Position numbers and translations under genes: made by a program. DNA of 61,320 nt, from positions 1 to 61,320 of the forward strand of contig JAZSRD010000101.1 in the NCBI GenBank assembly GCA_045538295.1, given 5' to 3'. Under the pieces are notes generated by a model that saw nothing but the letters and a program-made list of their open reading frames with translations, had not been told where the DNA came from and made no database searches. This DNA is from Eubacteriales bacterium (GTDB taxonomy: Bacteria; Bacillota; Clostridia; Oscillospirales; QAKW01). Shown here piece by piece: positions 1 to 61,320 of this stretch (its first letter is position 1; each line of letters opens with the position of its first letter).

Positions 1-3
1 TCC

Positions 4-288
4 TCATATATCCTCGACCCCCTCCAACCCTTGCATCACTTCCACCATTATGCGAGTGGCAAGGATAAATCCCGAACTGAATGCCTCACGCTCGGTGATG
101 CAAGACAGTTCACTTGTGCAGTCCTTGAACTTTTCAAAGGTTTCTTTCTGCTTTTCCGTAAGCCCTGCATTCAGTTCTTCTTCATTTTTGCATATCAGCT
201 TGACGAGTTTATCCACTCTCGTTCCTCGCTTGATGTACCTTTCGTGCGGACTGATGTTGCCATAGTATAAATCTTCAAGTGTTGTCAT
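4..288 (-). CDS. Small conserved hypothetical protein (MTTLEDLYYGNISPHE... type, as seen in Firmicute integrative/conjugative elements)
   Basis: The ORF is 4..339. An internal ATG at 288 is preceded by AAGGAGG (revcomp of 293-299). The N-terminal LEDLYYGNI-P-E motif is recalled from ICE accessory regions. Confidence 0.55.
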   Translation of the reverse strand: MTTLEDLYYGNISPHERYIKRGTRVDKLVKLICKNEEELNAGLTEKQKETFEKFKDCTSELSCITEREAFSSGFILATRIMVEVMQGLEGVEDI

Positions 289-410
289 GTGCGTTGCACC
301 TCCTTTTGCAACACAAACACATACCACAACACCTTTCATAAGTCCAGAGTTTTTTAAAACAACGCCTACAGCTCATCTTTTCAATTGGTAAGCCGTAAGC
401 GCTGTTTCTG

Positions 411-599
411 TTATAATATCAATTTCAATAAATCTTTCTCACACTCTTCGATTAGTATATCAACCTTTGGAGTTTTGCACATTCGTTCTGTATGCTTTTC
501 AAAAGTACAATAATCTTGCAGAATATCATGCATCCCTTTTGCCATTGCATAGATTGGGAAAACAGAATATGTATGCGGATTAATTGCTAACGTCTGCAA
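411..599 (-). CDS. Hypothetical 62-aa ORF, possibly a fourth gene of the unknown operon
   Basis: The ORF starts 21 nt downstream of the 322-aa gene on the same strand. It has no convincing RBS and no recognisable motifs. Confidence 0.25.
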   Translation of the reverse strand: MQTLAINPHTYSVFPIYAMAKGMHDILQDYCTFEKHTERMCKTPKVDILIEECEKDLLKLIL

Positions 600-620
600 G
601 TTATAACATTCCCGAATATC

Positions 621-1589
621 TTATAGACGTTTATCATAAGTGAAAAAATACGGAATTAAGACATCGCCCTTTTTTGCATCAAACATCATACTGGAATAAT
701 CCATAAAGCGAAGGTGCATTAAATCCCAAGTCATATTCTTGAGTTGTTTTAAAATATTTTTGTTACCTATATGTATTTTACCGAAAAAACCACAACTACT
801 TCCTTTAGAGAAATAGACTTTAGCTAAATTTATCTCCGGCTGCATAATTCTGCACAGCTTGGTGGTAATAAACTCAATAAATATTTTCAGTTTCTTTTCT
901 ACCGACTCTTTTTGATGCTCCAGTTGTATTTGGCTCATTTTAAGCAGAGAAAGGTATATCATCTTATATTGTTCTTTTATTTCAAAAAGGAATTCAAACT
1001 CTTCTTTCTCGTACATCGAAACGATTGCCCCAACTTGTTCCCAACATACCTTTTCATTGCCGGCATTCTCTCCTACCAGCATCTCATACGCAAAAAGTGT
1101 GCGTTTCACGCTTTCTTTTCGGCTAAGATCAAACATAAGGTTTTCAATCGTGTATGGTACATGATCAATTCCTAAGCCACCACCCCTAAGTAACTGGATG
1201 ACAGTCTCGAAACCGTCATAAGGAACATAGCCGTTTTTATAATATTTTTCGATATAACTTACTGTTTGCGTATCAAATGAAACACACCTAAAGATTCTTG
1301 CTCTGGAATCATGGCTGCGTAAACACCTTTTCAATATTCTATCATTAATAACGCTTACTCTTTCGTTGACAAATGGGGTAAATAATCGTTCTCTAATTCC
1401 AGATATCTCTTCTAACCCTGCATAAAGATCCATATTATCCAGCTCTTTTGTTGCAACAATAAATGTCCAATCTTTAAGCGCCCTTCTATTGAGCAAATAA
1501 AAATCAAACATATCAGCAAAAGAAGTTAGATGGCTCATTTGATTAGTCAAAAAGGCAATTAATTCTCTATGTCCAATTTCCGTTGTCAT
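621..1589 (-). CDS. Hypothetical protein C (322 aa) of the candidate defence operon, with possible PIN-like motifs
   Basis: This is a long ORF in AT-rich DNA. Its ATG directly abuts the stop of the upstream gene (1590). CVSFDTQTV and the C-terminal IPYFFTYDKRL resemble the first and last acidic motifs of PIN-type nucleases (weak). I see no P-loop or other known signature. Confidence 0.75.
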   Translation of the reverse strand: MTTEIGHRELIAFLTNQMSHLTSFADMFDFYLLNRRALKDWTFIVATKELDNMDLYAGLEEISGIRERLFTPFVNERVSVINDRILKRCLRSHDSRARIFRCVSFDTQTVSYIEKYYKNGYVPYDGFETVIQLLRGGGLGIDHVPYTIENLMFDLSRKESVKRTLFAYEMLVGENAGNEKVCWEQVGAIVSMYEKEEFEFLFEIKEQYKMIYLSLLKMSQIQLEHQKESVEKKLKIFIEFITTKLCRIMQPEINLAKVYFSKGSSCGFFGKIHIGNKNILKQLKNMTWDLMHLRFMDYSSMMFDAKKGDVLIPYFFTYDKRL

Positions 1590-2117
1590 TCATCCTCTTT
1601 TCCTGTTCCATTTTAAATCGTATAACCAGTTGTGATTTACACGAACTATATATTCATCCTCTTTCTTATATTGCTCGTAGAAGGATTCGCGAAAATAAGG
1701 TTTTTCACAATATGTACCTTTCTTTATAAATTCGCACAAAGGAAAAAAACTATGTTCGTGTTCTACGGCTTTTTCGTCTTCAAATTGAAGATACTCTTTC
1801 GTGTCACAAATCAACAAATGTCCCGACTGATTTTCTGAAAATTTTTCAGCCGAACGTAATTTCCCGGTAAAACTTTGTATAGGCCGATTGGAAAGTCTTC
1901 TGCATGATCGAAATAAAACAGGTCTTTCTTGTGGTAAATATATCTTTAAGACAATATCCCAAACATCATAGTAAGATTTGGTTTTTTCAGCTCCGTCACT
2001 CATAACCCAGTTGTATATAAATGAAATGGATTCCGGCGATAAAGGCGTATCTTCATCCATAAACGCAACAATATTATTGGCAATTTGTTCTTTCTTATTT
2101 TTGCTTATCCTATGCAT
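1590..2117 (-). CDS. Hypothetical protein B (175 aa) of the candidate defence operon
   Basis: The ORF lies 32 nt after the upstream gene and abuts the downstream gene. I recognise no family. Confidence 0.75.
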   Translation of the reverse strand: MHRISKNKKEQIANNIVAFMDEDTPLSPESISFIYNWVMSDGAEKTKSYYDVWDIVLKIYLPQERPVLFRSCRRLSNRPIQSFTGKLRSAEKFSENQSGHLLICDTKEYLQFEDEKAVEHEHSFFPLCEFIKKGTYCEKPYFRESFYEQYKKEDEYIVRVNHNWLYDLKWNRKRG

Positions 2118-2149
2118 AAACTACAACCTCTTTTTATCTCGCTTCATCG

Positions 2150-2758
2150 TTAACTCTTTGGCAATACTTCTTCAAGCATCATTTCACGATCTTGTTTTGG
2201 AAGGCTGTTTATATACTTGTCCCAATCTAAAATAGAATAATTAAAGAAGGTGAACTTTTCCTTGTTATTTTTATAGTAATTCTCTGCTGACAAACATAGA
2301 ATCATACAAAGTCTTCTAACGCTTACTCTGTATTCTCGGTGCTCTACGCCATCATTATCTATTGTTAGCGTTCCTGCTTCGCCACCATATATTTTAAAAG
2401 GTTTTTCAGTTTCAATAACTATTTTAAAGTGTTCAATAGGACAATCTTTTTTATTGTGGCGTTGTTTATATTCGTCATTATCAAGATTAGGATTTCCTTG
2501 ATGAAACAGCGAACTTCTAAAATTATACACAATTTCTCCACTTAAATAGGGCATATCTGGACCGCCTTCAACAGACGGAGACTTTTCGTATTGACCTATA
2601 TACTCATCATACCAAAGTTTGTATCGACTTGTAGACCCTTTATCTGGATATTCAGCTTTGCCACATATATCAGGTAGGGTTAGTGCTAATGATAGCGCTG
2701 CAAAATATAAATTATAAGATAAAGCTACGTTTATCTCTTCAATAAGTTTTGTTATCAT
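2150..2758 (-). CDS. Hypothetical protein A (202 aa), a possible HEPN-like protein (Rx4H)
   Basis: AAGGAGG lies 8 nt upstream of the ATG. The motif NFRSSLFHQG (R-x4-H followed by a small residue) follows a helical N-terminus (LYFAALSLALTLPDICG), as in HEPN RNases. This is inference only. Confidence 0.75.
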   Translation of the reverse strand: MITKLIEEINVALSYNLYFAALSLALTLPDICGKAEYPDKGSTSRYKLWYDEYIGQYEKSPSVEGGPDMPYLSGEIVYNFRSSLFHQGNPNLDNDEYKQRHNKKDCPIEHFKIVIETEKPFKIYGGEAGTLTIDNDGVEHREYRVSVRRLCMILCLSAENYYKNNKEKFTFFNYSILDWDKYINSLPKQDREMMLEEVLPKS

Positions 2759-2861
2759 ATTGCAAACCTCCTTTGAATTTGTTCGCTGTGATTAAATAAA
2801 ACTTGACAATTCCTTTTCTCCAAGTTAACATACATCAAACCTATTAATGAGGAGGAAATTT

Positions 2862-2936
2862 ATGAAATTAATCAAAAAGGCTTTCATATTTTTTTGTTTT
2901 GTGTTATACTGTAAGAGAATCGAGGTGATATCGTGA
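2862..2936 (+). CDS. 24-codon upstream ORF (MKLIKKAFIFFCFVLYCKRIEVIS) translationally coupled to the Dam-family methyltransferase
   Basis: GAGGAGG lies 7 nt upstream of the ATG at 2862. Its TGA stop overlaps the GTG start at 2933 (GTGA). Confidence 0.3.
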   Translation: MKLIKKAFIFFCFVLYCKRIEVIS

Positions 2937-4051
2937 ATCCAATCATTAAATGGCCTGGTGGAAAATCAAGAGAAATTGATAAGATTGAACATCTTATTCC
3001 TGATTTCAAACGATATATTGAACCGTTTTTTGGCGGTGGTGCGCTGTTCTTTCATCTTGCGCCTAAGTCTGCTGCAATCAACGATATCTCCGAATCTTTA
3101 ATTCAATATTACAAACTGATCAAGAATCAAGATAAACAACTTTACGATCTTTTGATGTGCTACAATAACAGTTTTAATAATATAGTATCTGTATGTAGCA
3201 AAGAAACAAACGAATTATTACATATCTTTTTCAGATTAAAAGAAGGCACCATTCAAAAGGACGAGTTAAGTTCTACATTAGAAGCACTGATATCAAGTAT
3301 GTCAGATAAAATAAACTCCGGTTTCAGTGAGAAACTTCTTTTAGATAAAGATGACTTTGATTCTTTCCTTCATCAAATGGTTGAAGACAAATTTGTTAGA
3401 ACGGTTGCTAACTACAATAAAAAACCATTTACAACCGAAGATTTATGTGAGAACTTGATTACCGGATTTACAAGCGGATATTATATGTATTTCCGCAAAA
3501 TCTTTAATGATATTAGTCTCGGTAGAATTACTGATCAATCTGTTCAATATCAAGCTGCGAACTTCTATTTCATCAGAGAATATTGTTACGGCTCTATGTT
3601 CCGCTATAATTCCAAAGGTGAATTTAACATACCATATGGCGGCATGTCATACAACAGAAAAGACATGAAAGCAAAAATCGATAACATGTTCAATAGAGAA
3701 ATTGATCAGTTATTTGCTAACACAGATATTCATTGCTCTGATTTTGAAGACTTCTTTAAAAATGTCAATCTTACAAGCAATGACTTCATGTTCTTAGATC
3801 CCCCTTATGATACAGACTTTTCCGATTATGAGGGCAAAGACTTTACAAAGTTTGATCAAGAACGTCTGGCGCATGCTTTAAAGAAAACACTTGCCAAATT
3901 TATCCTTGTTATCAAAAACACCGACTTTATCAACGGCTTATATGAGAAAGATTTCAATATTCTAAGTTTTGATAAACAATATACTTACAATGTTAGAAGT
4001 CGAAATGATAGAGACGTCGAACACCTAATTATTACAAACCTCTCGGTTTAA
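2933..4051 (+). CDS. Dam-family (D12 class, alpha-type) N6-adenine DNA methyltransferase with an enlarged target-recognition region
   Basis: The N-terminus is IIKWPGGKS. Motif I is EPFFGGGALF, followed by FRYNSKGEFNIPYGG, and motif IV is FLDPPYD. It has a GTG start with a GAGGTG RBS. Confidence 0.9.
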   Translation: MNPIIKWPGGKSREIDKIEHLIPDFKRYIEPFFGGGALFFHLAPKSAAINDISESLIQYYKLIKNQDKQLYDLLMCYNNSFNNIVSVCSKETNELLHIFFRLKEGTIQKDELSSTLEALISSMSDKINSGFSEKLLLDKDDFDSFLHQMVEDKFVRTVANYNKKPFTTEDLCENLITGFTSGYYMYFRKIFNDISLGRITDQSVQYQAANFYFIREYCYGSMFRYNSKGEFNIPYGGMSYNRKDMKAKIDNMFNREIDQLFANTDIHCSDFEDFFKNVNLTSNDFMFLDPPYDTDFSDYEGKDFTKFDQERLAHALKKTLAKFILVIKNTDFINGLYEKDFNILSFDKQYTYNVRSRNDRDVEHLIITNLSV

Positions 4052-4063
4052 TACCGAGAGGTT
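4037..4063. terminator. Bidirectional hairpin between convergent genes
   Basis: The stem is aacctctcggt / accgagaggtt (11 bp) with loop ttaat, followed by aaattttta. Confidence 0.6.
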
Positions 4064-4069
4064 AAATTT

Positions 4070-4324
4070 TTATCGCGATTTAAACACGCAATTCTCATAG
4101 GATATCAAGTTTTTAGGGAAATTTCTATGACAATTCAAATTTCTACAACGTTGCTCATACATTGCTTCTCCGGGTCGTGTTGTAGAAGGACTAAGGTCAT
4201 AGTCCGAGAGATCAAAAGCCAAAGGAACCCGTCTTTTAAATTCTGTTAACGTGATTTCTCCTTCAATTTCCAATATAGTCTTTAAGAACTCAATTAAATT
4301 TGCTTCAGTTATTTCTCTTTTCAC
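4070..4324 (-). CDS. Hypothetical 84-aa protein, last gene of the R-M operon
   Basis: The ORF starts 15 nt after the upstream nuclease gene. It has no firm family. There is a loose resemblance to small winged-helix N-terminal domains of restriction proteins. Confidence 0.55.
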   Translation of the reverse strand: MKREITEANLIEFLKTILEIEGEITLTEFKRRVPLAFDLSDYDLSPSTTRPGEAMYEQRCRNLNCHRNFPKNLISYENCVFKSR

Positions 4325-4339
4325 TTCTGTTGCCTCCCT

Positions 4340-5242
4340 TTATAGATTTTGTAGGCTTTCTTCTAAACCGGTTGCTTGAAAAGCATTTGCATAAACTGAA
4401 ATAAAGTCATCATATGTAAATTTATCGTGAGGAATAATTTTATCCCAGAATGTGCGGTTGTTACAAATTGTATTGTCACCAAGGATTTCTTCCAAATCGC
4501 TTTTGACCGCAGCAGAACACTCCCCATAACAAGTTGCGAAATAAGCAGAACAATTTGTTAAGAAACTGAACAAACCGGAAAGCCTTTTCACTTCTTCGGC
4601 ATTGCTTTCAGAATTTTTTGTATCAAGATTACCGCCCATTTTTATTTCGAAAGCATTTGCTCCGTCTAATGTTCCATCTGCGCAATCGAAGAACAGCAAA
4701 TCAACAGGAAGTTTCTTCCCGTGCACCTTGTTGTTTAGTAAATTGTTCATTGCATCGTTAGCAATGCCATAAAACTGATATCTTTCTATATGTAAAGATG
4801 TAGATCTTGCCTTGATTTTTAAACTTCTTTTTATATCTCTTTCAGATGAGTGTGTATCTACATAAATGTATTGCCTATAAGGATTAAATCCTTTGTTCTG
4901 CTCTTCGACAGGCAAATCACAACTAACACTATATAGTACACATTCAATGTTTCTCGCCGCACGATCTGTGATATTGATCTCAACGATATTAGGAACATGT
5001 TCGGTTTTGTACCTCATTCGTGCAATAAAGAAAATTATTCGTTGTAGCCTATTGCCTAATTGTGAGTCAACGCTCCGTCCTAATGCCATATATTTTTTTA
5101 TGTTAGTATCATCGAAGATTAAAAACGGATTGTTTTCTCTGTTGGACATATTGTCTTGAAAATTGGCAACAACATTCTGTGCTAAACCATTTAATTCGCT
5201 TAGCATTTTATTGTAGAGCAAATCCTTTGTTATTTCAGTCAT
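4340..5242 (-). CDS. Type II restriction endonuclease-like protein, paralogue 2 (PD-ExK)
   Basis: It carries PVDLLFFD...EIKMGGNLDTKNSESN, and CSAYFATCY and FWDKIIP are shared with paralogue 1. The ATG at 5242 overlaps the methyltransferase stop (ATGACTGA). Confidence 0.75.
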   Translation of the reverse strand: MTEITKDLLYNKMLSELNGLAQNVVANFQDNMSNRENNPFLIFDDTNIKKYMALGRSVDSQLGNRLQRIIFFIARMRYKTEHVPNIVEINITDRAARNIECVLYSVSCDLPVEEQNKGFNPYRQYIYVDTHSSERDIKRSLKIKARSTSLHIERYQFYGIANDAMNNLLNNKVHGKKLPVDLLFFDCADGTLDGANAFEIKMGGNLDTKNSESNAEEVKRLSGLFSFLTNCSAYFATCYGECSAAVKSDLEEILGDNTICNNRTFWDKIIPHDKFTYDDFISVYANAFQATGLEESLQNL

Positions 5243-5972
5243 TTTTATTTTCCACTCCATCTATTCTCTTTACAGCTGCTTTGAAATAGTTTTTTTCAAT
5301 TTCTATTCCGATATATTTACGTCCACTTTTTAATGCTGCCACACCTGCAGATCCAACGCCCATAAACGGATCGAATACGACGTCGCCCTCATTAGAAGCG
5401 ATATTGATAATATGTTCGAGAAGTGCAACAGGCTTCTGAGCAGGATGCTTAGGATTGGATAGACGCTCTGGACGCATACATATAGGACTTTGAAAGAAGT
5501 TATGCATTTCGTTTTGAGTTGTAAAATTCCATTTGTGACCTTTGTTCCACATACACGCTATCATTTCGCAACTATTTAAAAATCCATTTTTGAATATCTT
5601 CGGTGCAGGATTAGTCTTGTGCCATACGAAAAATTGAAATGTATCAAACTCACTATCAAAAGCTGCGTGCCATTTTCCTATTAGATTGTAACTTGTAAAT
5701 ACGAAAATATTGCCGTCCGGCTTTAGTATCCTTTTAAAATCATCCAACATAGCAAAAGGATCAATTTCTTTAAGATCCCATTTTCCCAAGTCGTTATTAA
5801 GAGCACTTCGGCCTGGCAAATCAATGTTACCTGTAGAATATTGCGCAATGTTATACGGAGGATCAGTTAAAATAAGATCAATGCTATTGTCCGGAATTTG
5901 ACTCAAATAATTGAGACAATCTCCGTTGACAAGAGTGTATTTCTTTGATTTAATTTTTTCAACCTTATACAT
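5235..5972 (-). CDS. Beta-class N6-adenine/N4-cytosine DNA methyltransferase (DPPY before FxGxG)
   Basis: It carries LILTDPPYNI followed by the C-terminal VFDPFMGVGSAGVAAL..GRKYIGIEI. Confidence 0.9.
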   Translation of the reverse strand: MYKVEKIKSKKYTLVNGDCLNYLSQIPDNSIDLILTDPPYNIAQYSTGNIDLPGRSALNNDLGKWDLKEIDPFAMLDDFKRILKPDGNIFVFTSYNLIGKWHAAFDSEFDTFQFFVWHKTNPAPKIFKNGFLNSCEMIACMWNKGHKWNFTTQNEMHNFFQSPICMRPERLSNPKHPAQKPVALLEHIINIASNEGDVVFDPFMGVGSAGVAALKSGRKYIGIEIEKNYFKAAVKRIDGVENKND

Positions 5973-5973
5973 A

Positions 5974-6837
5974 TCAACTATTAATACACTTGTTGATCAT
6001 TTCAACAATGCGGTCATTTAACCCGATTTCTTCCAAAGCCTCTTTGTAAATCTCCTCAAATTCTTCAAAAGAAATACCGTCAGGGAGAATTTTTGTCCAA
6101 AGATTTTTGCCAATTAAGAACATTTCGGGATATGCCAAATGCTTTTTAACAGCACCTTTCCAAGTGTTTCCTTCTCCGTCTTTGTTGTAAAGCGTAGCGA
6201 AATAGGCTTTGCAGTTTTCAATACCCATATCCACATAAATGGTAAGCAGTTTTTCAACATTTGAAGGTGCATTGGAACTATCAAGATCTCCACCAGCCTT
6301 AAGTTCCATCACATTCCATTCTGTTCCGTCAAAGAAAGCTAAATCTACTGGCTTTGAATAGATTTCGGTGGTGCGATACTTTTCAGAAAGAGGAAGAAGG
6401 TGTTCTTTGATACTGCTCTGGGTAACACCGCTTTCTACACGCAGTTTGCCCGCACCTCTTGCCTCATTGTTAGCTCTAAAAGCAGAAATTTCTCCGCGAA
6501 GATTACCATTATGTGTATCAACATCAGTAACAACAATCTGTCCTGATATCCTTGTTTCATCAATATTGTGCCGAAGGTTTCGAGGATTGACAATAGTGGG
6601 AACATTTTCCTCACCGAATTTAAGCCTTGCAATGCGCTTGGCGCAAGTTTCAATTGCAAAACCGCTCTTGGACTCAAAGCTACTGACAAAAACCATACTT
6701 GCTGTTATATTTTCATCCATCTGACTGAGAAGAAAATTATTTACTTTTCTTTTATAGTTAGCCGCAAAATCCTTTTCAATCAGATCGGTAAGTTTAGAAA
6801 ATTCCTCGAAAACAATCTGTTTAATTGTATTTCTCAT
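5974..6837 (-). CDS. Type II restriction endonuclease-like protein, paralogue 1 (PD-ExK)
   Basis: It carries PVDLAFFD...ELKAGGDLDSSNAPSN, CKAYFATLY and LWTKILP. GGAGG lies 9 nt upstream of the ATG at 6837 (the ORF track start at 6858 is less likely). Confidence 0.75.
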   Translation of the reverse strand: MRNTIKQIVFEEFSKLTDLIEKDFAANYKRKVNNFLLSQMDENITASMVFVSSFESKSGFAIETCAKRIARLKFGEENVPTIVNPRNLRHNIDETRISGQIVVTDVDTHNGNLRGEISAFRANNEARGAGKLRVESGVTQSSIKEHLLPLSEKYRTTEIYSKPVDLAFFDGTEWNVMELKAGGDLDSSNAPSNVEKLLTIYVDMGIENCKAYFATLYNKDGEGNTWKGAVKKHLAYPEMFLIGKNLWTKILPDGISFEEFEEIYKEALEEIGLNDRIVEMINKCINS

Positions 6838-6873
6838 TTTTATGTACCTCCAAAGCACAAAATCTCATATTAT

Positions 6874-6902
6874 ATTTTAACATATTTCGCTAATTCTCGC
6901 AA
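6874..6902 (-). promoter_or_regulatory. Putative sigma-A promoter of the R-M operon
   Basis: On the minus strand the sequence reads TTGCGA, 17 nt, then TAAAAT with an upstream TG (TGtTAAAAT). Confidence 0.4.
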
Positions 6903-6942
6903 TAGCAAGAAAAATAAATATTCATTTTCTTGTATGGAATAA

Positions 6943-6986
6943 GAAAAGAACTGCTCATGAGGATTTTCTCATGAACAGTTCTTTTT
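6943..6986. terminator. Long hairpin at the right edge of the AT-rich island
   Basis: The stem is gaactgctcatgag / ctcatgaacagttc (14 bp, one mismatch), extended by flanking A and T runs. Confidence 0.5.
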
Positions 6987-7160
6987 CATTTGCACTCGTC
7001 AATCGGCTTATTTCATAGGATATTCAAAACATCCTTATGAGAACTTGCCTTTCGGCAATATTTTTTCTTCCTTTTTTATTTTGTTGCGAAGGAATGCTGT
7101 TAAAAGTTCTTATTTTTTCTTGCCTTTTGCGGTTCGGACTTTTTTTACATCCCCTTTTGT

Positions 7161-7913
7161 TTATTCGTAATCAACCACATCTACCCAGGAAAGCAAAAAT
7201 TGCCGTTCCTCGGGTTTTCCCTTAACAGACTGAGAAGCCGCTACGATGGGCAGCCATTTTTGCACATACTGCTTGGCAGTATCGCTCTTTTGGCAGAAAA
7301 GATTCAAATATTTTTTAGCCAGTTCTTCTTTTCCCTGCAGGCAGAACAGCAGGTAGGTACGTGCCACATCGGCAGAGGCATTACCCTGGGTGGCATGGGA
7401 CCAGTCCAGAATATAAGGCGTACCGTCGGGTGTGATGATGATATTAGAGGGATTGAAGTCACCATGGCATACCTTGGTATGCTTTTTCATACCCTCCAGG
7501 CGGGTATGAAGTTCATACCGAGTGGTGGCATCCAACTCTGCCATGGAGATCTTCATATTCATTTTATCCTTAAGCTTGTTCAAATAAGGCGCCCGTTTGT
7601 TGTGCACACTGATCTGCAGATCCACGAATAATTCCAGATATTCATCCAGTTTATCGGGATTCTTTTCCATTAACTGGGCAAGGGTCTCACCCTCAATGTA
7701 ATCCGAAACGATCACCCAGCAGCCATCTTCCATGGTGGTAACTTCCAGTACATGGGGAATATTCAGGCCGGTTTCTTCCACACGAGCCTGATTTAATGCT
7801 TCGTTGAGAATATCGGACTTGGAAAAATCGGCATCAAAAACCTTTAAAGCACGGTCACCATCCCGATAAACGGTTTTATGGGTTCTTTGGGCAATAATAT
7901 TATCCAATTTCAT
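7161..7913 (-). CDS. APH/choline-kinase-like phosphotransferase family protein
   Basis: It carries the catalytic-loop motif HGDFNPSNIII and then ILDW. AAGGAGG lies 9 nt upstream of the ATG at 7913 (an alternative ATG is at 7922). It begins 5-14 nt after the adhE stop. Confidence 0.7.
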   Translation of the reverse strand: MKLDNIIAQRTHKTVYRDGDRALKVFDADFSKSDILNEALNQARVEETGLNIPHVLEVTTMEDGCWVIVSDYIEGETLAQLMEKNPDKLDEYLELFVDLQISVHNKRAPYLNKLKDKMNMKISMAELDATTRYELHTRLEGMKKHTKVCHGDFNPSNIIITPDGTPYILDWSHATQGNASADVARTYLLFCLQGKEELAKKYLNLFCQKSDTAKQYVQKWLPIVAASQSVKGKPEERQFLLSWVDVVDYE

Positions 7914-7927
7914 TTTCTGCATCCTCC

Positions 7928-10546
7928 TTATACATTCTCATGGGTGCCATAATAGGCGTTCAAGTACATTTGCTTGATCTCGCTCATCAACGGATAGCGG
8001 GGGTTGGCGCCGGTGCATTGGTCATCAAATGCCTGCTCAACCATATCGTCCAGGCGATCCAGAAATTCCTTTTCATCCACACCGTAATCTTTAATCGTCT
8101 TTTTAATACCAACCTTTTCTTTCAATTCATCGATCTTTTTGATCAGATTTTCTAATTTTTCTTCATCGGTCTTACCCTGAACGCCCAATGCATCGGCAAC
8201 CTCGGCATAGCGTGCTAAGGTATGGGGATGGTCATACTGGGAGAAGGTACCCATTTTGGCAGGAACTTCGCTGGCATTGAAGCGCAGAACCTCGTCGATC
8301 ATCAGTGCATTAGCAACGCCATGGGGCAAATGATAGAATGCACCCAATTTATGCGCCATAGAGTGGCATACACCCAAAAATGCATTGGCAAAAGCCATAC
8401 CTGCCATGGTGGCAGCGTTTGCCATCTTTTCCCGGGCAACGGGGTCGTTAACACCGTTATCGTAGGCACGGGGCAGATATTCAAAGATCATCTGCAGGGA
8501 GCGGATCGCCAGGCTATCAGTATAATCGGTAGCCAACATAGCAGCATAGGCTTCTAAGGCGTGGGTAACCGCATCGATACCGGAGGCTGCAGTAAGACCC
8601 TTGGGCGCATTCATATGCAGATCTGCATCAATAATTGCCATGTTGGGCAGTAATTCATAATCAGCCAACGGGTATTTTACGCCGGTGCTCTCATCGGTAA
8701 TAACAGCAAAGGGAGTAACCTCGGAACCGGTACCGGCAGAGGTGGGAACTGCAATAAAGTACGCTTTTTCGCCCATTTTGGGGAAGGTGTAAATTCTTTT
8801 GCGAATATCCACAAAACGCATGGCCATATCCATGAAGTCCGCTTCGGGATGCTCATAAAGAACCCACATGATCTTGGCGGCATCCATGGCGGAACCGCCG
8901 CCCAGCGCAATAATACAATCCGGCTTAAAGGAATTCATTTGTGCCGCACCTTCTTTGGCGTTTGCCAAGGTGGGATCGGGCTGTACGTTGGAGAAAGTGG
9001 TGTGGATAATACCCATTTCATCCAGCTTGTCGGTAATGGGTTTGGTATACCCATTCTCGAAAAGGAATGTATCGGTTACAATAAATACTCTCTCTTTGCC
9101 CAGTACATTCTTCAGTTCGTCAAGAGCAACAGGCAAACAGCCTTTTTTCATATAGATCTTTTGGGGTGCACGGAACCACAGCATATTCTCTCTCCTCTCG
9201 GCAACAGTTTTAATGTTCAGCAGGTGCTTTACGCCCACATTTTCGGAAACGGAGTTTCCGCCCCAGGAGCCGCAGCCCAAAGTGAGAGAGGGCGCCAATT
9301 TAAAGTTATAAAGATCTCCGATGCCGCCCTGTGCAGAAGGGGTATTTACCAAGATACGGCAGGTCTTCATCCGTACGGCAAAGGCATCTAATTTAGCCCG
9401 CTCGGTCACTGCATTCAAATAGATAGAGGAGGTATGACCAAAGCCGCCGTCGGCGATCAGCTGATCCGCTTTATCGAAGGCATCTTCAATGGAAGCGGCT
9501 TTATACATAGCCAGTACGGGAGAAAGTTTTTCATGGGCAAACTCTTCGCTGATCTCTACCGATTCCACTTCACCGATCAAGATCTTGGTGGTTTCCGGAA
9601 CAGTTACTCCGGCAAGGGCGGCAATCGTTACCGGCAGTTGTCCCACGATCTTGGCATTCAAGGCACCATTTACAATAATGGTTTTACGCACCTTTTCGGT
9701 TTCTTCTTCGTTCAGAAAGTAGCAACCACGATCGGCAAATTCCTTCTTTACGGTATCGTAAATGGAATCCAATACGATCACCGATTGCTCGGAGGCGCAG
9801 ATCATGCCGTTATCAAAGGTTTTGGAGTGGATAATGGAGTTTACTGCCAGTTTAATATCGGCAGTATCATCAATGATAGCGGGGGTATTGCCTGCACCAA
9901 CACCCAGTGCAGGGGTGCCGCTGGAGTATGCCGCTTTTACCATACCGGGACCGCCGGTAGCCAAAATAATATCGGACTCCTTCATAACAGTGTTGGTCAT
10001 TTCAAGGCTGGGCACATCGATCCAGCTGATGATCCCTTCGGGAGCGCCGGCAGCCACAGCCGCCTCCAATACGATCTGTGCGGCATGGATGGTAGAGCCT
10101 TTAGCACGGGGGTGAGGGCTAATGATGATACCGTTACGGGTCTTCAGTGCCAGCAAGGTTTTAAAGATTGCCGTAGAGGTGGGGTTGGTGGTAGGAATAA
10201 CTGCGGCGATCACACCGATAGGCTCGGCAATTTTGATGGTACCAAAGGCTTCGTCACGCTCAATCACTCCGCAGGTTTTTGTATCTTTATAAGCATTGTA
10301 AATATATTCAGAAGCGTAGTGATTTTTGATCACCTTATCCTCCACAATACCCATGCCGGTTTCTGCAACCGCTTCCTTTGCCAGAGGGATCCGCATTTTG
10401 TTTGCCGCAACGGCAGCAGCCTTAAAAATGGTATCTACCTGCTCCTGAGTATAGGTGGCAAAGAGGGCTTGGGCTTTGCGAACCCGAACCAGTTCTTCTT
10501 CTAACCGTTCCACACTGTCAACAATGATATGAGTATTATTTTCCAT
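7928..10546 (-). CDS. adhE: Bifunctional acetaldehyde-CoA/alcohol dehydrogenase
   Basis: The protein is 872 aa, with an N-terminal aldehyde dehydrogenase domain and a C-terminal iron-type alcohol dehydrogenase domain (GGGSAMDAAK). Confidence 0.95.
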   Translation of the reverse strand: MENNTHIIVDSVERLEEELVRVRKAQALFATYTQEQVDTIFKAAAVAANKMRIPLAKEAVAETGMGIVEDKVIKNHYASEYIYNAYKDTKTCGVIERDEAFGTIKIAEPIGVIAAVIPTTNPTSTAIFKTLLALKTRNGIIISPHPRAKGSTIHAAQIVLEAAVAAGAPEGIISWIDVPSLEMTNTVMKESDIILATGGPGMVKAAYSSGTPALGVGAGNTPAIIDDTADIKLAVNSIIHSKTFDNGMICASEQSVIVLDSIYDTVKKEFADRGCYFLNEEETEKVRKTIIVNGALNAKIVGQLPVTIAALAGVTVPETTKILIGEVESVEISEEFAHEKLSPVLAMYKAASIEDAFDKADQLIADGGFGHTSSIYLNAVTERAKLDAFAVRMKTCRILVNTPSAQGGIGDLYNFKLAPSLTLGCGSWGGNSVSENVGVKHLLNIKTVAERRENMLWFRAPQKIYMKKGCLPVALDELKNVLGKERVFIVTDTFLFENGYTKPITDKLDEMGIIHTTFSNVQPDPTLANAKEGAAQMNSFKPDCIIALGGGSAMDAAKIMWVLYEHPEADFMDMAMRFVDIRKRIYTFPKMGEKAYFIAVPTSAGTGSEVTPFAVITDESTGVKYPLADYELLPNMAIIDADLHMNAPKGLTAASGIDAVTHALEAYAAMLATDYTDSLAIRSLQMIFEYLPRAYDNGVNDPVAREKMANAATMAGMAFANAFLGVCHSMAHKLGAFYHLPHGVANALMIDEVLRFNASEVPAKMGTFSQYDHPHTLARYAEVADALGVQGKTDEEKLENLIKKIDELKEKVGIKKTIKDYGVDEKEFLDRLDDMVEQAFDDQCTGANPRYPLMSEIKQMYLNAYYGTHENV

Positions 10547-10677
10547 GTGCTTTTATCTCCTTATCAAACTTTTACTGTTTGCATTATATCAAACTCCTTT
10601 TCTTTTGAGAAATGCTATTTCGGCATAGATTTATGCCACAAAAGACATAGCCCCTGCATCATTGCAGAGGCTATTGT

Positions 10678-11601
10678 TTACATCATTTTATTTTTGGTTT
10701 TAGAAAGGATCTCCATAAATTCCCGATCCAGCTCGGTGAGGCGGTACCCTTGACGGTAGATCAGTACATCCTTATAAACACGCTGGTTTGCTGAACTGCG
10801 TTTTTGCACCAAACCAAACTGCCCCAAGGTTTCCGGTGCAATGGAAGACACCCACATAAATGCATTGGGCATACGCTGCAAAAGGGTAAATTGACTTGCC
10901 CGCTCATAAATATAGATCCGCTTATCCACATACTCCGAAAGCTCCGCTTTTTTTACGTCGATAAAGGGCAAGGAAGGCACATAGGGATCCGCATGGCAGA
11001 TTTCATAATACGGCGCCAGATCTTCCGGTGCAATATGTTTTTGTTCCGCCAAAGGATGATCCTTACTCATCAGCAATCGGTAAGAAAATTCCGCCACCGT
11101 TTCGCATACTAATTTCTTCTCTTGGAACTGATTATTGAAATATTGTTCAAAAGTTTCCTGATACCGCACGATCCCCAAATTAAACTCTTCTTTCACCACA
11201 TTGGAGATGGTACGCATGGAATTGGTTTCTTTATAATAAATATCCGCCGGTTCTTCGGTGCCCATGCCGGAGGCAAAGGTGGCGAAGGCTTCGGAGATAT
11301 AACTGGCACGGGGGCAGGAAAGGGAAAAATACTTTCGGTGGGAGCGCCCGTTTTGATACAGTTCTTCCATTTCGTCTACCTGGGCTATGATCCGTTTTGC
11401 ATATTGCAAAAATTCCTCTCCATCCGGCGTAATGGTGATCCCTTTCGTGGTACGGTTAAAGATAGTGATCCCCAGGTTTTCTTCCAATTCACGAATGGCA
11501 CGGCTCAAATTGGGCTGACCCATATAAAGATTTTCCGCCGCCTTACTGATGGACTTTGTTTTGGCTATTTCCACTGCATATTTTAAATGTACAATATTCA
11601 T
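10678..11601 (-). CDS. LysR-family transcriptional regulator
   Basis: The N-terminal HTH is LKYAVEIAKTKSISKAAENLYMGQPNLSRAIRELE. It has a 4-nt overlap with alr. Confidence 0.85.
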   Translation of the reverse strand: MNIVHLKYAVEIAKTKSISKAAENLYMGQPNLSRAIRELEENLGITIFNRTTKGITITPDGEEFLQYAKRIIAQVDEMEELYQNGRSHRKYFSLSCPRASYISEAFATFASGMGTEEPADIYYKETNSMRTISNVVKEEFNLGIVRYQETFEQYFNNQFQEKKLVCETVAEFSYRLLMSKDHPLAEQKHIAPEDLAPYYEICHADPYVPSLPFIDVKKAELSEYVDKRIYIYERASQFTLLQRMPNAFMWVSSIAPETLGQFGLVQKRSSANQRVYKDVLIYRQGYRLTELDREFMEILSKTKNKMM

Positions 11602-12713
11602 GATTTCCTCTGCTTTACAATTCTTGGAACCCGTTTACTGATCCCACAGATCAACTCATAGTGAATGGTGCCCAGTTCAGCGGCAAGTTCGTTAAAATCA
11701 ATGCCGCCGCCCATTAAAACAGCCTCATCCCCTGCCCGGCAGGGAACATCGGTTACATCTACCATCATTTGATCCATACACACATTGCCGATCACCGGTG
11801 CCGGCTTTCCATTGATCAGCACCACGCCTTTATTGGAAAGAGCCCGGGGGTACCCGTCGGCATACCCGGCGCATAGGGTGGCGATCCGCATGGTTTTATC
11901 GGTAGTATAACGGCGACCGTAACTAATATCCCGACCGGCGGGCAGTTCTTTTACAAAAGACACCAGGGTCTTCACTGTCATGGCAGGGCTAAAGGGATTA
12001 CTGCGTCCGCCCGGTTCATGCCCATAAAGTACAATTCCCGCCCGGATCATATCCAGGTGATATTTTGCATCTAAAAACGTGCCGGCGCTGTTGGAGGCGT
12101 GGCAAAGAGGGTGTATTCCGCTTTTTGCCAAAAGATCCCGCACCTGTAAAAATCGCATCAGTTGCGCCTCTGTATAGGCTTCTTCCCCATCAGTATCTGC
12201 TACTGAAAAGTGGGTAAACAGCCCCTCCAGCTCCACACCCGGAAGAGCGGCGACATTTTTTACTTCCTCCGCCGCCTTATGTGCATCAAAGGAATCAAAG
12301 CCGATCCGCCCCATTCCGGTATCCAAAGCCACATGGATCTTAACGGGGCAGCCGCAAGACACCCCTACCTTACTTAATTGCGCCGCATCCTCAGCCGAAA
12401 ACACCGTTTGGCTGATATTTTGTTCTGCCAGTACAGGAAACTGGTTAGCAGGGGTATAGCCCAAGATCAAAATAGGTTTTGTAATACCCATTCGGCGCAG
12501 TTCCATTGCCTCCTGCAGGCAGGAAACCCCAAAGAAATCTGCACCTAAACGGTCGAGGCAAGGCACAACATGGGTCACTCCGTGCCCGTAGGCATCGGCT
12601 TTCACCACTGCCATTACCCGAACCTGCTCCCCCACTTGGCGGCGAACGGTATTATAGTTTTTTTCAATGGCAGAAAGATCGATCTCTGCCCAGGTTCGTT
12701 TAAAATACTCCAT
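11598..12713 (-). CDS. alr: Alanine racemase
   Basis: It carries the PLP motif VVKADAYGHG and the N-terminus RTWAEIDLSAIEKN. The start is chosen at MEYFKR. Confidence 0.9.
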   Translation of the reverse strand: MEYFKRTWAEIDLSAIEKNYNTVRRQVGEQVRVMAVVKADAYGHGVTHVVPCLDRLGADFFGVSCLQEAMELRRMGITKPILILGYTPANQFPVLAEQNISQTVFSAEDAAQLSKVGVSCGCPVKIHVALDTGMGRIGFDSFDAHKAAEEVKNVAALPGVELEGLFTHFSVADTDGEEAYTEAQLMRFLQVRDLLAKSGIHPLCHASNSAGTFLDAKYHLDMIRAGIVLYGHEPGGRSNPFSPAMTVKTLVSFVKELPAGRDISYGRRYTTDKTMRIATLCAGYADGYPRALSNKGVVLINGKPAPVIGNVCMDQMMVDVTDVPCRAGDEAVLMGGGIDFNELAAELGTIHYELICGISKRVPRIVKQRKS

Positions 12714-14115
12714 TTTCCAGTTCCATCCAAGCATCATTTAAGTATTTGGCAATCTGCTCCGGCTGCAGGGTACGTACGCTATGCTCCTTACTTGCCAGGT
12801 GCGCCCCACGGTTGTGCAGATACACACCGGTTTTAACTGCAGAAAAAGAATCTATGCCGCCGGAAAGAATACCGGCGATCAACCCTGCCAGCAGATCACC
12901 GCTGCCACCCTTTGCCAGCGCCGAGCAGGGTGCGGACAAGATCTCTGTGCGGGTGCCATCGGTCACCAGCGTAGCTGCATCTTTCAGCACCAAAATCAAC
13001 TGATTTTCAGCAGCAAATTTTTCGGCAATCTTCAGGCGGTTTTTCCTAATTTCCTCTACCGGCAAACCGCAAAGGCGGGAAAATTCACCCAAATGGGGCG
13101 TAAGCACAGTAATGGCACTACGAGGTTTTAAGAAATTCTTTAAGTGCCACAAACCGTCCCCATCCACCACCAGGGGTAAATTCGTATCCCATAAGGATTT
13201 TACATCATCGGCAGCGGCAGGTGCACGCCCCATACCACTTCCTACTAAATATGCGTTACAAACAAGGGGAAAAACTTCGGTTTCGCCACGGAGCACCGGT
13301 CCGTAGAATTTAGCGGCGGCGGCTCTGCGAGGTTCCTCCGGCATGTATGCATAGACCAAGCCGGCTCCACTATTCAAAGCGCCGGTAATCGCCAAAGCGG
13401 CGGCACCGGGATATTCCGATGCGCCCACCCGCAAGCCTACGGCGCCGTAACTGTTTTTATGCCCCCACTCATTGCGTACAGGCAAAACCGGAGCCAGTTC
13501 CCAGCGGTTAATATTGGCAGCATAGTTTTGGGGAATACCAATATCTGCCAAAACCACCCTGCCACAATCGGCAAGGAGGTGGCAAGGCTTTTTAAAGGCG
13601 AAGGTCACAGTGAACTCCGGCAAAAGAGCACCCTGCGAAGAAACACCGCTATTACCATCCATGCCACTGGGCAGATCGATGGCCGCCACCGGCACCCGGA
13701 TCTTTGATAAAAGTTGCTGTACTTCCGCAGGGAGTTCCCCATGAAAGCCGGTACCAAAAATACCATCGATCACCAAGGGATAATCTCCGGGATCGGTCAC
13801 AAAGGGGATCCCCAGTTCCTTACATTTTTGATAATAGTATTCACAATCGGGAGAGCGCACGCCCTGCCCTACCGGCAAAATTGCCGGATGATAACGGGGG
13901 TGCAGCAAACATGCCAAAGCGTAGGCATCGCCGCCGTTATTCCCATTGCCTGCCAACAGCACTACACGATCACATCCATGCCGCTCCATCCAAGGGGCGA
14001 CCTCCCGATAAAGGGCTTCTGCCGCATTCTGCATCAGCTCCACGGAAGTGAACAGCCCCTCTTCAACGGTACGCAGGTCCATGGCTTTCATTTCATCGGG
14101 AGATACGATCTTCAT
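12700..14115 (-). CDS. nnr: Bifunctional NAD(P)H-hydrate repair enzyme (epimerase/ADP-dependent dehydratase, YjeF family)
   Basis: It has the two-domain YjeF architecture, with GNGNNGGDA in the N-terminal part and GSGDLLAG in the C-terminal part. Confidence 0.85.
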   Translation of the reverse strand: MKIVSPDEMKAMDLRTVEEGLFTSVELMQNAAEALYREVAPWMERHGCDRVVLLAGNGNNGGDAYALACLLHPRYHPAILPVGQGVRSPDCEYYYQKCKELGIPFVTDPGDYPLVIDGIFGTGFHGELPAEVQQLLSKIRVPVAAIDLPSGMDGNSGVSSQGALLPEFTVTFAFKKPCHLLADCGRVVLADIGIPQNYAANINRWELAPVLPVRNEWGHKNSYGAVGLRVGASEYPGAAALAITGALNSGAGLVYAYMPEEPRRAAAAKFYGPVLRGETEVFPLVCNAYLVGSGMGRAPAAADDVKSLWDTNLPLVVDGDGLWHLKNFLKPRSAITVLTPHLGEFSRLCGLPVEEIRKNRLKIAEKFAAENQLILVLKDAATLVTDGTRTEILSAPCSALAKGGSGDLLAGLIAGILSGGIDSFSAVKTGVYLHNRGAHLASKEHSVRTLQPEQIAKYLNDAWMELENGVF

Positions 14116-14594
14116 TGCAATTTTCCTCTGGCACGAACGGCAAATACGTCTAATACCGCCTGGGTGGGTTGGAATAAAATGCAGACTTTCTCCCCTTTAA
14201 GGGTTTGGGTGACCCAGTAATAAGCCGGTTCTTCCCCTTGATTAGATAAAAAAGAACGCACATTTTTTTGATTAGCGGGCATCCGCTCCATGGGGCCGTA
14301 CATCTCTGTTTTGGCAATATCTGCTTTTAACAGTTCCCGGCGGCGTTCTTTATTGATGATCTTAGCAAAGGAAATTTCATTTTCCAGCAAGGTATATTCC
14401 AGTTCATAAACAAAAGACAGAAACAAGCGATAGGCAAGATAGCAAAGACCGGCGCAAAGAAATACGCCGAGGATCCCCAAATACATGATCAGAAACACAC
14501 CCAACACCATTGGTGCAACGGTATAGACCGCCCGTTTCACCTGATCAAGAGGTGTCATTTTATAAGGTAATGAATATTCAATAAAGTTTTCCAC
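14112..14594 (-). CDS. Hypothetical membrane protein
   Basis: The ORF has two predicted TM helices and an ATGA overlap with nnr. I recognise no family. Confidence 0.6.
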   Translation of the reverse strand: MENFIEYSLPYKMTPLDQVKRAVYTVAPMVLGVFLIMYLGILGVFLCAGLCYLAYRLFLSFVYELEYTLLENEISFAKIINKERRRELLKADIAKTEMYGPMERMPANQKNVRSFLSNQGEEPAYYWVTQTLKGEKVCILFQPTQAVLDVFAVRARGKLQ

Positions 14595-14680
14595 CGTTTA
14601 TCAAAACCTCCAAATTTTGTTTTCTATTTATTTTATCACAATTTATGGATATTTTCAACCAACAAACTTATAAAAAACTA

Positions 14681-14709
14681 TTGATTTTCAAAAATGGCTG
14701 TGATAAAAT
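14681..14709 (+). promoter_or_regulatory. Putative sigma-A promoter for the pheST leader
   Basis: The sequence is TTGATT, 17 nt, then TAAAAT with an extended -10 TG (TGaTAAAAT). Confidence 0.5.
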
Positions 14710-14715
14710 GTTCTA

Positions 14716-14953
14716 AACGCCATGAACAAGCGTCAAAGATCCTGATCTCCCGCAATAAGAGAAAAAACGCCGTTGGCTGAAAGCGTTTTGGCAATGGAGC
14801 AGGGTTTATTTTCAACTTGGGAGCGGTGCCCTTGAAAGGGTAACGGATGCCAACCGTTAGCGTGGCAACGAGTGCCGTATTGTTACAATACGGAATTTGG
14901 GTGGTAACACGGGTACATACAGTTCTCGTCCCTTTTGGGGCGGGGCTTTTTTT
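14716..14953 (+). promoter_or_regulatory. T-box leader (tRNA-Phe responsive) upstream of pheS
   Basis: The conserved T-box sequence gaatttgggtggtaacacggg is at about 14893-14913. An AGAGA element lies in the 5' stem region. A candidate UUC-A specifier is in ttattttcaac. The terminator is ctcgtccc-tttt-ggggcggg plus a U-run (14925-14953). Confidence 0.75.
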
Positions 14954-14982
14954 ATTTTTAAATCAATGAAAGGATCAATATT

Positions 14983-16035
14983 ATGTCGGAAAAAACTGCA
15001 GCATTAAAGCAAAATTTTCTAAATTCTCTTGCAACGGTTGGCAATACGGAGGATCTGGAAAAATTAAGAGTGGAGTATCTGGGCAAAAAAGGCCTGGTTA
15101 CCGACTTAATGAAAGAAATGAAGTCCCTGTCCAACGAAGAAAAAAAGACCTTTGGACAGGCGGTGAATGTGCTGAAAAATGAGATCACCGAAACACTTGC
15201 CGCCAAACGGGAAGAGCTAAAGCAAAAGGAGATCGAGCTGGAAAACAGCCGGATGCCGGAATTTGATATTTCCATGCCCGCCAACCTAAACAGAGGCTCT
15301 TATCACCCTATCACATTAGTTCAGCGTCAATGTGAAGAGATCTTTAAGTCCATGGGCTTTGCAGTGGAGGATTACAGCGAGATCGTAACCGATTATGAAT
15401 GCTTTGAATCTTTAAACATTCCCAAAGACCACCCCGCCCGGGATATGCAGGATACTTATTACCTCACCAACGGTCAACTTTTAAAGAGCCAGACCTCGGC
15501 GGCACAAAATGCCATTTATAAAAAATACAAGGATGCATTAGTCAAGGAAGGCAAGCCCATTAAAGCCATTTTCCCCGGCCGGTGCTTCCGCAATGAAGCC
15601 ACCGATGCCTGCCATGAAAACACCTTCTTCCAAATGGAAGGGATTATGGTGGATAAAAACATTTCCATCTCCAACCTGATCTTCTTTATGAAGACCATGC
15701 TCTCGGAGGTATTCCAAAAAGACATTAAGGTTCGCCTGCGCCCCGGATTTTTCCCCTTTGTGGAGCCTGGCTTTGAGCTGGACATCAGCTGCCTGATCTG
15801 CGGCGGCGAAGGCTGCCCCTCCTGCAAGCACAGCGGCTGGCTGGAGCTATGCCCCTGCGGCATGATCCACCCCGAAGTGTTAAAGGCAGGCGGTATTGAT
15901 CCCGAAGAATATACCGGATTTGCTTTTGGTTTGGGGTTGACTCGTTTGGCTATGATGAAATACGGCATCAAAGACATTCGTGACCTGAACAGCGGCAACC
16001 TGAAAAGTCTTAACCAATTTACCGACGACGAATAA
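14983..16035 (+). CDS. pheS: Phenylalanine--tRNA ligase alpha subunit
   Basis: The 350-aa protein carries class II aaRS motifs (FPGRCFRNE, GFAFGLGLTRLAM). Confidence 0.95.
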   Translation: MSEKTAALKQNFLNSLATVGNTEDLEKLRVEYLGKKGLVTDLMKEMKSLSNEEKKTFGQAVNVLKNEITETLAAKREELKQKEIELENSRMPEFDISMPANLNRGSYHPITLVQRQCEEIFKSMGFAVEDYSEIVTDYECFESLNIPKDHPARDMQDTYYLTNGQLLKSQTSAAQNAIYKKYKDALVKEGKPIKAIFPGRCFRNEATDACHENTFFQMEGIMVDKNISISNLIFFMKTMLSEVFQKDIKVRLRPGFFPFVEPGFELDISCLICGGEGCPSCKHSGWLELCPCGMIHPEVLKAGGIDPEEYTGFAFGLGLTRLAMMKYGIKDIRDLNSGNLKSLNQFTDDE

Positions 16036-16052
16036 GAAAGGAGCAACGAACC

Positions 16053-18410
16053 ATGTTTTTATCCATGAATTGGATCTCGGATTTTGTAGATTTATCCGGG
16101 CTTGATAAACTTGAACTGATCAATAAATTCTCCCTTTCCACTGCAGAGGTGGAAAACGAGATCTTTTATAAAGGCAGCGATCTCAGCGGCATTGTGGTGG
16201 CAGAGATCAAATCGGTGGAAAACCATCCGGACTCTAAAAAACTGCACCTTCTAAAGGTGGATGCCGGCGAGGGTGAACTGATCGATGTGGTTTGCGGCGC
16301 GCCCAATGTTCGGGTGGGGATGAAAACCGCCTTTGCCAAACTGGGCGCCAAGATCGGCGAGATCACCATTGCCCCCCGCAAGCTGGCGGGCTACACCTCC
16401 AACGGTATGTGCTGCTCCGAAAAGGAACTTGGCATAAGCGACAGCGGCGACGGCATTATGGACATTACCGAAGAGGTGGCTTTGGGCACCGATTTAAAAG
16501 ACCTTTACCAGATCGATGATATTATTTTTGAGGTAGACAACAAATCCCTGACCAACCGCCCCGATCTGTGGGGTCACTACGGAATCGCCCGTGAATTTGC
16601 CGTGTTGGCAGGTCGTCCGTTAAAGCCTCTTGATACAGTGGATCTTACCCAATATAACGCTCTGCCCCAAGTGGATGTTAAGATAGAAAACGACCTTTGC
16701 CAACGCTATTCCTGCATTCAATTTGGTAACATCAGCGTTCACCAAAGCCCTGTTAATATGCGGATCCGTCTTTACTACTGCGGCATGAGAGGACTGAACT
16801 TCCTTGCTGATCTAACCAACTATTTAATGCTGGAAATGGGTCAGCCTATGCACGCCTTCGACTCCAGAAAGGTAGAAAAGATCCGGGTTAAATGCTTTGA
16901 GCAGCCCTTTACCTTCCGCACCCTGGACGGGGTTGACCGCAACATCGACAAAAACACCCTGATGATCTGCAACGGAGATACCCCCGTAGCCATTGCAGGT
17001 ATTATGGGCGGCCTGGATTCCGAGATCGTGGAAGACACCTCCACCCTCACCCTGGAATCTGCTACCTTTGATGCCGCTTCCATCCGGAAATCCACCGTTC
17101 GCTTAAGCCACCGTACCGACGCTTCTATGCGGTATGAAAAGAGCTTGGATCCGGAAATGACCGTTGAAGCCATTGCGCGCTTTGTGAAACTGCTCACCGA
17201 GATCGATCCCGGTGCACAAGTGGTTTCTTCCTTAAGCGATGCCTACGCCCGCCGTTACGATACCATTACCTTAAACTTCGACAAAAAATTTGTTGATCGT
17301 TATACCGGTATTGAAATTCCTAACGAAACCATCGTAAATACCCTTACTGCACTGGGCTTTAAGGTGGAACAAAGCGGTGACTGCTTTACGGTACAGGTTC
17401 CCAGCTGGAGAGCCACCAAGGATGTTACCATCAAAGCCGACATTATTGAAGAGATCACCCGGATCTACGGTTACGATAATTTTGAAGTAAATACTGCCAA
17501 AGCACCCCTTTACCCGGTACGTTCTGCCCAGGTTAAGACGGACGAAGACCGGATCAAGGATCTGCTTGTTCAGCGGTTCTCTCTCCACGAACTGCATTCC
17601 TATGTGTGGGCATACTACGATGAGTACAAAGCTTTGGGGATGGAAATCGAGGAAAACGTGGAACTGATCAACGCCGCAAACCCCAATATCAGAACTCTGC
17701 GGAATTCCATTGTTCCCACGCAGCTGTGCCAGGTGAAATACAATACCGCTTATGCCGATTTCGGCGTGTTTGAGATCGGGCGGGTAGTAAACGGGCTGAA
17801 CAGCGAGAATATGTGTGATGAACGCAAAAAACTTGCCATCACCCTGTTTAGCAAAACCAAGGAAATGGAAGCCCTTTACTTTGAACTGCGGGATATTTTG
17901 TTCACTTTAACCGATAATATCAAGCATCAACCCCTCACCTTTGAAAAGACAGAAGCCTGCCATTCCTACCAACACCCCAAAAACCTGAACAAGATCTATT
18001 GCAACGGCATTGAACTGGGCGAGATCGGTATTGTAAACGGTGTAGTATCTAAAAAAATCGATAAAAAAGCCAATATCGTATATGCCGAGATTGACGTGGA
18101 AGAATTTGCCAAGATTGGCAATGCAAGCATTCAATATCAGGCGCCTTCCAAATTCCCGGAGATCGATATTGACCTTTCCTTTGTTTCCCAACAGTTTGCA
18201 CCCATTGCCGAAGCCATTGCGCACACAGCATGTGCCTGGATCAAAAATGTGGGTGTTGTGGATACTTATTCCGACGAAAACGGCAAGTCCATCACTGTGA
18301 GAATTACCTTTGCCCATCCGGAAAAAACCTTAACTAAAGAAGAGGTATCCACCGTTATTGACACAATTGTTGCCGAGCTCTCCGCCAAGGGAATTGCCAT
18401 GAAAGTGTAA
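16053..18410 (+). CDS. pheT: Phenylalanine--tRNA ligase beta subunit
   Basis: The 785-aa protein has an N-terminal tRNA-binding (EMAP-like) domain and B3/4 and B5 regions. It lies immediately after pheS. Confidence 0.95.
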   Translation: MFLSMNWISDFVDLSGLDKLELINKFSLSTAEVENEIFYKGSDLSGIVVAEIKSVENHPDSKKLHLLKVDAGEGELIDVVCGAPNVRVGMKTAFAKLGAKIGEITIAPRKLAGYTSNGMCCSEKELGISDSGDGIMDITEEVALGTDLKDLYQIDDIIFEVDNKSLTNRPDLWGHYGIAREFAVLAGRPLKPLDTVDLTQYNALPQVDVKIENDLCQRYSCIQFGNISVHQSPVNMRIRLYYCGMRGLNFLADLTNYLMLEMGQPMHAFDSRKVEKIRVKCFEQPFTFRTLDGVDRNIDKNTLMICNGDTPVAIAGIMGGLDSEIVEDTSTLTLESATFDAASIRKSTVRLSHRTDASMRYEKSLDPEMTVEAIARFVKLLTEIDPGAQVVSSLSDAYARRYDTITLNFDKKFVDRYTGIEIPNETIVNTLTALGFKVEQSGDCFTVQVPSWRATKDVTIKADIIEEITRIYGYDNFEVNTAKAPLYPVRSAQVKTDEDRIKDLLVQRFSLHELHSYVWAYYDEYKALGMEIEENVELINAANPNIRTLRNSIVPTQLCQVKYNTAYADFGVFEIGRVVNGLNSENMCDERKKLAITLFSKTKEMEALYFELRDILFTLTDNIKHQPLTFEKTEACHSYQHPKNLNKIYCNGIELGEIGIVNGVVSKKIDKKANIVYAEIDVEEFAKIGNASIQYQAPSKFPEIDIDLSFVSQQFAPIAEAIAHTACAWIKNVGVVDTYSDENGKSITVRITFAHPEKTLTKEEVSTVIDTIVAELSAKGIAMKV

Positions 18411-18487
18411 TGTTCATTAAAAATTCACTTGTATTCCTTGCTAAAAAGTAGTATAATAGTTCCATACTTGTTATAGGAGGTTATAAA

Positions 18488-18733
18488 ATGTTTGAAGAAA
18501 CCCAATCCTTTAAGATCAAAAAGGACGAAAAGCTGGAAATGAAAGAAATCCTCACAGCAGTTTATGACGCGCTGAAGGAAAAAGGCTATAACCCCCTAAA
18601 CCAGATCGTGGGTTATATCTTAAGTGAGGATCCCACCTATATTACCAACCACAACAACGCCCGGGCATTGATCCGCAAGATCGATCGGGACGAACTGCTG
18701 GGAGATCTGGTGAAATTCTATTTAGATCATTAA
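18488..18733 (+). CDS. UPF0297/IreB-family small regulatory protein
   Basis: The 81-aa protein carries [31 protein letters not shown]. Confidence 0.8.
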
Positions 18734-18740
18734 TCGTTTA

Positions 18741-18789
18741 AAAAGCACCGGCACAGAGCAACTCACTGCTCTGTGCCGGTGCTTTTTTA
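18741..18789. terminator. Bidirectional rho-independent terminator
   Basis: The 17-bp perfect stem agcaccggcacagagca / tgctctgtgccggtgct is flanked by A and T runs. Confidence 0.85.
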
Positions 18790-19707
18790 TTTTACTTTAG
18801 GATATTTTTTCACAGTTGCTTTGTTGCCGTTATAAAGAATAATGCAATCACTCAACAGTTGAAAATCATCATATTCTTCTTCCAATGTCAGCAGTTCATG
18901 GGTGTGGCCATCGCCAAACTCTACCGCCAATACCGTGTCATCTTTTAACACCACCAAATGATTGCCATAAACGTTCAAACGATCAAAGTTACCGGATAGG
19001 TGTTCCGTAACCTCAAAGGTTTCCCGGTTATAGGTACACAGCGCGGTCGTGTTATAAAGAGCGCTTTCTTTTAAGAATGCAACGCCGGGACCGCCATCCA
19101 GGGATACCACATCACGGCAATGGGCTATTACTCCCCGATAAAGCAGCTTATCCACATTGGTTTCAAAATCTTTTACGATCAGATAATCCTCTTCTTCGTC
19201 CAAATAGTATAGCGCATAATCGGTGATCCAAAAATCGTCGGCGGTGAATTTCAGCTCGATCTTTTCTGTTTTTTTCGTTTTAATATTGCAGGTATTGATA
19301 AATTTTCCGGGCTTTTCTCCGATATAATAAATAGTATTTTGATGCACCTGATATTGTGCCACATCGGAGCAAATTTCCGTATATTTTTCCGTTGCCATAT
19401 CGTAGCAATTCAACACCGTGCTATCGGTAAAGCGGAAATAGATTTTATTGGAAAGCATGGCAATATCGGTAACATCGCCCTCTACCAAAAGATCCCGGCT
19501 CTTACTGCTTTTTTTACCAAGAAGCAAGCCGATCTTTCCGCCTTTTTCACCACGCAGAGCGATCCAATCGCCCTGTTCGGCAACCAGATGGTTCCCCCAT
19601 TTTAAGCCGGTGGAAAAAGTATCTTTGATCCCTTTTGAAGAGCAGGCAGAAAGACCCAACAATAAAACAACCGATAGGAGAAAAGCAATTATTCGCTTAA
19701 ACTTCAT
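18787..19707 (-). CDS. Lipoprotein with repeated beta-propeller-like IYY/IYF motifs (DUF5050-like)
   Basis: The lipobox is LLLGLSAC. Repeats include NKIYFRF, NTIYYIG and YALYYLD. A TAATG overlap couples it to the upstream kinase gene. Confidence 0.65.
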   Translation of the reverse strand: MKFKRIIAFLLSVVLLLGLSACSSKGIKDTFSTGLKWGNHLVAEQGDWIALRGEKGGKIGLLLGKKSSKSRDLLVEGDVTDIAMLSNKIYFRFTDSTVLNCYDMATEKYTEICSDVAQYQVHQNTIYYIGEKPGKFINTCNIKTKKTEKIELKFTADDFWITDYALYYLDEEEDYLIVKDFETNVDKLLYRGVIAHCRDVVSLDGGPGVAFLKESALYNTTALCTYNRETFEVTEHLSGNFDRLNVYGNHLVVLKDDTVLAVEFGDGHTHELLTLEEEYDDFQLLSDCIILYNGNKATVKKYPKVK

Positions 19708-21113
19708 TATTTTTCCTCCGGCAGGTAGGTTTTAACCGGGAAAGAATCAGCGATCAGTTTTCTTGCTTCTTGCACGTTCTTAACAGCCCCGAGAGTAATC
19801 AGCTGCACAGCAAGATTTCCCAGTACTGTTGCTTCCACCGGACCGGCATACACCGGCAAGCCGGTAGCGTTGGCGGAAAGCTGGCACAGCAGGGTATCCT
19901 GGATGCCGCCGCCCACCATCCGAAGGGCGGTGAACTTTTTACCGGTTACATTTGCCAGATGGGCAACCGCTTCTTTGTATTTAGCTGCCAGGCTATAGTA
20001 AATCACACGCATCACATCGCCGTCGGTTTCAGGTACGGGTTGATTGGTTTCTTTACAGATAGCACGGATACGGGCAGGCATATCACCCGGCGGGGAAAGG
20101 CGACCGTCGTCCACATCAATCACTGAAGGAATAGTGCTTTCCAACGCAATATTCTTTAGATCCTCAAAGGAATAATCCTTCCCCTGCTTTTTAAAGAACC
20201 GCTTGGTTTCCTGCACCAGCCACAGACCCATGATATTCCGCAGGAACCGCACGTTGCCAAAGGCGCCGCCCTCGTTGGAAAGGCGGGCTTCACATGCAGC
20301 CTCGTTGGTAATGGGTTCATCCATCTCACAGCCCAAAAGGCTCCAGGTACCGCAGCTGATAAATGCAGTTTCCTCCCCGGGAGCCGCAGGAACTGCCAGC
20401 ACGGCGCTGGCGGTATCGTGAGAACCCACCGAGATCACCTTAATGGCGGGAATCATCAGCTCCTCTTGCAGTTTGGGCGTAACAGTGCCCAAAATACGCC
20501 CGGAATAATGAATTTCCGGCAACAACGAGGGGTCCAGTTCCAATGCTTCCAGCAGGGTTTTATCCCACTTTTTGGTACGCACATTCATAAGCGAAGTGGT
20601 GGATGCATTAGAAAAATCGGCATTTTTTACGCCGGTAAGAAAATAACCAAACAGATCCGGCATCATCAGCAGAGTTTTTGCGCTTTTCAGCATCCAGGGC
20701 TGCTGTTGCTGCAGGGTATAAAGCTGATAAATGGTATTGAAGGGTAAGTAAGGAACACCGGAAATCTGATAGATCTCGGATTCCGGAATTTTATTGAAGA
20801 AGCCGGGGCCAACCTCTGCATATGCAGTATCCCGATAGTTACGGGGATTGCCGATCAGGCGGCCGGATTCATCCAACAAGCCGAAATCTACGCCCCAGGT
20901 ATCGATACCTACGCTCTCTACCTCCCCTGCTTTCATCAAGCCCTGCTTGATCTCATGATACAGCCGGCAAACATCCCAATAAAAAGTATCGCCCACCTGC
21001 ACAGGATCGTTGGAAAAACGATGGATCTCCTCCATCTTTAATTTACCGTTTTCCAAGGTGGCCGCCATGGCACGCCCGCTGGAGGCTCCAAAGTCAAATG
21101 CTAATATTTTCAT
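19707..21113 (-). CDS. FGGY-family sugar kinase, rhamnulokinase-like
   Basis: It carries the N-terminal FDFGASSGR, EIHRFSN and GIDTWGVDFGLLD, as in RhaB. Confidence 0.8.
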   Translation of the reverse strand: MKILAFDFGASSGRAMAATLENGKLKMEEIHRFSNDPVQVGDTFYWDVCRLYHEIKQGLMKAGEVESVGIDTWGVDFGLLDESGRLIGNPRNYRDTAYAEVGPGFFNKIPESEIYQISGVPYLPFNTIYQLYTLQQQQPWMLKSAKTLLMMPDLFGYFLTGVKNADFSNASTTSLMNVRTKKWDKTLLEALELDPSLLPEIHYSGRILGTVTPKLQEELMIPAIKVISVGSHDTASAVLAVPAAPGEETAFISCGTWSLLGCEMDEPITNEAACEARLSNEGGAFGNVRFLRNIMGLWLVQETKRFFKKQGKDYSFEDLKNIALESTIPSVIDVDDGRLSPPGDMPARIRAICKETNQPVPETDGDVMRVIYYSLAAKYKEAVAHLANVTGKKFTALRMVGGGIQDTLLCQLSANATGLPVYAGPVEATVLGNLAVQLITLGAVKNVQEARKLIADSFPVKTYLPEEK

Positions 21114-21180
21114 AGAAAACTCTCCCTAAAATTAATTTAATTAAAGTATATCATGAATTCTTAAAAAAAGGAAGAGGTTA

Positions 21181-21209
21181 TTGACGAAATTTCCCAGTCA
21201 TTGTATAAT
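21181..21209 (+). promoter_or_regulatory. Putative sigma-A promoter
   Basis: The sequence is TTGACG, 17 nt, then TATAAT. Confidence 0.55.
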
Positions 21210-21242
21210 AATTCAAGTATGTAAGAAAGGGGCTGCAGCATT

Positions 21243-22472
21243 TTGAATATACAGCAAGCAGACAAAATTGCCCTGGAGCGGATGGCTCCGGCAGTAAAAG
21301 AAGCAGAGGAAATTGCTTTTTACACCACCAACCGTGTACTGGAAGCATTCCGTGCGGAGCGAGTAAGCGAAACCCACTTTGCCGGCTCCACCGGCTATGG
21401 CTACGGTGACCGGGGGCGGGATACTTTAGATAAACTGTTTGCACGGGCACTGGAGAGCGAAGATTGCCTGGTACGTCCCCAATTCATTTCCGGCACCCAT
21501 ACCTTAACCGTTGCCCTTTTCGGTGTATTGCGCCCGAGAGATGTAATGCTGGCAGTTACCGGCAAACCCTACGATACCTTGGATGAGGTGATCGGCCTTG
21601 CCGGTAACGACGGTGACGGCTCCTTAAAGGAGTTTGGCATTCAATACCGGCAGATCGAATTAAAGAACAACGAAATCGATTACGATGCCTTGGAGCAAGA
21701 ATTAAAAGATCCGAGAATCAAAATGGTGTTTGTGCAAAAATCCAAAGGCTACCAAAACCGACCCACCCTATCTTCGGTGGAGATCGGCAAGCTTTCCCAC
21801 TATGTGCATGAGCAACGCTCCGATGTGATCGTGATGGTGGACAACTGCTACGGCGAATTCTGCGAGATGCACGAACCCACTTATTACGGCGTTGATCTAA
21901 TGGCAGGCTCCCTGATCAAAAACCCCGGCGGCGGTATTGCCCCCACCGGCGGTTATATTGCAGGCAGATCCGACTTGATCGAGCAGTGCTCCTATCGGCT
22001 CACCTCCCCCGGCATTGGGCGGGAAAGCGGCTGTACTTTAAATGTACTACGGGAGTTGTACCAAGGTTTATTCCTGGCGCCCCACACCGTACTGCAAGCC
22101 AAGAAAACGGCTATGTATGCAGCCGCCATGTGCGAGCAAATGGGGTTGGAAACTGCCCCAGCAGCAGATGCTCCTCGCTACGATATTATTCAAACTGTTG
22201 CCCTGGAAACCCCGGAGCGGTTATTGGCATTTTGTAAGGGAATTCAGTCCGGCTCCCCGGTGGATAGCTTTGTGACCCCCGAAGCCTGGGATATGCCGGG
22301 CTACGATGCACCGGTTGTAATGGCAGCAGGCGCCTTTGTGATGGGCGCTTCCATTGAACTTTCTGCCGACGGTCCCATGAAGCCGCCTTACACCGCCTTT
22401 ATGCAAGGCGGGCTTACCTTTGAAAGCGGGCGCCTTGGCATATTAAGAGCCATAGAGGAAATGAACAAATGA
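21243..22472 (+). CDS. PLP-dependent aluminium-resistance/YnbB-family (methionine gamma-lyase-like) protein
   Basis: It carries AGSTGYGYGDRGRDTLD and an overall YnbB-like sequence. It has a TTG start with a purine-rich RBS. Confidence 0.75.
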   Translation: MNIQQADKIALERMAPAVKEAEEIAFYTTNRVLEAFRAERVSETHFAGSTGYGYGDRGRDTLDKLFARALESEDCLVRPQFISGTHTLTVALFGVLRPRDVMLAVTGKPYDTLDEVIGLAGNDGDGSLKEFGIQYRQIELKNNEIDYDALEQELKDPRIKMVFVQKSKGYQNRPTLSSVEIGKLSHYVHEQRSDVIVMVDNCYGEFCEMHEPTYYGVDLMAGSLIKNPGGGIAPTGGYIAGRSDLIEQCSYRLTSPGIGRESGCTLNVLRELYQGLFLAPHTVLQAKKTAMYAAAMCEQMGLETAPAADAPRYDIIQTVALETPERLLAFCKGIQSGSPVDSFVTPEAWDMPGYDAPVVMAAGAFVMGASIELSADGPMKPPYTAFMQGGLTFESGRLGILRAIEEMNK

Positions 22473-23401
22473 TTGATCTCCATATGCACACTACCGCTTC
22501 AGACGGGGCAGACAGTGTAGCTGAACTTTTAGTCAAATGTGAGCGTTTGGGGCTTTCTTATATTTCCATTACCGATCATAACAGCATGGCGGGCTATAAG
22601 GAGTTAAAAGACCCTTCCATCCGCAAACTTTTTTCGGGCAAGATCATGCCCGGCTGTGAATTCTCCGCCCAATATAAGGGGCAAGCAATAGAGATATTAG
22701 GCTATGGAATCCACCCCATTGCGGCAGGAAATTTTCTCTCCACCGCTTATATCTCCACGGTCACTCAAAAAAAGCTCCAATTAGAGCAAATGATCGAATG
22801 CTATCGCAAGCAAGGCTTTACCTTTGATGAAGAGCAGGTACGAGCAAATATCAATTCCGGATTACACCCACTCACCGGCAAGCCATGCAAAGACCCAAGA
22901 ACTGCTTTTTGGATGGAACTGAATCGGTATCCCGAAAATCAAACCCACTATGCCAGCCCCGATTCCCGCTATGATTATAAAAGCTTTATGCGGCAAGAGT
23001 TTGCCAATATTAACAGCCCCTTCTTTTTTAGCATGGAGCACTTGATCCCCTCTGCCGAAACAGTTTGCTTTGCCATTAAAAGCATGGGCGGCAAGGCTAT
23101 TATTGCCCATCCGGGCGGCTATAACCAACCTGTTTATAATATGATGGAAGAATTGATCCAAGATGTAAAGGCCCATGGTCTTGAGGCATGGTATTCCATC
23201 CACACCCCCCGCCAGAGAGAGGAACTGACCGCCCTCTGCAAAAAATATAATCTGATCTTCAGCGGCGGCAGTGATTACCACGGCGCATGGAGAGAGGAGC
23301 GGGGCAACGTTTTAGGAATGCCGAAGCTTCATGGAATCTTCCCGGAACAGGAGATTCTTAAATGGATAGAAGAAAGCAATTTGAATAAAAATCTTTTTTA
23401 A
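22469..23401 (+). CDS. PHP-domain metal-dependent phosphoesterase
   Basis: It carries IDLHMHTTASDG and ISITDHN. It has a 4-nt overlap with the upstream gene. Confidence 0.8.
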   Translation: MIDLHMHTTASDGADSVAELLVKCERLGLSYISITDHNSMAGYKELKDPSIRKLFSGKIMPGCEFSAQYKGQAIEILGYGIHPIAAGNFLSTAYISTVTQKKLQLEQMIECYRKQGFTFDEEQVRANINSGLHPLTGKPCKDPRTAFWMELNRYPENQTHYASPDSRYDYKSFMRQEFANINSPFFFSMEHLIPSAETVCFAIKSMGGKAIIAHPGGYNQPVYNMMEELIQDVKAHGLEAWYSIHTPRQREELTALCKKYNLIFSGGSDYHGAWREERGNVLGMPKLHGIFPEQEILKWIEESNLNKNLF

Positions 23402-23450
23402 ACCACTAAAAAGATTTTTAGATTTTTAAACAGAGGATTCATGTATAATT

Positions 23451-23486
23451 AAAAAAGTGTGTGGAATAATCCACACACTTTTTTTC
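23451..23486. terminator. Bidirectional terminator
   Basis: The stem is gtgtgtgga / tccacacac with loop ataa, flanked by A6 and T7. Confidence 0.8.
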
Positions 23487-23504
23487 TTAATAATTCTATA
23501 CAAT

Positions 23505-24167
23505 TTACAATCTTTTAAAGGCTTCCATAAACGCTGTTGCGTTTTGATAAGTTTTATCCTTAGAAAACACTGCCGAGCCGGCAACAAAAACGTTTGCACC
23601 CGCTTTGGCCGCCACGGTAAGAGTTTCCAGGGTGATCCCGCCGTCTACCTGAATGTGGTATTTCAAACCAAGTTCCTCCCGCAGGGCACAAATTTCAGAA
23701 ACCTTGGGCATCATATCAGCCATAAATTTTTGACCGCCGAACCCAGGTTCAACTGTCATAACCAGCACCATATCGCAAAGGTGCAGGTAGGGCTTGACCG
23801 CCTCGGCGGGTGTGGCAGGTTTTAAAGCGATGGCAAAGTCCTTCCCCGCCTCATGCACCTGCGCTGCGATCTCTTCAATCTTTTCGGTGGCCTCCAAATG
23901 AACACAGATCAGATCTGCGCCGGCAGAAAGGAAATCTACAATATAACGCTCCGGGCGCTCGATCATTAAGTGCACATCAAAATAAGCATGATTGACCGGG
24001 CGCAAGCACTTCATAACGGGGGCGCCAAAAGAAATATTCGGCACAAACATTCCGTCCATTACATCAATATGTAACCAATCGGCGCCGCCGCGCACTGCAT
24101 TTCCTGCATCTTCGCCCAACCGTGAAAAATCAGAAGCCAAAAGCGAGGGGGATAAGATATAACGCAT
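23505..24167 (-). CDS. rpe: Ribulose-phosphate 3-epimerase
   Basis: The 220-aa protein carries HIDVMDG, DVHLM and VMTVEPGFGGQ. Confidence 0.95.
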   Translation of the reverse strand: MRYILSPSLLASDFSRLGEDAGNAVRGGADWLHIDVMDGMFVPNISFGAPVMKCLRPVNHAYFDVHLMIERPERYIVDFLSAGADLICVHLEATEKIEEIAAQVHEAGKDFAIALKPATPAEAVKPYLHLCDMVLVMTVEPGFGGQKFMADMMPKVSEICALREELGLKYHIQVDGGITLETLTVAAKAGANVFVAGSAVFSKDKTYQNATAFMEAFKRL

Positions 24168-24180
24168 ATGATACCTCCAA

Positions 24181-24221
24181 ATAAATGAAAATGCACTGCG
24201 CCGGAAAAATCGGCGCAGTGC
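24181..24221 (-). terminator. Terminator after ptsH
   Basis: The stem is gcactgcgccg / cggcgcagtgc (11 bp), followed by a U-rich tail on the minus strand. Confidence 0.7.
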
Positions 24222-24228
24222 TTTGATT

Positions 24229-24489
24229 TTAGTCTTCCAGTTTCTGCACCAATTCGATCAATGCAGTAACGGCTGCTTCTTCGTCGGCACCGTCGGCAAT
24301 AATAGTAATATCGGTGCCCTTGATGATGCCCAAAGAAAGAATGCCCAGCAAGCTCTTGGCATTGATACGGCGGGTGCCGATCTCTACCCAAATAGAGCAC
24401 TTAAACTCATTCGCTTTCTGAATGAAGAATGTTGCCGGACGTGCGTGCAGACCCACGCTATTGGTAACAGTTACGGTTTTAGAAAACAT
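24229..24489 (-). CDS. ptsH: Phosphocarrier protein HPr
   Basis: The 86-aa protein carries GLHARPA (His-15 site) and KSLLGILSLG (Ser-46 region). Confidence 0.95.
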   Translation of the reverse strand: MFSKTVTVTNSVGLHARPATFFIQKANEFKCSIWVEIGTRRINAKSLLGILSLGIIKGTDITIIADGADEEAAVTALIELVQKLED

Positions 24490-24620
24490 AGGAGAACCCC
24501 CTGAAAATTTAAATTTATTGATATAATATTAATCGAATTTTTACGATTAGTCAAGATGTTGGGGTCACTTTTGTATATTTCACTAAATCATGGATTTATA
24601 AGGGCGATTTTTTAGTGATT

Positions 24621-26180
24621 TTACGCTTTTTTCTTCTTATTTTTCACCATTTCAAAGAGTGTTTTTAATTCCTTGGAACCGGTGAGATAAAGGATCAGCC
24701 CATAAATTAGCAAGCCTGCCACTAAACCGACTACTAAACCAAGCAAGGTGCCAAAAGTACCGTCAACGGCTTTTTCTATTATTATACGCAATTCCCGGGC
24801 GGTTATGAATAATCCCATAGCGCCCACAATATCCTTACCTATTCCTGTAAAAAGACTGCGATTCAGCACCCCCGGCGTAGCACGGGAGGTAAAGATCAGC
24901 AATAGGAACGCCATTACGGCGGCGGCAACCAATGTACCAAGTGCCAATCCGTAAACGCCGAAAAACCGTACCGCCAAAAGAGATACCGCCAAATTAACAG
25001 CAATCCCCGCCCCGGCAGTAATAACCGGGAGTTTGACCTTTTGCATGGAATAAAAATACTTATTCAAAATTTCCTGATAAGAATAGAAGAGCATGGCGCA
25101 GGTATAGATCGCCAGCAGTAAGCCAACCCGGCCGGTATCCTCTGCGGTAAAGGTTTTTCCCTCGTAAAGCAGGCGGATCACCGGCTTACTGTTTCCGGCA
25201 ACAAACGCCATAATGGGTAGTACGATTGCAGAGATAGTGCCCAGCATATTCCTGCAAATTCCCTTTGCGCCTTCAATATCCCCGCCCGAGAAACATCGGC
25301 TCATTTGCGGGAAAAAGAGATTAGTAAGGCAATAGGAAAAGATCCCGGCAATAATAAAATATGCCTGATAAGCGTAATTTACCGACGCCAGGTGTCCCTC
25401 CCCCAGGGTGGAACTGATATTGGTTGAGATCAGCTGATTGATGGGCTGCGCCAATGCTGCCACAAATAACGGCAGTGTAAGAACCAACACCCGGCGCAGA
25501 TCCGGGGAACGAAGATCGAAGGTTAGGGAATAACGGAACCTTTTCTTCCTTAAATAAGGAAGTAAAGACAAAAGCTGTAAGATCCAGCCAACGGTAAAGG
25601 CGACACCCAAGCCGTAAATACCGAACCACCGATCAAAGATCACAAAATAGAGGATCATTGCCACGTTATATATTAAGGAAACCAGGGCGGGACCGGTAAA
25701 CTCTTCGTAAGATTGCAAAATACCAATGAAAATATAGGTACCGGTAGCCACACAGATCACCGGCATAATGATGCGGATCAGGGTAGTGGCATAGGATAGA
25801 GCCTCCCCGGAAAGACCGCCTGCAACGATTTTAAGCGCCACCTGGGGAAAGAGCATTCCAAACGCTGCAATGATCGCCGCAATAATAACTGTAAGATTTA
25901 AGAAGTTACTGCCAAAGGTTTCTGCCTCTTCCTTGCCCTTACGGGTGAGTTTTTCATTGAAAACCGGCACAAATGCCGAAGCAATAGCAGTACCCAAGGT
26001 TACATCGTATAAAGTTAGCGGCAGGCTGCTGGCGGCAGAAAAGGCATCTGCCATAGCAGTAGTGCCGTAATAACGTGCCAGAAGCATGTTACGTACCATG
26101 CCCAAAACTTTAGATAGCATAACCGCCAGCACCAGGATCATATAGGTACCTACTGCCCCTCGTTTTTTCATCCGTTTCAC
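24621..26180 (-). CDS. murJ: Lipid II flippase MurJ (MviN family)
   Basis: The 519-aa polytopic membrane protein has a MurJ-like N-terminus (SKVLGMVRNMLLARYYG). Confidence 0.9.
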   Translation of the reverse strand: MKRMKKRGAVGTYMILVLAVMLSKVLGMVRNMLLARYYGTTAMADAFSAASSLPLTLYDVTLGTAIASAFVPVFNEKLTRKGKEEAETFGSNFLNLTVIIAAIIAAFGMLFPQVALKIVAGGLSGEALSYATTLIRIIMPVICVATGTYIFIGILQSYEEFTGPALVSLIYNVAMILYFVIFDRWFGIYGLGVAFTVGWILQLLSLLPYLRKKRFRYSLTFDLRSPDLRRVLVLTLPLFVAALAQPINQLISTNISSTLGEGHLASVNYAYQAYFIIAGIFSYCLTNLFFPQMSRCFSGGDIEGAKGICRNMLGTISAIVLPIMAFVAGNSKPVIRLLYEGKTFTAEDTGRVGLLLAIYTCAMLFYSYQEILNKYFYSMQKVKLPVITAGAGIAVNLAVSLLAVRFFGVYGLALGTLVAAAVMAFLLLIFTSRATPGVLNRSLFTGIGKDIVGAMGLFITARELRIIIEKAVDGTFGTLLGLVVGLVAGLLIYGLILYLTGSKELKTLFEMVKNKKKKA

Positions 26181-26375
26181 CTCTTTTTGAGGTCATTTTC
26201 GGCTCTTTTTTATCGTCCGAATATGACATAATTTTATTTCTCTGTTTATTCAAGAGAAGTTATTTCCACATTTTGAACAGGTTTTTTTACAGACAAGCCT
26301 TGTGTTTGCCGATGTTTTCACAGTTTTAACAAGGTTTTGAACAGCTTTTTTCAAGAAGGCTGTGCAATAATTTGG

Positions 26376-27389
26376 TTAACATAATCGATTTTCGATGGAA
26401 AATGCCGAAAGGGCATTCAGATCCAAATCGGCTGTATTTCCCGCCTGAAATTCATAGTAGCCCTGGGCACCAACCATGGCACCGTTATCTCCGCAAAGGG
26501 ATAAAGGAGGCATATACAAAGTTTGATCTGCCGCCTTTCCTGCCATTAGTTTTTCCCGCAGCATGGAATTAGCGCTAACACCCCCGGCAATGACCAATGT
26601 TTTTTGCCCATGCTCCCGGGCACAGCGCAAAAAGTTTTCGGCAAGAATGCCGGTAATAGCATCACTGTAGGAGGCGGCAATATCTGCCACAACAAGTTCC
26701 TCCCCCTTTTGCTTGGCGTTATGCACATAGTTTACAATGGCAGTTTTAACGCCGGAAAAACTAAAATCGTAAGGATCATCTTTAAAATGAACACGGGGGA
26801 ATTTAATGGCATTGGGATTGCCCTCCTTTGCCAACCGATCCATATGCACCCCGCCGGGATAAGGAAGACCCAGCACACGGGCGCCTTTATCAAAGGCCTC
26901 CCCTGCCGCATCATCTTTGGTACGGCCCAAGATCTGATAGTCCGTATAGTCCTTAACCAGCACGATATGGGAATGCCCCCCGCTTACGATCATAGCCAAA
27001 AAGGGCGGCTTCAACTCCGGATATGCCAGATAATTTGCCGCCACATGGGCACGGATATGGTGCACCGGGATCAAGGGCAGATTACGGGCATAAGCATAAC
27101 CCTTGGCAAAATTCAGCCCAACCAGCAATGCGCCGATCAAGCCCGGTGCCGCTGTTACGGCAACACCATCCAACTGATCTTCCGTTAAGCCGCTTTGGCG
27201 AATACATTCCTCGGTGAGCTGGGAGATCTTTTCAATATGATAGCGGGATGCGATCTCCGGCACCACACCGCCATAGACCTTATGCACATCGATCTGTGAG
27301 AACACAACGCTCGACACGATCTCTCTGCCATCCCGTACGATAGCTACTGCGGTTTCATCGCAGGAGCTTTCAAAACTTAAAATATTCAC
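26376..27389 (-). CDS. tsaD: tRNA N6-adenosine threonylcarbamoyltransferase
   Basis: It carries ILSFESSCDETAVAIV, HIRAH and the SGGHSH metal site. Confidence 0.95.
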   Translation of the reverse strand: MNILSFESSCDETAVAIVRDGREIVSSVVFSQIDVHKVYGGVVPEIASRYHIEKISQLTEECIRQSGLTEDQLDGVAVTAAPGLIGALLVGLNFAKGYAYARNLPLIPVHHIRAHVAANYLAYPELKPPFLAMIVSGGHSHIVLVKDYTDYQILGRTKDDAAGEAFDKGARVLGLPYPGGVHMDRLAKEGNPNAIKFPRVHFKDDPYDFSFSGVKTAIVNYVHNAKQKGEELVVADIAASYSDAITGILAENFLRCAREHGQKTLVIAGGVSANSMLREKLMAGKAADQTLYMPPLSLCGDNGAMVGAQGYYEFQAGNTADLDLNALSAFSIENRLC

Positions 27390-27829
27390 GTGGTAACCTC
27401 CAGCATATATACAAGCCCATCTTCCGTGGGTTGCTGATAATAGTTTCGGCGAACGCCAGTTTGGCGAAAGCCATGCTTCTCATACAATTTGATCGCCGAC
27501 AGATTAGAAGCACGGACCTCTAAAAACAGATTGGTGCCGCCCTGCTCCCGAAAGGTATCGATCAATGCTATTAACAGCTCACTGCCGATCCCCCGGCGGC
27601 GATAGGCAGGATCCACCCCTACCGTAAGCACATCCCCCTGCTCATAGCTTTGTTGCAAACCGCAAAATCCAACAAGTGTATCCCTGATATATGCGGCAAA
27701 AAACAAGCGGGCAGGGTCCTTTAAAGAAAGATAAAAATCCTCCTCTGTCCAGCATTCGGCCGAAAACAACTTTTGATCCAGTGCTGCAACGGCAGGGACA
27801 TCGGCAGAGTTCATTTTACTTACAGTCAT
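27386..27829 (-). CDS. rimI: Ribosomal-protein-alanine N-acetyltransferase (GNAT)
   Basis: The GNAT motif RRRGIGSELL is present. It overlaps tsaD by 4 nt. The start is uncertain (ATG at 27829 or 27814), and the longer ORF overlapping polA is unlikely. Confidence 0.8.
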   Translation of the reverse strand: MTVSKMNSADVPAVAALDQKLFSAECWTEEDFYLSLKDPARLFFAAYIRDTLVGFCGLQQSYEQGDVLTVGVDPAYRRRGIGSELLIALIDTFREQGGTNLFLEVRASNLSAIKLYEKHGFRQTGVRRNYYQQPTEDGLVYMLEVTT

Positions 27830-30290
27830 ACCAACTATCTCCCCGTGCCACCTCTGCCAGCATTGCCACCGAAAGATCGGCGGCGCCTTCCATTTCCCGC
27901 CGCAACAGCTCCGCCGCACGGTCAGCATCGGCATGGGAAACCTCAATTAGCAGTTCATCGTGCACTTGCAAGATCAGGTGAGCATCCAAGTTCTCACGGC
28001 GCAGCGCCTGATACACCCGCACCATGGCAATTTTAATAATATCTGCGGCAGTTCCCTGAATAGGCGTGTTCAACGCCACCCGCTCCCCAAAGGAACGCTG
28101 AATAAAATTAGCCGATTTCAACTCCGGCAGATAACGGCGCCTGCCAAAGAGGGTGGTTACAAAGCCATCTTTGCGTGCCTGCTCCACAATATCGGTCATA
28201 TAGGCACGCACCCCGCTGTAACGTTCTAAATATTGGTCGATATAAGCCTTTGCTTCTTTTTTGGTTACCCCGATATCCCCCGCCAAGGAAAAATCGGAAA
28301 TACCGTATACGATACCGAAATTAACTGCTTTTGCATGACGGCGCATTTCCGGTGTCACCATAAAAGCAGGAACATCAAACACCGTGGCGGCGGTAACAGT
28401 ATGAATGTCTTCGTTTTCCCTAAAGGCGCGGATCATGGTTTCATCGCCGGCGATATGCGCCAGCACGCGCAGTTCAATTTGGGAATAATCCGCATCCAGC
28501 AACAGATGATCCTTGTCCTTTGCCACAAACATCCGCCGCAGTTCACGCCCCAAAGTATCCCGCACAGGAATATTTTGCAGGTTGGGCTCCGAGGAGGAAA
28601 TGCGCCCGGTTTGAGTAATGGTTTGATTATAGGTGGTGCGGATCCGCCCATCCGGCTGAATCAGTTTCAAAAGCCCCTCCCCGTAGGTGGAACGGAGTTT
28701 GGCGTATTTACGGTATTCCAAGATCTTTGCCACAATAGGCTCGTCCTTTAATTTTTCCAATACATCTGCGTTAGTGGAATAACCGGTTTTGGTCTTTTTA
28801 CCGCCTTTCAATCCCATTTTGCCAAAAAGGATCTCGCCCAGTTGGCGGGGGGAATTTAAATTAAATTCCTCTCCTGCCAACGCAATGATCTCTTTTTCCA
28901 AAGCGGCAATATGGTCTGCCAAGTTTTCTGTGTAAGCGGCAAGGCGTTCCCTTTCCACCGCAAACCCCCGCTGTTCCATATCGGCCAGTACAACAGTCAA
29001 GGGGAATTCCACTTCAAACAAAAGTTTTTCTTGCCCGTTTTCACGGATCTTTTGCAAGAGCGAATCACAAAGTTCCGGTAAAAATGCCACGCAATCCTCG
29101 GGCGTTTCTGCATTTTTTCCGGTATATTCTTTTAATAAATGGGTGAGATCATACTGATCACCGGGATCTGCCACGTAGGCTGCCACCATGCAGTCAAAAT
29201 AGGGTTCCCCGGCAAAATCCATGCCATAAAAAGGCTTGGCGTCGTAGGTATAAATGCGCTCCACCCGGGAGAGCAACGTATCCCCATCTTCCAAACGGAT
29301 CACTTTTCCCCGGGCATAGGCGTAAAAACAATCGGTTTTGATGAAATACAAGCCATGTTCTTTAAAATATTCCAGATAATCGGCGGCACTGCCATTTAAA
29401 TGCTCCGGCTTTTCCATCCGCTCCGGTTCCTTTAATTCAAATAGTTGGATAATGCTGGTGAGTTCTAAATCTTCCAGTTGAGCAATCAGTGCAGAAACAT
29501 CAAATTCTGCCACCTTCAAAGCATCGGCACACAGGTCGATGGGCACTTCCCGACAGATCTTTGCCAGTTCATAGGAGAGATATGCCGAATCTTTACCGTT
29601 TTCCAACTTAGTACGCAGAGCGGGCTTGATCTCCTCTAAATGATCATAAACCCCTTGCAGGGAGCCATATTGCTGAATCAGGTCCAAAGCGCCCTTTTCG
29701 CCAATACCTGGAACGCCCTTAATATTATCGGAGGTATCCCCCTGAATAGATTTTACATCAATCAGTTGATGGGGTTCCAACCCATACTTTTCCCGCACGG
29801 CATCGGTATCATAGATCTCCATTTCACTGGTACCGGCACGGGTTACGGGCATAAGGATCCGCACACCGGGATCTGCCAACTGTAAATCGTCCCGATCCCC
29901 GGAAACAATATCACATTCATAACCCTGCCGGGTACAAAAACGGCTTACGGTGCCGATAATATCGTCGGCTTCATAACCGGGCTGCTCCAAAATGGTTACA
30001 TTCATGGCGCGAAGCAGGTTTTTCAGCGGTTCCAACTGGGCAGCCAGATCCTCCGGCATGCCCTTACGTTGGGCTTTATACTCCGGATACATTTTGTGGC
30101 GGAAGGTCTTTTCCTTTAAATCAAAGGATACTGCCACCATATCCGGCTTGGAAAGTTCAAAATATTTATGATACAGCTTTAAAAAGCCAAAAATGCCGTT
30201 GGTGGGACGCCCGTCCCGAGTGGAAAGGGCACGAATGGCGTAGTATGCACGATTGAGGATCGAATTTCCGTCAAAGATCAATAGTTTCAT
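27816..30290 (-). CDS. polA: DNA polymerase I
   Basis: The 824-aa protein has an N-terminal 5'-3' exonuclease domain (LLIFDGNSILNRAYYA) and family A polymerase motifs (DYSQIELRVLAH, QVHDELLIEV). Confidence 0.95.
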   Translation of the reverse strand: MKLLIFDGNSILNRAYYAIRALSTRDGRPTNGIFGFLKLYHKYFELSKPDMVAVSFDLKEKTFRHKMYPEYKAQRKGMPEDLAAQLEPLKNLLRAMNVTILEQPGYEADDIIGTVSRFCTRQGYECDIVSGDRDDLQLADPGVRILMPVTRAGTSEMEIYDTDAVREKYGLEPHQLIDVKSIQGDTSDNIKGVPGIGEKGALDLIQQYGSLQGVYDHLEEIKPALRTKLENGKDSAYLSYELAKICREVPIDLCADALKVAEFDVSALIAQLEDLELTSIIQLFELKEPERMEKPEHLNGSAADYLEYFKEHGLYFIKTDCFYAYARGKVIRLEDGDTLLSRVERIYTYDAKPFYGMDFAGEPYFDCMVAAYVADPGDQYDLTHLLKEYTGKNAETPEDCVAFLPELCDSLLQKIRENGQEKLLFEVEFPLTVVLADMEQRGFAVERERLAAYTENLADHIAALEKEIIALAGEEFNLNSPRQLGEILFGKMGLKGGKKTKTGYSTNADVLEKLKDEPIVAKILEYRKYAKLRSTYGEGLLKLIQPDGRIRTTYNQTITQTGRISSSEPNLQNIPVRDTLGRELRRMFVAKDKDHLLLDADYSQIELRVLAHIAGDETMIRAFRENEDIHTVTAATVFDVPAFMVTPEMRRHAKAVNFGIVYGISDFSLAGDIGVTKKEAKAYIDQYLERYSGVRAYMTDIVEQARKDGFVTTLFGRRRYLPELKSANFIQRSFGERVALNTPIQGTAADIIKIAMVRVYQALRRENLDAHLILQVHDELLIEVSHADADRAAELLRREMEGAADLSVAMLAEVARGDSWYDCK

Positions 30291-31203
30291 GGTTTTTTAT
30301 CCCTTTTGCAATTAAATAATCCAACATATCAGCCGGCAACGGACAGCGAAAAAACAGTTTTTCGCCGGTAACCGGCTGGATGAATTCCAATGTTTCGGAA
30401 TGAAGTGCCTGACGACCCAGAGCAGGATCTTCCTGCCCGTAAAGAAAATCACCTGCCACGGGAGCACCAAGATGCGCCATATGCACACGGATCTGGTGGG
30501 TGCGCCCGGTTTCCAACCGCAACCGCACCAAAGTATAGCCGTTGTTTTGCGCCAGCACCTGATAATGGGTCACCGCCCGATCTCCTTTGGGATCTACCTG
30601 CCGTGCCAGCACCGACCCCGGCTTACGAGCGATGGGGGCATCCACGGTGCCGGATTGCTCCGCCAACGTGCCCTGCAAAATCGCAAGATAACTGCGTGCC
30701 ACCCTTTTAGCCTTAAGATCTTCCCCTAATACACCGGCGCTATGAGCGTTTTTGCCCAGCAGAATGGCACCGCTGGTATCTTTATCCAACCGATGAACGG
30801 GGCGAAAAACAAACTCCTTCCCTTGCTGTGCCATATAAAATGCCACGCCGTTGGCAAGAGTGTTTCCGTGGTTTCCCTGGGAGGGGTGTGTGGCCATACG
30901 AGGCGGTTTATTGAGAACCAGCACGTCCTCATCCTCGTAGAGCACCGAAAGAGGCATCTCCACCGGAGGGATATGCTCATTTGCCACCTGGCTCTCCTTA
31001 TTGGCAATACGCACGGTAAGCAGATCACCGGTATGCAGTTGCTTTTGCACGGTCACTCGCTTTTTGCCAATCATAATGCCGTAAGGATTTCGCTTTAAAG
31101 CAGCGAGTACCCGGGAGGAAAAGCCCTTTTCTTTCAAAAAAGAAAGCACGGTACGCCCATGGTCCTGTTGTTCAATTATATAGGTAATCTTTCGATATTC
31201 CAC
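30271..31203 (-). CDS. RluA-family 23S rRNA pseudouridine synthase (RluD-like)
   Basis: It has an S4-like N-terminus, the catalytic HRLDKDTSG and GRTHQIRVH. Confidence 0.9.
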   Translation of the reverse strand: MEYRKITYIIEQQDHGRTVLSFLKEKGFSSRVLAALKRNPYGIMIGKKRVTVQKQLHTGDLLTVRIANKESQVANEHIPPVEMPLSVLYEDEDVLVLNKPPRMATHPSQGNHGNTLANGVAFYMAQQGKEFVFRPVHRLDKDTSGAILLGKNAHSAGVLGEDLKAKRVARSYLAILQGTLAEQSGTVDAPIARKPGSVLARQVDPKGDRAVTHYQVLAQNNGYTLVRLRLETGRTHQIRVHMAHLGAPVAGDFLYGQEDPALGRQALHSETLEFIQPVTGEKLFFRCPLPADMLDYLIAKGIKNHETIDL

Positions 31204-31324
31204 TTTAGCGATCCTTATAATAGTATTATTCTATATTTTAACATAATAAATAGATTTTTACAATCTTTATTTCTCCCTTCATCTTTCGACAGAAAAGAAA
31301 AATACACTGTGTTATACTTGGCTT

Positions 31325-32176
31325 ATGGTCATATATGTAGATATTTTATTTTTTACAAATTTTATGATGGACACTTTGCTCCTTGCCACCGCCGCACTGA
31401 TTGCCGGGCGCAAGATCATTCCATGGCGATTATTTACGGGATCAGCCCTGGGAGCAATTTGCGGTTGCCTGCTTTTCTTTACAACTGTTCCGTTACCTTT
31501 AATGATTCTATTTAAATTGACTGTGCCTGCCGCATTGCTATTGATTGCCTTTCCCTTTGAGCGGTTGAGCACCTACGGAAGAACCCTATTAATCTACATA
31601 GCAGCAACTTTACTATTTGGCGGCGGTATGTATGCCTTTTATGCCTTTACCAATGCCGGAAGCCACATGCGGACTGCCAACGGTGTTTATTACATGGACC
31701 TGCCCCTATGGCTGTTGTTGGTACTGGCTTTTGGTTTTTACGGGCTGGCACGATTGTTTTTTCATTTGCTAAACCGAAACAGGGAAAACTCTTTTTTACA
31801 TACTCTAACTGTAGAAACGCAAGAATTACTGGCACTATTGGATACCGGGAATTCCCTTTACGATCCCATTACTTTATTGCCGGTTATTCTATGTCAATGG
31901 GATTCTTTAGAATTACCGGATGAAGTGATGCGAGCGGTGGTACACCAGGACGCAACCGCCCTTCCCCAATTAACAAAATTATTTCCGGAACTGAAATTAA
32001 GACTTTTGCCCTACACAGATGCCACCGGAGCCCGGTCCTTAATATACGCCTTTCGACCCAAAGTACTGAAGATAGACGGACAGGAACGGGCTGGCTTGGT
32101 GGGTCTAACACTGCAGCCCCTTTCCCCCGACAACCGTTTTCAAGCATTATTACATAGAGATTGGAGCAACTTATGA
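31325..32176 (+). CDS. spoIIGA: Sigma-E processing peptidase SpoIIGA
   Basis: It carries the N-terminal [20 protein letters not shown] and the LLDTGNSL aspartic protease motif. It lies directly upstream of sigE. Confidence 0.9.
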
Positions 32177-32889
32177 ACGTTATTCGCTATTATCTGCTTT
32201 ACCACCCTGCACTGGCAAAATTATTACGAAAATTAGCGGGCAAGGTCCATTACGCCAACGGTTATGTTACCCTACCGGCACCCCTTAAGCCCGAAGAAGA
32301 GCAAGCGTACATTCGAGCGCTGGATCAGGGGGAGCAATATGCCGTGCAAAAACTGATCGAACATAATTTAAGGCTGGTAGTCTACATTGCAAAACGGTTT
32401 GAAAACACCGGCATTGCCACCGACGACCTGATCTCCATTGGTTCCATTGGTTTGATCAAAGCCATTAATACCTTTCGTTCCGATAAAAATATTAAGCTTG
32501 CAACCTACGCTTCCCGTTGCATTGAAAACGAAATACTCATGTTTTTGCGAAAAAATCACGGACAAAAGGTGGAAGTTTCATTGGATGAACCCCTCAATAT
32601 TGATTGGGACGGAAATGAGTTATTACTTTCCGACATTTTAGGAACCGATGCAGACAGTGTATCCAAAAACTTAGAAGAGGATATTGAAAAACAAATTCTT
32701 CATGGAGCGCTGGAGCGGATCCCCCTGCGGGAGCGCATGATCATGGAGATGCGGTTTGGCTTGGGCGGCTACCGGGAAATGACCCAAAAAGAGGTGGCAG
32801 ATGTTTTAGGAATCTCCCAATCTTACATTTCCCGGTTGGAGAAAAAAATTATCTCCCGCCTAAAGCGGGAGATCGAAAAATGCTTATAG
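32173..32889 (+). CDS. sigE: Sporulation sigma factor SigE (pro-sigma-E)
   Basis: It has sigma-70 regions 2-4 ([24 protein letters not shown]). The ATG at 32173 overlaps the spoIIGA stop (ATGA), with GGAG 6 nt upstream. Confidence 0.9.
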
Positions 32890-32894
32890 ATAAT

Positions 32895-32927
32895 AAAAAA
32901 CAGATAGGCAAGCCTATCTGTTTTTTA
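32895..32927. terminator. Bidirectional terminator
   Basis: The stem is cagataggc / gcctatctg, flanked by A6 and T6. Confidence 0.8.
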
Positions 32928-32928
32928 T

Positions 32929-34878
32929 TTATAAGCAGGTTTGTTTTTGTTTTTTTGTAAGAAATTGAAGAATCAAAACAACAGCAACCAGACCTACGCC
33001 AATAACATCTGTAACCACGCCCGGATAGATCAGCAACAAACCGCCGATTGCAGAGATCACCCGTTGGTACCAGGGCATATGGTGCAAAAAATACCCCTCC
33101 AACGCCGCAGAAACTGCAAAAATACCCACCAAAGAGGTAACGCAGATCAAAACCACTTCCCATGCGGTGGTATTAATAAAGAGCATAGCCGGATTCAGAG
33201 CAAACACATAGGGAACGATAAATGCACCGATCGCCAATTTTGTGGCGGTAAATGCCGTTTTCATGGGGTTTGCCTGGGCAATCGCCGCGCCGGCATATGC
33301 CGCCAGAGCCACCGGAGGAGTTAGATCGGCAACGATACCGAAATAGAACACAAAGAAATGTGCAGCCAAGGCGGGAACGCCCATTTGAGTGAGAATCGGC
33401 GCACAGGTAGCAGCCATAATGCAATAATTTGCAGTGGTAGGCACGCCCATGCCAAGTACGATACAGCAAAGCATGGTAAGGAACAGCGCAATGATCACCT
33501 GGTTTCCTGCCAAGGCAACAATGCCGTTAATGATAATATTAGCCAAGCCGGTCATGGTAATTACACCGGCAATAATGCCGGCAACGCCGCATGCAGCGGC
33601 AACCGTGATCATGCCCTGACCGCCGGCAGCCAAAGATTCCCAAATACGTTTAGGCGTAATACGGTTTCCCTTATTAAACAAGCTAACCAAAATTGCCACC
33701 ACAATAGCAATGGCAGCAGCGTACTGAATAGAGTTCTGACCGGAGCTGACCAAATAAATGAGCAAGATCAACGGTAGCAGCAGATAAACCTTTTTCAGCA
33801 GAGGTTTAATTTTGGGAAGTTCTTCTTTGGTGAGCCCACGCAGCCCTTCCTTTTTTGCCTCTAAATGCACCGTGATAAAGATGCCGGCAAAATACAGCAC
33901 GGCCGGTAAAATGGCACGCACCACAATATTGCTATAGGGAACACCCAGGTTTGCTGCCATCAGGAAAGCGGCGGCACCCATGATCGGCGGCATGATCTGA
34001 CCGCCGGTGGAAGCAGAAGCCTCAGCGGCAGCGGCAAACTCCGGTTTATAGCCGGTCTTTTTCATCAACGGAATGGTAACAGAGCCGGAACCAACGGTAT
34101 TGGCAACAGAAGAACCGGAAACCATACCCTCCATGGCACTGGCAACCACAGCCTCCTTTGCCGGACCGCCGGAGAACCCCCCTACCACAGCATTGGAGAT
34201 ATTGATAAAAAATTCGGCAATGCCGGTACGCTCCAAAAAGGCACCAAAGATGATAAATACTACGATGAACTTGGAACAAACGTTAACGGGTGTAGAGAAT
34301 ACACCCTCTTTGCCAAAGAACAACTGGGAAACCAGTAAATTCAATCTGCCCTCGAAGCTGGGATTGGTAAGACCCCAGATCAGCGCATATACGATCAAGC
34401 AACCCGCTACGATCAAGATAGGCAAGCCTACACTGCGGCGGCACAGCTCGCATAAAGCCAAGATACCGATAACGCCAATGATGATCTGGTACCAAGTAAT
34501 CAGAGAGCCTTGGCGAATGATGGTATTGGCAAAGACGGTGAAATATAAAAATGCACCGGTACCCAACACCATGGTCACAATATCATACCAAGGAATATGA
34601 TTGGTTTTTTGCTGCCCTTTTTTTGCAGGGAATACTAAAAAACCGATCAAAACAATGAAAGCCATAAAGGATGTAAGGCGAATCTCCTCCAACCAGTTAG
34701 CAATCAAAGTTACATATAAACAGAACACCGAGAAGATCGCCAACACACTGTTCACAATGATCTTGGGAACGCCTTCCCAAACACGGGTATTGGATTCCCG
34801 ATCATATTTTTTCATTACAGATTCCAGATCCATAGGCGCATCTGCCGCCGGAGCTGTTTTCTTTTTAAATAACGCCAT
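32929..34878 (-). CDS. TRAP transporter fused permease (TAXI-type, DctQM-like)
   Basis: This is a large polytopic membrane protein. AAGGAGG lies 5 nt upstream of the ATG at 34878. It sits downstream of a TAXI binding-protein gene. Confidence 0.85.
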   Translation of the reverse strand: MALFKKKTAPAADAPMDLESVMKKYDRESNTRVWEGVPKIIVNSVLAIFSVFCLYVTLIANWLEEIRLTSFMAFIVLIGFLVFPAKKGQQKTNHIPWYDIVTMVLGTGAFLYFTVFANTIIRQGSLITWYQIIIGVIGILALCELCRRSVGLPILIVAGCLIVYALIWGLTNPSFEGRLNLLVSQLFFGKEGVFSTPVNVCSKFIVVFIIFGAFLERTGIAEFFINISNAVVGGFSGGPAKEAVVASAMEGMVSGSSVANTVGSGSVTIPLMKKTGYKPEFAAAAEASASTGGQIMPPIMGAAAFLMAANLGVPYSNIVVRAILPAVLYFAGIFITVHLEAKKEGLRGLTKEELPKIKPLLKKVYLLLPLILLIYLVSSGQNSIQYAAAIAIVVAILVSLFNKGNRITPKRIWESLAAGGQGMITVAAACGVAGIIAGVITMTGLANIIINGIVALAGNQVIIALFLTMLCCIVLGMGVPTTANYCIMAATCAPILTQMGVPALAAHFFVFYFGIVADLTPPVALAAYAGAAIAQANPMKTAFTATKLAIGAFIVPYVFALNPAMLFINTTAWEVVLICVTSLVGIFAVSAALEGYFLHHMPWYQRVISAIGGLLLIYPGVVTDVIGVGLVAVVLILQFLTKKQKQTCL

Positions 34879-34947
34879 GCGTTCCTCCTTATACACTAAA
34901 TGGCTGCGGCGAGTTTTTCGCCGCAGCCCAATATAATGCTTAGCAGA

Positions 34948-35697
34948 TTATTCTACAGGCACCTCAACGCCTTTTTCCTTGAAGTACTTAGCAGCACCTG
35001 CATGGAAAGGAGCAGCCATACCTTCGGTAGCATTCTCAATGCTCAATTCAGCGCCCTTTACATTTTCTTTGGTGATAGCATCAATGTTATCAAAGATAGC
35101 AGCGGTCAGGTTGTAAACATCTTCTTCGGAAGCATTGGCATCCACGATCAAGGTAGCCTTAACGGTTACGGTGGTCACCTCTTCGGTTTGATTCTTATAG
35201 GTGTTTGCGGGAATCTTATAAGGGGTATAGAAAGAATCCTCTGCATCCATCAGTTTAGCAGCAATGTCGCCGTCGATGGGAACCAGGTATGCATCGTTGG
35301 TGGTGCACAGTTCGGTGATTGCAGGGGTGGGAGCGCCGGCTACGATAAAGGCAGCATCGATCTTGCCGTCCTTCAAACCGTCGGTACTGTCGGCAAAGGA
35401 CAGGTACTGGGGCTTAATATCCTTTTCAGAAAGACCGGCAGCCTCTAACACGTCGATAGCGTTAAAGTAAACACCGGAATTGGGAGCGCCGATGGAAACG
35501 GATTTGCCTTTCAGGTCGGCAATCGTTTTAATTTCGGGATCCATGGTAATCAGCTGAATAGCCTCGCCGTACAGACCGGCAACCACACGGAAAGAATCAA
35601 CCTTTCCATCCTCTTCAAAAGAGCGGGTGCCTTCCCAAGCATAAGCCAAAACGTCGGACTGAACGGTGCCCAACTGATAGTTGCCGGCATCAAAACC
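34948..35697 (-). pseudogene. TAXI-family TRAP solute-binding protein gene, 5'-truncated
   Basis: TAXI-like sequence runs only from FDAGNYQLGTVQSDV to the C-terminus. The signal peptide/lipobox and the first roughly 60-70 aa are missing. The ORF-track start is a TTG with no RBS inside AT-rich non-homologous DNA. Confidence 0.6.
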
Positions 35698-35780
35698 CCT
35701 TATTTGGCAAGGTTTTTTTGAAAATAGTGAAATTTTAATCAATTAAATGAAACAATTTGATTATAATCGACATGAAACAT

Positions 35781-35810
35781 CCCCCTTATGCACCATGGCG
35801 CATAAGGGGG
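35781..35810 (-). terminator. Hairpin after the lipoprotein gene
   Basis: The stem is cccccttatgc / gcataaggggg (11 bp) with an 8-nt loop. The U-tract is weak. Confidence 0.5.
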
Positions 35811-35815
35811 GTGTT

Positions 35816-36436
35816 TCAACTATTATTCGCTTTCTTTATAGAATCAATCTTTGATTGAACAGTGGATAAATCGAAAGTATAACTTGAATTATTGGCGATG
35901 AATTGTTCTCCGTCTTTCTCAGAAATTTTTTCAGTTTTATAATATATTCCGGCAGGGGGATAGTATACATAATAATCTTTCGAGGAAATCTCATCATTTT
36001 CATTCATAGGATATGAAAGAATAAGGATAACCTCATCCCCGGTTTGCACTTCTTTTTCTCCATTTGCCACATATTTGGTATCGTCCAAAGTTCCGCCGAG
36101 CATTTCTACTGTTATTTTCTCTCCCGCTTTTTTATCTCCGGAATATACCTCTGAAATTTCAAAAATATGATCTGTTACAACAAGACCATCCCTCTCTTCA
36201 GAAGGCATTAGATCGACCATATTTGCTCGAACAATCAATTCGCTGCTTGCCACAAGCTCCTCAATGGATTTTGGCGGATATTGCATAGAATATTCAGTAA
36301 TATATTTAACATTATCAGAAGTTTCATGCAAGTCCCCCACTTTCGAATTGTCCGTTACATTTGAACATGAAGCCAAAAGGATTGAAGCAACTATCAGCAA
36401 ACACATTATTCTGGCAACAACTCTGATCTTCTTCAT
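35816..36436 (-). CDS. AT-rich hypothetical lipoprotein
   Basis: GGAGGG lies 9 nt upstream of the ATG at 36436. The lipobox is ILLASC. I recognise no family. Its GC is clearly lower than that of its neighbours. Confidence 0.7.
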   Translation of the reverse strand: MKKIRVVARIMCLLIVASILLASCSNVTDNSKVGDLHETSDNVKYITEYSMQYPPKSIEELVASSELIVRANMVDLMPSEERDGLVVTDHIFEISEVYSGDKKAGEKITVEMLGGTLDDTKYVANGEKEVQTGDEVILILSYPMNENDEISSKDYYVYYPPAGIYYKTEKISEKDGEQFIANNSSYTFDLSTVQSKIDSIKKANNS

Positions 36437-36502
36437 ACTCAATTCCCTCCATAAATATTGAAAAAAATTCGCCATTGCCGGTAGACAAAGGCGAATATAA
36501 CT

Positions 36503-36535
36503 GAAAAAAGCACTTGCTACAGCAAGTGCTTTTTC
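36503..36535 (-). terminator. Terminator immediately 3' of tRNA-Val
   Basis: The stem is agcacttgct / agcaagtgct, flanked by A and T runs. Confidence 0.75.
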
Positions 36536-36612
36536 TGGTGGAGATAGTAGGATTCGAACCTACGACCCCTTCGATGTGAACGAAGTGCTCTAACCAGCTG
36601 TGCTATACCTCC
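36536..36612 (-). tRNA. tRNA-Val (anticodon CAC), CCA encoded
   Basis: The reverse complement folds as a cloverleaf. It has acceptor GGAGGTA/TATCTCC, anticodon arm CTTCG-TTCACAT-CGAAG, T arm GTAGG-TTCGAAT-CCTAC and a 3' CCA. The D stem has one A12-A23 mismatch. Confidence 0.85.
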
Positions 36613-36675
36613 GTGTGCGGTATGTATTATAAACCTAAAAAAGACGATTGTCAACCACTTTTTGAAAAAGGGCTA

Positions 36676-36704
36676 TTGACATTATAGTTTAATTTCTTTA
36701 TACT
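36676..36704 (+). promoter_or_regulatory. Putative sigma-A promoter of the zur-znu operon
   Basis: The sequence is TTGACA, 17 nt, then TATACT. Confidence 0.6.
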
Positions 36705-36709
36705 GTAGT

Positions 36710-36732
36710 AAATTGAGAACGGTTCTCAATTT
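36710..36732. promoter_or_regulatory. Fur/Zur-type operator palindrome
   Basis: The perfect 11-1-11 inverted repeat aaattgagaac-g-gttctcaattt lies just downstream of the -10 and upstream of the zur RBS. Confidence 0.65.
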
Positions 36733-36745
36733 TGGAGGTGTAAAG

Positions 36746-37162
36746 ATGGCAGGCTACCAAACCAAACAAAAACGTCAGTTAATGGAATTTTTAGCCAAAA
36801 GACCCGACCAAAGTTATACTGCCGAAGAACTGGCGGTTGCATTAGAGGGAGAATACGGTGCCGAAGCACCGGGAAAAAGCACCGTTTACCGGCTGGTAAC
36901 CAAATTGGCTGCCGAGCGGCAGATCAAGCGGTTTGAACCAGAAGGAACCCACTGTTTCCGTTACCAAATGGCAGGACACAACTGCCACGAACACTTACAT
37001 TTAAAATGTACCGGCTGCGGCAAGTTGATCCACATGCCCGAGAGTACCTCGGCACAGGTACTGCGGGAAATTTTTAATAACAACGGTTTTACAGTGGATG
37101 AAGAACAAACCGTATTAGTAGGACGATGTGATCACTGTCGGCTTATGAAAGGGCAAGCATAA
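36746..37162 (+). CDS. zur: Fur-family transcriptional regulator (Zur-like)
   Basis: It has a wHTH N-terminus (KQKRQLMEFL...STVYR) and CxxC pairs (CTGCG, CDHC). GGAGG precedes the ATG at 36746. It heads a zinc ABC operon. Confidence 0.8.
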   Translation: MAGYQTKQKRQLMEFLAKRPDQSYTAEELAVALEGEYGAEAPGKSTVYRLVTKLAAERQIKRFEPEGTHCFRYQMAGHNCHEHLHLKCTGCGKLIHMPESTSAQVLREIFNNNGFTVDEEQTVLVGRCDHCRLMKGQA

Positions 37163-37164
37163 CC

Positions 37165-38121
37165 ATGAAAAAAAGAATTATCAGTATAGTTTTAATTGCA
37201 ATTTTATTGCTTTCTTTCACCGGATGCGGTAATATTGCCACCTCAAACGATAACAAACTACAAATTATCTGCACCATCTTCCCCCAATACGATTGGGTGC
37301 GCAACATTTTAGGGGAACACGCCGATAACACAGACCTCACGCTATTGATGGATAACGGCGCCGATCTGCACAACTACCAGGCCACGGTAAGCGACCTTGT
37401 GGCAATATCTGCCTGCGACCTCTTTATTTATGTGGGCGGTGAATCGGATGCCTGGACGATGGATGCCCTAAAGGATCCCACCAACCAAAGCCGCAAGACC
37501 CTGGCGCTTATGGATGTGGTGGATCCTCTGAAAGTGGAGGAACACCACGAAGAGGAACACGATCACGAAGAAGAGCATGAACATCAATATGATGAGCATG
37601 TTTGGCTCTCGCTGAAAACCGCAGATAAAGCCATTGCAGAGATTACCGAAATGCTGGCAGAACTGGATCCGGACCATGCGGCAGATTACCGTGAAAACGC
37701 CGAAGAATACAGAAAATCCATTCAAGAACTGGATCAAAAATATCAAGATTGCGTAGATACTGCTGTGCGAAAAACGATTTTGTTTGCCGATCGGTTTCCT
37801 TTTTTATATTTAGCCAATGATTATGACTTGGAATACGAGGCCGCCTTTTCCGGCTGTTCCGCAGAAACCGAAGCCAGCTTTTCCACTCTAACCCGGTTGG
37901 TGGAAACGGTTAACGAGCATAAATTGCCGGTGGTTTTGGTAATCGAAACCTCCGACCGATCCATTGCCGAAACAGTTGTATCCAGCACCAAAACAAAGGA
38001 TCAAGAAATCCTGGTGGTGGATTCCATACAATCGGTGACCCAAAATCGCATAGATAACGGGGAAACCTACCTGAATATTATGGAGAAAAACCTTACCATA
38101 CTGGAAAAAGCATTACACTAA
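37165..38121 (+). CDS. znuA: Zinc ABC transporter substrate-binding lipoprotein
   Basis: It has the lipobox SFTGC, the ZnuA/AdcA fold family and a His/Glu-rich loop EEHHEEEHDHEEEHEHQYDEH. Confidence 0.85.
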   Translation: MKKRIISIVLIAILLLSFTGCGNIATSNDNKLQIICTIFPQYDWVRNILGEHADNTDLTLLMDNGADLHNYQATVSDLVAISACDLFIYVGGESDAWTMDALKDPTNQSRKTLALMDVVDPLKVEEHHEEEHDHEEEHEHQYDEHVWLSLKTADKAIAEITEMLAELDPDHAADYRENAEEYRKSIQELDQKYQDCVDTAVRKTILFADRFPFLYLANDYDLEYEAAFSGCSAETEASFSTLTRLVETVNEHKLPVVLVIETSDRSIAETVVSSTKTKDQEILVVDSIQSVTQNRIDNGETYLNIMEKNLTILEKALH

Positions 38122-38133
38122 AGGAGTATAAAA

Positions 38134-38847
38134 ATGGCACAAATTTCTTGCAAAGATTTGGCACTGGGTTACGATGGAAAAACTGTTGCCGAAAATATCA
38201 CCTTTACCGTAAACAAAGGAGATTACCTTTGTATCGTAGGGGAAAACGGTTCAGGAAAAAGCACCCTGATCAAAACTCTGCTACATTTAAAAAAGCCCCT
38301 GGGTGGTAAATTGGAATTTGGGAATGGCTTTACCCAAAGAATGATCGGTTACCTGCCCCAGCAAACAGTGGTACAACGTGATTTCCCTGCCTCGGTAAAA
38401 GAGATCGTGCTCTCCGGCTGTTTGAACCGCAGCGGAATTGGCCCCTTTTACAGCAAGGCAGACAAAGAACTTGCAAAGGAAACCATGGAAAAAATGGGGA
38501 TCACGCACTTGGCAAACCGGTGTTACCGGGAACTTTCCGGTGGTCAGCAGCAACGGGTATTACTGGCGCGGGCATTATGCGCAACCCGAGAGATGTTGCT
38601 GTTGGATGAACCGGTGGCAGGGTTGGATCCCAAGGTGACCAAAGAAATGTATGAATTGATCAATCGCCTCAATAAAGAGGACGGCATTACTATAATTATG
38701 GTATCCCATGACATTGGGGCTTCCATTCGATATGCAAGCCATATTCTCCATGTGAGCCGTCAGCCATTGTTTTTCGGCACCACTACCGACTATTTAAAAA
38801 CGCCTGCCGGCAAGACCTTTGCCGCTATGGGAGGTGATGAAGTATGA
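38134..38847 (+). CDS. znuC: Zinc ABC transporter ATP-binding protein
   Basis: It carries Walker A GENGSGKST, signature LSGGQQQR and Walker B LLLDEP. Confidence 0.9.
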   Translation: MAQISCKDLALGYDGKTVAENITFTVNKGDYLCIVGENGSGKSTLIKTLLHLKKPLGGKLEFGNGFTQRMIGYLPQQTVVQRDFPASVKEIVLSGCLNRSGIGPFYSKADKELAKETMEKMGITHLANRCYRELSGGQQQRVLLARALCATREMLLLDEPVAGLDPKVTKEMYELINRLNKEDGITIIMVSHDIGASIRYASHILHVSRQPLFFGTTTDYLKTPAGKTFAAMGGDEV

Positions 38848-39683
38848 GCCAGATTCAATATCTCTTGCAATTTCCTTATACCCAGCGAGCACTGATCGTA
38901 GGTATACTGATTGCCCTATGCTCTTCCCTGCTGGGCGTTACACTGGTATTAAAGCGGTTTTCCTTTATCGGCGACGGTCTTTCCCATGTTGCCTTTGGTG
39001 CCCTTGCCATTGCCATGGTGTTGAAATTGACCAATAGCATGATCATTGTGCTGCCCATCACCGTATTAACTGCTATTTTACTATTGTGGGGTGGACAAAA
39101 CACCAAGATCAAGGGGGATGCCTCCCTGGCAATGCTTTCGGTGGGTGCCCTGGCTTTTGGTTATTTGATCATCAACCTATTTGCAAAATCCGCCAATATC
39201 TCCGGCGATGTATGCAGTACCTTATTTGGTTCCACTTCTATTCTCACCCTGAAGACCAGTGACGTTTGGATCTGCGGAATCATGTCGGTTGTGGTTATCG
39301 TACTGTTTTTGCTGTTTTACCGGCAGATCTTTGCAGTAACCTTTGACGAAAACTTTGCCAACGCCACCGGTGTACGGGCAAGTGCCTATAATCTGCTGAT
39401 TGCAGTGATCACCGCCATTGTGATCGTAGTAGCCATGAATTTGGTGGGCTCGCTGCTGATCTCGGCTTTGGTCATCTTCCCTGCCCTTTCGGCAATGCGG
39501 GTGTTCAAGAACTTTAAAGCGGTTATTCTTTGCTCGGCGATCATCTCCACAGTGGCAGCATTTTTAGGCATTATCCTTTCTATTATTGGAAAGGGCGCGC
39601 CGGTTGGTTCTGCCATTGTGATGGTTGATATTGCTTTCTTTTTAATTTTCAGCCTGGTCGGACGCATTCGAGGGGGTAAATAA
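38844..39683 (+). CDS. znuB: Zinc ABC transporter permease
   Basis: This is a polytopic ABC-3 family permease. It overlaps znuC by 4 nt. Confidence 0.85.
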   Translation: MSQIQYLLQFPYTQRALIVGILIALCSSLLGVTLVLKRFSFIGDGLSHVAFGALAIAMVLKLTNSMIIVLPITVLTAILLLWGGQNTKIKGDASLAMLSVGALAFGYLIINLFAKSANISGDVCSTLFGSTSILTLKTSDVWICGIMSVVVIVLFLLFYRQIFAVTFDENFANATGVRASAYNLLIAVITAIVIVVAMNLVGSLLISALVIFPALSAMRVFKNFKAVILCSAIISTVAAFLGIILSIIGKGAPVGSAIVMVDIAFFLIFSLVGRIRGGK

Positions 39684-39684
39684 C

Positions 39685-40116
39685 ATGAAGAAAATTACAA
39701 CCTGTTTGATCCTTGTATTCCTGCTCATTACAACAGCCGGCTGCGGCACCACTGTTGATATGATCAATCTAGATACAAATAACGGAATAAGCCCGCCGAT
39801 GGCCTATTCCCTGGCAGAAAATATTACCTCTAATCCCGATGACTATGTGGGCAAAAAGGTGATTGCCGATGGTGCCATGTTAAATCCGGTTGACAGCGAG
39901 ACCGGAAAAACATACCACTATATTGAAATTGCCGACAACACCGGATGCTGTTTCCAAAATATTGAAATCATTTTAGCAAACGGTTCTGACGATTACCTGG
40001 ACGAAGGGATCTACGGCAGAGTAACCGGAACCTTTGCTTATTACGAAGAGGACGGCGAACAATTTTTCTGCATCATGGTAGATAAACTGGAAAATCTTGA
40101 ATACATGTTTCAATAA
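39685..40116 (+). CDS. Hypothetical lipoprotein, last gene of the zinc operon
   Basis: It begins 2 nt after the znuB stop and has the lipobox TTAGC. I recognise no family. Confidence 0.7.
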   Translation: MKKITTCLILVFLLITTAGCGTTVDMINLDTNNGISPPMAYSLAENITSNPDDYVGKKVIADGAMLNPVDSETGKTYHYIEIADNTGCCFQNIEIILANGSDDYLDEGIYGRVTGTFAYYEEDGEQFFCIMVDKLENLEYMFQ

Positions 40117-40118
40117 TG

Positions 40119-40156
40119 TTAATTCCCCTCTGAGTAAAACTCAAAGGGGAATTATT
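40119..40156. terminator. Bidirectional terminator
   Basis: The stem is ttaattcccct(c)tgag / ctca(a)aggggaatta with one mismatch. Confidence 0.7.
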
Positions 40157-40962
40157 TAATGTGTTTTACGATATTCACGGGGGGTCATTCCCACTCTTTT
40201 ACGGAAGGTGGCAGAGAAATAATGTTCATCGGAAAATTGCAGCTGCCGGGCAATCTCTCGGATCAAGAGGTTGGTTTGTGTAAGCAGTACACATGCCCGC
40301 TCTATCTTTTTTTGCAAAATATATTCATAGGGAGTGCAGCCATAGGCATTGCGAAAAATGCGAATAGTTTGGGACACCGAGTGAAAGATCAAACTTGCCA
40401 ATTCATCGGCAGAAAAGTTCTTTTCAATATGTTCATCGATGTATTTTTTTAAGATCCTTGCCTTCTCCGGAGTTCGCTCCAATGGTGCCGGCAGATTCTT
40501 TGCCAAGGCTCGAATTAAGCGATGAAATCCATCGGCACCCTCATTTAAGATCTCTGCTACACTGATCCCTTCACGACTGAGAAGGCGAAAATAGCGCATA
40601 AATTCATCTTCCAGATACACACCCGGAAAATGCCAATGCCCCTCTATTCCATAGGTTTTTATTAAATTGTCCACCAGAGCTCCGGAAAGATTGAACCAAA
40701 CCTTTTCAAAGGGTTCGTCGGGATCACTATAATATTCCTGGCGATGCCAGGCGGGTAAAATATAAACATCGCCGGCATGGACAGCAAACTCTCTATCCTC
40801 AATTCGCACATTCCCGCTCCCGGACAACACATATTCAAATACCCACAGATCCACTTTCTCCCGTTTTAGATGATAACTGCGGTCAGGATAGGTGATCCCT
40901 GCCAGTACTACATTGAAAATTCCGCTTTCCTGCAGAGGGAGTTTCAAAATTTTTTCCAGCAT
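40156..40962 (-). CDS. AraC-family transcriptional regulator (cupin N-terminus plus HTH C-terminus)
   Basis: The C-terminal AraC HTH is IREIARQLQFSDEHYFSATFRKRVGMTPREYR. The start is chosen at MLEKIL, because the longer ORF N-terminus looks non-coding. Confidence 0.8.
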   Translation of the reverse strand: MLEKILKLPLQESGIFNVVLAGITYPDRSYHLKREKVDLWVFEYVLSGSGNVRIEDREFAVHAGDVYILPAWHRQEYYSDPDEPFEKVWFNLSGALVDNLIKTYGIEGHWHFPGVYLEDEFMRYFRLLSREGISVAEILNEGADGFHRLIRALAKNLPAPLERTPEKARILKKYIDEHIEKNFSADELASLIFHSVSQTIRIFRNAYGCTPYEYILQKKIERACVLLTQTNLLIREIARQLQFSDEHYFSATFRKRVGMTPREYRKTH

Positions 40963-41092
40963 ACAGCAAACCCCTTTCTCAAATATCATTATTATAACAT
41001 AAGTCATAAAAATCACAAAGGAAAAATCCTTATTTACAAGCGGTATTTTTTCGTGTATAATAATATTAATCAATAAAAAAGGCGGGGATAAT

Positions 41093-41686
41093 ATGAATCA
41101 ATTACCGATCATTACCATTGAAAGAACTTATGGCTCCGGCGGCCGTATTATCGGCGAAAAGGTGGCTACCCTTTTAGGTATTCCCTTTTATGATCATCAA
41201 TTAGTGCAGATCACCGCAGAAAAAAGCGGTTTTCACGCCACTGTTGTGCAACATTTGCAAAATCAAAAGCCAATTAGCTTGCTATACCATCTCTCCGGCT
41301 CTGCAATGGAGCTTCCTCTGCATGATCAGGTGTTTTTTGCCCAGGCATCCGTGGTGAGGGAACTTGCAGAAAAAGGACCTTGTGTTATCGTGGGCAGCTG
41401 TGCAGACAGTATTTTAGAAAATAAGGTAAAACTGCTGAAAGTGTTTATTCACGCTCCCCTGGAGCAGCGGGTGAACCGTGTGGATGAAGTTTATAAAGAA
41501 ACCGCAAAAAATCTTACTGACTATGTAAAGAAAAAAGACAAAATGCGCAAAAGCCACTATGAGCACTACACCCATCGTGATTGGGCTGATCCGGAATGTT
41601 ATCAACTTTCTATCGACAGTTCCATCGGATTGGATATGGCGGCAGATATTATCATGCGTACCGCCAAAGAAATAGCAGAGAACTAA
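41093..41686 (+). CDS. Cytidylate-kinase-like family protein
   Basis: It has an N-terminal P-loop-like ITIERTYGSGGRIIGEKVA and an overall CMP-kinase-like small ATPase pattern. Confidence 0.65.
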   Translation: MNQLPIITIERTYGSGGRIIGEKVATLLGIPFYDHQLVQITAEKSGFHATVVQHLQNQKPISLLYHLSGSAMELPLHDQVFFAQASVVRELAEKGPCVIVGSCADSILENKVKLLKVFIHAPLEQRVNRVDEVYKETAKNLTDYVKKKDKMRKSHYEHYTHRDWADPECYQLSIDSSIGLDMAADIIMRTAKEIAEN

Positions 41687-41769
41687 AAGGGGCTGTAAAA
41701 AAGACCGAACCGCAAAAGGTAAGAAAAAACAGTAACTTTTAACGACTTTACTTCGTAACAAAATAAACA

Positions 41770-41810
41770 GGGGCTGTAAAAAATCATAAGATTTTTTACA
41801 GCCTCTTTTT
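41770..41810. terminator. Bidirectional terminator
   Basis: The stem is ggctgtaaaaaatc / gattttttacagcc (14 bp) with loop ataa. Confidence 0.8.
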
Positions 41811-43245
41811 ATCTTTGTTGAATAAGGCGCAAATAGAACTCCACTGCTTTAGTGATGGTTTCCAAGGGGATCCGCTCGTTATTGCCGTGGATGGTGCCAC
41901 GCTCCTCTTTGGAGAGCGCCATGGCAGAAAAACGATATACCTTATCACTTAACTTTCCGTAATGGCGGGAATCACTGCAAGCCAACATCAAATAAGGTGA
42001 AACTAACGCATCGGGCCATGTGCCCTGAATGGCATTCCCCAACTGGTTCCATTCATCACATTGAATATCCGATACAGGAGAAGGATCATTTCCCTCCATA
42101 CAGGTAACCTTTACTTGGGGATCGTTCACCGTTTTACGGATATATGCCAGTGTGGACTCCACCGTTTCTCCGGGAATGATCCGCATATTTGCCGTCATGC
42201 GGGCATAAGGCGGCATAACATTCAGCCCCTTACTTCCCTGCATGGTGGTAAAAGCGCAAGAGGTACGCATCAAAGCATTTAATTCCCCGCCGGATTTTTT
42301 ACAGATCATATCCAAAAGGGGCATAAAGCACCAAAGATTAGCAAAAATCATGCGATACACAAAAGTGGAATGGCGCCCCAAAAGATTAAACATGGCCGCG
42401 GCCGGGCGGGTGAAATGCCGCTTGGCAGGATGTTTCTCCACCTTTACACAGGCAGCGGAGAGAATACCTACTGCTGTGTGAGGCGGGGGCGCCGAGGCAT
42501 GGCCGCCGTTTCCGCTCACTTCAAAGGAAACATTCAATAAACCTTTTTCTGCAATACCCACCACGGCGCAGGGGCGTTTAACACCGGGGAACACATTTTC
42601 CACCACGGCGCCGCCCTCATCTACCACCATAGCGGGGTGAATACCATGCTCTTCAAACCAGCGAACAATGGCAGGTGCCGCATCGCCGCTCACCTCTTCG
42701 TTCCCGCCGAAAGCCAGGTAAATATCATGTTTCGGCTGAAAACCCTCGGAGATCAACTGTTCCACCGCCTGGAGCACTGCATTAAAGGTACCCTTGGTAT
42801 CCAAGGTTCCACGCCCCCACAGAACACCATCTTCAATAATGCCGGAAAAAGGCGGCTTCTGCCAATTTTCCTCTTCCACCGAAACCACATCAAAATGTGC
42901 CATCAGTACCGTGGGATCCCCCTCTTCTCTACCCTTCCAATGGTAAAGCAATGCCCGGGATGCAGGGCGATGAAGTGTGCATGCCTTATAGATATGGGGG
43001 AACATTTTGGGAAGCAGATCATATAATTTTTGAAACTCGCCCTCCTCTTCCTTGGCAGGATCCTTATCGGATACGGTGCGGCACTGAATCATAGCCTGCA
43101 GATCATCGATGGCTTTTTGCCGATCTAATTTTACCGGAGCGGTGTTCGGTGCATTTTCAGGTATGGGGCGAAACAGTGCTGCACGAATTAACACCACTGC
43201 CAAAAAGAGAGCCAATAATCCCAATAAAATCCAAAGGATCAACAT
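41809..43245 (-). CDS. Membrane-anchored M20-family metallopeptidase
   Basis: It has an N-terminal TM anchor and M20 motifs (LMAHFDVV, GRGTLDTKG, GGNEE). Confidence 0.8.
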   Translation of the reverse strand: MLILWILLGLLALFLAVVLIRAALFRPIPENAPNTAPVKLDRQKAIDDLQAMIQCRTVSDKDPAKEEEGEFQKLYDLLPKMFPHIYKACTLHRPASRALLYHWKGREEGDPTVLMAHFDVVSVEEENWQKPPFSGIIEDGVLWGRGTLDTKGTFNAVLQAVEQLISEGFQPKHDIYLAFGGNEEVSGDAAPAIVRWFEEHGIHPAMVVDEGGAVVENVFPGVKRPCAVVGIAEKGLLNVSFEVSGNGGHASAPPPHTAVGILSAACVKVEKHPAKRHFTRPAAAMFNLLGRHSTFVYRMIFANLWCFMPLLDMICKKSGGELNALMRTSCAFTTMQGSKGLNVMPPYARMTANMRIIPGETVESTLAYIRKTVNDPQVKVTCMEGNDPSPVSDIQCDEWNQLGNAIQGTWPDALVSPYLMLACSDSRHYGKLSDKVYRFSAMALSKEERGTIHGNNERIPLETITKAVEFYLRLIQQR

Positions 43246-43920
43246 TTATATCTTTCCTTTCTTATAAAGAACCCGTGCCACGGCAATGGCAATAATGGCG
43301 CCAACGGGCACTAAAATACCAACCAAACCGTCCAGCCCCTGCACACCGCACATGGGCAAAATGATATAGAGTGCCAGCATTACGCCAACAGGCGCGATCG
43401 CCAGTTTCCAGTTGCGGGAAATATAAACAACACCCAGCGCACCAAACAAGGCGGGCAGGATATTATTAAAAGCAGGCTCCAAAACGGGGCTTTCCAAAAT
43501 AGGAGTAAGGGGAACGATCATCAGAACGCCCAAAGCAATAATCAGGATGGTTACAATAGAGGAGGTTGCCACAGCGATGGTGGAAATGATCTCCGCCTCT
43601 TTGGTTCCCGCTTTCACTTCGGCATTCTCCATGGCATTCATGGCACAAGGGGCTTTAAGGTTCGTAATATTACCGGTAACGAATGCCAGATAGGAACTGC
43701 CGGCACCCAGCATGGGAATATAGGTAAACACTTCGATCAGTCCAACGGTCCAAAAGATGGGCGCCACACCGATCAAGCCTTTAAGGACTACGCCCCAATC
43801 GGGTTTCAGTTGATAAATAATAGCCACCAATACGGGAAATGCGGCAATAGCCACACCGGCAATAGCACCCCAAATACGACCGTCTAAATGAATTTGCTGT
43901 TCGTAAGGTCTTTTACTCAT
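43246..43920 (-). CDS. Hypothetical polytopic membrane protein
   Basis: GGAGG lies 9 nt upstream of the ATG at 43920. It has multiple TM helices, and its stop abuts the peptidase start codon. Confidence 0.7.
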   Translation of the reverse strand: MSKRPYEQQIHLDGRIWGAIAGVAIAAFPVLVAIIYQLKPDWGVVLKGLIGVAPIFWTVGLIEVFTYIPMLGAGSSYLAFVTGNITNLKAPCAMNAMENAEVKAGTKEAEIISTIAVATSSIVTILIIALGVLMIVPLTPILESPVLEPAFNNILPALFGALGVVYISRNWKLAIAPVGVMLALYIILPMCGVQGLDGLVGILVPVGAIIAIAVARVLYKKGKI

Positions 43921-43924
43921 TGCA

Positions 43925-44656
43925 TTAACCTCCAATCCAATTAGTAATGGGAATGGCAGACGCCATACCGATCAGCATACAAATGGGCAGTGCATAATCG
44001 TTGAGCCAATTCCACTTGGTCACCTTGATCAACACGCCGAAGCAAGCCATACACACCGCAGAAACCAGCATCACAAATACCGGAATCCAGCCGGCAAGAC
44101 CGGTGCTAATGTCGGTAAAGATCAAGCCCATAAAGGCGCTGAACATGCCCATGAAAAGAGCGGTGGTAACGATTTCGCCCCATTTAGTATCCCGATTACG
44201 CATTTTAACCATACCGCCTTGGATCTTTTTACAAAGAATGGGCACCAACACAAGACCCACAATAATGCCAAGGGTCATTACGATGGTAATGTTTAAAAAC
44301 TGCCCGCCGCTGATCGCTGTTGCCGAATCGGAAAGCGAAGTGCCGGCGGCTTTTGCTGCATTTTCGGCAGCGGTCAGTTTATAAGTAAGCGCCCCGATCA
44401 CCGAAAGGCGAAGCCAAGGCAAGGCAAGCCCCAGTTTTTTAGAGAGCACCAGCACACCCATTAAAATAGATACAGCAGGGGCAATGGTAAAAATTGCCGA
44501 AGAGATCACAGTTTTACGCAGGGTGGATTTTGCGATCCCCATTTCTTTGCCGGCGATCCATGCACGAACCAGGAAAAATACCGATTGCCCGGTTACCAAC
44601 AGCAGAATTGCGCCGACAATGATAAACAAGATCGGACTGTTTAAACTGAATTCCAT
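43925..44656 (-). CDS. Hypothetical polytopic membrane protein (DUF5058-like)
   Basis: The 243-aa protein has multiple TM helices and is the first gene of a three-gene operon. The family name is recalled from memory only. Confidence 0.65.
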   Translation of the reverse strand: MEFSLNSPILFIIVGAILLLVTGQSVFFLVRAWIAGKEMGIAKSTLRKTVISSAIFTIAPAVSILMGVLVLSKKLGLALPWLRLSVIGALTYKLTAAENAAKAAGTSLSDSATAISGGQFLNITIVMTLGIIVGLVLVPILCKKIQGGMVKMRNRDTKWGEIVTTALFMGMFSAFMGLIFTDISTGLAGWIPVFVMLVSAVCMACFGVLIKVTKWNWLNDYALPICMLIGMASAIPITNWIGG

Positions 44657-44662
44657 TGTTTT

Positions 44663-45793
44663 TTACTCCTTTGGTGTTTTAAAATATTGATAATAATTAC
44701 ATTCTAAAGTGCCGTTATAAAGTTTACGCCGCTTATCTGCCGGGCGCCCAAAAAGCCGCTCAAATTCCTTTTCGGGCGCGATCACATAATACCGCCAGCC
44801 GGGTTTCTTTGGAAAGACCTTGCCCATTACTCTGTAAAGTTCTTTTGCTTGCTCCAAATCCAGCAACCGTTCCCCATAGGGTGGATTGGTAATCACCATA
44901 CCCCGAGGGGTATCTAAAGTAAAATCTTTCACATCCCGCACCCCAAAAGTAAGGCAATCGGCAACACCGGCTCGTTTTGCGTTATCGGCAGAGATCGCCG
45001 CCATTTTAGGATCAATATCAAAGCCAAACCCTTTAAAAGGAACCTCGGGGGTAGCTTTTGCCCGTGCCGCTTTACGGCGCTCCTGCCAAAGGCTTTTGGG
45101 AAGTGCCTGCCAGTTTTCAGCGGCAAAGCCACGGTTAATTCCCGGCGCCATATTACGGGCAAGCATGGCACACTCGATCAGTAATGTGCCGCTGCCGCAG
45201 AAGGGATCGTAAAGCACCGTATCGGGATAGGGCCGTGCCAGGGTGCAAAGGGCGGCGCCCAAGGTCTCTCGGATGGGTGCCGGTTGGGCGGCAGGACGGT
45301 AGCCCCGTTTGTGCAATGCCTGACCGGAGGTATCCAGCATCAGCACCGCACGGTCTTTTAAGATAGAAAAGCGCACACTATACAAAGCGCCGTCTTCCAC
45401 AAAGATCTCCCTTTTATAATGGGCTTCCAACCGACGAACGATGGCTTTTTTTACAATAGATTGGCAATCGGGCACGCTGTGCAGTTTAGAATTAAGGGCA
45501 TGCCCCTTTACGGGAAATCTACCGTCTTCGGGGATCCACTGCTCCCAGGGAAGCGCCCGCACCCCTTCAAACAGTTCCTCAAAACTGCGGGCGGGAAACT
45601 GCCCCAGCACGATCTCTACCCGCTGACCTGTGCGGAGCCAAAGATTGGCATCGATTACCGTTTCGGCAGTGCCTCTAAAAAACACTCTGCCGTTTTCTGT
45701 TTGTACCTCTACAGCGCCGATATTTTTAAGTTCCTGCGCCACCAGGGATTCCAAGCCAAATAGGCAGGGCACACAACATTGAATTTGATTCAT
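44663..45793 (-). CDS. THUMP-domain class I SAM-dependent RNA methyltransferase (RlmL/COG0116-like)
   Basis: It has a THUMP N-terminus, the SAM motif DPFCGSGTLLIE and the catalytic ITNPPYGERL. Confidence 0.85.
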   Translation of the reverse strand: MNQIQCCVPCLFGLESLVAQELKNIGAVEVQTENGRVFFRGTAETVIDANLWLRTGQRVEIVLGQFPARSFEELFEGVRALPWEQWIPEDGRFPVKGHALNSKLHSVPDCQSIVKKAIVRRLEAHYKREIFVEDGALYSVRFSILKDRAVLMLDTSGQALHKRGYRPAAQPAPIRETLGAALCTLARPYPDTVLYDPFCGSGTLLIECAMLARNMAPGINRGFAAENWQALPKSLWQERRKAARAKATPEVPFKGFGFDIDPKMAAISADNAKRAGVADCLTFGVRDVKDFTLDTPRGMVITNPPYGERLLDLEQAKELYRVMGKVFPKKPGWRYYVIAPEKEFERLFGRPADKRRKLYNGTLECNYYQYFKTPKE

Positions 45794-45892
45794 AGGATTC
45801 CTCTTTAGTCTTATTTTTTAAAATTATAGCATAATTGCCTTTAAAATTAAACCTTTTATTGCAATTTTAAAAGAAATTAATATAATTAAATT

Positions 45893-46747
45893 ATGGATAT
45901 TTACACCTTTAATAAATACTGCCAAGAGCAGTTTGGAGAAAAACTTTATAAACTTTCCCTGGACGGCGGATTTTGCTGCCCAAATCGAAAATCCCGACTT
46001 GAGGGTGGATGTGCCTTTTGCGCCGGGGGCAGCGGCTTTTTTGCAGATACCGATATCGAGCAGGCTAAAGCCCGGGTGGCGGAGAAATTCAAGGGGGATC
46101 GGTACATTGCCTACTTTCAATGTTTTACCAATACCTATGCTCCCCCCTTGCAGCTGCGCCGCCTCTACTTCCCCATTATTCAGCGTCAGGACATTGCCGC
46201 CCTTGCCATTGGCACCCGCCCGGACTGCCTGCCCCCGGAAACTGTTGCCCTTTTAGGGGAACTTGCGGCTATCAAACCGATCTTCATTGAATTAGGGCTG
46301 CAAACCGCCCACGATGATACAGCCGCCGCCTTTAACCGATGTTATCCTACCTCCTGTTTTTTTGAGGCAGTGAAGCAGTTACAAAAATATACAAACATTC
46401 ACATTGTTGCTCACCTGATGATCGGCCTGCCCGGTGAGGGCAAAAAAGAACTGCTGAAAAGTGTAGATGCCATAAATCAAGCCGGCGTGCATGGGGTAAA
46501 ATTCCATTTACTGCATATTTTAAAAAACACACCCTATGAAACCCTTTACAAGCAGGGAAAGATCCGGGCACTATCCATGGAAGAATACGGAGATCTGCTG
46601 GTAGCCGCATTAAAGAAGTTAGAGCCCGGTACGGTGGTACACCGTATCACCGGTGACGGACCCAAAGCCCTTTTGATCGCACCTCTTTGGAGCGGGGATA
46701 AAAAGAAGGTTTTAAATTATTTGAATAAACGAATAAAAGAAAGTTAA
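45893..46747 (+). CDS. TIGR01212-family radical SAM protein
   Basis: It carries the cysteine cluster CCPNRKSRLEGGCAFC and an Elp3-like core. Confidence 0.8.
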   Translation: MDIYTFNKYCQEQFGEKLYKLSLDGGFCCPNRKSRLEGGCAFCAGGSGFFADTDIEQAKARVAEKFKGDRYIAYFQCFTNTYAPPLQLRRLYFPIIQRQDIAALAIGTRPDCLPPETVALLGELAAIKPIFIELGLQTAHDDTAAAFNRCYPTSCFFEAVKQLQKYTNIHIVAHLMIGLPGEGKKELLKSVDAINQAGVHGVKFHLLHILKNTPYETLYKQGKIRALSMEEYGDLLVAALKKLEPGTVVHRITGDGPKALLIAPLWSGDKKKVLNYLNKRIKES

Positions 46748-46773
46748 AAACCGCAGCATTTGCTGCGGTTTTT
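46746..46773. terminator. Bidirectional terminator
   Basis: The stem is ccgcagca / tgctgcgg, flanked by A5 and T5. Confidence 0.75.
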
Positions 46774-46777
46774 GTTA

Positions 46778-48454
<1,677 letters not shown>

Positions 48455-48467
48455 AATTACTTTCCTC

Positions 48468-51400
48468 TTACTTTTTAAAATATTCTACTGCAGAACGGAA
48501 CATCTGCATATCGTATTCGCCGATCACATTTTTATACAAATTCTTACCGATACGCTCGGAGTGACCCATTTTACCCAAAACTCTGCCGTCGGGAGAAGTG
48601 ATACCCTCGATAGCGAAACAAGAATCGTTGGGGTTAAACAGAACATCAGAGGTGGCATTGCCGCCGAAATCCACATACTGGGTGGCGATCTGACCGTTTT
48701 CTGCCAACTGACGGATCAACTTTTCATCTGCCAGGAAACGACCCTCACCGTGGGAAATGGGCACCGTATAAATATCGCCCACGTTGGTGGCTGCCAACCA
48801 AGGAGATTTATTGGAGGCGATCCGAGTGCGCACCAGGCGGGACTGGTGGCGGGCGATGGTATTAAAAGTTAATGTGGGGCAATTTTCATCGGTATCGATG
48901 ATCTTACCGTAGGGCACCAGCCCCAGCTTGATCAGAGCTTGGAAGCCGTTGCAAATACCCAGCATCAAACCGTCGCGGTTTTCCAGCAGATCGGTAACAC
49001 CCTCACGAATGGCGGCGTTACGGAAGAACGCAGTAATAAACTTACCGGAGCCGTCCGGTTCATCGCCGCCGGAGAAGCCACCGGGCACAAAGATCATCTG
49101 TGCGGTCTTTAATTCCTCTGCAAATTTCTCAACACTGCGGGAAATACCTTCGGCAGTGCGGTTATTGAGCACCAGGATTCGGGCATCGGCACCGGCATCC
49201 CGCATGACACGGGCGCTATCAAACTCACAGTTGGTGCCGGGGAATACGGGAATCAACACCTTGGGCTTTGCCACTTTAATAGCAGGAGCCACCCGCTCCT
49301 TTGCTTCATAAGAGAAGGTTTCCATAGGCTGTTCCCCATGGGTGATATTGCAGCTGTAAACGCTTTCCAGCTTATCTTCATAGATCTTAAGGGCATCGCT
49401 CAAAGCAACGGAGGAATTTCCCTTGGTGAATGCGCCGTCGTTGGTAACGGTACCGATCAGCACGCCCTCCACATCCTCGGTAACCTCCAGCAAGAATGCG
49501 CCGTATTGATAACCAAAGATGGTTTCCATGGAAAGGTTATCCTCAAACTTAAAGCCGTAGCCTTCGCCAAAGCCCATCTTCATAACAGCCTCGGCAATAC
49601 CGCCAAAGCCGGGGGTATAGGCGGTAACAGCCTTACCGCTTTGCAGCAGAGCATATACCCGGTCGAATACAGCCATTAAAGATTTGGGATCGGGCAGGTG
49701 ATCACTATTGTATTCAGGAGCGATCAACACCACCTTATTGCCGGGCTTCTTAAAGTGGTTGGGGGTGATCTCGCCGGTCTTACCGGTGGTCACTGCAAAG
49801 GAAACCAGGGTGGGCGGTACATCCAGATCTTCAAAACTACCGCTCATGGAGTCCTTACCACCGATGGCGGCAATTCCCAGATCCTTTTGAGCTTCAAAAG
49901 CACCCAAGAGCGCAGCCAAAGGCTTGCCCCAACGCTTACCGTCTTTACCGGGGCGCTCAAAGTATTCCTGGAAAGTGAGGTATACATCCTCAAACTTTGC
50001 GCCGGTGGCAATCAGCTTTGCCACAGATTCCACCACTGCTAAATAAGCGCCGTGGTAGGGGCTCTTTTCGGTCACAAAGGGGTTATAACCCCATGCCATC
50101 AGGGATACATCGTCGGTGTGCTTTTCTTCCATGGAGATCAGCTGAACCATTGCCTGTACGGGGGTTTGCTGGTTTTTACCGCCAAAGGGCATCAGCACAC
50201 CGCCGGCACCGATGGTGGAGTCGAACCGCTCGGAAAGACCGCGCTTGGAACAAACATTCAGGTCCCCTGCCAGTTTTTTCAGTTCCTCGGCAAAATCGGC
50301 ACCAACTTCTTTTTTATAACAATTAGGTTTAGCAGGAGTAATGGAAATATGCTTTTCCGCACCGTTGGAATTAAGGAATTCACGGCTGATGTCTACGATC
50401 ACCTTTCCATTCCACTCCATAACCAAGCGGGGATCTGCCTGCACGGTGGCCACAACGGTGGCTTCCAGGTTCTCACTATCGGCCAGGGCAATAAAACGCT
50501 CCACATTTTCCGGTTCTACCACCACGGCCATACGCTCCTGGGATTCGCTGATGGCAAGTTCTGTGCCGTCCAGACCGTCGTACTTTTTGGGCACGGCATT
50601 CAGGTCGATATGCAAACCATCTGCCAACTCGCCAATGGCAACAGAAACACCGCCGGCACCAAAGTCATTACAACGCTTGATCATACGGCAGGCTTCTTTA
50701 TTACGGAACAACCGCTGCAGTTTTCTCTCTTCGGGAGCATTACCCTTTTGCACTTCTGCACCGCAGCTTTCCAAAGATTTTAAGGTATGGGATTTGGAGG
50801 AGCCGGTGGCACCGCCGCAACCGTCACGGCCGGTTCTGCCGCCCAGCAGGATCACCACATCACCGGGATCCGGGCACTCACGGCGTACATTTTCCGCAGG
50901 AGCCGCACCCACCACGGCGCCGATCTCCATCCGCTTTGCGGCATAACCATCGTGGTACAGTTCGTCTACAATACCGGTGGCAAGACCGATCTGGTTACCG
51001 TAGGAAGAATAGCCTGCGGCAGCGGTAGTCACGATCTTACGCTGGGGCAGTTTGCCTGCCATGGTCTCTTTTACCGGCTTTAAGGGATCTGCGGCGCCGG
51101 TAACACGCATGGCGCCGTAAACATAGGATCTGCCGGACAAAGGATCCCGGATGGCACCGCCGATACAGGTGGCAGCACCGCCAAAGGGCTCAATCTCGGT
51201 GGGATGGTTATGAGTTTCGTTTTTAAAGAGCAGCAGCCAGGGCTCCTTAACCCCATCGGCTTCTACTTCAATTTTAACGGTACAAGCATTGATTTCCTCG
51301 GATTCATCCAATTTATCCAGCTTGCCGATCTTTTTAAGATATTTTGCCGCAAGGGTACCGATGTCCATCAGATTGATGGGCTTGGTGCGTCCCAACTCTT

Positions 51401-52157
51401 TACGGGTAGCAATATAATCATCGTATGCTTTTTGCAGCAATTCATCCTCAAACTTCACATCGTCGATGGTGGTGAGGAAGGTGGTGTGGCGGCAGTGATC
51501 CGACCAATAAGTATCGATCATACGGATCTCGGTGATGGTGGGGTCTCTGCCCTCTTTTTGGAAATACGCCTGGCAGAATGCAATATCATCGCAGTCCATG
51601 GCAAGACCGTATTGATCCACAAAATCGGCAAGGCCCTTTGCATCCAATTCTAAAAATCCGTCTAAAGTAGCCACCGTTTCAGGAATAGCATACTCGGTTT
51701 TCAACGTGGTGGGCATCTCCAAGGCTGCTTCCCGGGATTCCACCGGGTTGATCACGCTCTTTTTGATGGTTTCCAGTTCTTCTGCGGTGAGATTGCCGTA
51801 AAGTAAATATACTTTAGCCGTTTTAACGGTGGGGCGCTCCCCTTGGGAGATAATCTGGATACATTGAGCAGCAGAATCTGCCCGCTGATCAAACTGACCG
51901 GGCAAGGGCTCCACGGCAAAAACGGTGGCGCCGTCTGCATTCAGTTCGGTGGCGGTAATATCCAGCTGGGGCTCGGAAAACACTGTGCCTACAGCATAAT
52001 CAAACAGTTCTTTTTCGATATTTTCCACATCGTAGCGATTGATCACACGCACCCTATCCAGGGATTTGATCTGCAGGATGTGGCGCACTTCGTAGCGCAG
52101 ATCCCGGGCTTCATTGGCAAGCTCCGGCTTTTTTTCAACATAGATACGATATACCAT
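48468..52157 (-). CDS. purL: Phosphoribosylformylglycinamidine synthase (single-chain large PurL)
   Basis: The 1229-aa protein has FGAM synthase domains plus a C-terminal glutaminase (GICNGFQ). Confidence 0.95.
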
Positions 52158-53428
52158 TAGTTCTCCTTTCCGGCCTGCAAAGCCCGCTTGCCGATGTCAC
52201 GGCGATAGAACGCATTATCAAAACTGATCTTTTCTACTTTCTTATATGCAGCAGCAATAGCTTCTTCCAAGGAATCTGCCACAGCGGTGGCGCCCAGCAC
52301 ACGTCCGCCGGCAGTAAGCAATTTGCCGCCATCCAATTTAGCGCCTGCCACAAATACATCATCGCTGATCTCGGCAGGAATCTTCAGTTCATAACCGGTT
52401 TCATACTTGCCGGGATAACCCTTGGATGCCATTACCACACAGCAGGCATGGTGATCACTGAATTTCACTTCGGTTTGCGCCAAATTGCCATTGGTGGTTG
52501 CCAGCATAACGGTAAGCAGATCACTTTCCAGCAGGGGTAGTACCACTTGGGTTTCGGGATCGCCGAAACGGCAGTTATATTCGATCACCTTGGGGCCGTT
52601 CGGGGTGAGCATTAAGCCAAAATACAGGCAACCTTTAAAGGTACGCCCTTCTGCTTTCATGGCACGGATGGTGGGCAAAAAGATCTTTTCCATACATTCT
52701 GCCGCAATCTCCGGGGTGTAATAGGGATTAGGGGCAACCGTACCCATACCGCCGGTATTTAACCCTTGATCCCCATCCAAAGCACGTTTGTGATCCATGG
52801 AAGAGATCATGGGAACCACTGTTTCGCCATCGGTAAAGGACAGCACGGAAACCTCGGGGCCGGTGAGGAATTCTTCGATCACCACACGGCTGCCGCTGGC
52901 ACCAAACACCTGATCTTCCATCATGGAGCGAACCGCATCTTTAGCGGCTTCCCGCGTTTCGGCAATAATCACGCCCTTACCCAGTGCAAGTCCGTCGGCT
53001 TTGATCACCGTAGGAATGGGTGCCGTTTCCAGGTAAGTTAGCGCCGCCTTACAATCGGTAAATACTTCATAGGCCGCAGTGGGAATGCTGTATTTCTTCA
53101 TCAGATCCTTGGAAAATACCTTGCTTCCCTCGATGATCGCCGCATTGGCACAAGGGCCAAAGCAAGGAACGCCGATCTCATTAAGAGCATCCACGCAGCC
53201 AAGAACCAAGGGGTCATCCGGTGCTACCACTGCATAATCGATCTTTTGCTCCTTGGCAAATGCCACGATCTTTTCGATCTCTTTAGCACCGATGGGCACT
53301 AAAGTGGCATCCCCTGCCATGCCGCCGTTGCCGGGGAGAGCAAAAATCTCTTCCACGGTAGGATTTTCTTTTAATTTTTTAATAATGGCATGCTCACGGC
53401 CTCCGCCGCCCACAACCAGTAATTTCAT
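52157..53428 (-). CDS. purD: Phosphoribosylamine--glycine ligase
   Basis: It carries MKLLVVGGGGREHA and an ATP-grasp core. Confidence 0.95.
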   Translation of the reverse strand: MKLLVVGGGGREHAIIKKLKENPTVEEIFALPGNGGMAGDATLVPIGAKEIEKIVAFAKEQKIDYAVVAPDDPLVLGCVDALNEIGVPCFGPCANAAIIEGSKVFSKDLMKKYSIPTAAYEVFTDCKAALTYLETAPIPTVIKADGLALGKGVIIAETREAAKDAVRSMMEDQVFGASGSRVVIEEFLTGPEVSVLSFTDGETVVPMISSMDHKRALDGDQGLNTGGMGTVAPNPYYTPEIAAECMEKIFLPTIRAMKAEGRTFKGCLYFGLMLTPNGPKVIEYNCRFGDPETQVVLPLLESDLLTVMLATTNGNLAQTEVKFSDHHACCVVMASKGYPGKYETGYELKIPAEISDDVFVAGAKLDGGKLLTAGGRVLGATAVADSLEEAIAAAYKKVEKISFDNAFYRRDIGKRALQAGKEN

Positions 53429-53453
53429 AGCTTTACTCCTAATATATTAAAAA

Positions 53454-54638
53454 TCAATGGTGGAACAGGCGCATGCCGGTGAATGCCATGGCAATGCCGT
53501 ATTTATTACAGCATTCAATAACCACATCGTCACGGATAGAACCGCCGGGCTCGGCAATATAGGAAAGGCCGCTCTTTTTAGCACGCTCAATGTTATCGGC
53601 GAAGGGGAAGAATGCATCGCTTCCCAGGGCTACGCCGCTAAGGGTTGCCAGGTATGCATCGGCTTCTTCTTTGGTAAGAGGCTCCGGCTGCTCGGTAAAA
53701 TACTTTTGCCAAATGCCGTCTTTGCATACATCTTCTTCATTTTTATTAATATAACCGTCGATCACGTTATCACGGTCGGGACGGCTGAGGGTAGGCTTAA
53801 AGGGCAGGTTCAACACCTTATCGTACTGACGCAGCTGCCAGGTATCGGCCTTTGTGCCGGCAAGGCGGGTGCAGTGAATTCTGGACTGCTGACCGGCGCC
53901 CACACCGATTGCCTGACCGTCTACGGCATAGCACACGGAATTGGATTGTGTATACTTTAAGGTGATGAGTGCAATGATCAGATCCCGTTTGGCGCTATCA
54001 GGCAGTTCCTTATTTTCGGTAACCAGGTTGGAGAGCAGTTCATTATCGATCTTGAATTCGTTTCTTCCCTGCTCAAAGGTGATACCGTAAACCTGCTTGG
54101 TTTCCTGGGGATCGGGACGATAGTTGGGATCGATCTCAATGATATTGTAGTTGCCGTTGCGCTTGGTTTTTAAGATCTCCAATGCTTCCGGCTCATAACC
54201 GGGAGCGATCACACCGTCGGAGATCTCCCGCTTAATAAGGGTGGCGGTGGTAACATCGCAAACATCGGAAAGGGCGATAAAATCACCGAAAGAGCTCATA
54301 CGGTCGGTACCCCGGGCACGAGCGTAAGCACATGCCAAGGGAGAAGCATCAAGGTCTTTAATATCATCCACAAAGCAGGCTTTTTTCAGTTTGTCGGAAA
54401 GAGGATTGCCCACGGCAGCAGAGGTGGGGCTTACATGTTTAAAGGAGGTGGCGGCGGGCAACCCCAGCGCTTCCTTGATTTCCTTTACCAGCTGCCAGGA
54501 GTTAAATGCATCCAGGAAGTTGATATAACCGGGACGACCGGAAAGAATCTTAATAGGCAGCTCACTGCCATCGTGCATATAGATCTTTGCCGGTTTTTGG
54601 TTGGGGTTACAGCCGTATTTTAATTCAAACTCTTTCAT
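53454..54638 (-). CDS. purH: AICAR formyltransferase (AICARFT domain only, no MGS/IMPCH domain)
   Basis: The 394-aa protein matches the C-terminal PurH half (GQQSRIHC, IAEPGGSIRD). Confidence 0.85.
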   Translation of the reverse strand: MKEFELKYGCNPNQKPAKIYMHDGSELPIKILSGRPGYINFLDAFNSWQLVKEIKEALGLPAATSFKHVSPTSAAVGNPLSDKLKKACFVDDIKDLDASPLACAYARARGTDRMSSFGDFIALSDVCDVTTATLIKREISDGVIAPGYEPEALEILKTKRNGNYNIIEIDPNYRPDPQETKQVYGITFEQGRNEFKIDNELLSNLVTENKELPDSAKRDLIIALITLKYTQSNSVCYAVDGQAIGVGAGQQSRIHCTRLAGTKADTWQLRQYDKVLNLPFKPTLSRPDRDNVIDGYINKNEEDVCKDGIWQKYFTEQPEPLTKEEADAYLATLSGVALGSDAFFPFADNIERAKKSGLSYIAEPGGSIRDDVVIECCNKYGIAMAFTGMRLFHH

Positions 54639-54648
54639 TTTTATATCC

Positions 54649-55371
54649 TCACTTACAATTTTTATTGATCATGCGGGTTTCAACCTCACCGGTGGCAAGG
54701 TCGGTATAGCAAACATAAAGGGAAATCTTATTATCGGCATCCAAGTTATTCCAAATATCGGTAGTAAAGGCATCAATATCGTTGGGGATGCTCACGCGCT
54801 CCGGCTCACCCTGGAAAGTGGGAATAGGGTTGCCGTCGCACACATAAGTATGAATAAAATGACCCAGACCACTCAGTGCGGGGTATGCAAAATGATAGCG
54901 GTTACAAGCAGTTCCTTCTGCATCGGCGCTCTTCAAAATGCTCATTTCATAGGTGAAATCTTCGGCGCCAAAGGTGATCATACCGCTAATACGGGGGGTC
55001 CAGTTGGGGGCATCCGGCTCGAATTCGCGGGTGGTAAGAGCGGTAGCAAAGCTCTCGCCCTTTTTAAGCCCTTCCCAAATGGTATCGGTTTGGTCGCCGT
55101 TGGTCACGATCAGTTTATTTTCATGGTGACGGAGGGCTGCATAAATGATCAAAGATGGATCCTCTACCTTGGAGGGGTCAAAAGGTTCAGTGAAAACAGT
55201 GCCTTCCTTTTCGGTAAACACACGGTTACGGCTATTTTCACTACGGCCCATAATGAAATAGGCGGTGGCGGCCTTTTTACCGTCGGCAGTTTTACCGATC
55301 ACAATGCCGCGGCCCACATAGCTATTGCCTTGGATCCGCTCGCCCATGGATTTGATTTCGTAAATATTCAT
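54649..55371 (-). CDS. purO: IMP cyclohydrolase, archaeal PurO type
   Basis: The 240-aa protein carries YVGRGIVIG...FIMGRSENSRNR, typical of the PurO family. Confidence 0.75.
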   Translation of the reverse strand: MNIYEIKSMGERIQGNSYVGRGIVIGKTADGKKAATAYFIMGRSENSRNRVFTEKEGTVFTEPFDPSKVEDPSLIIYAALRHHENKLIVTNGDQTDTIWEGLKKGESFATALTTREFEPDAPNWTPRISGMITFGAEDFTYEMSILKSADAEGTACNRYHFAYPALSGLGHFIHTYVCDGNPIPTFQGEPERVSIPNDIDAFTTDIWNNLDADNKISLYVCYTDLATGEVETRMINKNCK

Positions 55372-55982
55372 ACCTTTTCTCCTTTCATAATGGCATTTGA
55401 AACTTTTTCAACTGCCTGGGGAAGCAGGATCCACTCTGCCTGCTCCATCACCCGTTTTTGTAAAATTTCAGGGGTATCGCCCGGCTGGATCTCCACCGCT
55501 TTTTGGGCAATGATCCTGCCACCGTCGGGAATTTCGTTCACAAAATGCACCGTGGCACCGGTAACCTTTACGCCGTATTCCAATGCAGCCTCATGCACGT
55601 GGAGCCCATAAAAGCCCTTGCCGCAAAAGGAGGGGATCAAAGAGGGGTGCACATTGATGATCCGCTCGGGGTACCGACCGGTAAAATCGGCGCTGAGAAT
55701 ATTCATAAAGCCGGCCAGCACGATCAACTGAATGCCGTGCTTTTCCAAGGCGGCGATCATTTTTTGCTCAAACTCCGCCTGATCGGCGCACTCTTTCTTT
55801 ACAACGATCTCGGTGGCAATCCCTGCCTTGGCAGCCCGCTCAAGAGCGTAAGCATTCCGATTGCCGGAAAGTACCAACGCCAACTCGCCGCTTGCCAATT
55901 CGCCCCTTGCGGCGCTATCGATCAACGCCTGCAGGTTGGTGCCGCCACCGGAAACAAGAACTGCAATTTTGGTCTTATTCAT
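55368..55982 (-). CDS. purN: Phosphoribosylglycinamide formyltransferase
   Basis: It carries VLVSGGGTNLQA, NVHPSLIP and the formyltransferase core. Confidence 0.95.
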   Translation of the reverse strand: MNKTKIAVLVSGGGTNLQALIDSAARGELASGELALVLSGNRNAYALERAAKAGIATEIVVKKECADQAEFEQKMIAALEKHGIQLIVLAGFMNILSADFTGRYPERIINVHPSLIPSFCGKGFYGLHVHEAALEYGVKVTGATVHFVNEIPDGGRIIAQKAVEIQPGDTPEILQKRVMEQAEWILLPQAVEKVSNAIMKGEKV

Positions 55983-55986
55983 GGCC

Positions 55987-57027
55987 TTATACCAAAATCA
56001 TCTTTTCATCGGATTCCACAATGGAACCGATCACATAAGCGTCTTCCCCATTGGCTTTCAAAATCTCGATGGCACGGTCGGCATCCTCGGCTGCCACAAC
56101 CACGCTCATGCCAACACCCATATTAAAGGTGTTGAACATATCCCGCTCGGGGATATTGCCGGTTTTAGCGATCAGATCAAAGATGGGCAACACACGAACA
56201 GCGCTCTTTTCGATCTTGGCGCCCAAACCGTCGGGGATGCTTCTGGGAATATTTTCATAGAAGCCACCGCCGGTGATATGAGATACGCCCTTAACCTTTA
56301 CCTGCTCAAACAAGGCAACCATGGGTTTTACATAGATCTTAGTGGGTGTCAGCAGAGTCTCCCCTACGGATTTGCCGCCCAGCTCTGCCACCGGCTTTTT
56401 AATATCGGCATTTTCCACGTCGAATACCTTACGTACCAAAGAGAAGCCGTTGGAATGCACACCGCTGGAGGGTAGTGCGATCACCACGTCGCCGGGCTTC
56501 ATGGATTTATTATCCAACACCTTTTCTTCATCCACAATGCCTACAGAGAAGCCGGCAAGATCGTATTCATCCACCGGATAAAATCCGGGCATTTCTGCAG
56601 TTTCGCCACCGATCAGTGCAGAACCGCTTTGTACGCAGCCCTCTGCCACGCCGGACACGATCTCGGCGATCCGCTCGGGAACGTTTTTACCGCAAGCGAT
56701 ATAGTCCAGGAAGAAAAGAGGCTTTGCGCCGCAGCAAATTACGTCGTTTACGCACATTGCCACGCAATCGATACCCACGGTATCGTGCTTGTCCATAATG
56801 AAAGCAAGTTTCAGTTTGGTGCCCACACCGTCGGTACCGCTCACCAGCACCGGCTTTTTCATGCCTGCCAGATCGGGCACAAACAAACCGCCGAACCCGC
56901 CGATGTCCAAATCGGCACCGGAGGTTTTGGTGCGGGCAATATGGCTTTTCATCAATTCCACTGCTTTGTAACCGGCAGTAATATCCACACCGGCTGCTGC
57001 ATAACTTTCAGATCTTGAATTATTCAT
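55987..57027 (-). CDS. purM: Phosphoribosylformylglycinamidine cyclo-ligase
   Basis: It carries the AIR synthase motifs DGVGTK and GGETAEMPG. The start is chosen at MNNSRSESY. Confidence 0.95.
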
Positions 57028-57031
57028 GTTC

Positions 57032-58456
57032 TTATCCCTTTCCGTTCCAGCAATAGGTGCAAAGTTCACAGGCGGGCAGCCCTATTGCTTTAATTACATT
57101 TTCTAATGATTGATAGTCCAAGGAGCTAAAATTGAATTTTTCGCTCAAGGCTTTTCTTAAATTTTTTCCCCGTTGGGTCTCGCCGTCGATATATTCATCA
57201 ATATGGTTGAAGCCTTCCTCTCCCTCCAATTCCAGGATCACCCGGCGGGCGATCAGGTCCATATCAGAGGTGGATCGGGAAAAATTATGGTATTTACAGC
57301 CATACATGATCGGGGGGCAGGCAGAGCGCATATGAACCTCTTTGGCACCGTTTTCGTAAAGAAAATCAACCGTTTCTTTAATTTGCGTGCCCCGTACGAT
57401 AGAATCATCTACGATCAGCAGATTTTTATCGGTAATGAGATCATGCACCGGGATCTGCTTCATTTTTGCCACCTTATTCCGCTCGGTCTGTTTCAACGGG
57501 GTAAAGCTACGGGACCAGGTGGGGGTATATTTGATATAAGCACGTGCAAAATGCAATCCGCTTTCATTGGCGTAACCAATGGCGTGAGGGGTTCCGGAAT
57601 CCGGCATGCCCACCACATAATCTATATCACTTTTCAGCCCGTTTTTCTTATCGTTCTGTGCCATCAGAGCGCCGTTGCGGTAACGCATAGCCTCCACATT
57701 GACACCCTCATAACATGAGGTGGGATAGCCGTAATAACTCCACAAGAAAGCGCAGATCTTTTTCTTCTCCCCTGCCGGTTGCAGGCAAGTTACTTGATCG
57801 GCTGTTAGTTCCACGATCTCCCCGGGACCCAATTCCCGTTCCAATTCAAAACCGAGTTTTGTGGAAGCAAAGGATTCAAAGGTTACACTATAACCGTCTT
57901 CGCCCTTTCCGATCAACACCGGCAGCCTGCCCACTTTATCGCGGGCGGCAATGATAGAGCCGTTATCCCGCAGGATCAGAATCGAGGCAGTTCCATCAAT
58001 GATGTCCTGCACAAAGCGGATGCCCTCTACAAAGTTTTCCTTTTGACTGATCAGCGAGGCGATCAGTTCAGTGGGATTAACCTTGCCGCCGGTCATGGCA
58101 TCGAAATGCCCGCAATCTTGGCTCAGGTAACGATTGATCAATTCATCGGAATTATTAACCACACCAATAAAGCAGATGGCAAAGGTTCCCAGTTTTGAAC
58201 GGATCAACAACGGCTGCGGCTCAAGATCGCTGATACAGCCGATTGCCGACGTACCCTTTAATTCTTCAAAGATGTGCGCAAATTTCGTGCGAAAGGGCGC
58301 ATTCTCAATATTGTGGATCTTTCGCTGCAAACCGATCTCCGGGTCATAGGTAGCAAGACCTGCTCGCCGGGTGCCCAAATGAGAATGATAATCAACGCCG
58401 AAAAACACATCGGCTAAACATTCATTTTTTGAAACAATTCCAAAAAATCCTCCCAT
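57032..58456 (-). CDS. purF: PurF-like amidophosphoribosyltransferase lacking the N-terminal Cys nucleophile
   Basis: The PRTase motif [13 protein letters not shown] is intact. The N-terminus reads MGGFFGIV instead of MCG(I/V)xG. AAGGGGG lies upstream of the ATG at 58456. The longer ORF-track start would overlap purE. Confidence 0.8.
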
Positions 58457-58466
58457 AAGTACCCCC

Positions 58467-58961
58467 TTAACCGTTGAACTGTGCGCTGATCTTGCGATCC
58501 TTTTCCAAAACTTTTTCCGCATCGGCAACTCGCTTGGCATCCAATTTTTCCGCCAGGCCGGCATCCTCCACGGCAAGGATCTGAATAGATAATAAGGCGG
58601 CATTAACAGCCCCATCGATGGCAACCGTTGCCACAGGGATCCCTGCAGGCATCTGTACAGTTGATAAAAGGGCATCTATGCCGCCGATTTGTTTGGATTG
58701 AATAGGAATGCCAATTACAGGCAGCGTGGTATTCGCCGCCACGGCACCTGCAAGATGAGCTGCCATGCCGGCAGCGCAAATAATAGCACCAAACCCGTTT
58801 TTACGGGCATTCATGCTGAAATCTCTTGCCTGCTCGGGAGTTCTGTGTGCAGAAAACACATGCACCTCTGCCGGCACACCAAAAGAGGTGAGCGTATCCA
58901 CAGCCTTCTGCACGATCGGCAGATCGCTATCGCTCCCCATCATTACTGCTACTTTTTTCAT
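58467..58961 (-). CDS. purE: 5-(carboxyamino)imidazole ribonucleotide mutase (class I-like PurE, SAHRTP)
   Basis: It carries MGSDSDL and SAHRTP. AGGAGG precedes the ATG at 58961. Confidence 0.9.
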   Translation of the reverse strand: MKKVAVMMGSDSDLPIVQKAVDTLTSFGVPAEVHVFSAHRTPEQARDFSMNARKNGFGAIICAAGMAAHLAGAVAANTTLPVIGIPIQSKQIGGIDALLSTVQMPAGIPVATVAIDGAVNAALLSIQILAVEDAGLAEKLDAKRVADAEKVLEKDRKISAQFNG

Positions 58962-58989
58962 GATCTGTACCTCCTGATCAACGCTTTTA

Positions 58990-59135
58990 AAATAAAAAAG
59001 AGCGCACAATTCCCCGCAAAAAAGAGTAGTGCGCCCAGACGGTCGGCAGTAGAGCAAAAACCAGGTTAAAAATGCTCTGTCCAGGCTCTTTGTTCCATTG
59101 TGGTACTCCACTTATTCCGTCAGTCGCAAAGAACC
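58990..59135 (-). ncRNA. ZTP (pfl-motif) riboswitch with intrinsic terminator, leader of the pur-fhs operon
   Basis: On the minus strand P1 is CUUUG...CAAAG. It encloses CGACUGACGGAA, hairpin GUGG-AGUA-CCAC and GGAA. After a linker hairpin comes the 3' element CCGACCGUCUGGGCG, whose CCGUC pairs with GACGG to form the pseudoknot. GGGCGCAC can alternatively pair with GUGCGCUC followed by a U-run, forming the terminator. Confidence 0.8.
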
Positions 59136-59151
59136 GTTAAATTCGTAATCA

Positions 59152-59181
59152 ATTATATCATGTTATCCTTTCATTTGTCAA
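59152..59181 (-). promoter_or_regulatory. Sigma-A promoter of the pur operon
   Basis: On the minus strand the sequence is TTGACA, 18 nt, then TATAAT with an extended -10 TG (TGaTATAAT). Confidence 0.65.
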
Positions 59182-59361
59182 CGACAAGGATCGGGGATTT
59201 TCAAAATTGTTTAATATATATTGTAGGAACGATCTTGTATTTGAATTTGTTTGGCGGTTTGCCTAAAAATATCATTTTTAAACACAATTTCATCACAGTT
59301 GTCGCTGTTGACTTTTCACCCTTTCGGGTTTATAATAAGAAAAAATTCTTTTGGAGGGCGT

Positions 59362-60018
59362 ATGTTTAGTATCACAAGAAAAAACCGAGACATTTCCCAA
59401 TATTTTTATGATCATCAGGAAGATGTGGCAAAATGCTTTGAAAATTTTGAACATTTTTTTGAAGTACTTTTTACCGAGAATCCGGATAAAAACCAGTTGG
59501 AAACCATTAGGATCGCAGTGGAAAATTCCGAGGGCGCTGCCGATAAAGAGCTGCGCCACGTGGTAGACGCCATGAGCGGCTCATTTTTGCCCTCTACCCG
59601 CAAAACATTGATCTCTTTGGTACAGTGTACCGATGAGATTGCAAACACATGCGAAGAGATCGTGAAACAGATCATGATTGAAAAAATCAAACTCCCCACC
59701 TCCCTGCACCCGGAAATCCTCAAGGTCATTGCCATTACCGAAGGGCAGCTGGAAATTCTTTTTAAAGCCATCGACAAACTGCTCAACGACTATAAATATC
59801 TGGATAGCAACAGAAAGATCCTCGACGATGTTCGCCACGAAGAAACCCGTATTGATAAGATCGAAGCTTTACTGCACAGCCGCATCTTTGATTTAGACAT
59901 CTCCCTTTTTGAAAAAGTTTATTACAGAGATTTAATCGAAAACATTTGCCAAATTTCCGATATTATTGAAGACGTTTCTGACCAAATTCAAGTAATGCTG
60001 GTAGAGAGAGAGGGCTAA
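59362..60018 (+). CDS. DUF47-family (PhoU-like) phosphate transport regulator
   Basis: GGAGGG lies upstream of the ATG at 59362. The protein is helical and paired with a PiT transporter, as is typical for this family. Confidence 0.75.
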   Translation: MFSITRKNRDISQYFYDHQEDVAKCFENFEHFFEVLFTENPDKNQLETIRIAVENSEGAADKELRHVVDAMSGSFLPSTRKTLISLVQCTDEIANTCEEIVKQIMIEKIKLPTSLHPEILKVIAITEGQLEILFKAIDKLLNDYKYLDSNRKILDDVRHEETRIDKIEALLHSRIFDLDISLFEKVYYRDLIENICQISDIIEDVSDQIQVMLVEREG

Positions 60019-60025
60019 TTTACAG

Positions 60026-61087
60026 ATGATCTATCTTTTATTAGCCGCAGGCGTTTTTATGGGATGGTCGCTGGGCACCAACGACGCTGCCAATGCCTTT
60101 GGCACCGCCGTTTCCACCGGTGTTATTAAATACCGAACCGCCACCATCATCATTTCGGTTTTTGTGGTGATCGGCGCATTTTTAATGGGCGCCGGCAACA
60201 TGGAGAGCGTAAACGACCTGGCAATCAATAATGCAGTGATCCCCTCTACAGAGCAAGCAAAGGAACTGCTGAAAAACGGCGAGATGCATCTGGCGTTGAA
60301 ATCCGCAATCAAGGCATTTATTATATTCGTTTGTGCCGCCGGAACAGTGTTCCTGATGTCTTACTTGAAATTTCCCGTTTCTGCAAACCAGTCCATCACC
60401 GGTGCCATTATCGGATGGGGCGTTTTCCACGCAAATTACAGCGATCCCGCTGTTATGAGCGGTAATCTGAAACAAATTGCAAAGTTTGCCTCAACTTGGT
60501 TGCTTTGCCCTTTGGGTGCCGCAGTTATTTCATTTATTATCGTAAAGCTCGGCCAAAAACTTTTGATCCCAAAACTATCCTCTCTTTCTCATTACGATGC
60601 AATGATCAAGATCGGCTATCTGATCGCCGGCGGTTATGCCGCTTTTGGCATCGGTATGAACAGCTCCGCCAATGTAACCTCTCTTTATTACGGGCAAATG
60701 GTGGATGGCGTTGCCACCAACCTACTTACCGATGCACAGCTGACCTGTACCATCGGCGGAATAGCGATCGCTCTTGGCGTGTTGACTTACTCCAAAAAGG
60801 TAATGATGACCGTAGGTCAAAGCATTGCCCCCCTTACTCAAATTGAAGGCTTCTTGGTGGTTATTGCCATGGCGACCACCATCGTGTTGCTTGGCAACAT
60901 TATGAAGATCCCTGTTTCCACCTCCCAAGCCGTTGTGGGCGCTGTTGTGGGCGCAGGGCTTACCAAAAGCATCCGATGCGTAAACTTTGGCGTATTTAAA
61001 AACATTGCCATAGCATGGGTTTCTTCCCCGCTGATGGCAGGGATCCTTACCTATCTCACCGCTTTGGCCACGCAAAAATGGCTGTAA
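60026..61087 (+). CDS. PiT-family inorganic phosphate transporter
   Basis: It carries the N-terminal GTNDAANAFGTAVSTG and the C-terminal repeat PVSTSQAVVGAVVGAG. Confidence 0.9.
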   Translation: MIYLLLAAGVFMGWSLGTNDAANAFGTAVSTGVIKYRTATIIISVFVVIGAFLMGAGNMESVNDLAINNAVIPSTEQAKELLKNGEMHLALKSAIKAFIIFVCAAGTVFLMSYLKFPVSANQSITGAIIGWGVFHANYSDPAVMSGNLKQIAKFASTWLLCPLGAAVISFIIVKLGQKLLIPKLSSLSHYDAMIKIGYLIAGGYAAFGIGMNSSANVTSLYYGQMVDGVATNLLTDAQLTCTIGGIAIALGVLTYSKKVMMTVGQSIAPLTQIEGFLVVIAMATTIVLLGNIMKIPVSTSQAVVGAVVGAGLTKSIRCVNFGVFKNIAIAWVSSPLMAGILTYLTALATQKWL

Positions 61088-61102
61088 ATTAAATTCAAAA
61101 TA

Positions 61103-61130
61103 ACCCGACGATCGTCGGGGTATTTTTTTT
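61103..61130 (+). terminator. Terminator after the PiT gene
   Basis: The stem is cccgac-gatc-gtcggg, followed by T8. Confidence 0.75.
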
Positions 61131-61166
61131 GTAAAGCCGACTGCTTAAAAAACGTAAAAAGCCGCT

Positions 61167-61205
61167 CGCCGCAAAAGAAAAGAGCACCCACATAAGCGGG
61201 TGCTC
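61167..61205 (-). terminator. Minus-strand terminator closing an unidentified transcript that enters from the right window edge
   Basis: On the minus strand the hairpin is GAGCACCC-gcuuaugu-GGGUGCUC, followed by UUUUCUUUU. Confidence 0.6.
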
Positions 61206-61320
61206 CAAATATCGATAACTCTCACGTTTGCGGTGCCCGAAATTTTCTGCGCCCTTCAGCTTGAAAATTCCGACCGCAGCACCTGCTAACCTGCTCGCTT
61301 CATCCGCCACCGGCGGCGCT

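Follow-up and report, generated by a model that had tools for sequence, protein, structure and literature searches.

The compact group of minus-strand genes near one end of the DNA analysed here raises the question whether its products act together as one undescribed defence system, as an earlier note on this sequence had proposed, or whether they represent separate modules gathered in an R-M island. The window, i.e. the whole stretch of DNA that was analysed, comprises 61,320 nt from a Eubacteriales bacterium (assembly GCA_045538295.1, contig JAZSRD010000101.1, positions 1–61,320, forward strand). With a probability of about one half, we consider the minus-strand segment 411–2758 to be a co-transcribed accessory cassette in a mobile R-M island, which carries three independent candidate defence modules referred to here as A, B and C. 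From the original proposal, the notion of candidate genes in a defence setting is retained, whereas that of a single three-gene system, of an "unknown" middle protein and of a PIN fold in the third protein is not.

Gene layout and island setting

Reading of the sequence reproduced the three closely packed minus-strand ORFs with the sizes and spacing originally reported, a 32-nt gap separating A from B and the stop codon of B abutting the ATG of C (Table 1); in relatives, B and C overlap by 4 nt instead. The strong ribosome binding site announced ahead of A is likewise in place, as is the spacer towards the divergently transcribed Dam-family methyltransferase gene. This divergent region presumably contains the promoter of the cassette; a promoter scan of the region upstream of the cassette yielded consensus-level matches only, which were no more frequent than expected by chance.

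Table 1. Positions of the cassette genes and of adjoining features within the window
Feature	Position	Strand	Remark
Gene A	2150–2758	minus	ORF, 202 aa
Gene B	1590–2117	minus	ORF, 175 aa
Gene C	411–1589	minus	single reading frame of 392 codons, interrupted in this genome
ORF pieces of gene C	621–1589 (322 aa) and 411–599 (62 aa)	minus	same frame
Premature in-frame TAA in gene C	621–623	minus	CAA (Gln323) in relatives
Shine-Dalgarno sequence AAAGGAGG	2767–2774	minus	8 nt upstream of the gene A ATG, read directly in the sequence
Divergent intergenic region between gene A and the Dam-family methyltransferase gene	2759–2932		174 bp
Dam-family methyltransferase	2933–4051	plus	adjoins the divergent spacer

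The host genome is of the gut Clostridia/Oscillospiraceae type, and the cassette is located within a mobile, AT-rich R-M and defence island. Both the AT-rich character and the defence-island context had been recognized before, and the former is reflected in a GC content of 0.33–0.37 in bases 1–7000 vs 0.41–0.54 (mostly 0.45–0.52) across the remaining window. The two restriction nucleases described as adjacent do exist, with the correction that they are paralogous TdeIII/HinfI-like enzymes. The Dam-family methyltransferase had been suggested as the self-protection partner of the cassette; we abandoned this idea because the gene is missing from L022, a second and unrelated island containing the same three genes, and from every context in which one of the genes occurs solo. 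It adjoins a TdeIII-like nuclease paralogue and is part of the neighbouring type II R-M genes outside the cassette. Compared with relatives at 72–93% amino-acid identity, strong purifying selection acts on A, B and C (dN/dS 0.05–0.11), as is expected of real genes, the values for A and B being 0.05–0.06 and 0.07–0.08, respectively.

The small ORF of 62 aa, previously listed as a possible fourth gene, is the tail of gene C. It shares its frame with the 322-aa ORF, and both together constitute one 392-codon gene split by a TAA, at the position of which the close relative L001 and all other relatives carry CAA. Intact C relatives have lengths of about 365–400 aa, and cluster members of the same protein comprise 392 aa. 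Hence TYDKRL is not the natural C-terminus of the protein, and in intact relatives the reading frame continues beyond the IPYFFTYDKRL formerly taken as its end. The nonsense codon removes the last 70 residues including the invariant R369 and the near-invariant E384. In this genome, C is a truncated gene or a recent pseudogene and, owing to the nonsense codon, probably inactive; cloning therefore needs an intact relative or a repaired stop codon.

Predicted properties of the three proteins

That none of the proteins can be placed in a known family by sequence was borne out, as A, B and C have no match in Pfam, NCBIfam, PADLOC or PDB sequences. Neither they nor the 62-aa ORF matched any model of PADLOC-DB v2.0.0 (PDC and HEC models included) at E ≤ 1, and 100 representatives of the A family produced noise-level matches only against the same database. 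No match above noise was obtained when the PDB was searched by sequence and profile with A, B, C and the respective alignments, and Pfam scans of all alignment members revealed no informative domain.

The A family comprises 926 hits and 2,600 clusters at 50% identity, and A matches phrog_18591, annotated as of unknown function, at 1.7e-25. The R-x4-H motif indicated for A by the segment NFRSSLFHQG is present and proved to be a family-wide feature with the typical sequence LR[CNS]S[LF][LF]H[QE]G. Its key residues R81 and H86 are at least 90% conserved and invariant, respectively, among 100 representatives mutually ≤50% identical, in which D30 and C32 are invariant as well; A thus shows the conserved R-x4-6-H arrangement of HEPN proteins. 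Matches of the family to described HEPN models stay below threshold, with HEPN_Apea found in 2 of the 100 members (0.026), and Cas13a (0.0015) and CARF_HEPN (0.004) in single members. In an hhalign comparison of the A family with the pEK499 HEPN nuclease, only the R-x4-H stretch was aligned (RSSLFH/RNSVAH; P 0.043, probability 1.2%), which is not significant. The plasmid homologues of pEK499_p136 are all at least 78% identical. Pfam analysis of ten longer A-family proteins as possible fusions disclosed one DUF2971 fusion and was otherwise uninformative. Based on its motif, A is plausibly a HEPN-like RNase.

A is found without B or C in more than 80 loci, and solo copies reside on more than 2,000 contigs of one mobile element, on 72 viral contigs and in other islands. 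An A homologue is embedded in a type I R-M operon in the order hsdM-RhuM-A-hsdS-hsdR; elsewhere the neighbours are an NgoFVII-type enzyme, QueC/TatD genes and CBASS, and homologues stand alone beside CBASS/Qat. The phage contexts include prophage moron sites, a position after the phage lysis cassette and one adjoining a phage integrase.

The middle protein B, formerly regarded as unknown, can be assigned by a conserved triad, a structural model, Foldseek and an hhalign comparison with T4 ModB. A three-helix domain at the N-terminus precedes the R-S-ExE core of B (R70, S82-x-T84, E153-x-E155), in which F69-R70, E153 and E155 are invariant and S82, T84 and G85 at least 90% conserved. In the AF2 model (pLDDT 90.2), R70 is positioned in strand 67–72 and S82/T84 in the next strand 80–84, while E153 ends a helix and E155 starts strand 155–159, so that the ordered catalytic triad of the R-S-E clade is present. 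The top Foldseek matches in the PDB are cholera toxin A1, pertussis S1, Tpt1, iota Ia, C3, ExoS and C3larvin (E 0.29–7), and those in BFVD, annotated ADP-ribosyltransferases among them, reach a probability of 0.94–0.98 (E 4e-3 to 1e-2); since no single E value passes the usual 1e-3 cut-off, the ADP-ribosyltransferase (ART) fold call is founded on the concordance across matches together with the triad. In hhalign, the R and S-x-T motifs are in register with those of T4 ModB, and neither this alignment nor those with single ModA/ModB sequences are statistically significant. B and its 64-member alignment gave no match against Pfam, NCBIfam, PADLOC, PHROG and PDB sequences. As described ART sequence families are not matched, we consider B a new family within the ART fold. 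According to the model, B is a new small ADP-ribosyltransferase of the R-S-E type, which would be active as an NAD+-dependent mono-ADP-ribosyltransferase.

Homologues of B at 35–68% identity form 51 further clusters with diverse neighbours. The gene is located directly upstream of hsdR in L033-35 and L037; in L036, L039, L042 and L046 it adjoins hsdR or closely follows it. In other cases it adjoins a PLD nuclease in a primase-integrase islet, mobC on a resistance plasmid or a T4SS coupling protein; often, too, its neighbours are housekeeping genes (e.g. TonB receptors), or it is carried by conjugative elements or, alone, by a resistance plasmid. The contexts with TonB receptors, the resistance plasmid and conjugative elements, together with the phage ART neighbours, are just as compatible with an offensive or anti-defence role. 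The adjacency to tet(X2) on pWB1 suggested an Arr-type antibiotic ART, a reading that was rejected in view of the R-S-E triad and of contexts that are overwhelmingly of the R-M or mobile-element kind.

For C, PIN-type nuclease motifs had been claimed, and their acidic residues are indeed conserved, whereas a PIN fold was not found. The motifs CVSFDTQTV and IPYFFTYDKRL are present with key residues invariant or nearly so among homologues (T107 is nearly invariant and T317 exchanged for S only). Invariant residues of the family are D106, D142, E149-N150, E252, W288-D289, R294, D319 and R369, and among these D106, E149, D289 and D319 persist even in homologues at 20–21% identity. C thus displays the acidic order of PIN nucleases, D (hhhD[TS])...E...D...[ST]xD. 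The AF2 model of P0122, a protein 94% identical to C, is of high confidence (pLDDT 91.2, pTM 0.91). Foldseek against the PDB produced a best E of 0.54 and TM values of ≤0.17, with no PIN protein among the best 50 of 177 matches, but the putative PIN core of C is split by a helical insertion of ~170 residues and such a core could escape Foldseek. Pfam provided no PIN-family match, and hhalign with a single VapC sequence placed SFDTQ on MLDTN with motif I in register (P 0.17, not significant). As C has no structural neighbour in the PDB, the term nuclease is derived from the acidic motifs, which suggest a metal-dependent nuclease-like enzyme on an unrecognised scaffold.

Usually, C is found alone in defence islands. 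Solo relatives occur at 72% (L021), 63%, 60%, 47% and 35–37% identity, down to 21%, and at least 10 contexts besides L021 as well as Proteobacterial plasmids contain C without A or B. Its neighbours comprise type I R-M, Hachiman, Mrr, PLD-helicase, RT-protease, Macro, NUDIX and TIR genes, the Macro gene directly adjoining C in L024. A specific link to TIR was dismissed, as it is confined to Ralstonia and not repeated in the Pantoea or Enterobacter plasmids examined. Likewise, we do not regard C as an ADP-ribosylhydrolase or as a macro-type antidote acting against B, no fold or profile match pointing in this direction.

Competing readings of the cassette

The defence role proposed for A, B and C is based on guilt by association, i.e. 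on gene neighbourhood, each module being encountered repeatedly in defence islands, within or next to R-M operons, and on prophages or other mobile elements. Published work has shown that genes located within type I R-M operons have a defence function in many cases (bioRxiv 10.1101/2024.01.29.577857), and numerous HEPN families are known from R-M operons, one of them alongside ART and Macro genes (PMC3710099). In the preferred reading of three independent modules, A would be a stand-alone abortive-infection-type HEPN-like RNase working via R81 and H86. B would be a mono-ADP-ribosyltransferase of the R-S-ExE (cholera-toxin/T4 Mod-like) type, whose target might be a protein arginine or a nucleic acid belonging to the invader or to the translation/transcription machinery of the host. 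C, finally, might act as a metal-dependent nuclease-like enzyme with PIN-like acidic order. The most likely logic would be a second-line defence riding with restriction, similar to PrrC and other R-M-embedded HEPN genes, in which the effectors act once restriction fails or is inhibited. B and C are translationally coupled in this clade and may work as a pair, with A as an add-on.

Alternatively, the genes might serve the mobile element by host takeover or anti-defence, e.g. with B as an ART that would inactivate an immune protein of the host, similar to AcrIF11, or modify host machinery, similar to T4 Alt/ModA/ModB; we regard this as rather unlikely. In structure, B comes closest to phage proteins, annotated phage ADP-ribosylases included, and this scenario would also account for the motif register with T4 ModB, for the location of B by mobC, by the T4SS coupling protein and in the primase-integrase islet, and for the A homologues in phage genomes and the 72 viral contigs. 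Moreover, AcrIF11 provides the precedent that a small solo ART on mobile elements can be anti-defence (PMC12421852). However, A and B also reside inside type I R-M operons, chromosomal or element-borne, and C among defence genes, and the R-M-embedded location is characteristic of defence genes (bioRxiv 10.1101/2024.01.29.577857). The A genes of temperate phages are found at moron or lysogeny-side sites and not in early-gene clusters, and a scan of viral contigs for C detected no relative.

An obligate three-component defence system, with A, B and C acting for instance as sensor, modifier and effector, is in our view unlikely. The tight packing, with the stop/start abutment in the window and the 4-nt overlap in relatives, speaks for it, as does the arrangement of the trio in the same order in two unrelated islands, the DNA similarity between the window and L022 being limited exactly to the cassette (411–2757). 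B and C are additionally adjacent in a third lineage as the decayed fusion P0206. Yet an hmmsearch survey with the three family profiles over all loci retrieved detected the trio only in the window, in L001–L004 from the same island and in L022, and neither A nor C in any of ~90 loci whose B homologues are more distant (53 clusters in all). Solo copies of C include even the relative at 72% identity besides those in the further contexts mentioned above, A is solo in many contexts, and the family sizes are about thirty-fold apart (2,600 clusters for A vs 87 hits each for B and C). Among these loci, conservation of the trio in the same order is limited to a narrow clade plus L022, and the co-occurrence across families that would characterize an obligate A-B-C system was not found. 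Because each gene also occurs alone in other defence islands, A, B and C are separate modules elsewhere and good new anti-phage candidates, not parts of an obligate three-part system. Narrow as its distribution is, the trio moved as a unit into the second island, and as its exact boundaries were preserved during this move, the three genes may cooperate more than the independent-module view allows.

It is also doubtful that B and C represent a new two-gene ADP-ribosylation immune module, in which the ART B would switch on or signal to the metal-dependent nuclease C with its new fold. As a general effector or sensor, C might then be linked to NAD+/ADP-ribose chemistry, and the Macro, NUDIX or TIR genes that take the place of B directly beside other C genes would be accounted for.

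A toxin-antitoxin or addiction module stabilising the island, with B or A as toxin and a neighbour as cognate antidote, appears improbable: ARTs and HEPN RNases are common toxins of such modules (DarT, ParT, HepT; PMC3710099), B and C are coupled, and the repeated decay of C and B-C (nonsense codon here, deletion fusion in P0206) would fit counter-selection of a toxic module, but each gene often lacks a conserved neighbour able to act as antitoxin, and C as antidote of B is hard to reconcile with a truncated C next to an intact B under purifying selection.

Implications and relation to known systems

If the predictions hold, the locus offers three candidate defence families absent from Pfam, NCBIfam and PADLOC. 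The very large A family is distributed widely, its members occurring in gut bacteria, in prophages and within type I R-M operons. With B, the few ART-based immune or counter-immune enzymes would be joined by a minimal ADP-ribosyltransferase, and C combines a confident predicted structure without a solved relative with its recurrence beside NAD+/ADP-ribose enzymes. The locus would represent a further case of R-M operons and islands gathering second-line effectors which are shuffled independently.

In their setting, the genes resemble the "guilt-by-embedding" PDC/HEC candidates, uncharacterised genes that lie within type I R-M, BREX or DISARM operons and for which a defence role is predicted (bioRxiv 10.1101/2024.01.29.577857), but A, B and C match no PADLOC v2.0.0 model. 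With PIN nucleases such as VapC and the PIN-like HEC-09 (Payne et al. 2024), C shares the order of D106 in hhhD[TS], E149, D289 and [ST]-x-D319; it differs from them by the putative core split by ~170 residues and by the lack of a PIN match in Pfam and among the best 50 of 177 Foldseek matches in the PDB.

The ordered R/S-x-T/E-x-E triad relates B to the A subunits of cholera and pertussis toxin and to T4 ModA/ModB-like phage ARTs. Unlike these R-S-E enzymes, B has no family match at the sequence level, a very short R-to-S spacing of 12 residues and a three-helix domain of its own at the N-terminus; moreover, it is encoded by a bacterial chromosomal or mobile-element gene instead of being a secreted toxin or phage early gene. 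As would be the case for B, CmdTAC and DarTG (PMC11618068, PMC9967889) use a defence-associated ADP-ribosyltransferase as effector. However, B matches neither system in PADLOC; it is accompanied neither by a SecB-like chaperone or antitoxin as in CmdTAC nor by a macrodomain antitoxin, does not belong to the DarT (DUF4433) fold family and is usually solo. AcrIF11 (PMC12421852) is, like B, a small solo ART on mobile elements, which constitutes a functional analogy only, since B is embedded in R-M operons and AcrIF11 is not among its structural or sequence matches.

With the pEK499_p136-like HEPN family, the locus shares a neighbourhood theme, seen in A beside B here and in Macro beside C in L024; A is not placed in that family, given that the alignment is restricted to the R-x4-H stretch. 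A parallel in context is provided by PrrC/RloC and the R-M-embedded HEPN RNases (Anantharaman et al. 2013, PMC3710099). In contrast to PrrC/RloC, A comprises only ~200 aa, is devoid of an ABC-ATPase domain, matches no HEPN model at threshold (Pfam, PADLOC) and is also found in prophages and outside R-M operons. Common to both are an R-x4-6-H gene within a type I R-M operon, often near RhuM as for the A homologues, and the proposed logic of a latent RNase that would back up restriction.

Layout of the cassette and its interrupted third gene

Direct inspection of the sequence confirmed the arrangement described in the earlier note, namely four minus-strand ORFs with 32 nt between the genes A and B, a start of C directly abutting the stop of B, a ribosome-binding site (AAAGGAGG, 8 nt 5' of the start codon of A) and a 174-bp spacer between A and a Dam-family (D12 class) methyltransferase. 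The AT-richness is likewise evident, as the GC content is 0.33–0.37 in window 1–7000 and 0.41–0.54, mostly 0.45–0.52, in the rest of the window. The supposed 322-aa third gene and the possible 62-aa fourth ORF are, however, not separate. Translation of the complete C region in one frame yields a 392-codon reading frame with a sole internal TAA, which is replaced by CAA (Gln) in the 92%-related locus L001; the product of L001 contains 392 aa, as do all other members of the 90% cluster of C. Both ORFs therefore belong to one gene, of which this genome has a truncated copy. Purifying selection on A, B and C is strong (dN/dS of 0.05–0.11 versus L001 and L022). All three are real genes, and C acquired its nonsense mutation recently.

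Features of the AT-rich island in the window
Feature	Position	Strand	Remark
DUF6809 gene	4–339		island border
C	411–1589	minus	392 codons, TAA at 621–623
B	1590–2117	minus	175 aa
A	2150–2758	minus	202 aa
Dam-family methylase	2933–4051		next to 84-aa ORF and 306-aa protein
84-aa ORF	4070–4324
306-aa nuclease	4340–5260		paralogue of TdeIII/HinfI-like nuclease (25% identity, E 1e-19)
N6/N4 methylase	5235–5972		pairs with TdeIII/HinfI-like nuclease
TdeIII/HinfI-like nuclease	5974–6858

The contig begins inside the island at the DUF6809 gene. The 91% DNA identity to other metagenome contigs (L001, L002 and L004) ends at window 6850, and the GC content jumps at ca. 7000. The flanks vary: the window has an APH-like kinase and adhE, L001 a CoA-disulfide reductase side and L002 two tyrosine recombinases. 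The island is mobile. A DUF6809 gene also borders L192, an unrelated island with a C homologue and Hachiman, and could be the sign of a mobile-element backbone common to both islands or of a hotspot for integration.

One system or separate modules

Co-occurrence was analysed by running HMMs of the A, B and C families over every fetched locus. The full trio was found only in the window, in L001–L004, which represent the same ~11-kb island (91% DNA identity across window 4–6850), and in L022, whose DNA similarity (77%) is limited to window 411–2757, i.e. exactly to the cassette. The cassette is flanked differently in L022, with a ResIII-Eco57I enzyme on its upstream side and genes for a sigma factor and a serpin on its downstream side; the three genes have therefore been transferred together on at least one occasion. 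A third lineage is represented by P0206 (254 aa, 4 contigs), a decayed B–C pair in which residues 1–120 of B are fused by deletion to residues 3–136 of C, truncated thereafter. This fusion and the nonsense codon in the window, taken jointly, hint that the module has been inactivated repeatedly.

The proposal of a single obligate three-gene system is not supported. A and C are both absent from ~90 loci whose B homologues are more distant (51 further clusters, 35–68% identity) and whose neighbouring genes fall into 158 clusters. Among these neighbours is hsdR, which has B directly upstream in L033–35/L037 and beside it in several other loci; an N6/N4 methylase, a T4SS coupling protein, a PLD nuclease of a primase-integrase islet, membrane proteins and TonB receptors also occur. 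On a Sphingobacterium plasmid, a solo B gene adjoins tet(X2) and mobC. C lacks both partners at 72% identity (L021), at 63%, where it follows a type I R-M operon, at 60%, 47% and 35–37%, and also on Proteobacterial plasmids. Since B and C are found without partners across many loci, we regard the three genes as independent modules joined only in one narrow clade, where B and C may cooperate.

A 51%-identical A homologue on more than 2,000 contigs is embedded alone in the arrangement hsdM-RhuM-A-hsdS-hsdS'-(236 aa)-hsdR of a Mob_Pre/TnpV element, and in IMG/VR contigs other homologues have hsdM on one side and hsdR on the other. In L183, an A homologue is placed between an NgoFVII/PLD-type nuclease and an integrase, which is followed by a CBASS operon (CD-NTase and Cap15). 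Erysipelothrix phage SE-1 has a homologue behind its lysis cassette, and in Acinetobacter phage TCUAN1 a homologue adjoins the integrase. Relatives of A are carried by 72 viral contigs.

Several of these loci have further peculiarities. The Mob_Pre/TnpV type I R-M operon (L005–L012) combines RhuM and the A homologue with two, possibly phase-variable, hsdS genes and a conserved 236-aa protein without Pfam match between hsdS and hsdR. QueC-like and TatD genes precede the nuclease of L183, reminiscent of Qat. L018–L020 share a small integrative islet with an integrase, HTH genes and a D5_N primase, whose cargo consists of a 91-aa ORF, a B homologue (35% identity), a PLDc_2 nuclease and a resolvase, with GmrSD in L019; its make-up resembles that of a satellite-type defence carrier.

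The Dam-family methyltransferase, considered earlier as a partner of the cassette, is missing from L022 and all solo contexts and lies beside the TdeIII-like paralogue. Window 2933–6858 appears to contain two adjacent type II R-M pairs, the second comprising the 306-aa nuclease, the 84-aa ORF and the Dam-family methylase, which most likely belongs to this pair and not to the cassette. Apart from the broken third gene, the original observation is real, but its reading as one system with a methyltransferase partner is not supported.

Candidate functions of A, B and C

That the proteins cannot be placed in known families was borne out. A, B and C (322 and 392 aa) matched nothing at E ≤1 in NCBIfam or PADLOC, Pfam gave only chance-level matches far under the gathering score, and PDB-chain searches by sequence and by profile returned noise; the sole exception is A, which matches PHROG 18591 (function unknown) at 1.7e-25.

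In B, F69-R70, C104-D105-T106 and E153/E155-Y156 are invariant and D154 and S82-F-T84-G85 nearly invariant in a 64-member alignment. The confident AlphaFold model (pLDDT 90.2, pTM 0.87) shows a beta-rich core after three N-terminal helices, in which R70 occupies one strand, the following strand carries S82 and T84, and E153-x-E155 opens a later one. This order matches the R-S-ExE triad characteristic of the cholera-toxin-like ADP-ribosyltransferase (ART) clade. Foldseek against the PDB ranked cholera toxin A1, pertussis toxin S1, Tpt1, iota toxin Ia, C3, ExoS and C3larvin, ART-fold proteins being five of the six top matches (E from 0.29 upward). Against BFVD the top matches (probability 0.94–0.98, E 4e-3 to 1e-2) include a Pectobacterium phage "Putative ADP-ribosylase" and an "ADP ribosyltransferase domain-containing protein", and hhalign placed LFR70 on LYR and SFT on SFT of T4 ModB (P 0.018). 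Each statistic alone is indecisive; because the triad and the strand topology agree with the results from both independent fold libraries, B is very probably an ART. At the sequence level, it constitutes a new family.

A has 926 matches in the 90%-clustered database, and its family profile reaches 2,600 clusters at 50% identity. D30, C32 and H86 do not vary among 100 representatives of the latter, and R81 is kept in at least 90% of them, giving the consensus LTLPDIC...LR[CNS]S[LF][LF]H[QE]G. The R-x4-H motif noticed earlier is conserved in the family. Beyond the motif, HEPN membership finds a weak but consistent echo in profile comparisons, all below threshold: two HEPN_Apea matches within the family, single ones to Cas13a and CARF_HEPN models, and an alignment of RSSLFH on RNSVAH of a pEK499 "HEPN family nuclease" (hhalign, P 0.043). 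A is plausibly a HEPN-like protein.

In C, F73, D106, D142, E149-N150, E252, W288-D289, R294, D319 and R369 are invariant and [ST]-x-D319 is kept, even when the alignment takes in homologues of 20–21% identity (Legionella, Bacillus cereus, Ralstonia plasmids). As in PIN domains, D106 ends a strand followed by a helix and [ST]xD319 comes after a strand. These motifs support the PIN idea, which was not confirmed at the level of fold or profile: the confident model of full-length P0122 (94% identical to C; pLDDT 91.2, pTM 0.91) has no PDB neighbour in Foldseek (best E 0.54, TM ≤0.17) and no PIN protein among the 50 best matches listed out of 177, and hhalign set SFDTQ on MLDTN of VapC at P 0.17. 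Any PIN-like core would be split by a helical insertion of ~170 residues.

C directly adjoins B in the window clade, a Macro-domain protein in L024, a TIR protein in Ralstonia and NUDIX proteins upstream in L192 and downstream in L025 (48% mutually identical), amid R-M, Hachiman, Mrr, PLD-helicase, RT-protease and retron-like genes. This recurrence of NAD+/ADP-ribose enzymes, though not universal, is suggestive; as the NUDIX proteins best match the MutT-like NUDIX_4 model, it constitutes a lead and not a result. Short peptide-deformylase-like ORFs (L023:7509–7922 and L192:7169–7534; 121–137 aa, 61% mutually identical) also directly adjoin C. L023 and L192 are otherwise different defence islands.

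Relation to known defence systems

We give a probability of about one half to the reading of the locus as a mobile cassette with three candidate defence genes that are independent of one another, encoding a HEPN-like RNase, a new small ART and a PIN-motif enzyme of new fold, inactivated here. Experiments by Payne et al. (bioRxiv 10.1101/2024.01.29.577857) showed that an embedded position in a defence operon often marks a defence gene. The authors added 145 candidates to PADLOC, none of which is matched by A, B or C. New in the locus are three undescribed families, one with an unrecognised fold. ARTs act in defence in CmdTAC and DarTG (PMC11618068, PMC9967889) and in anti-defence in AcrIF11 (PMC12421852), and many HEPN families are embedded in R-M operons, such as PrrC/RloC with RhuM-like genes, ApeA and EC042_2821 (Anantharaman et al., PMC3710099). 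On this comparison, the locus fits a known kind, that of second-line effectors riding with R-M systems.
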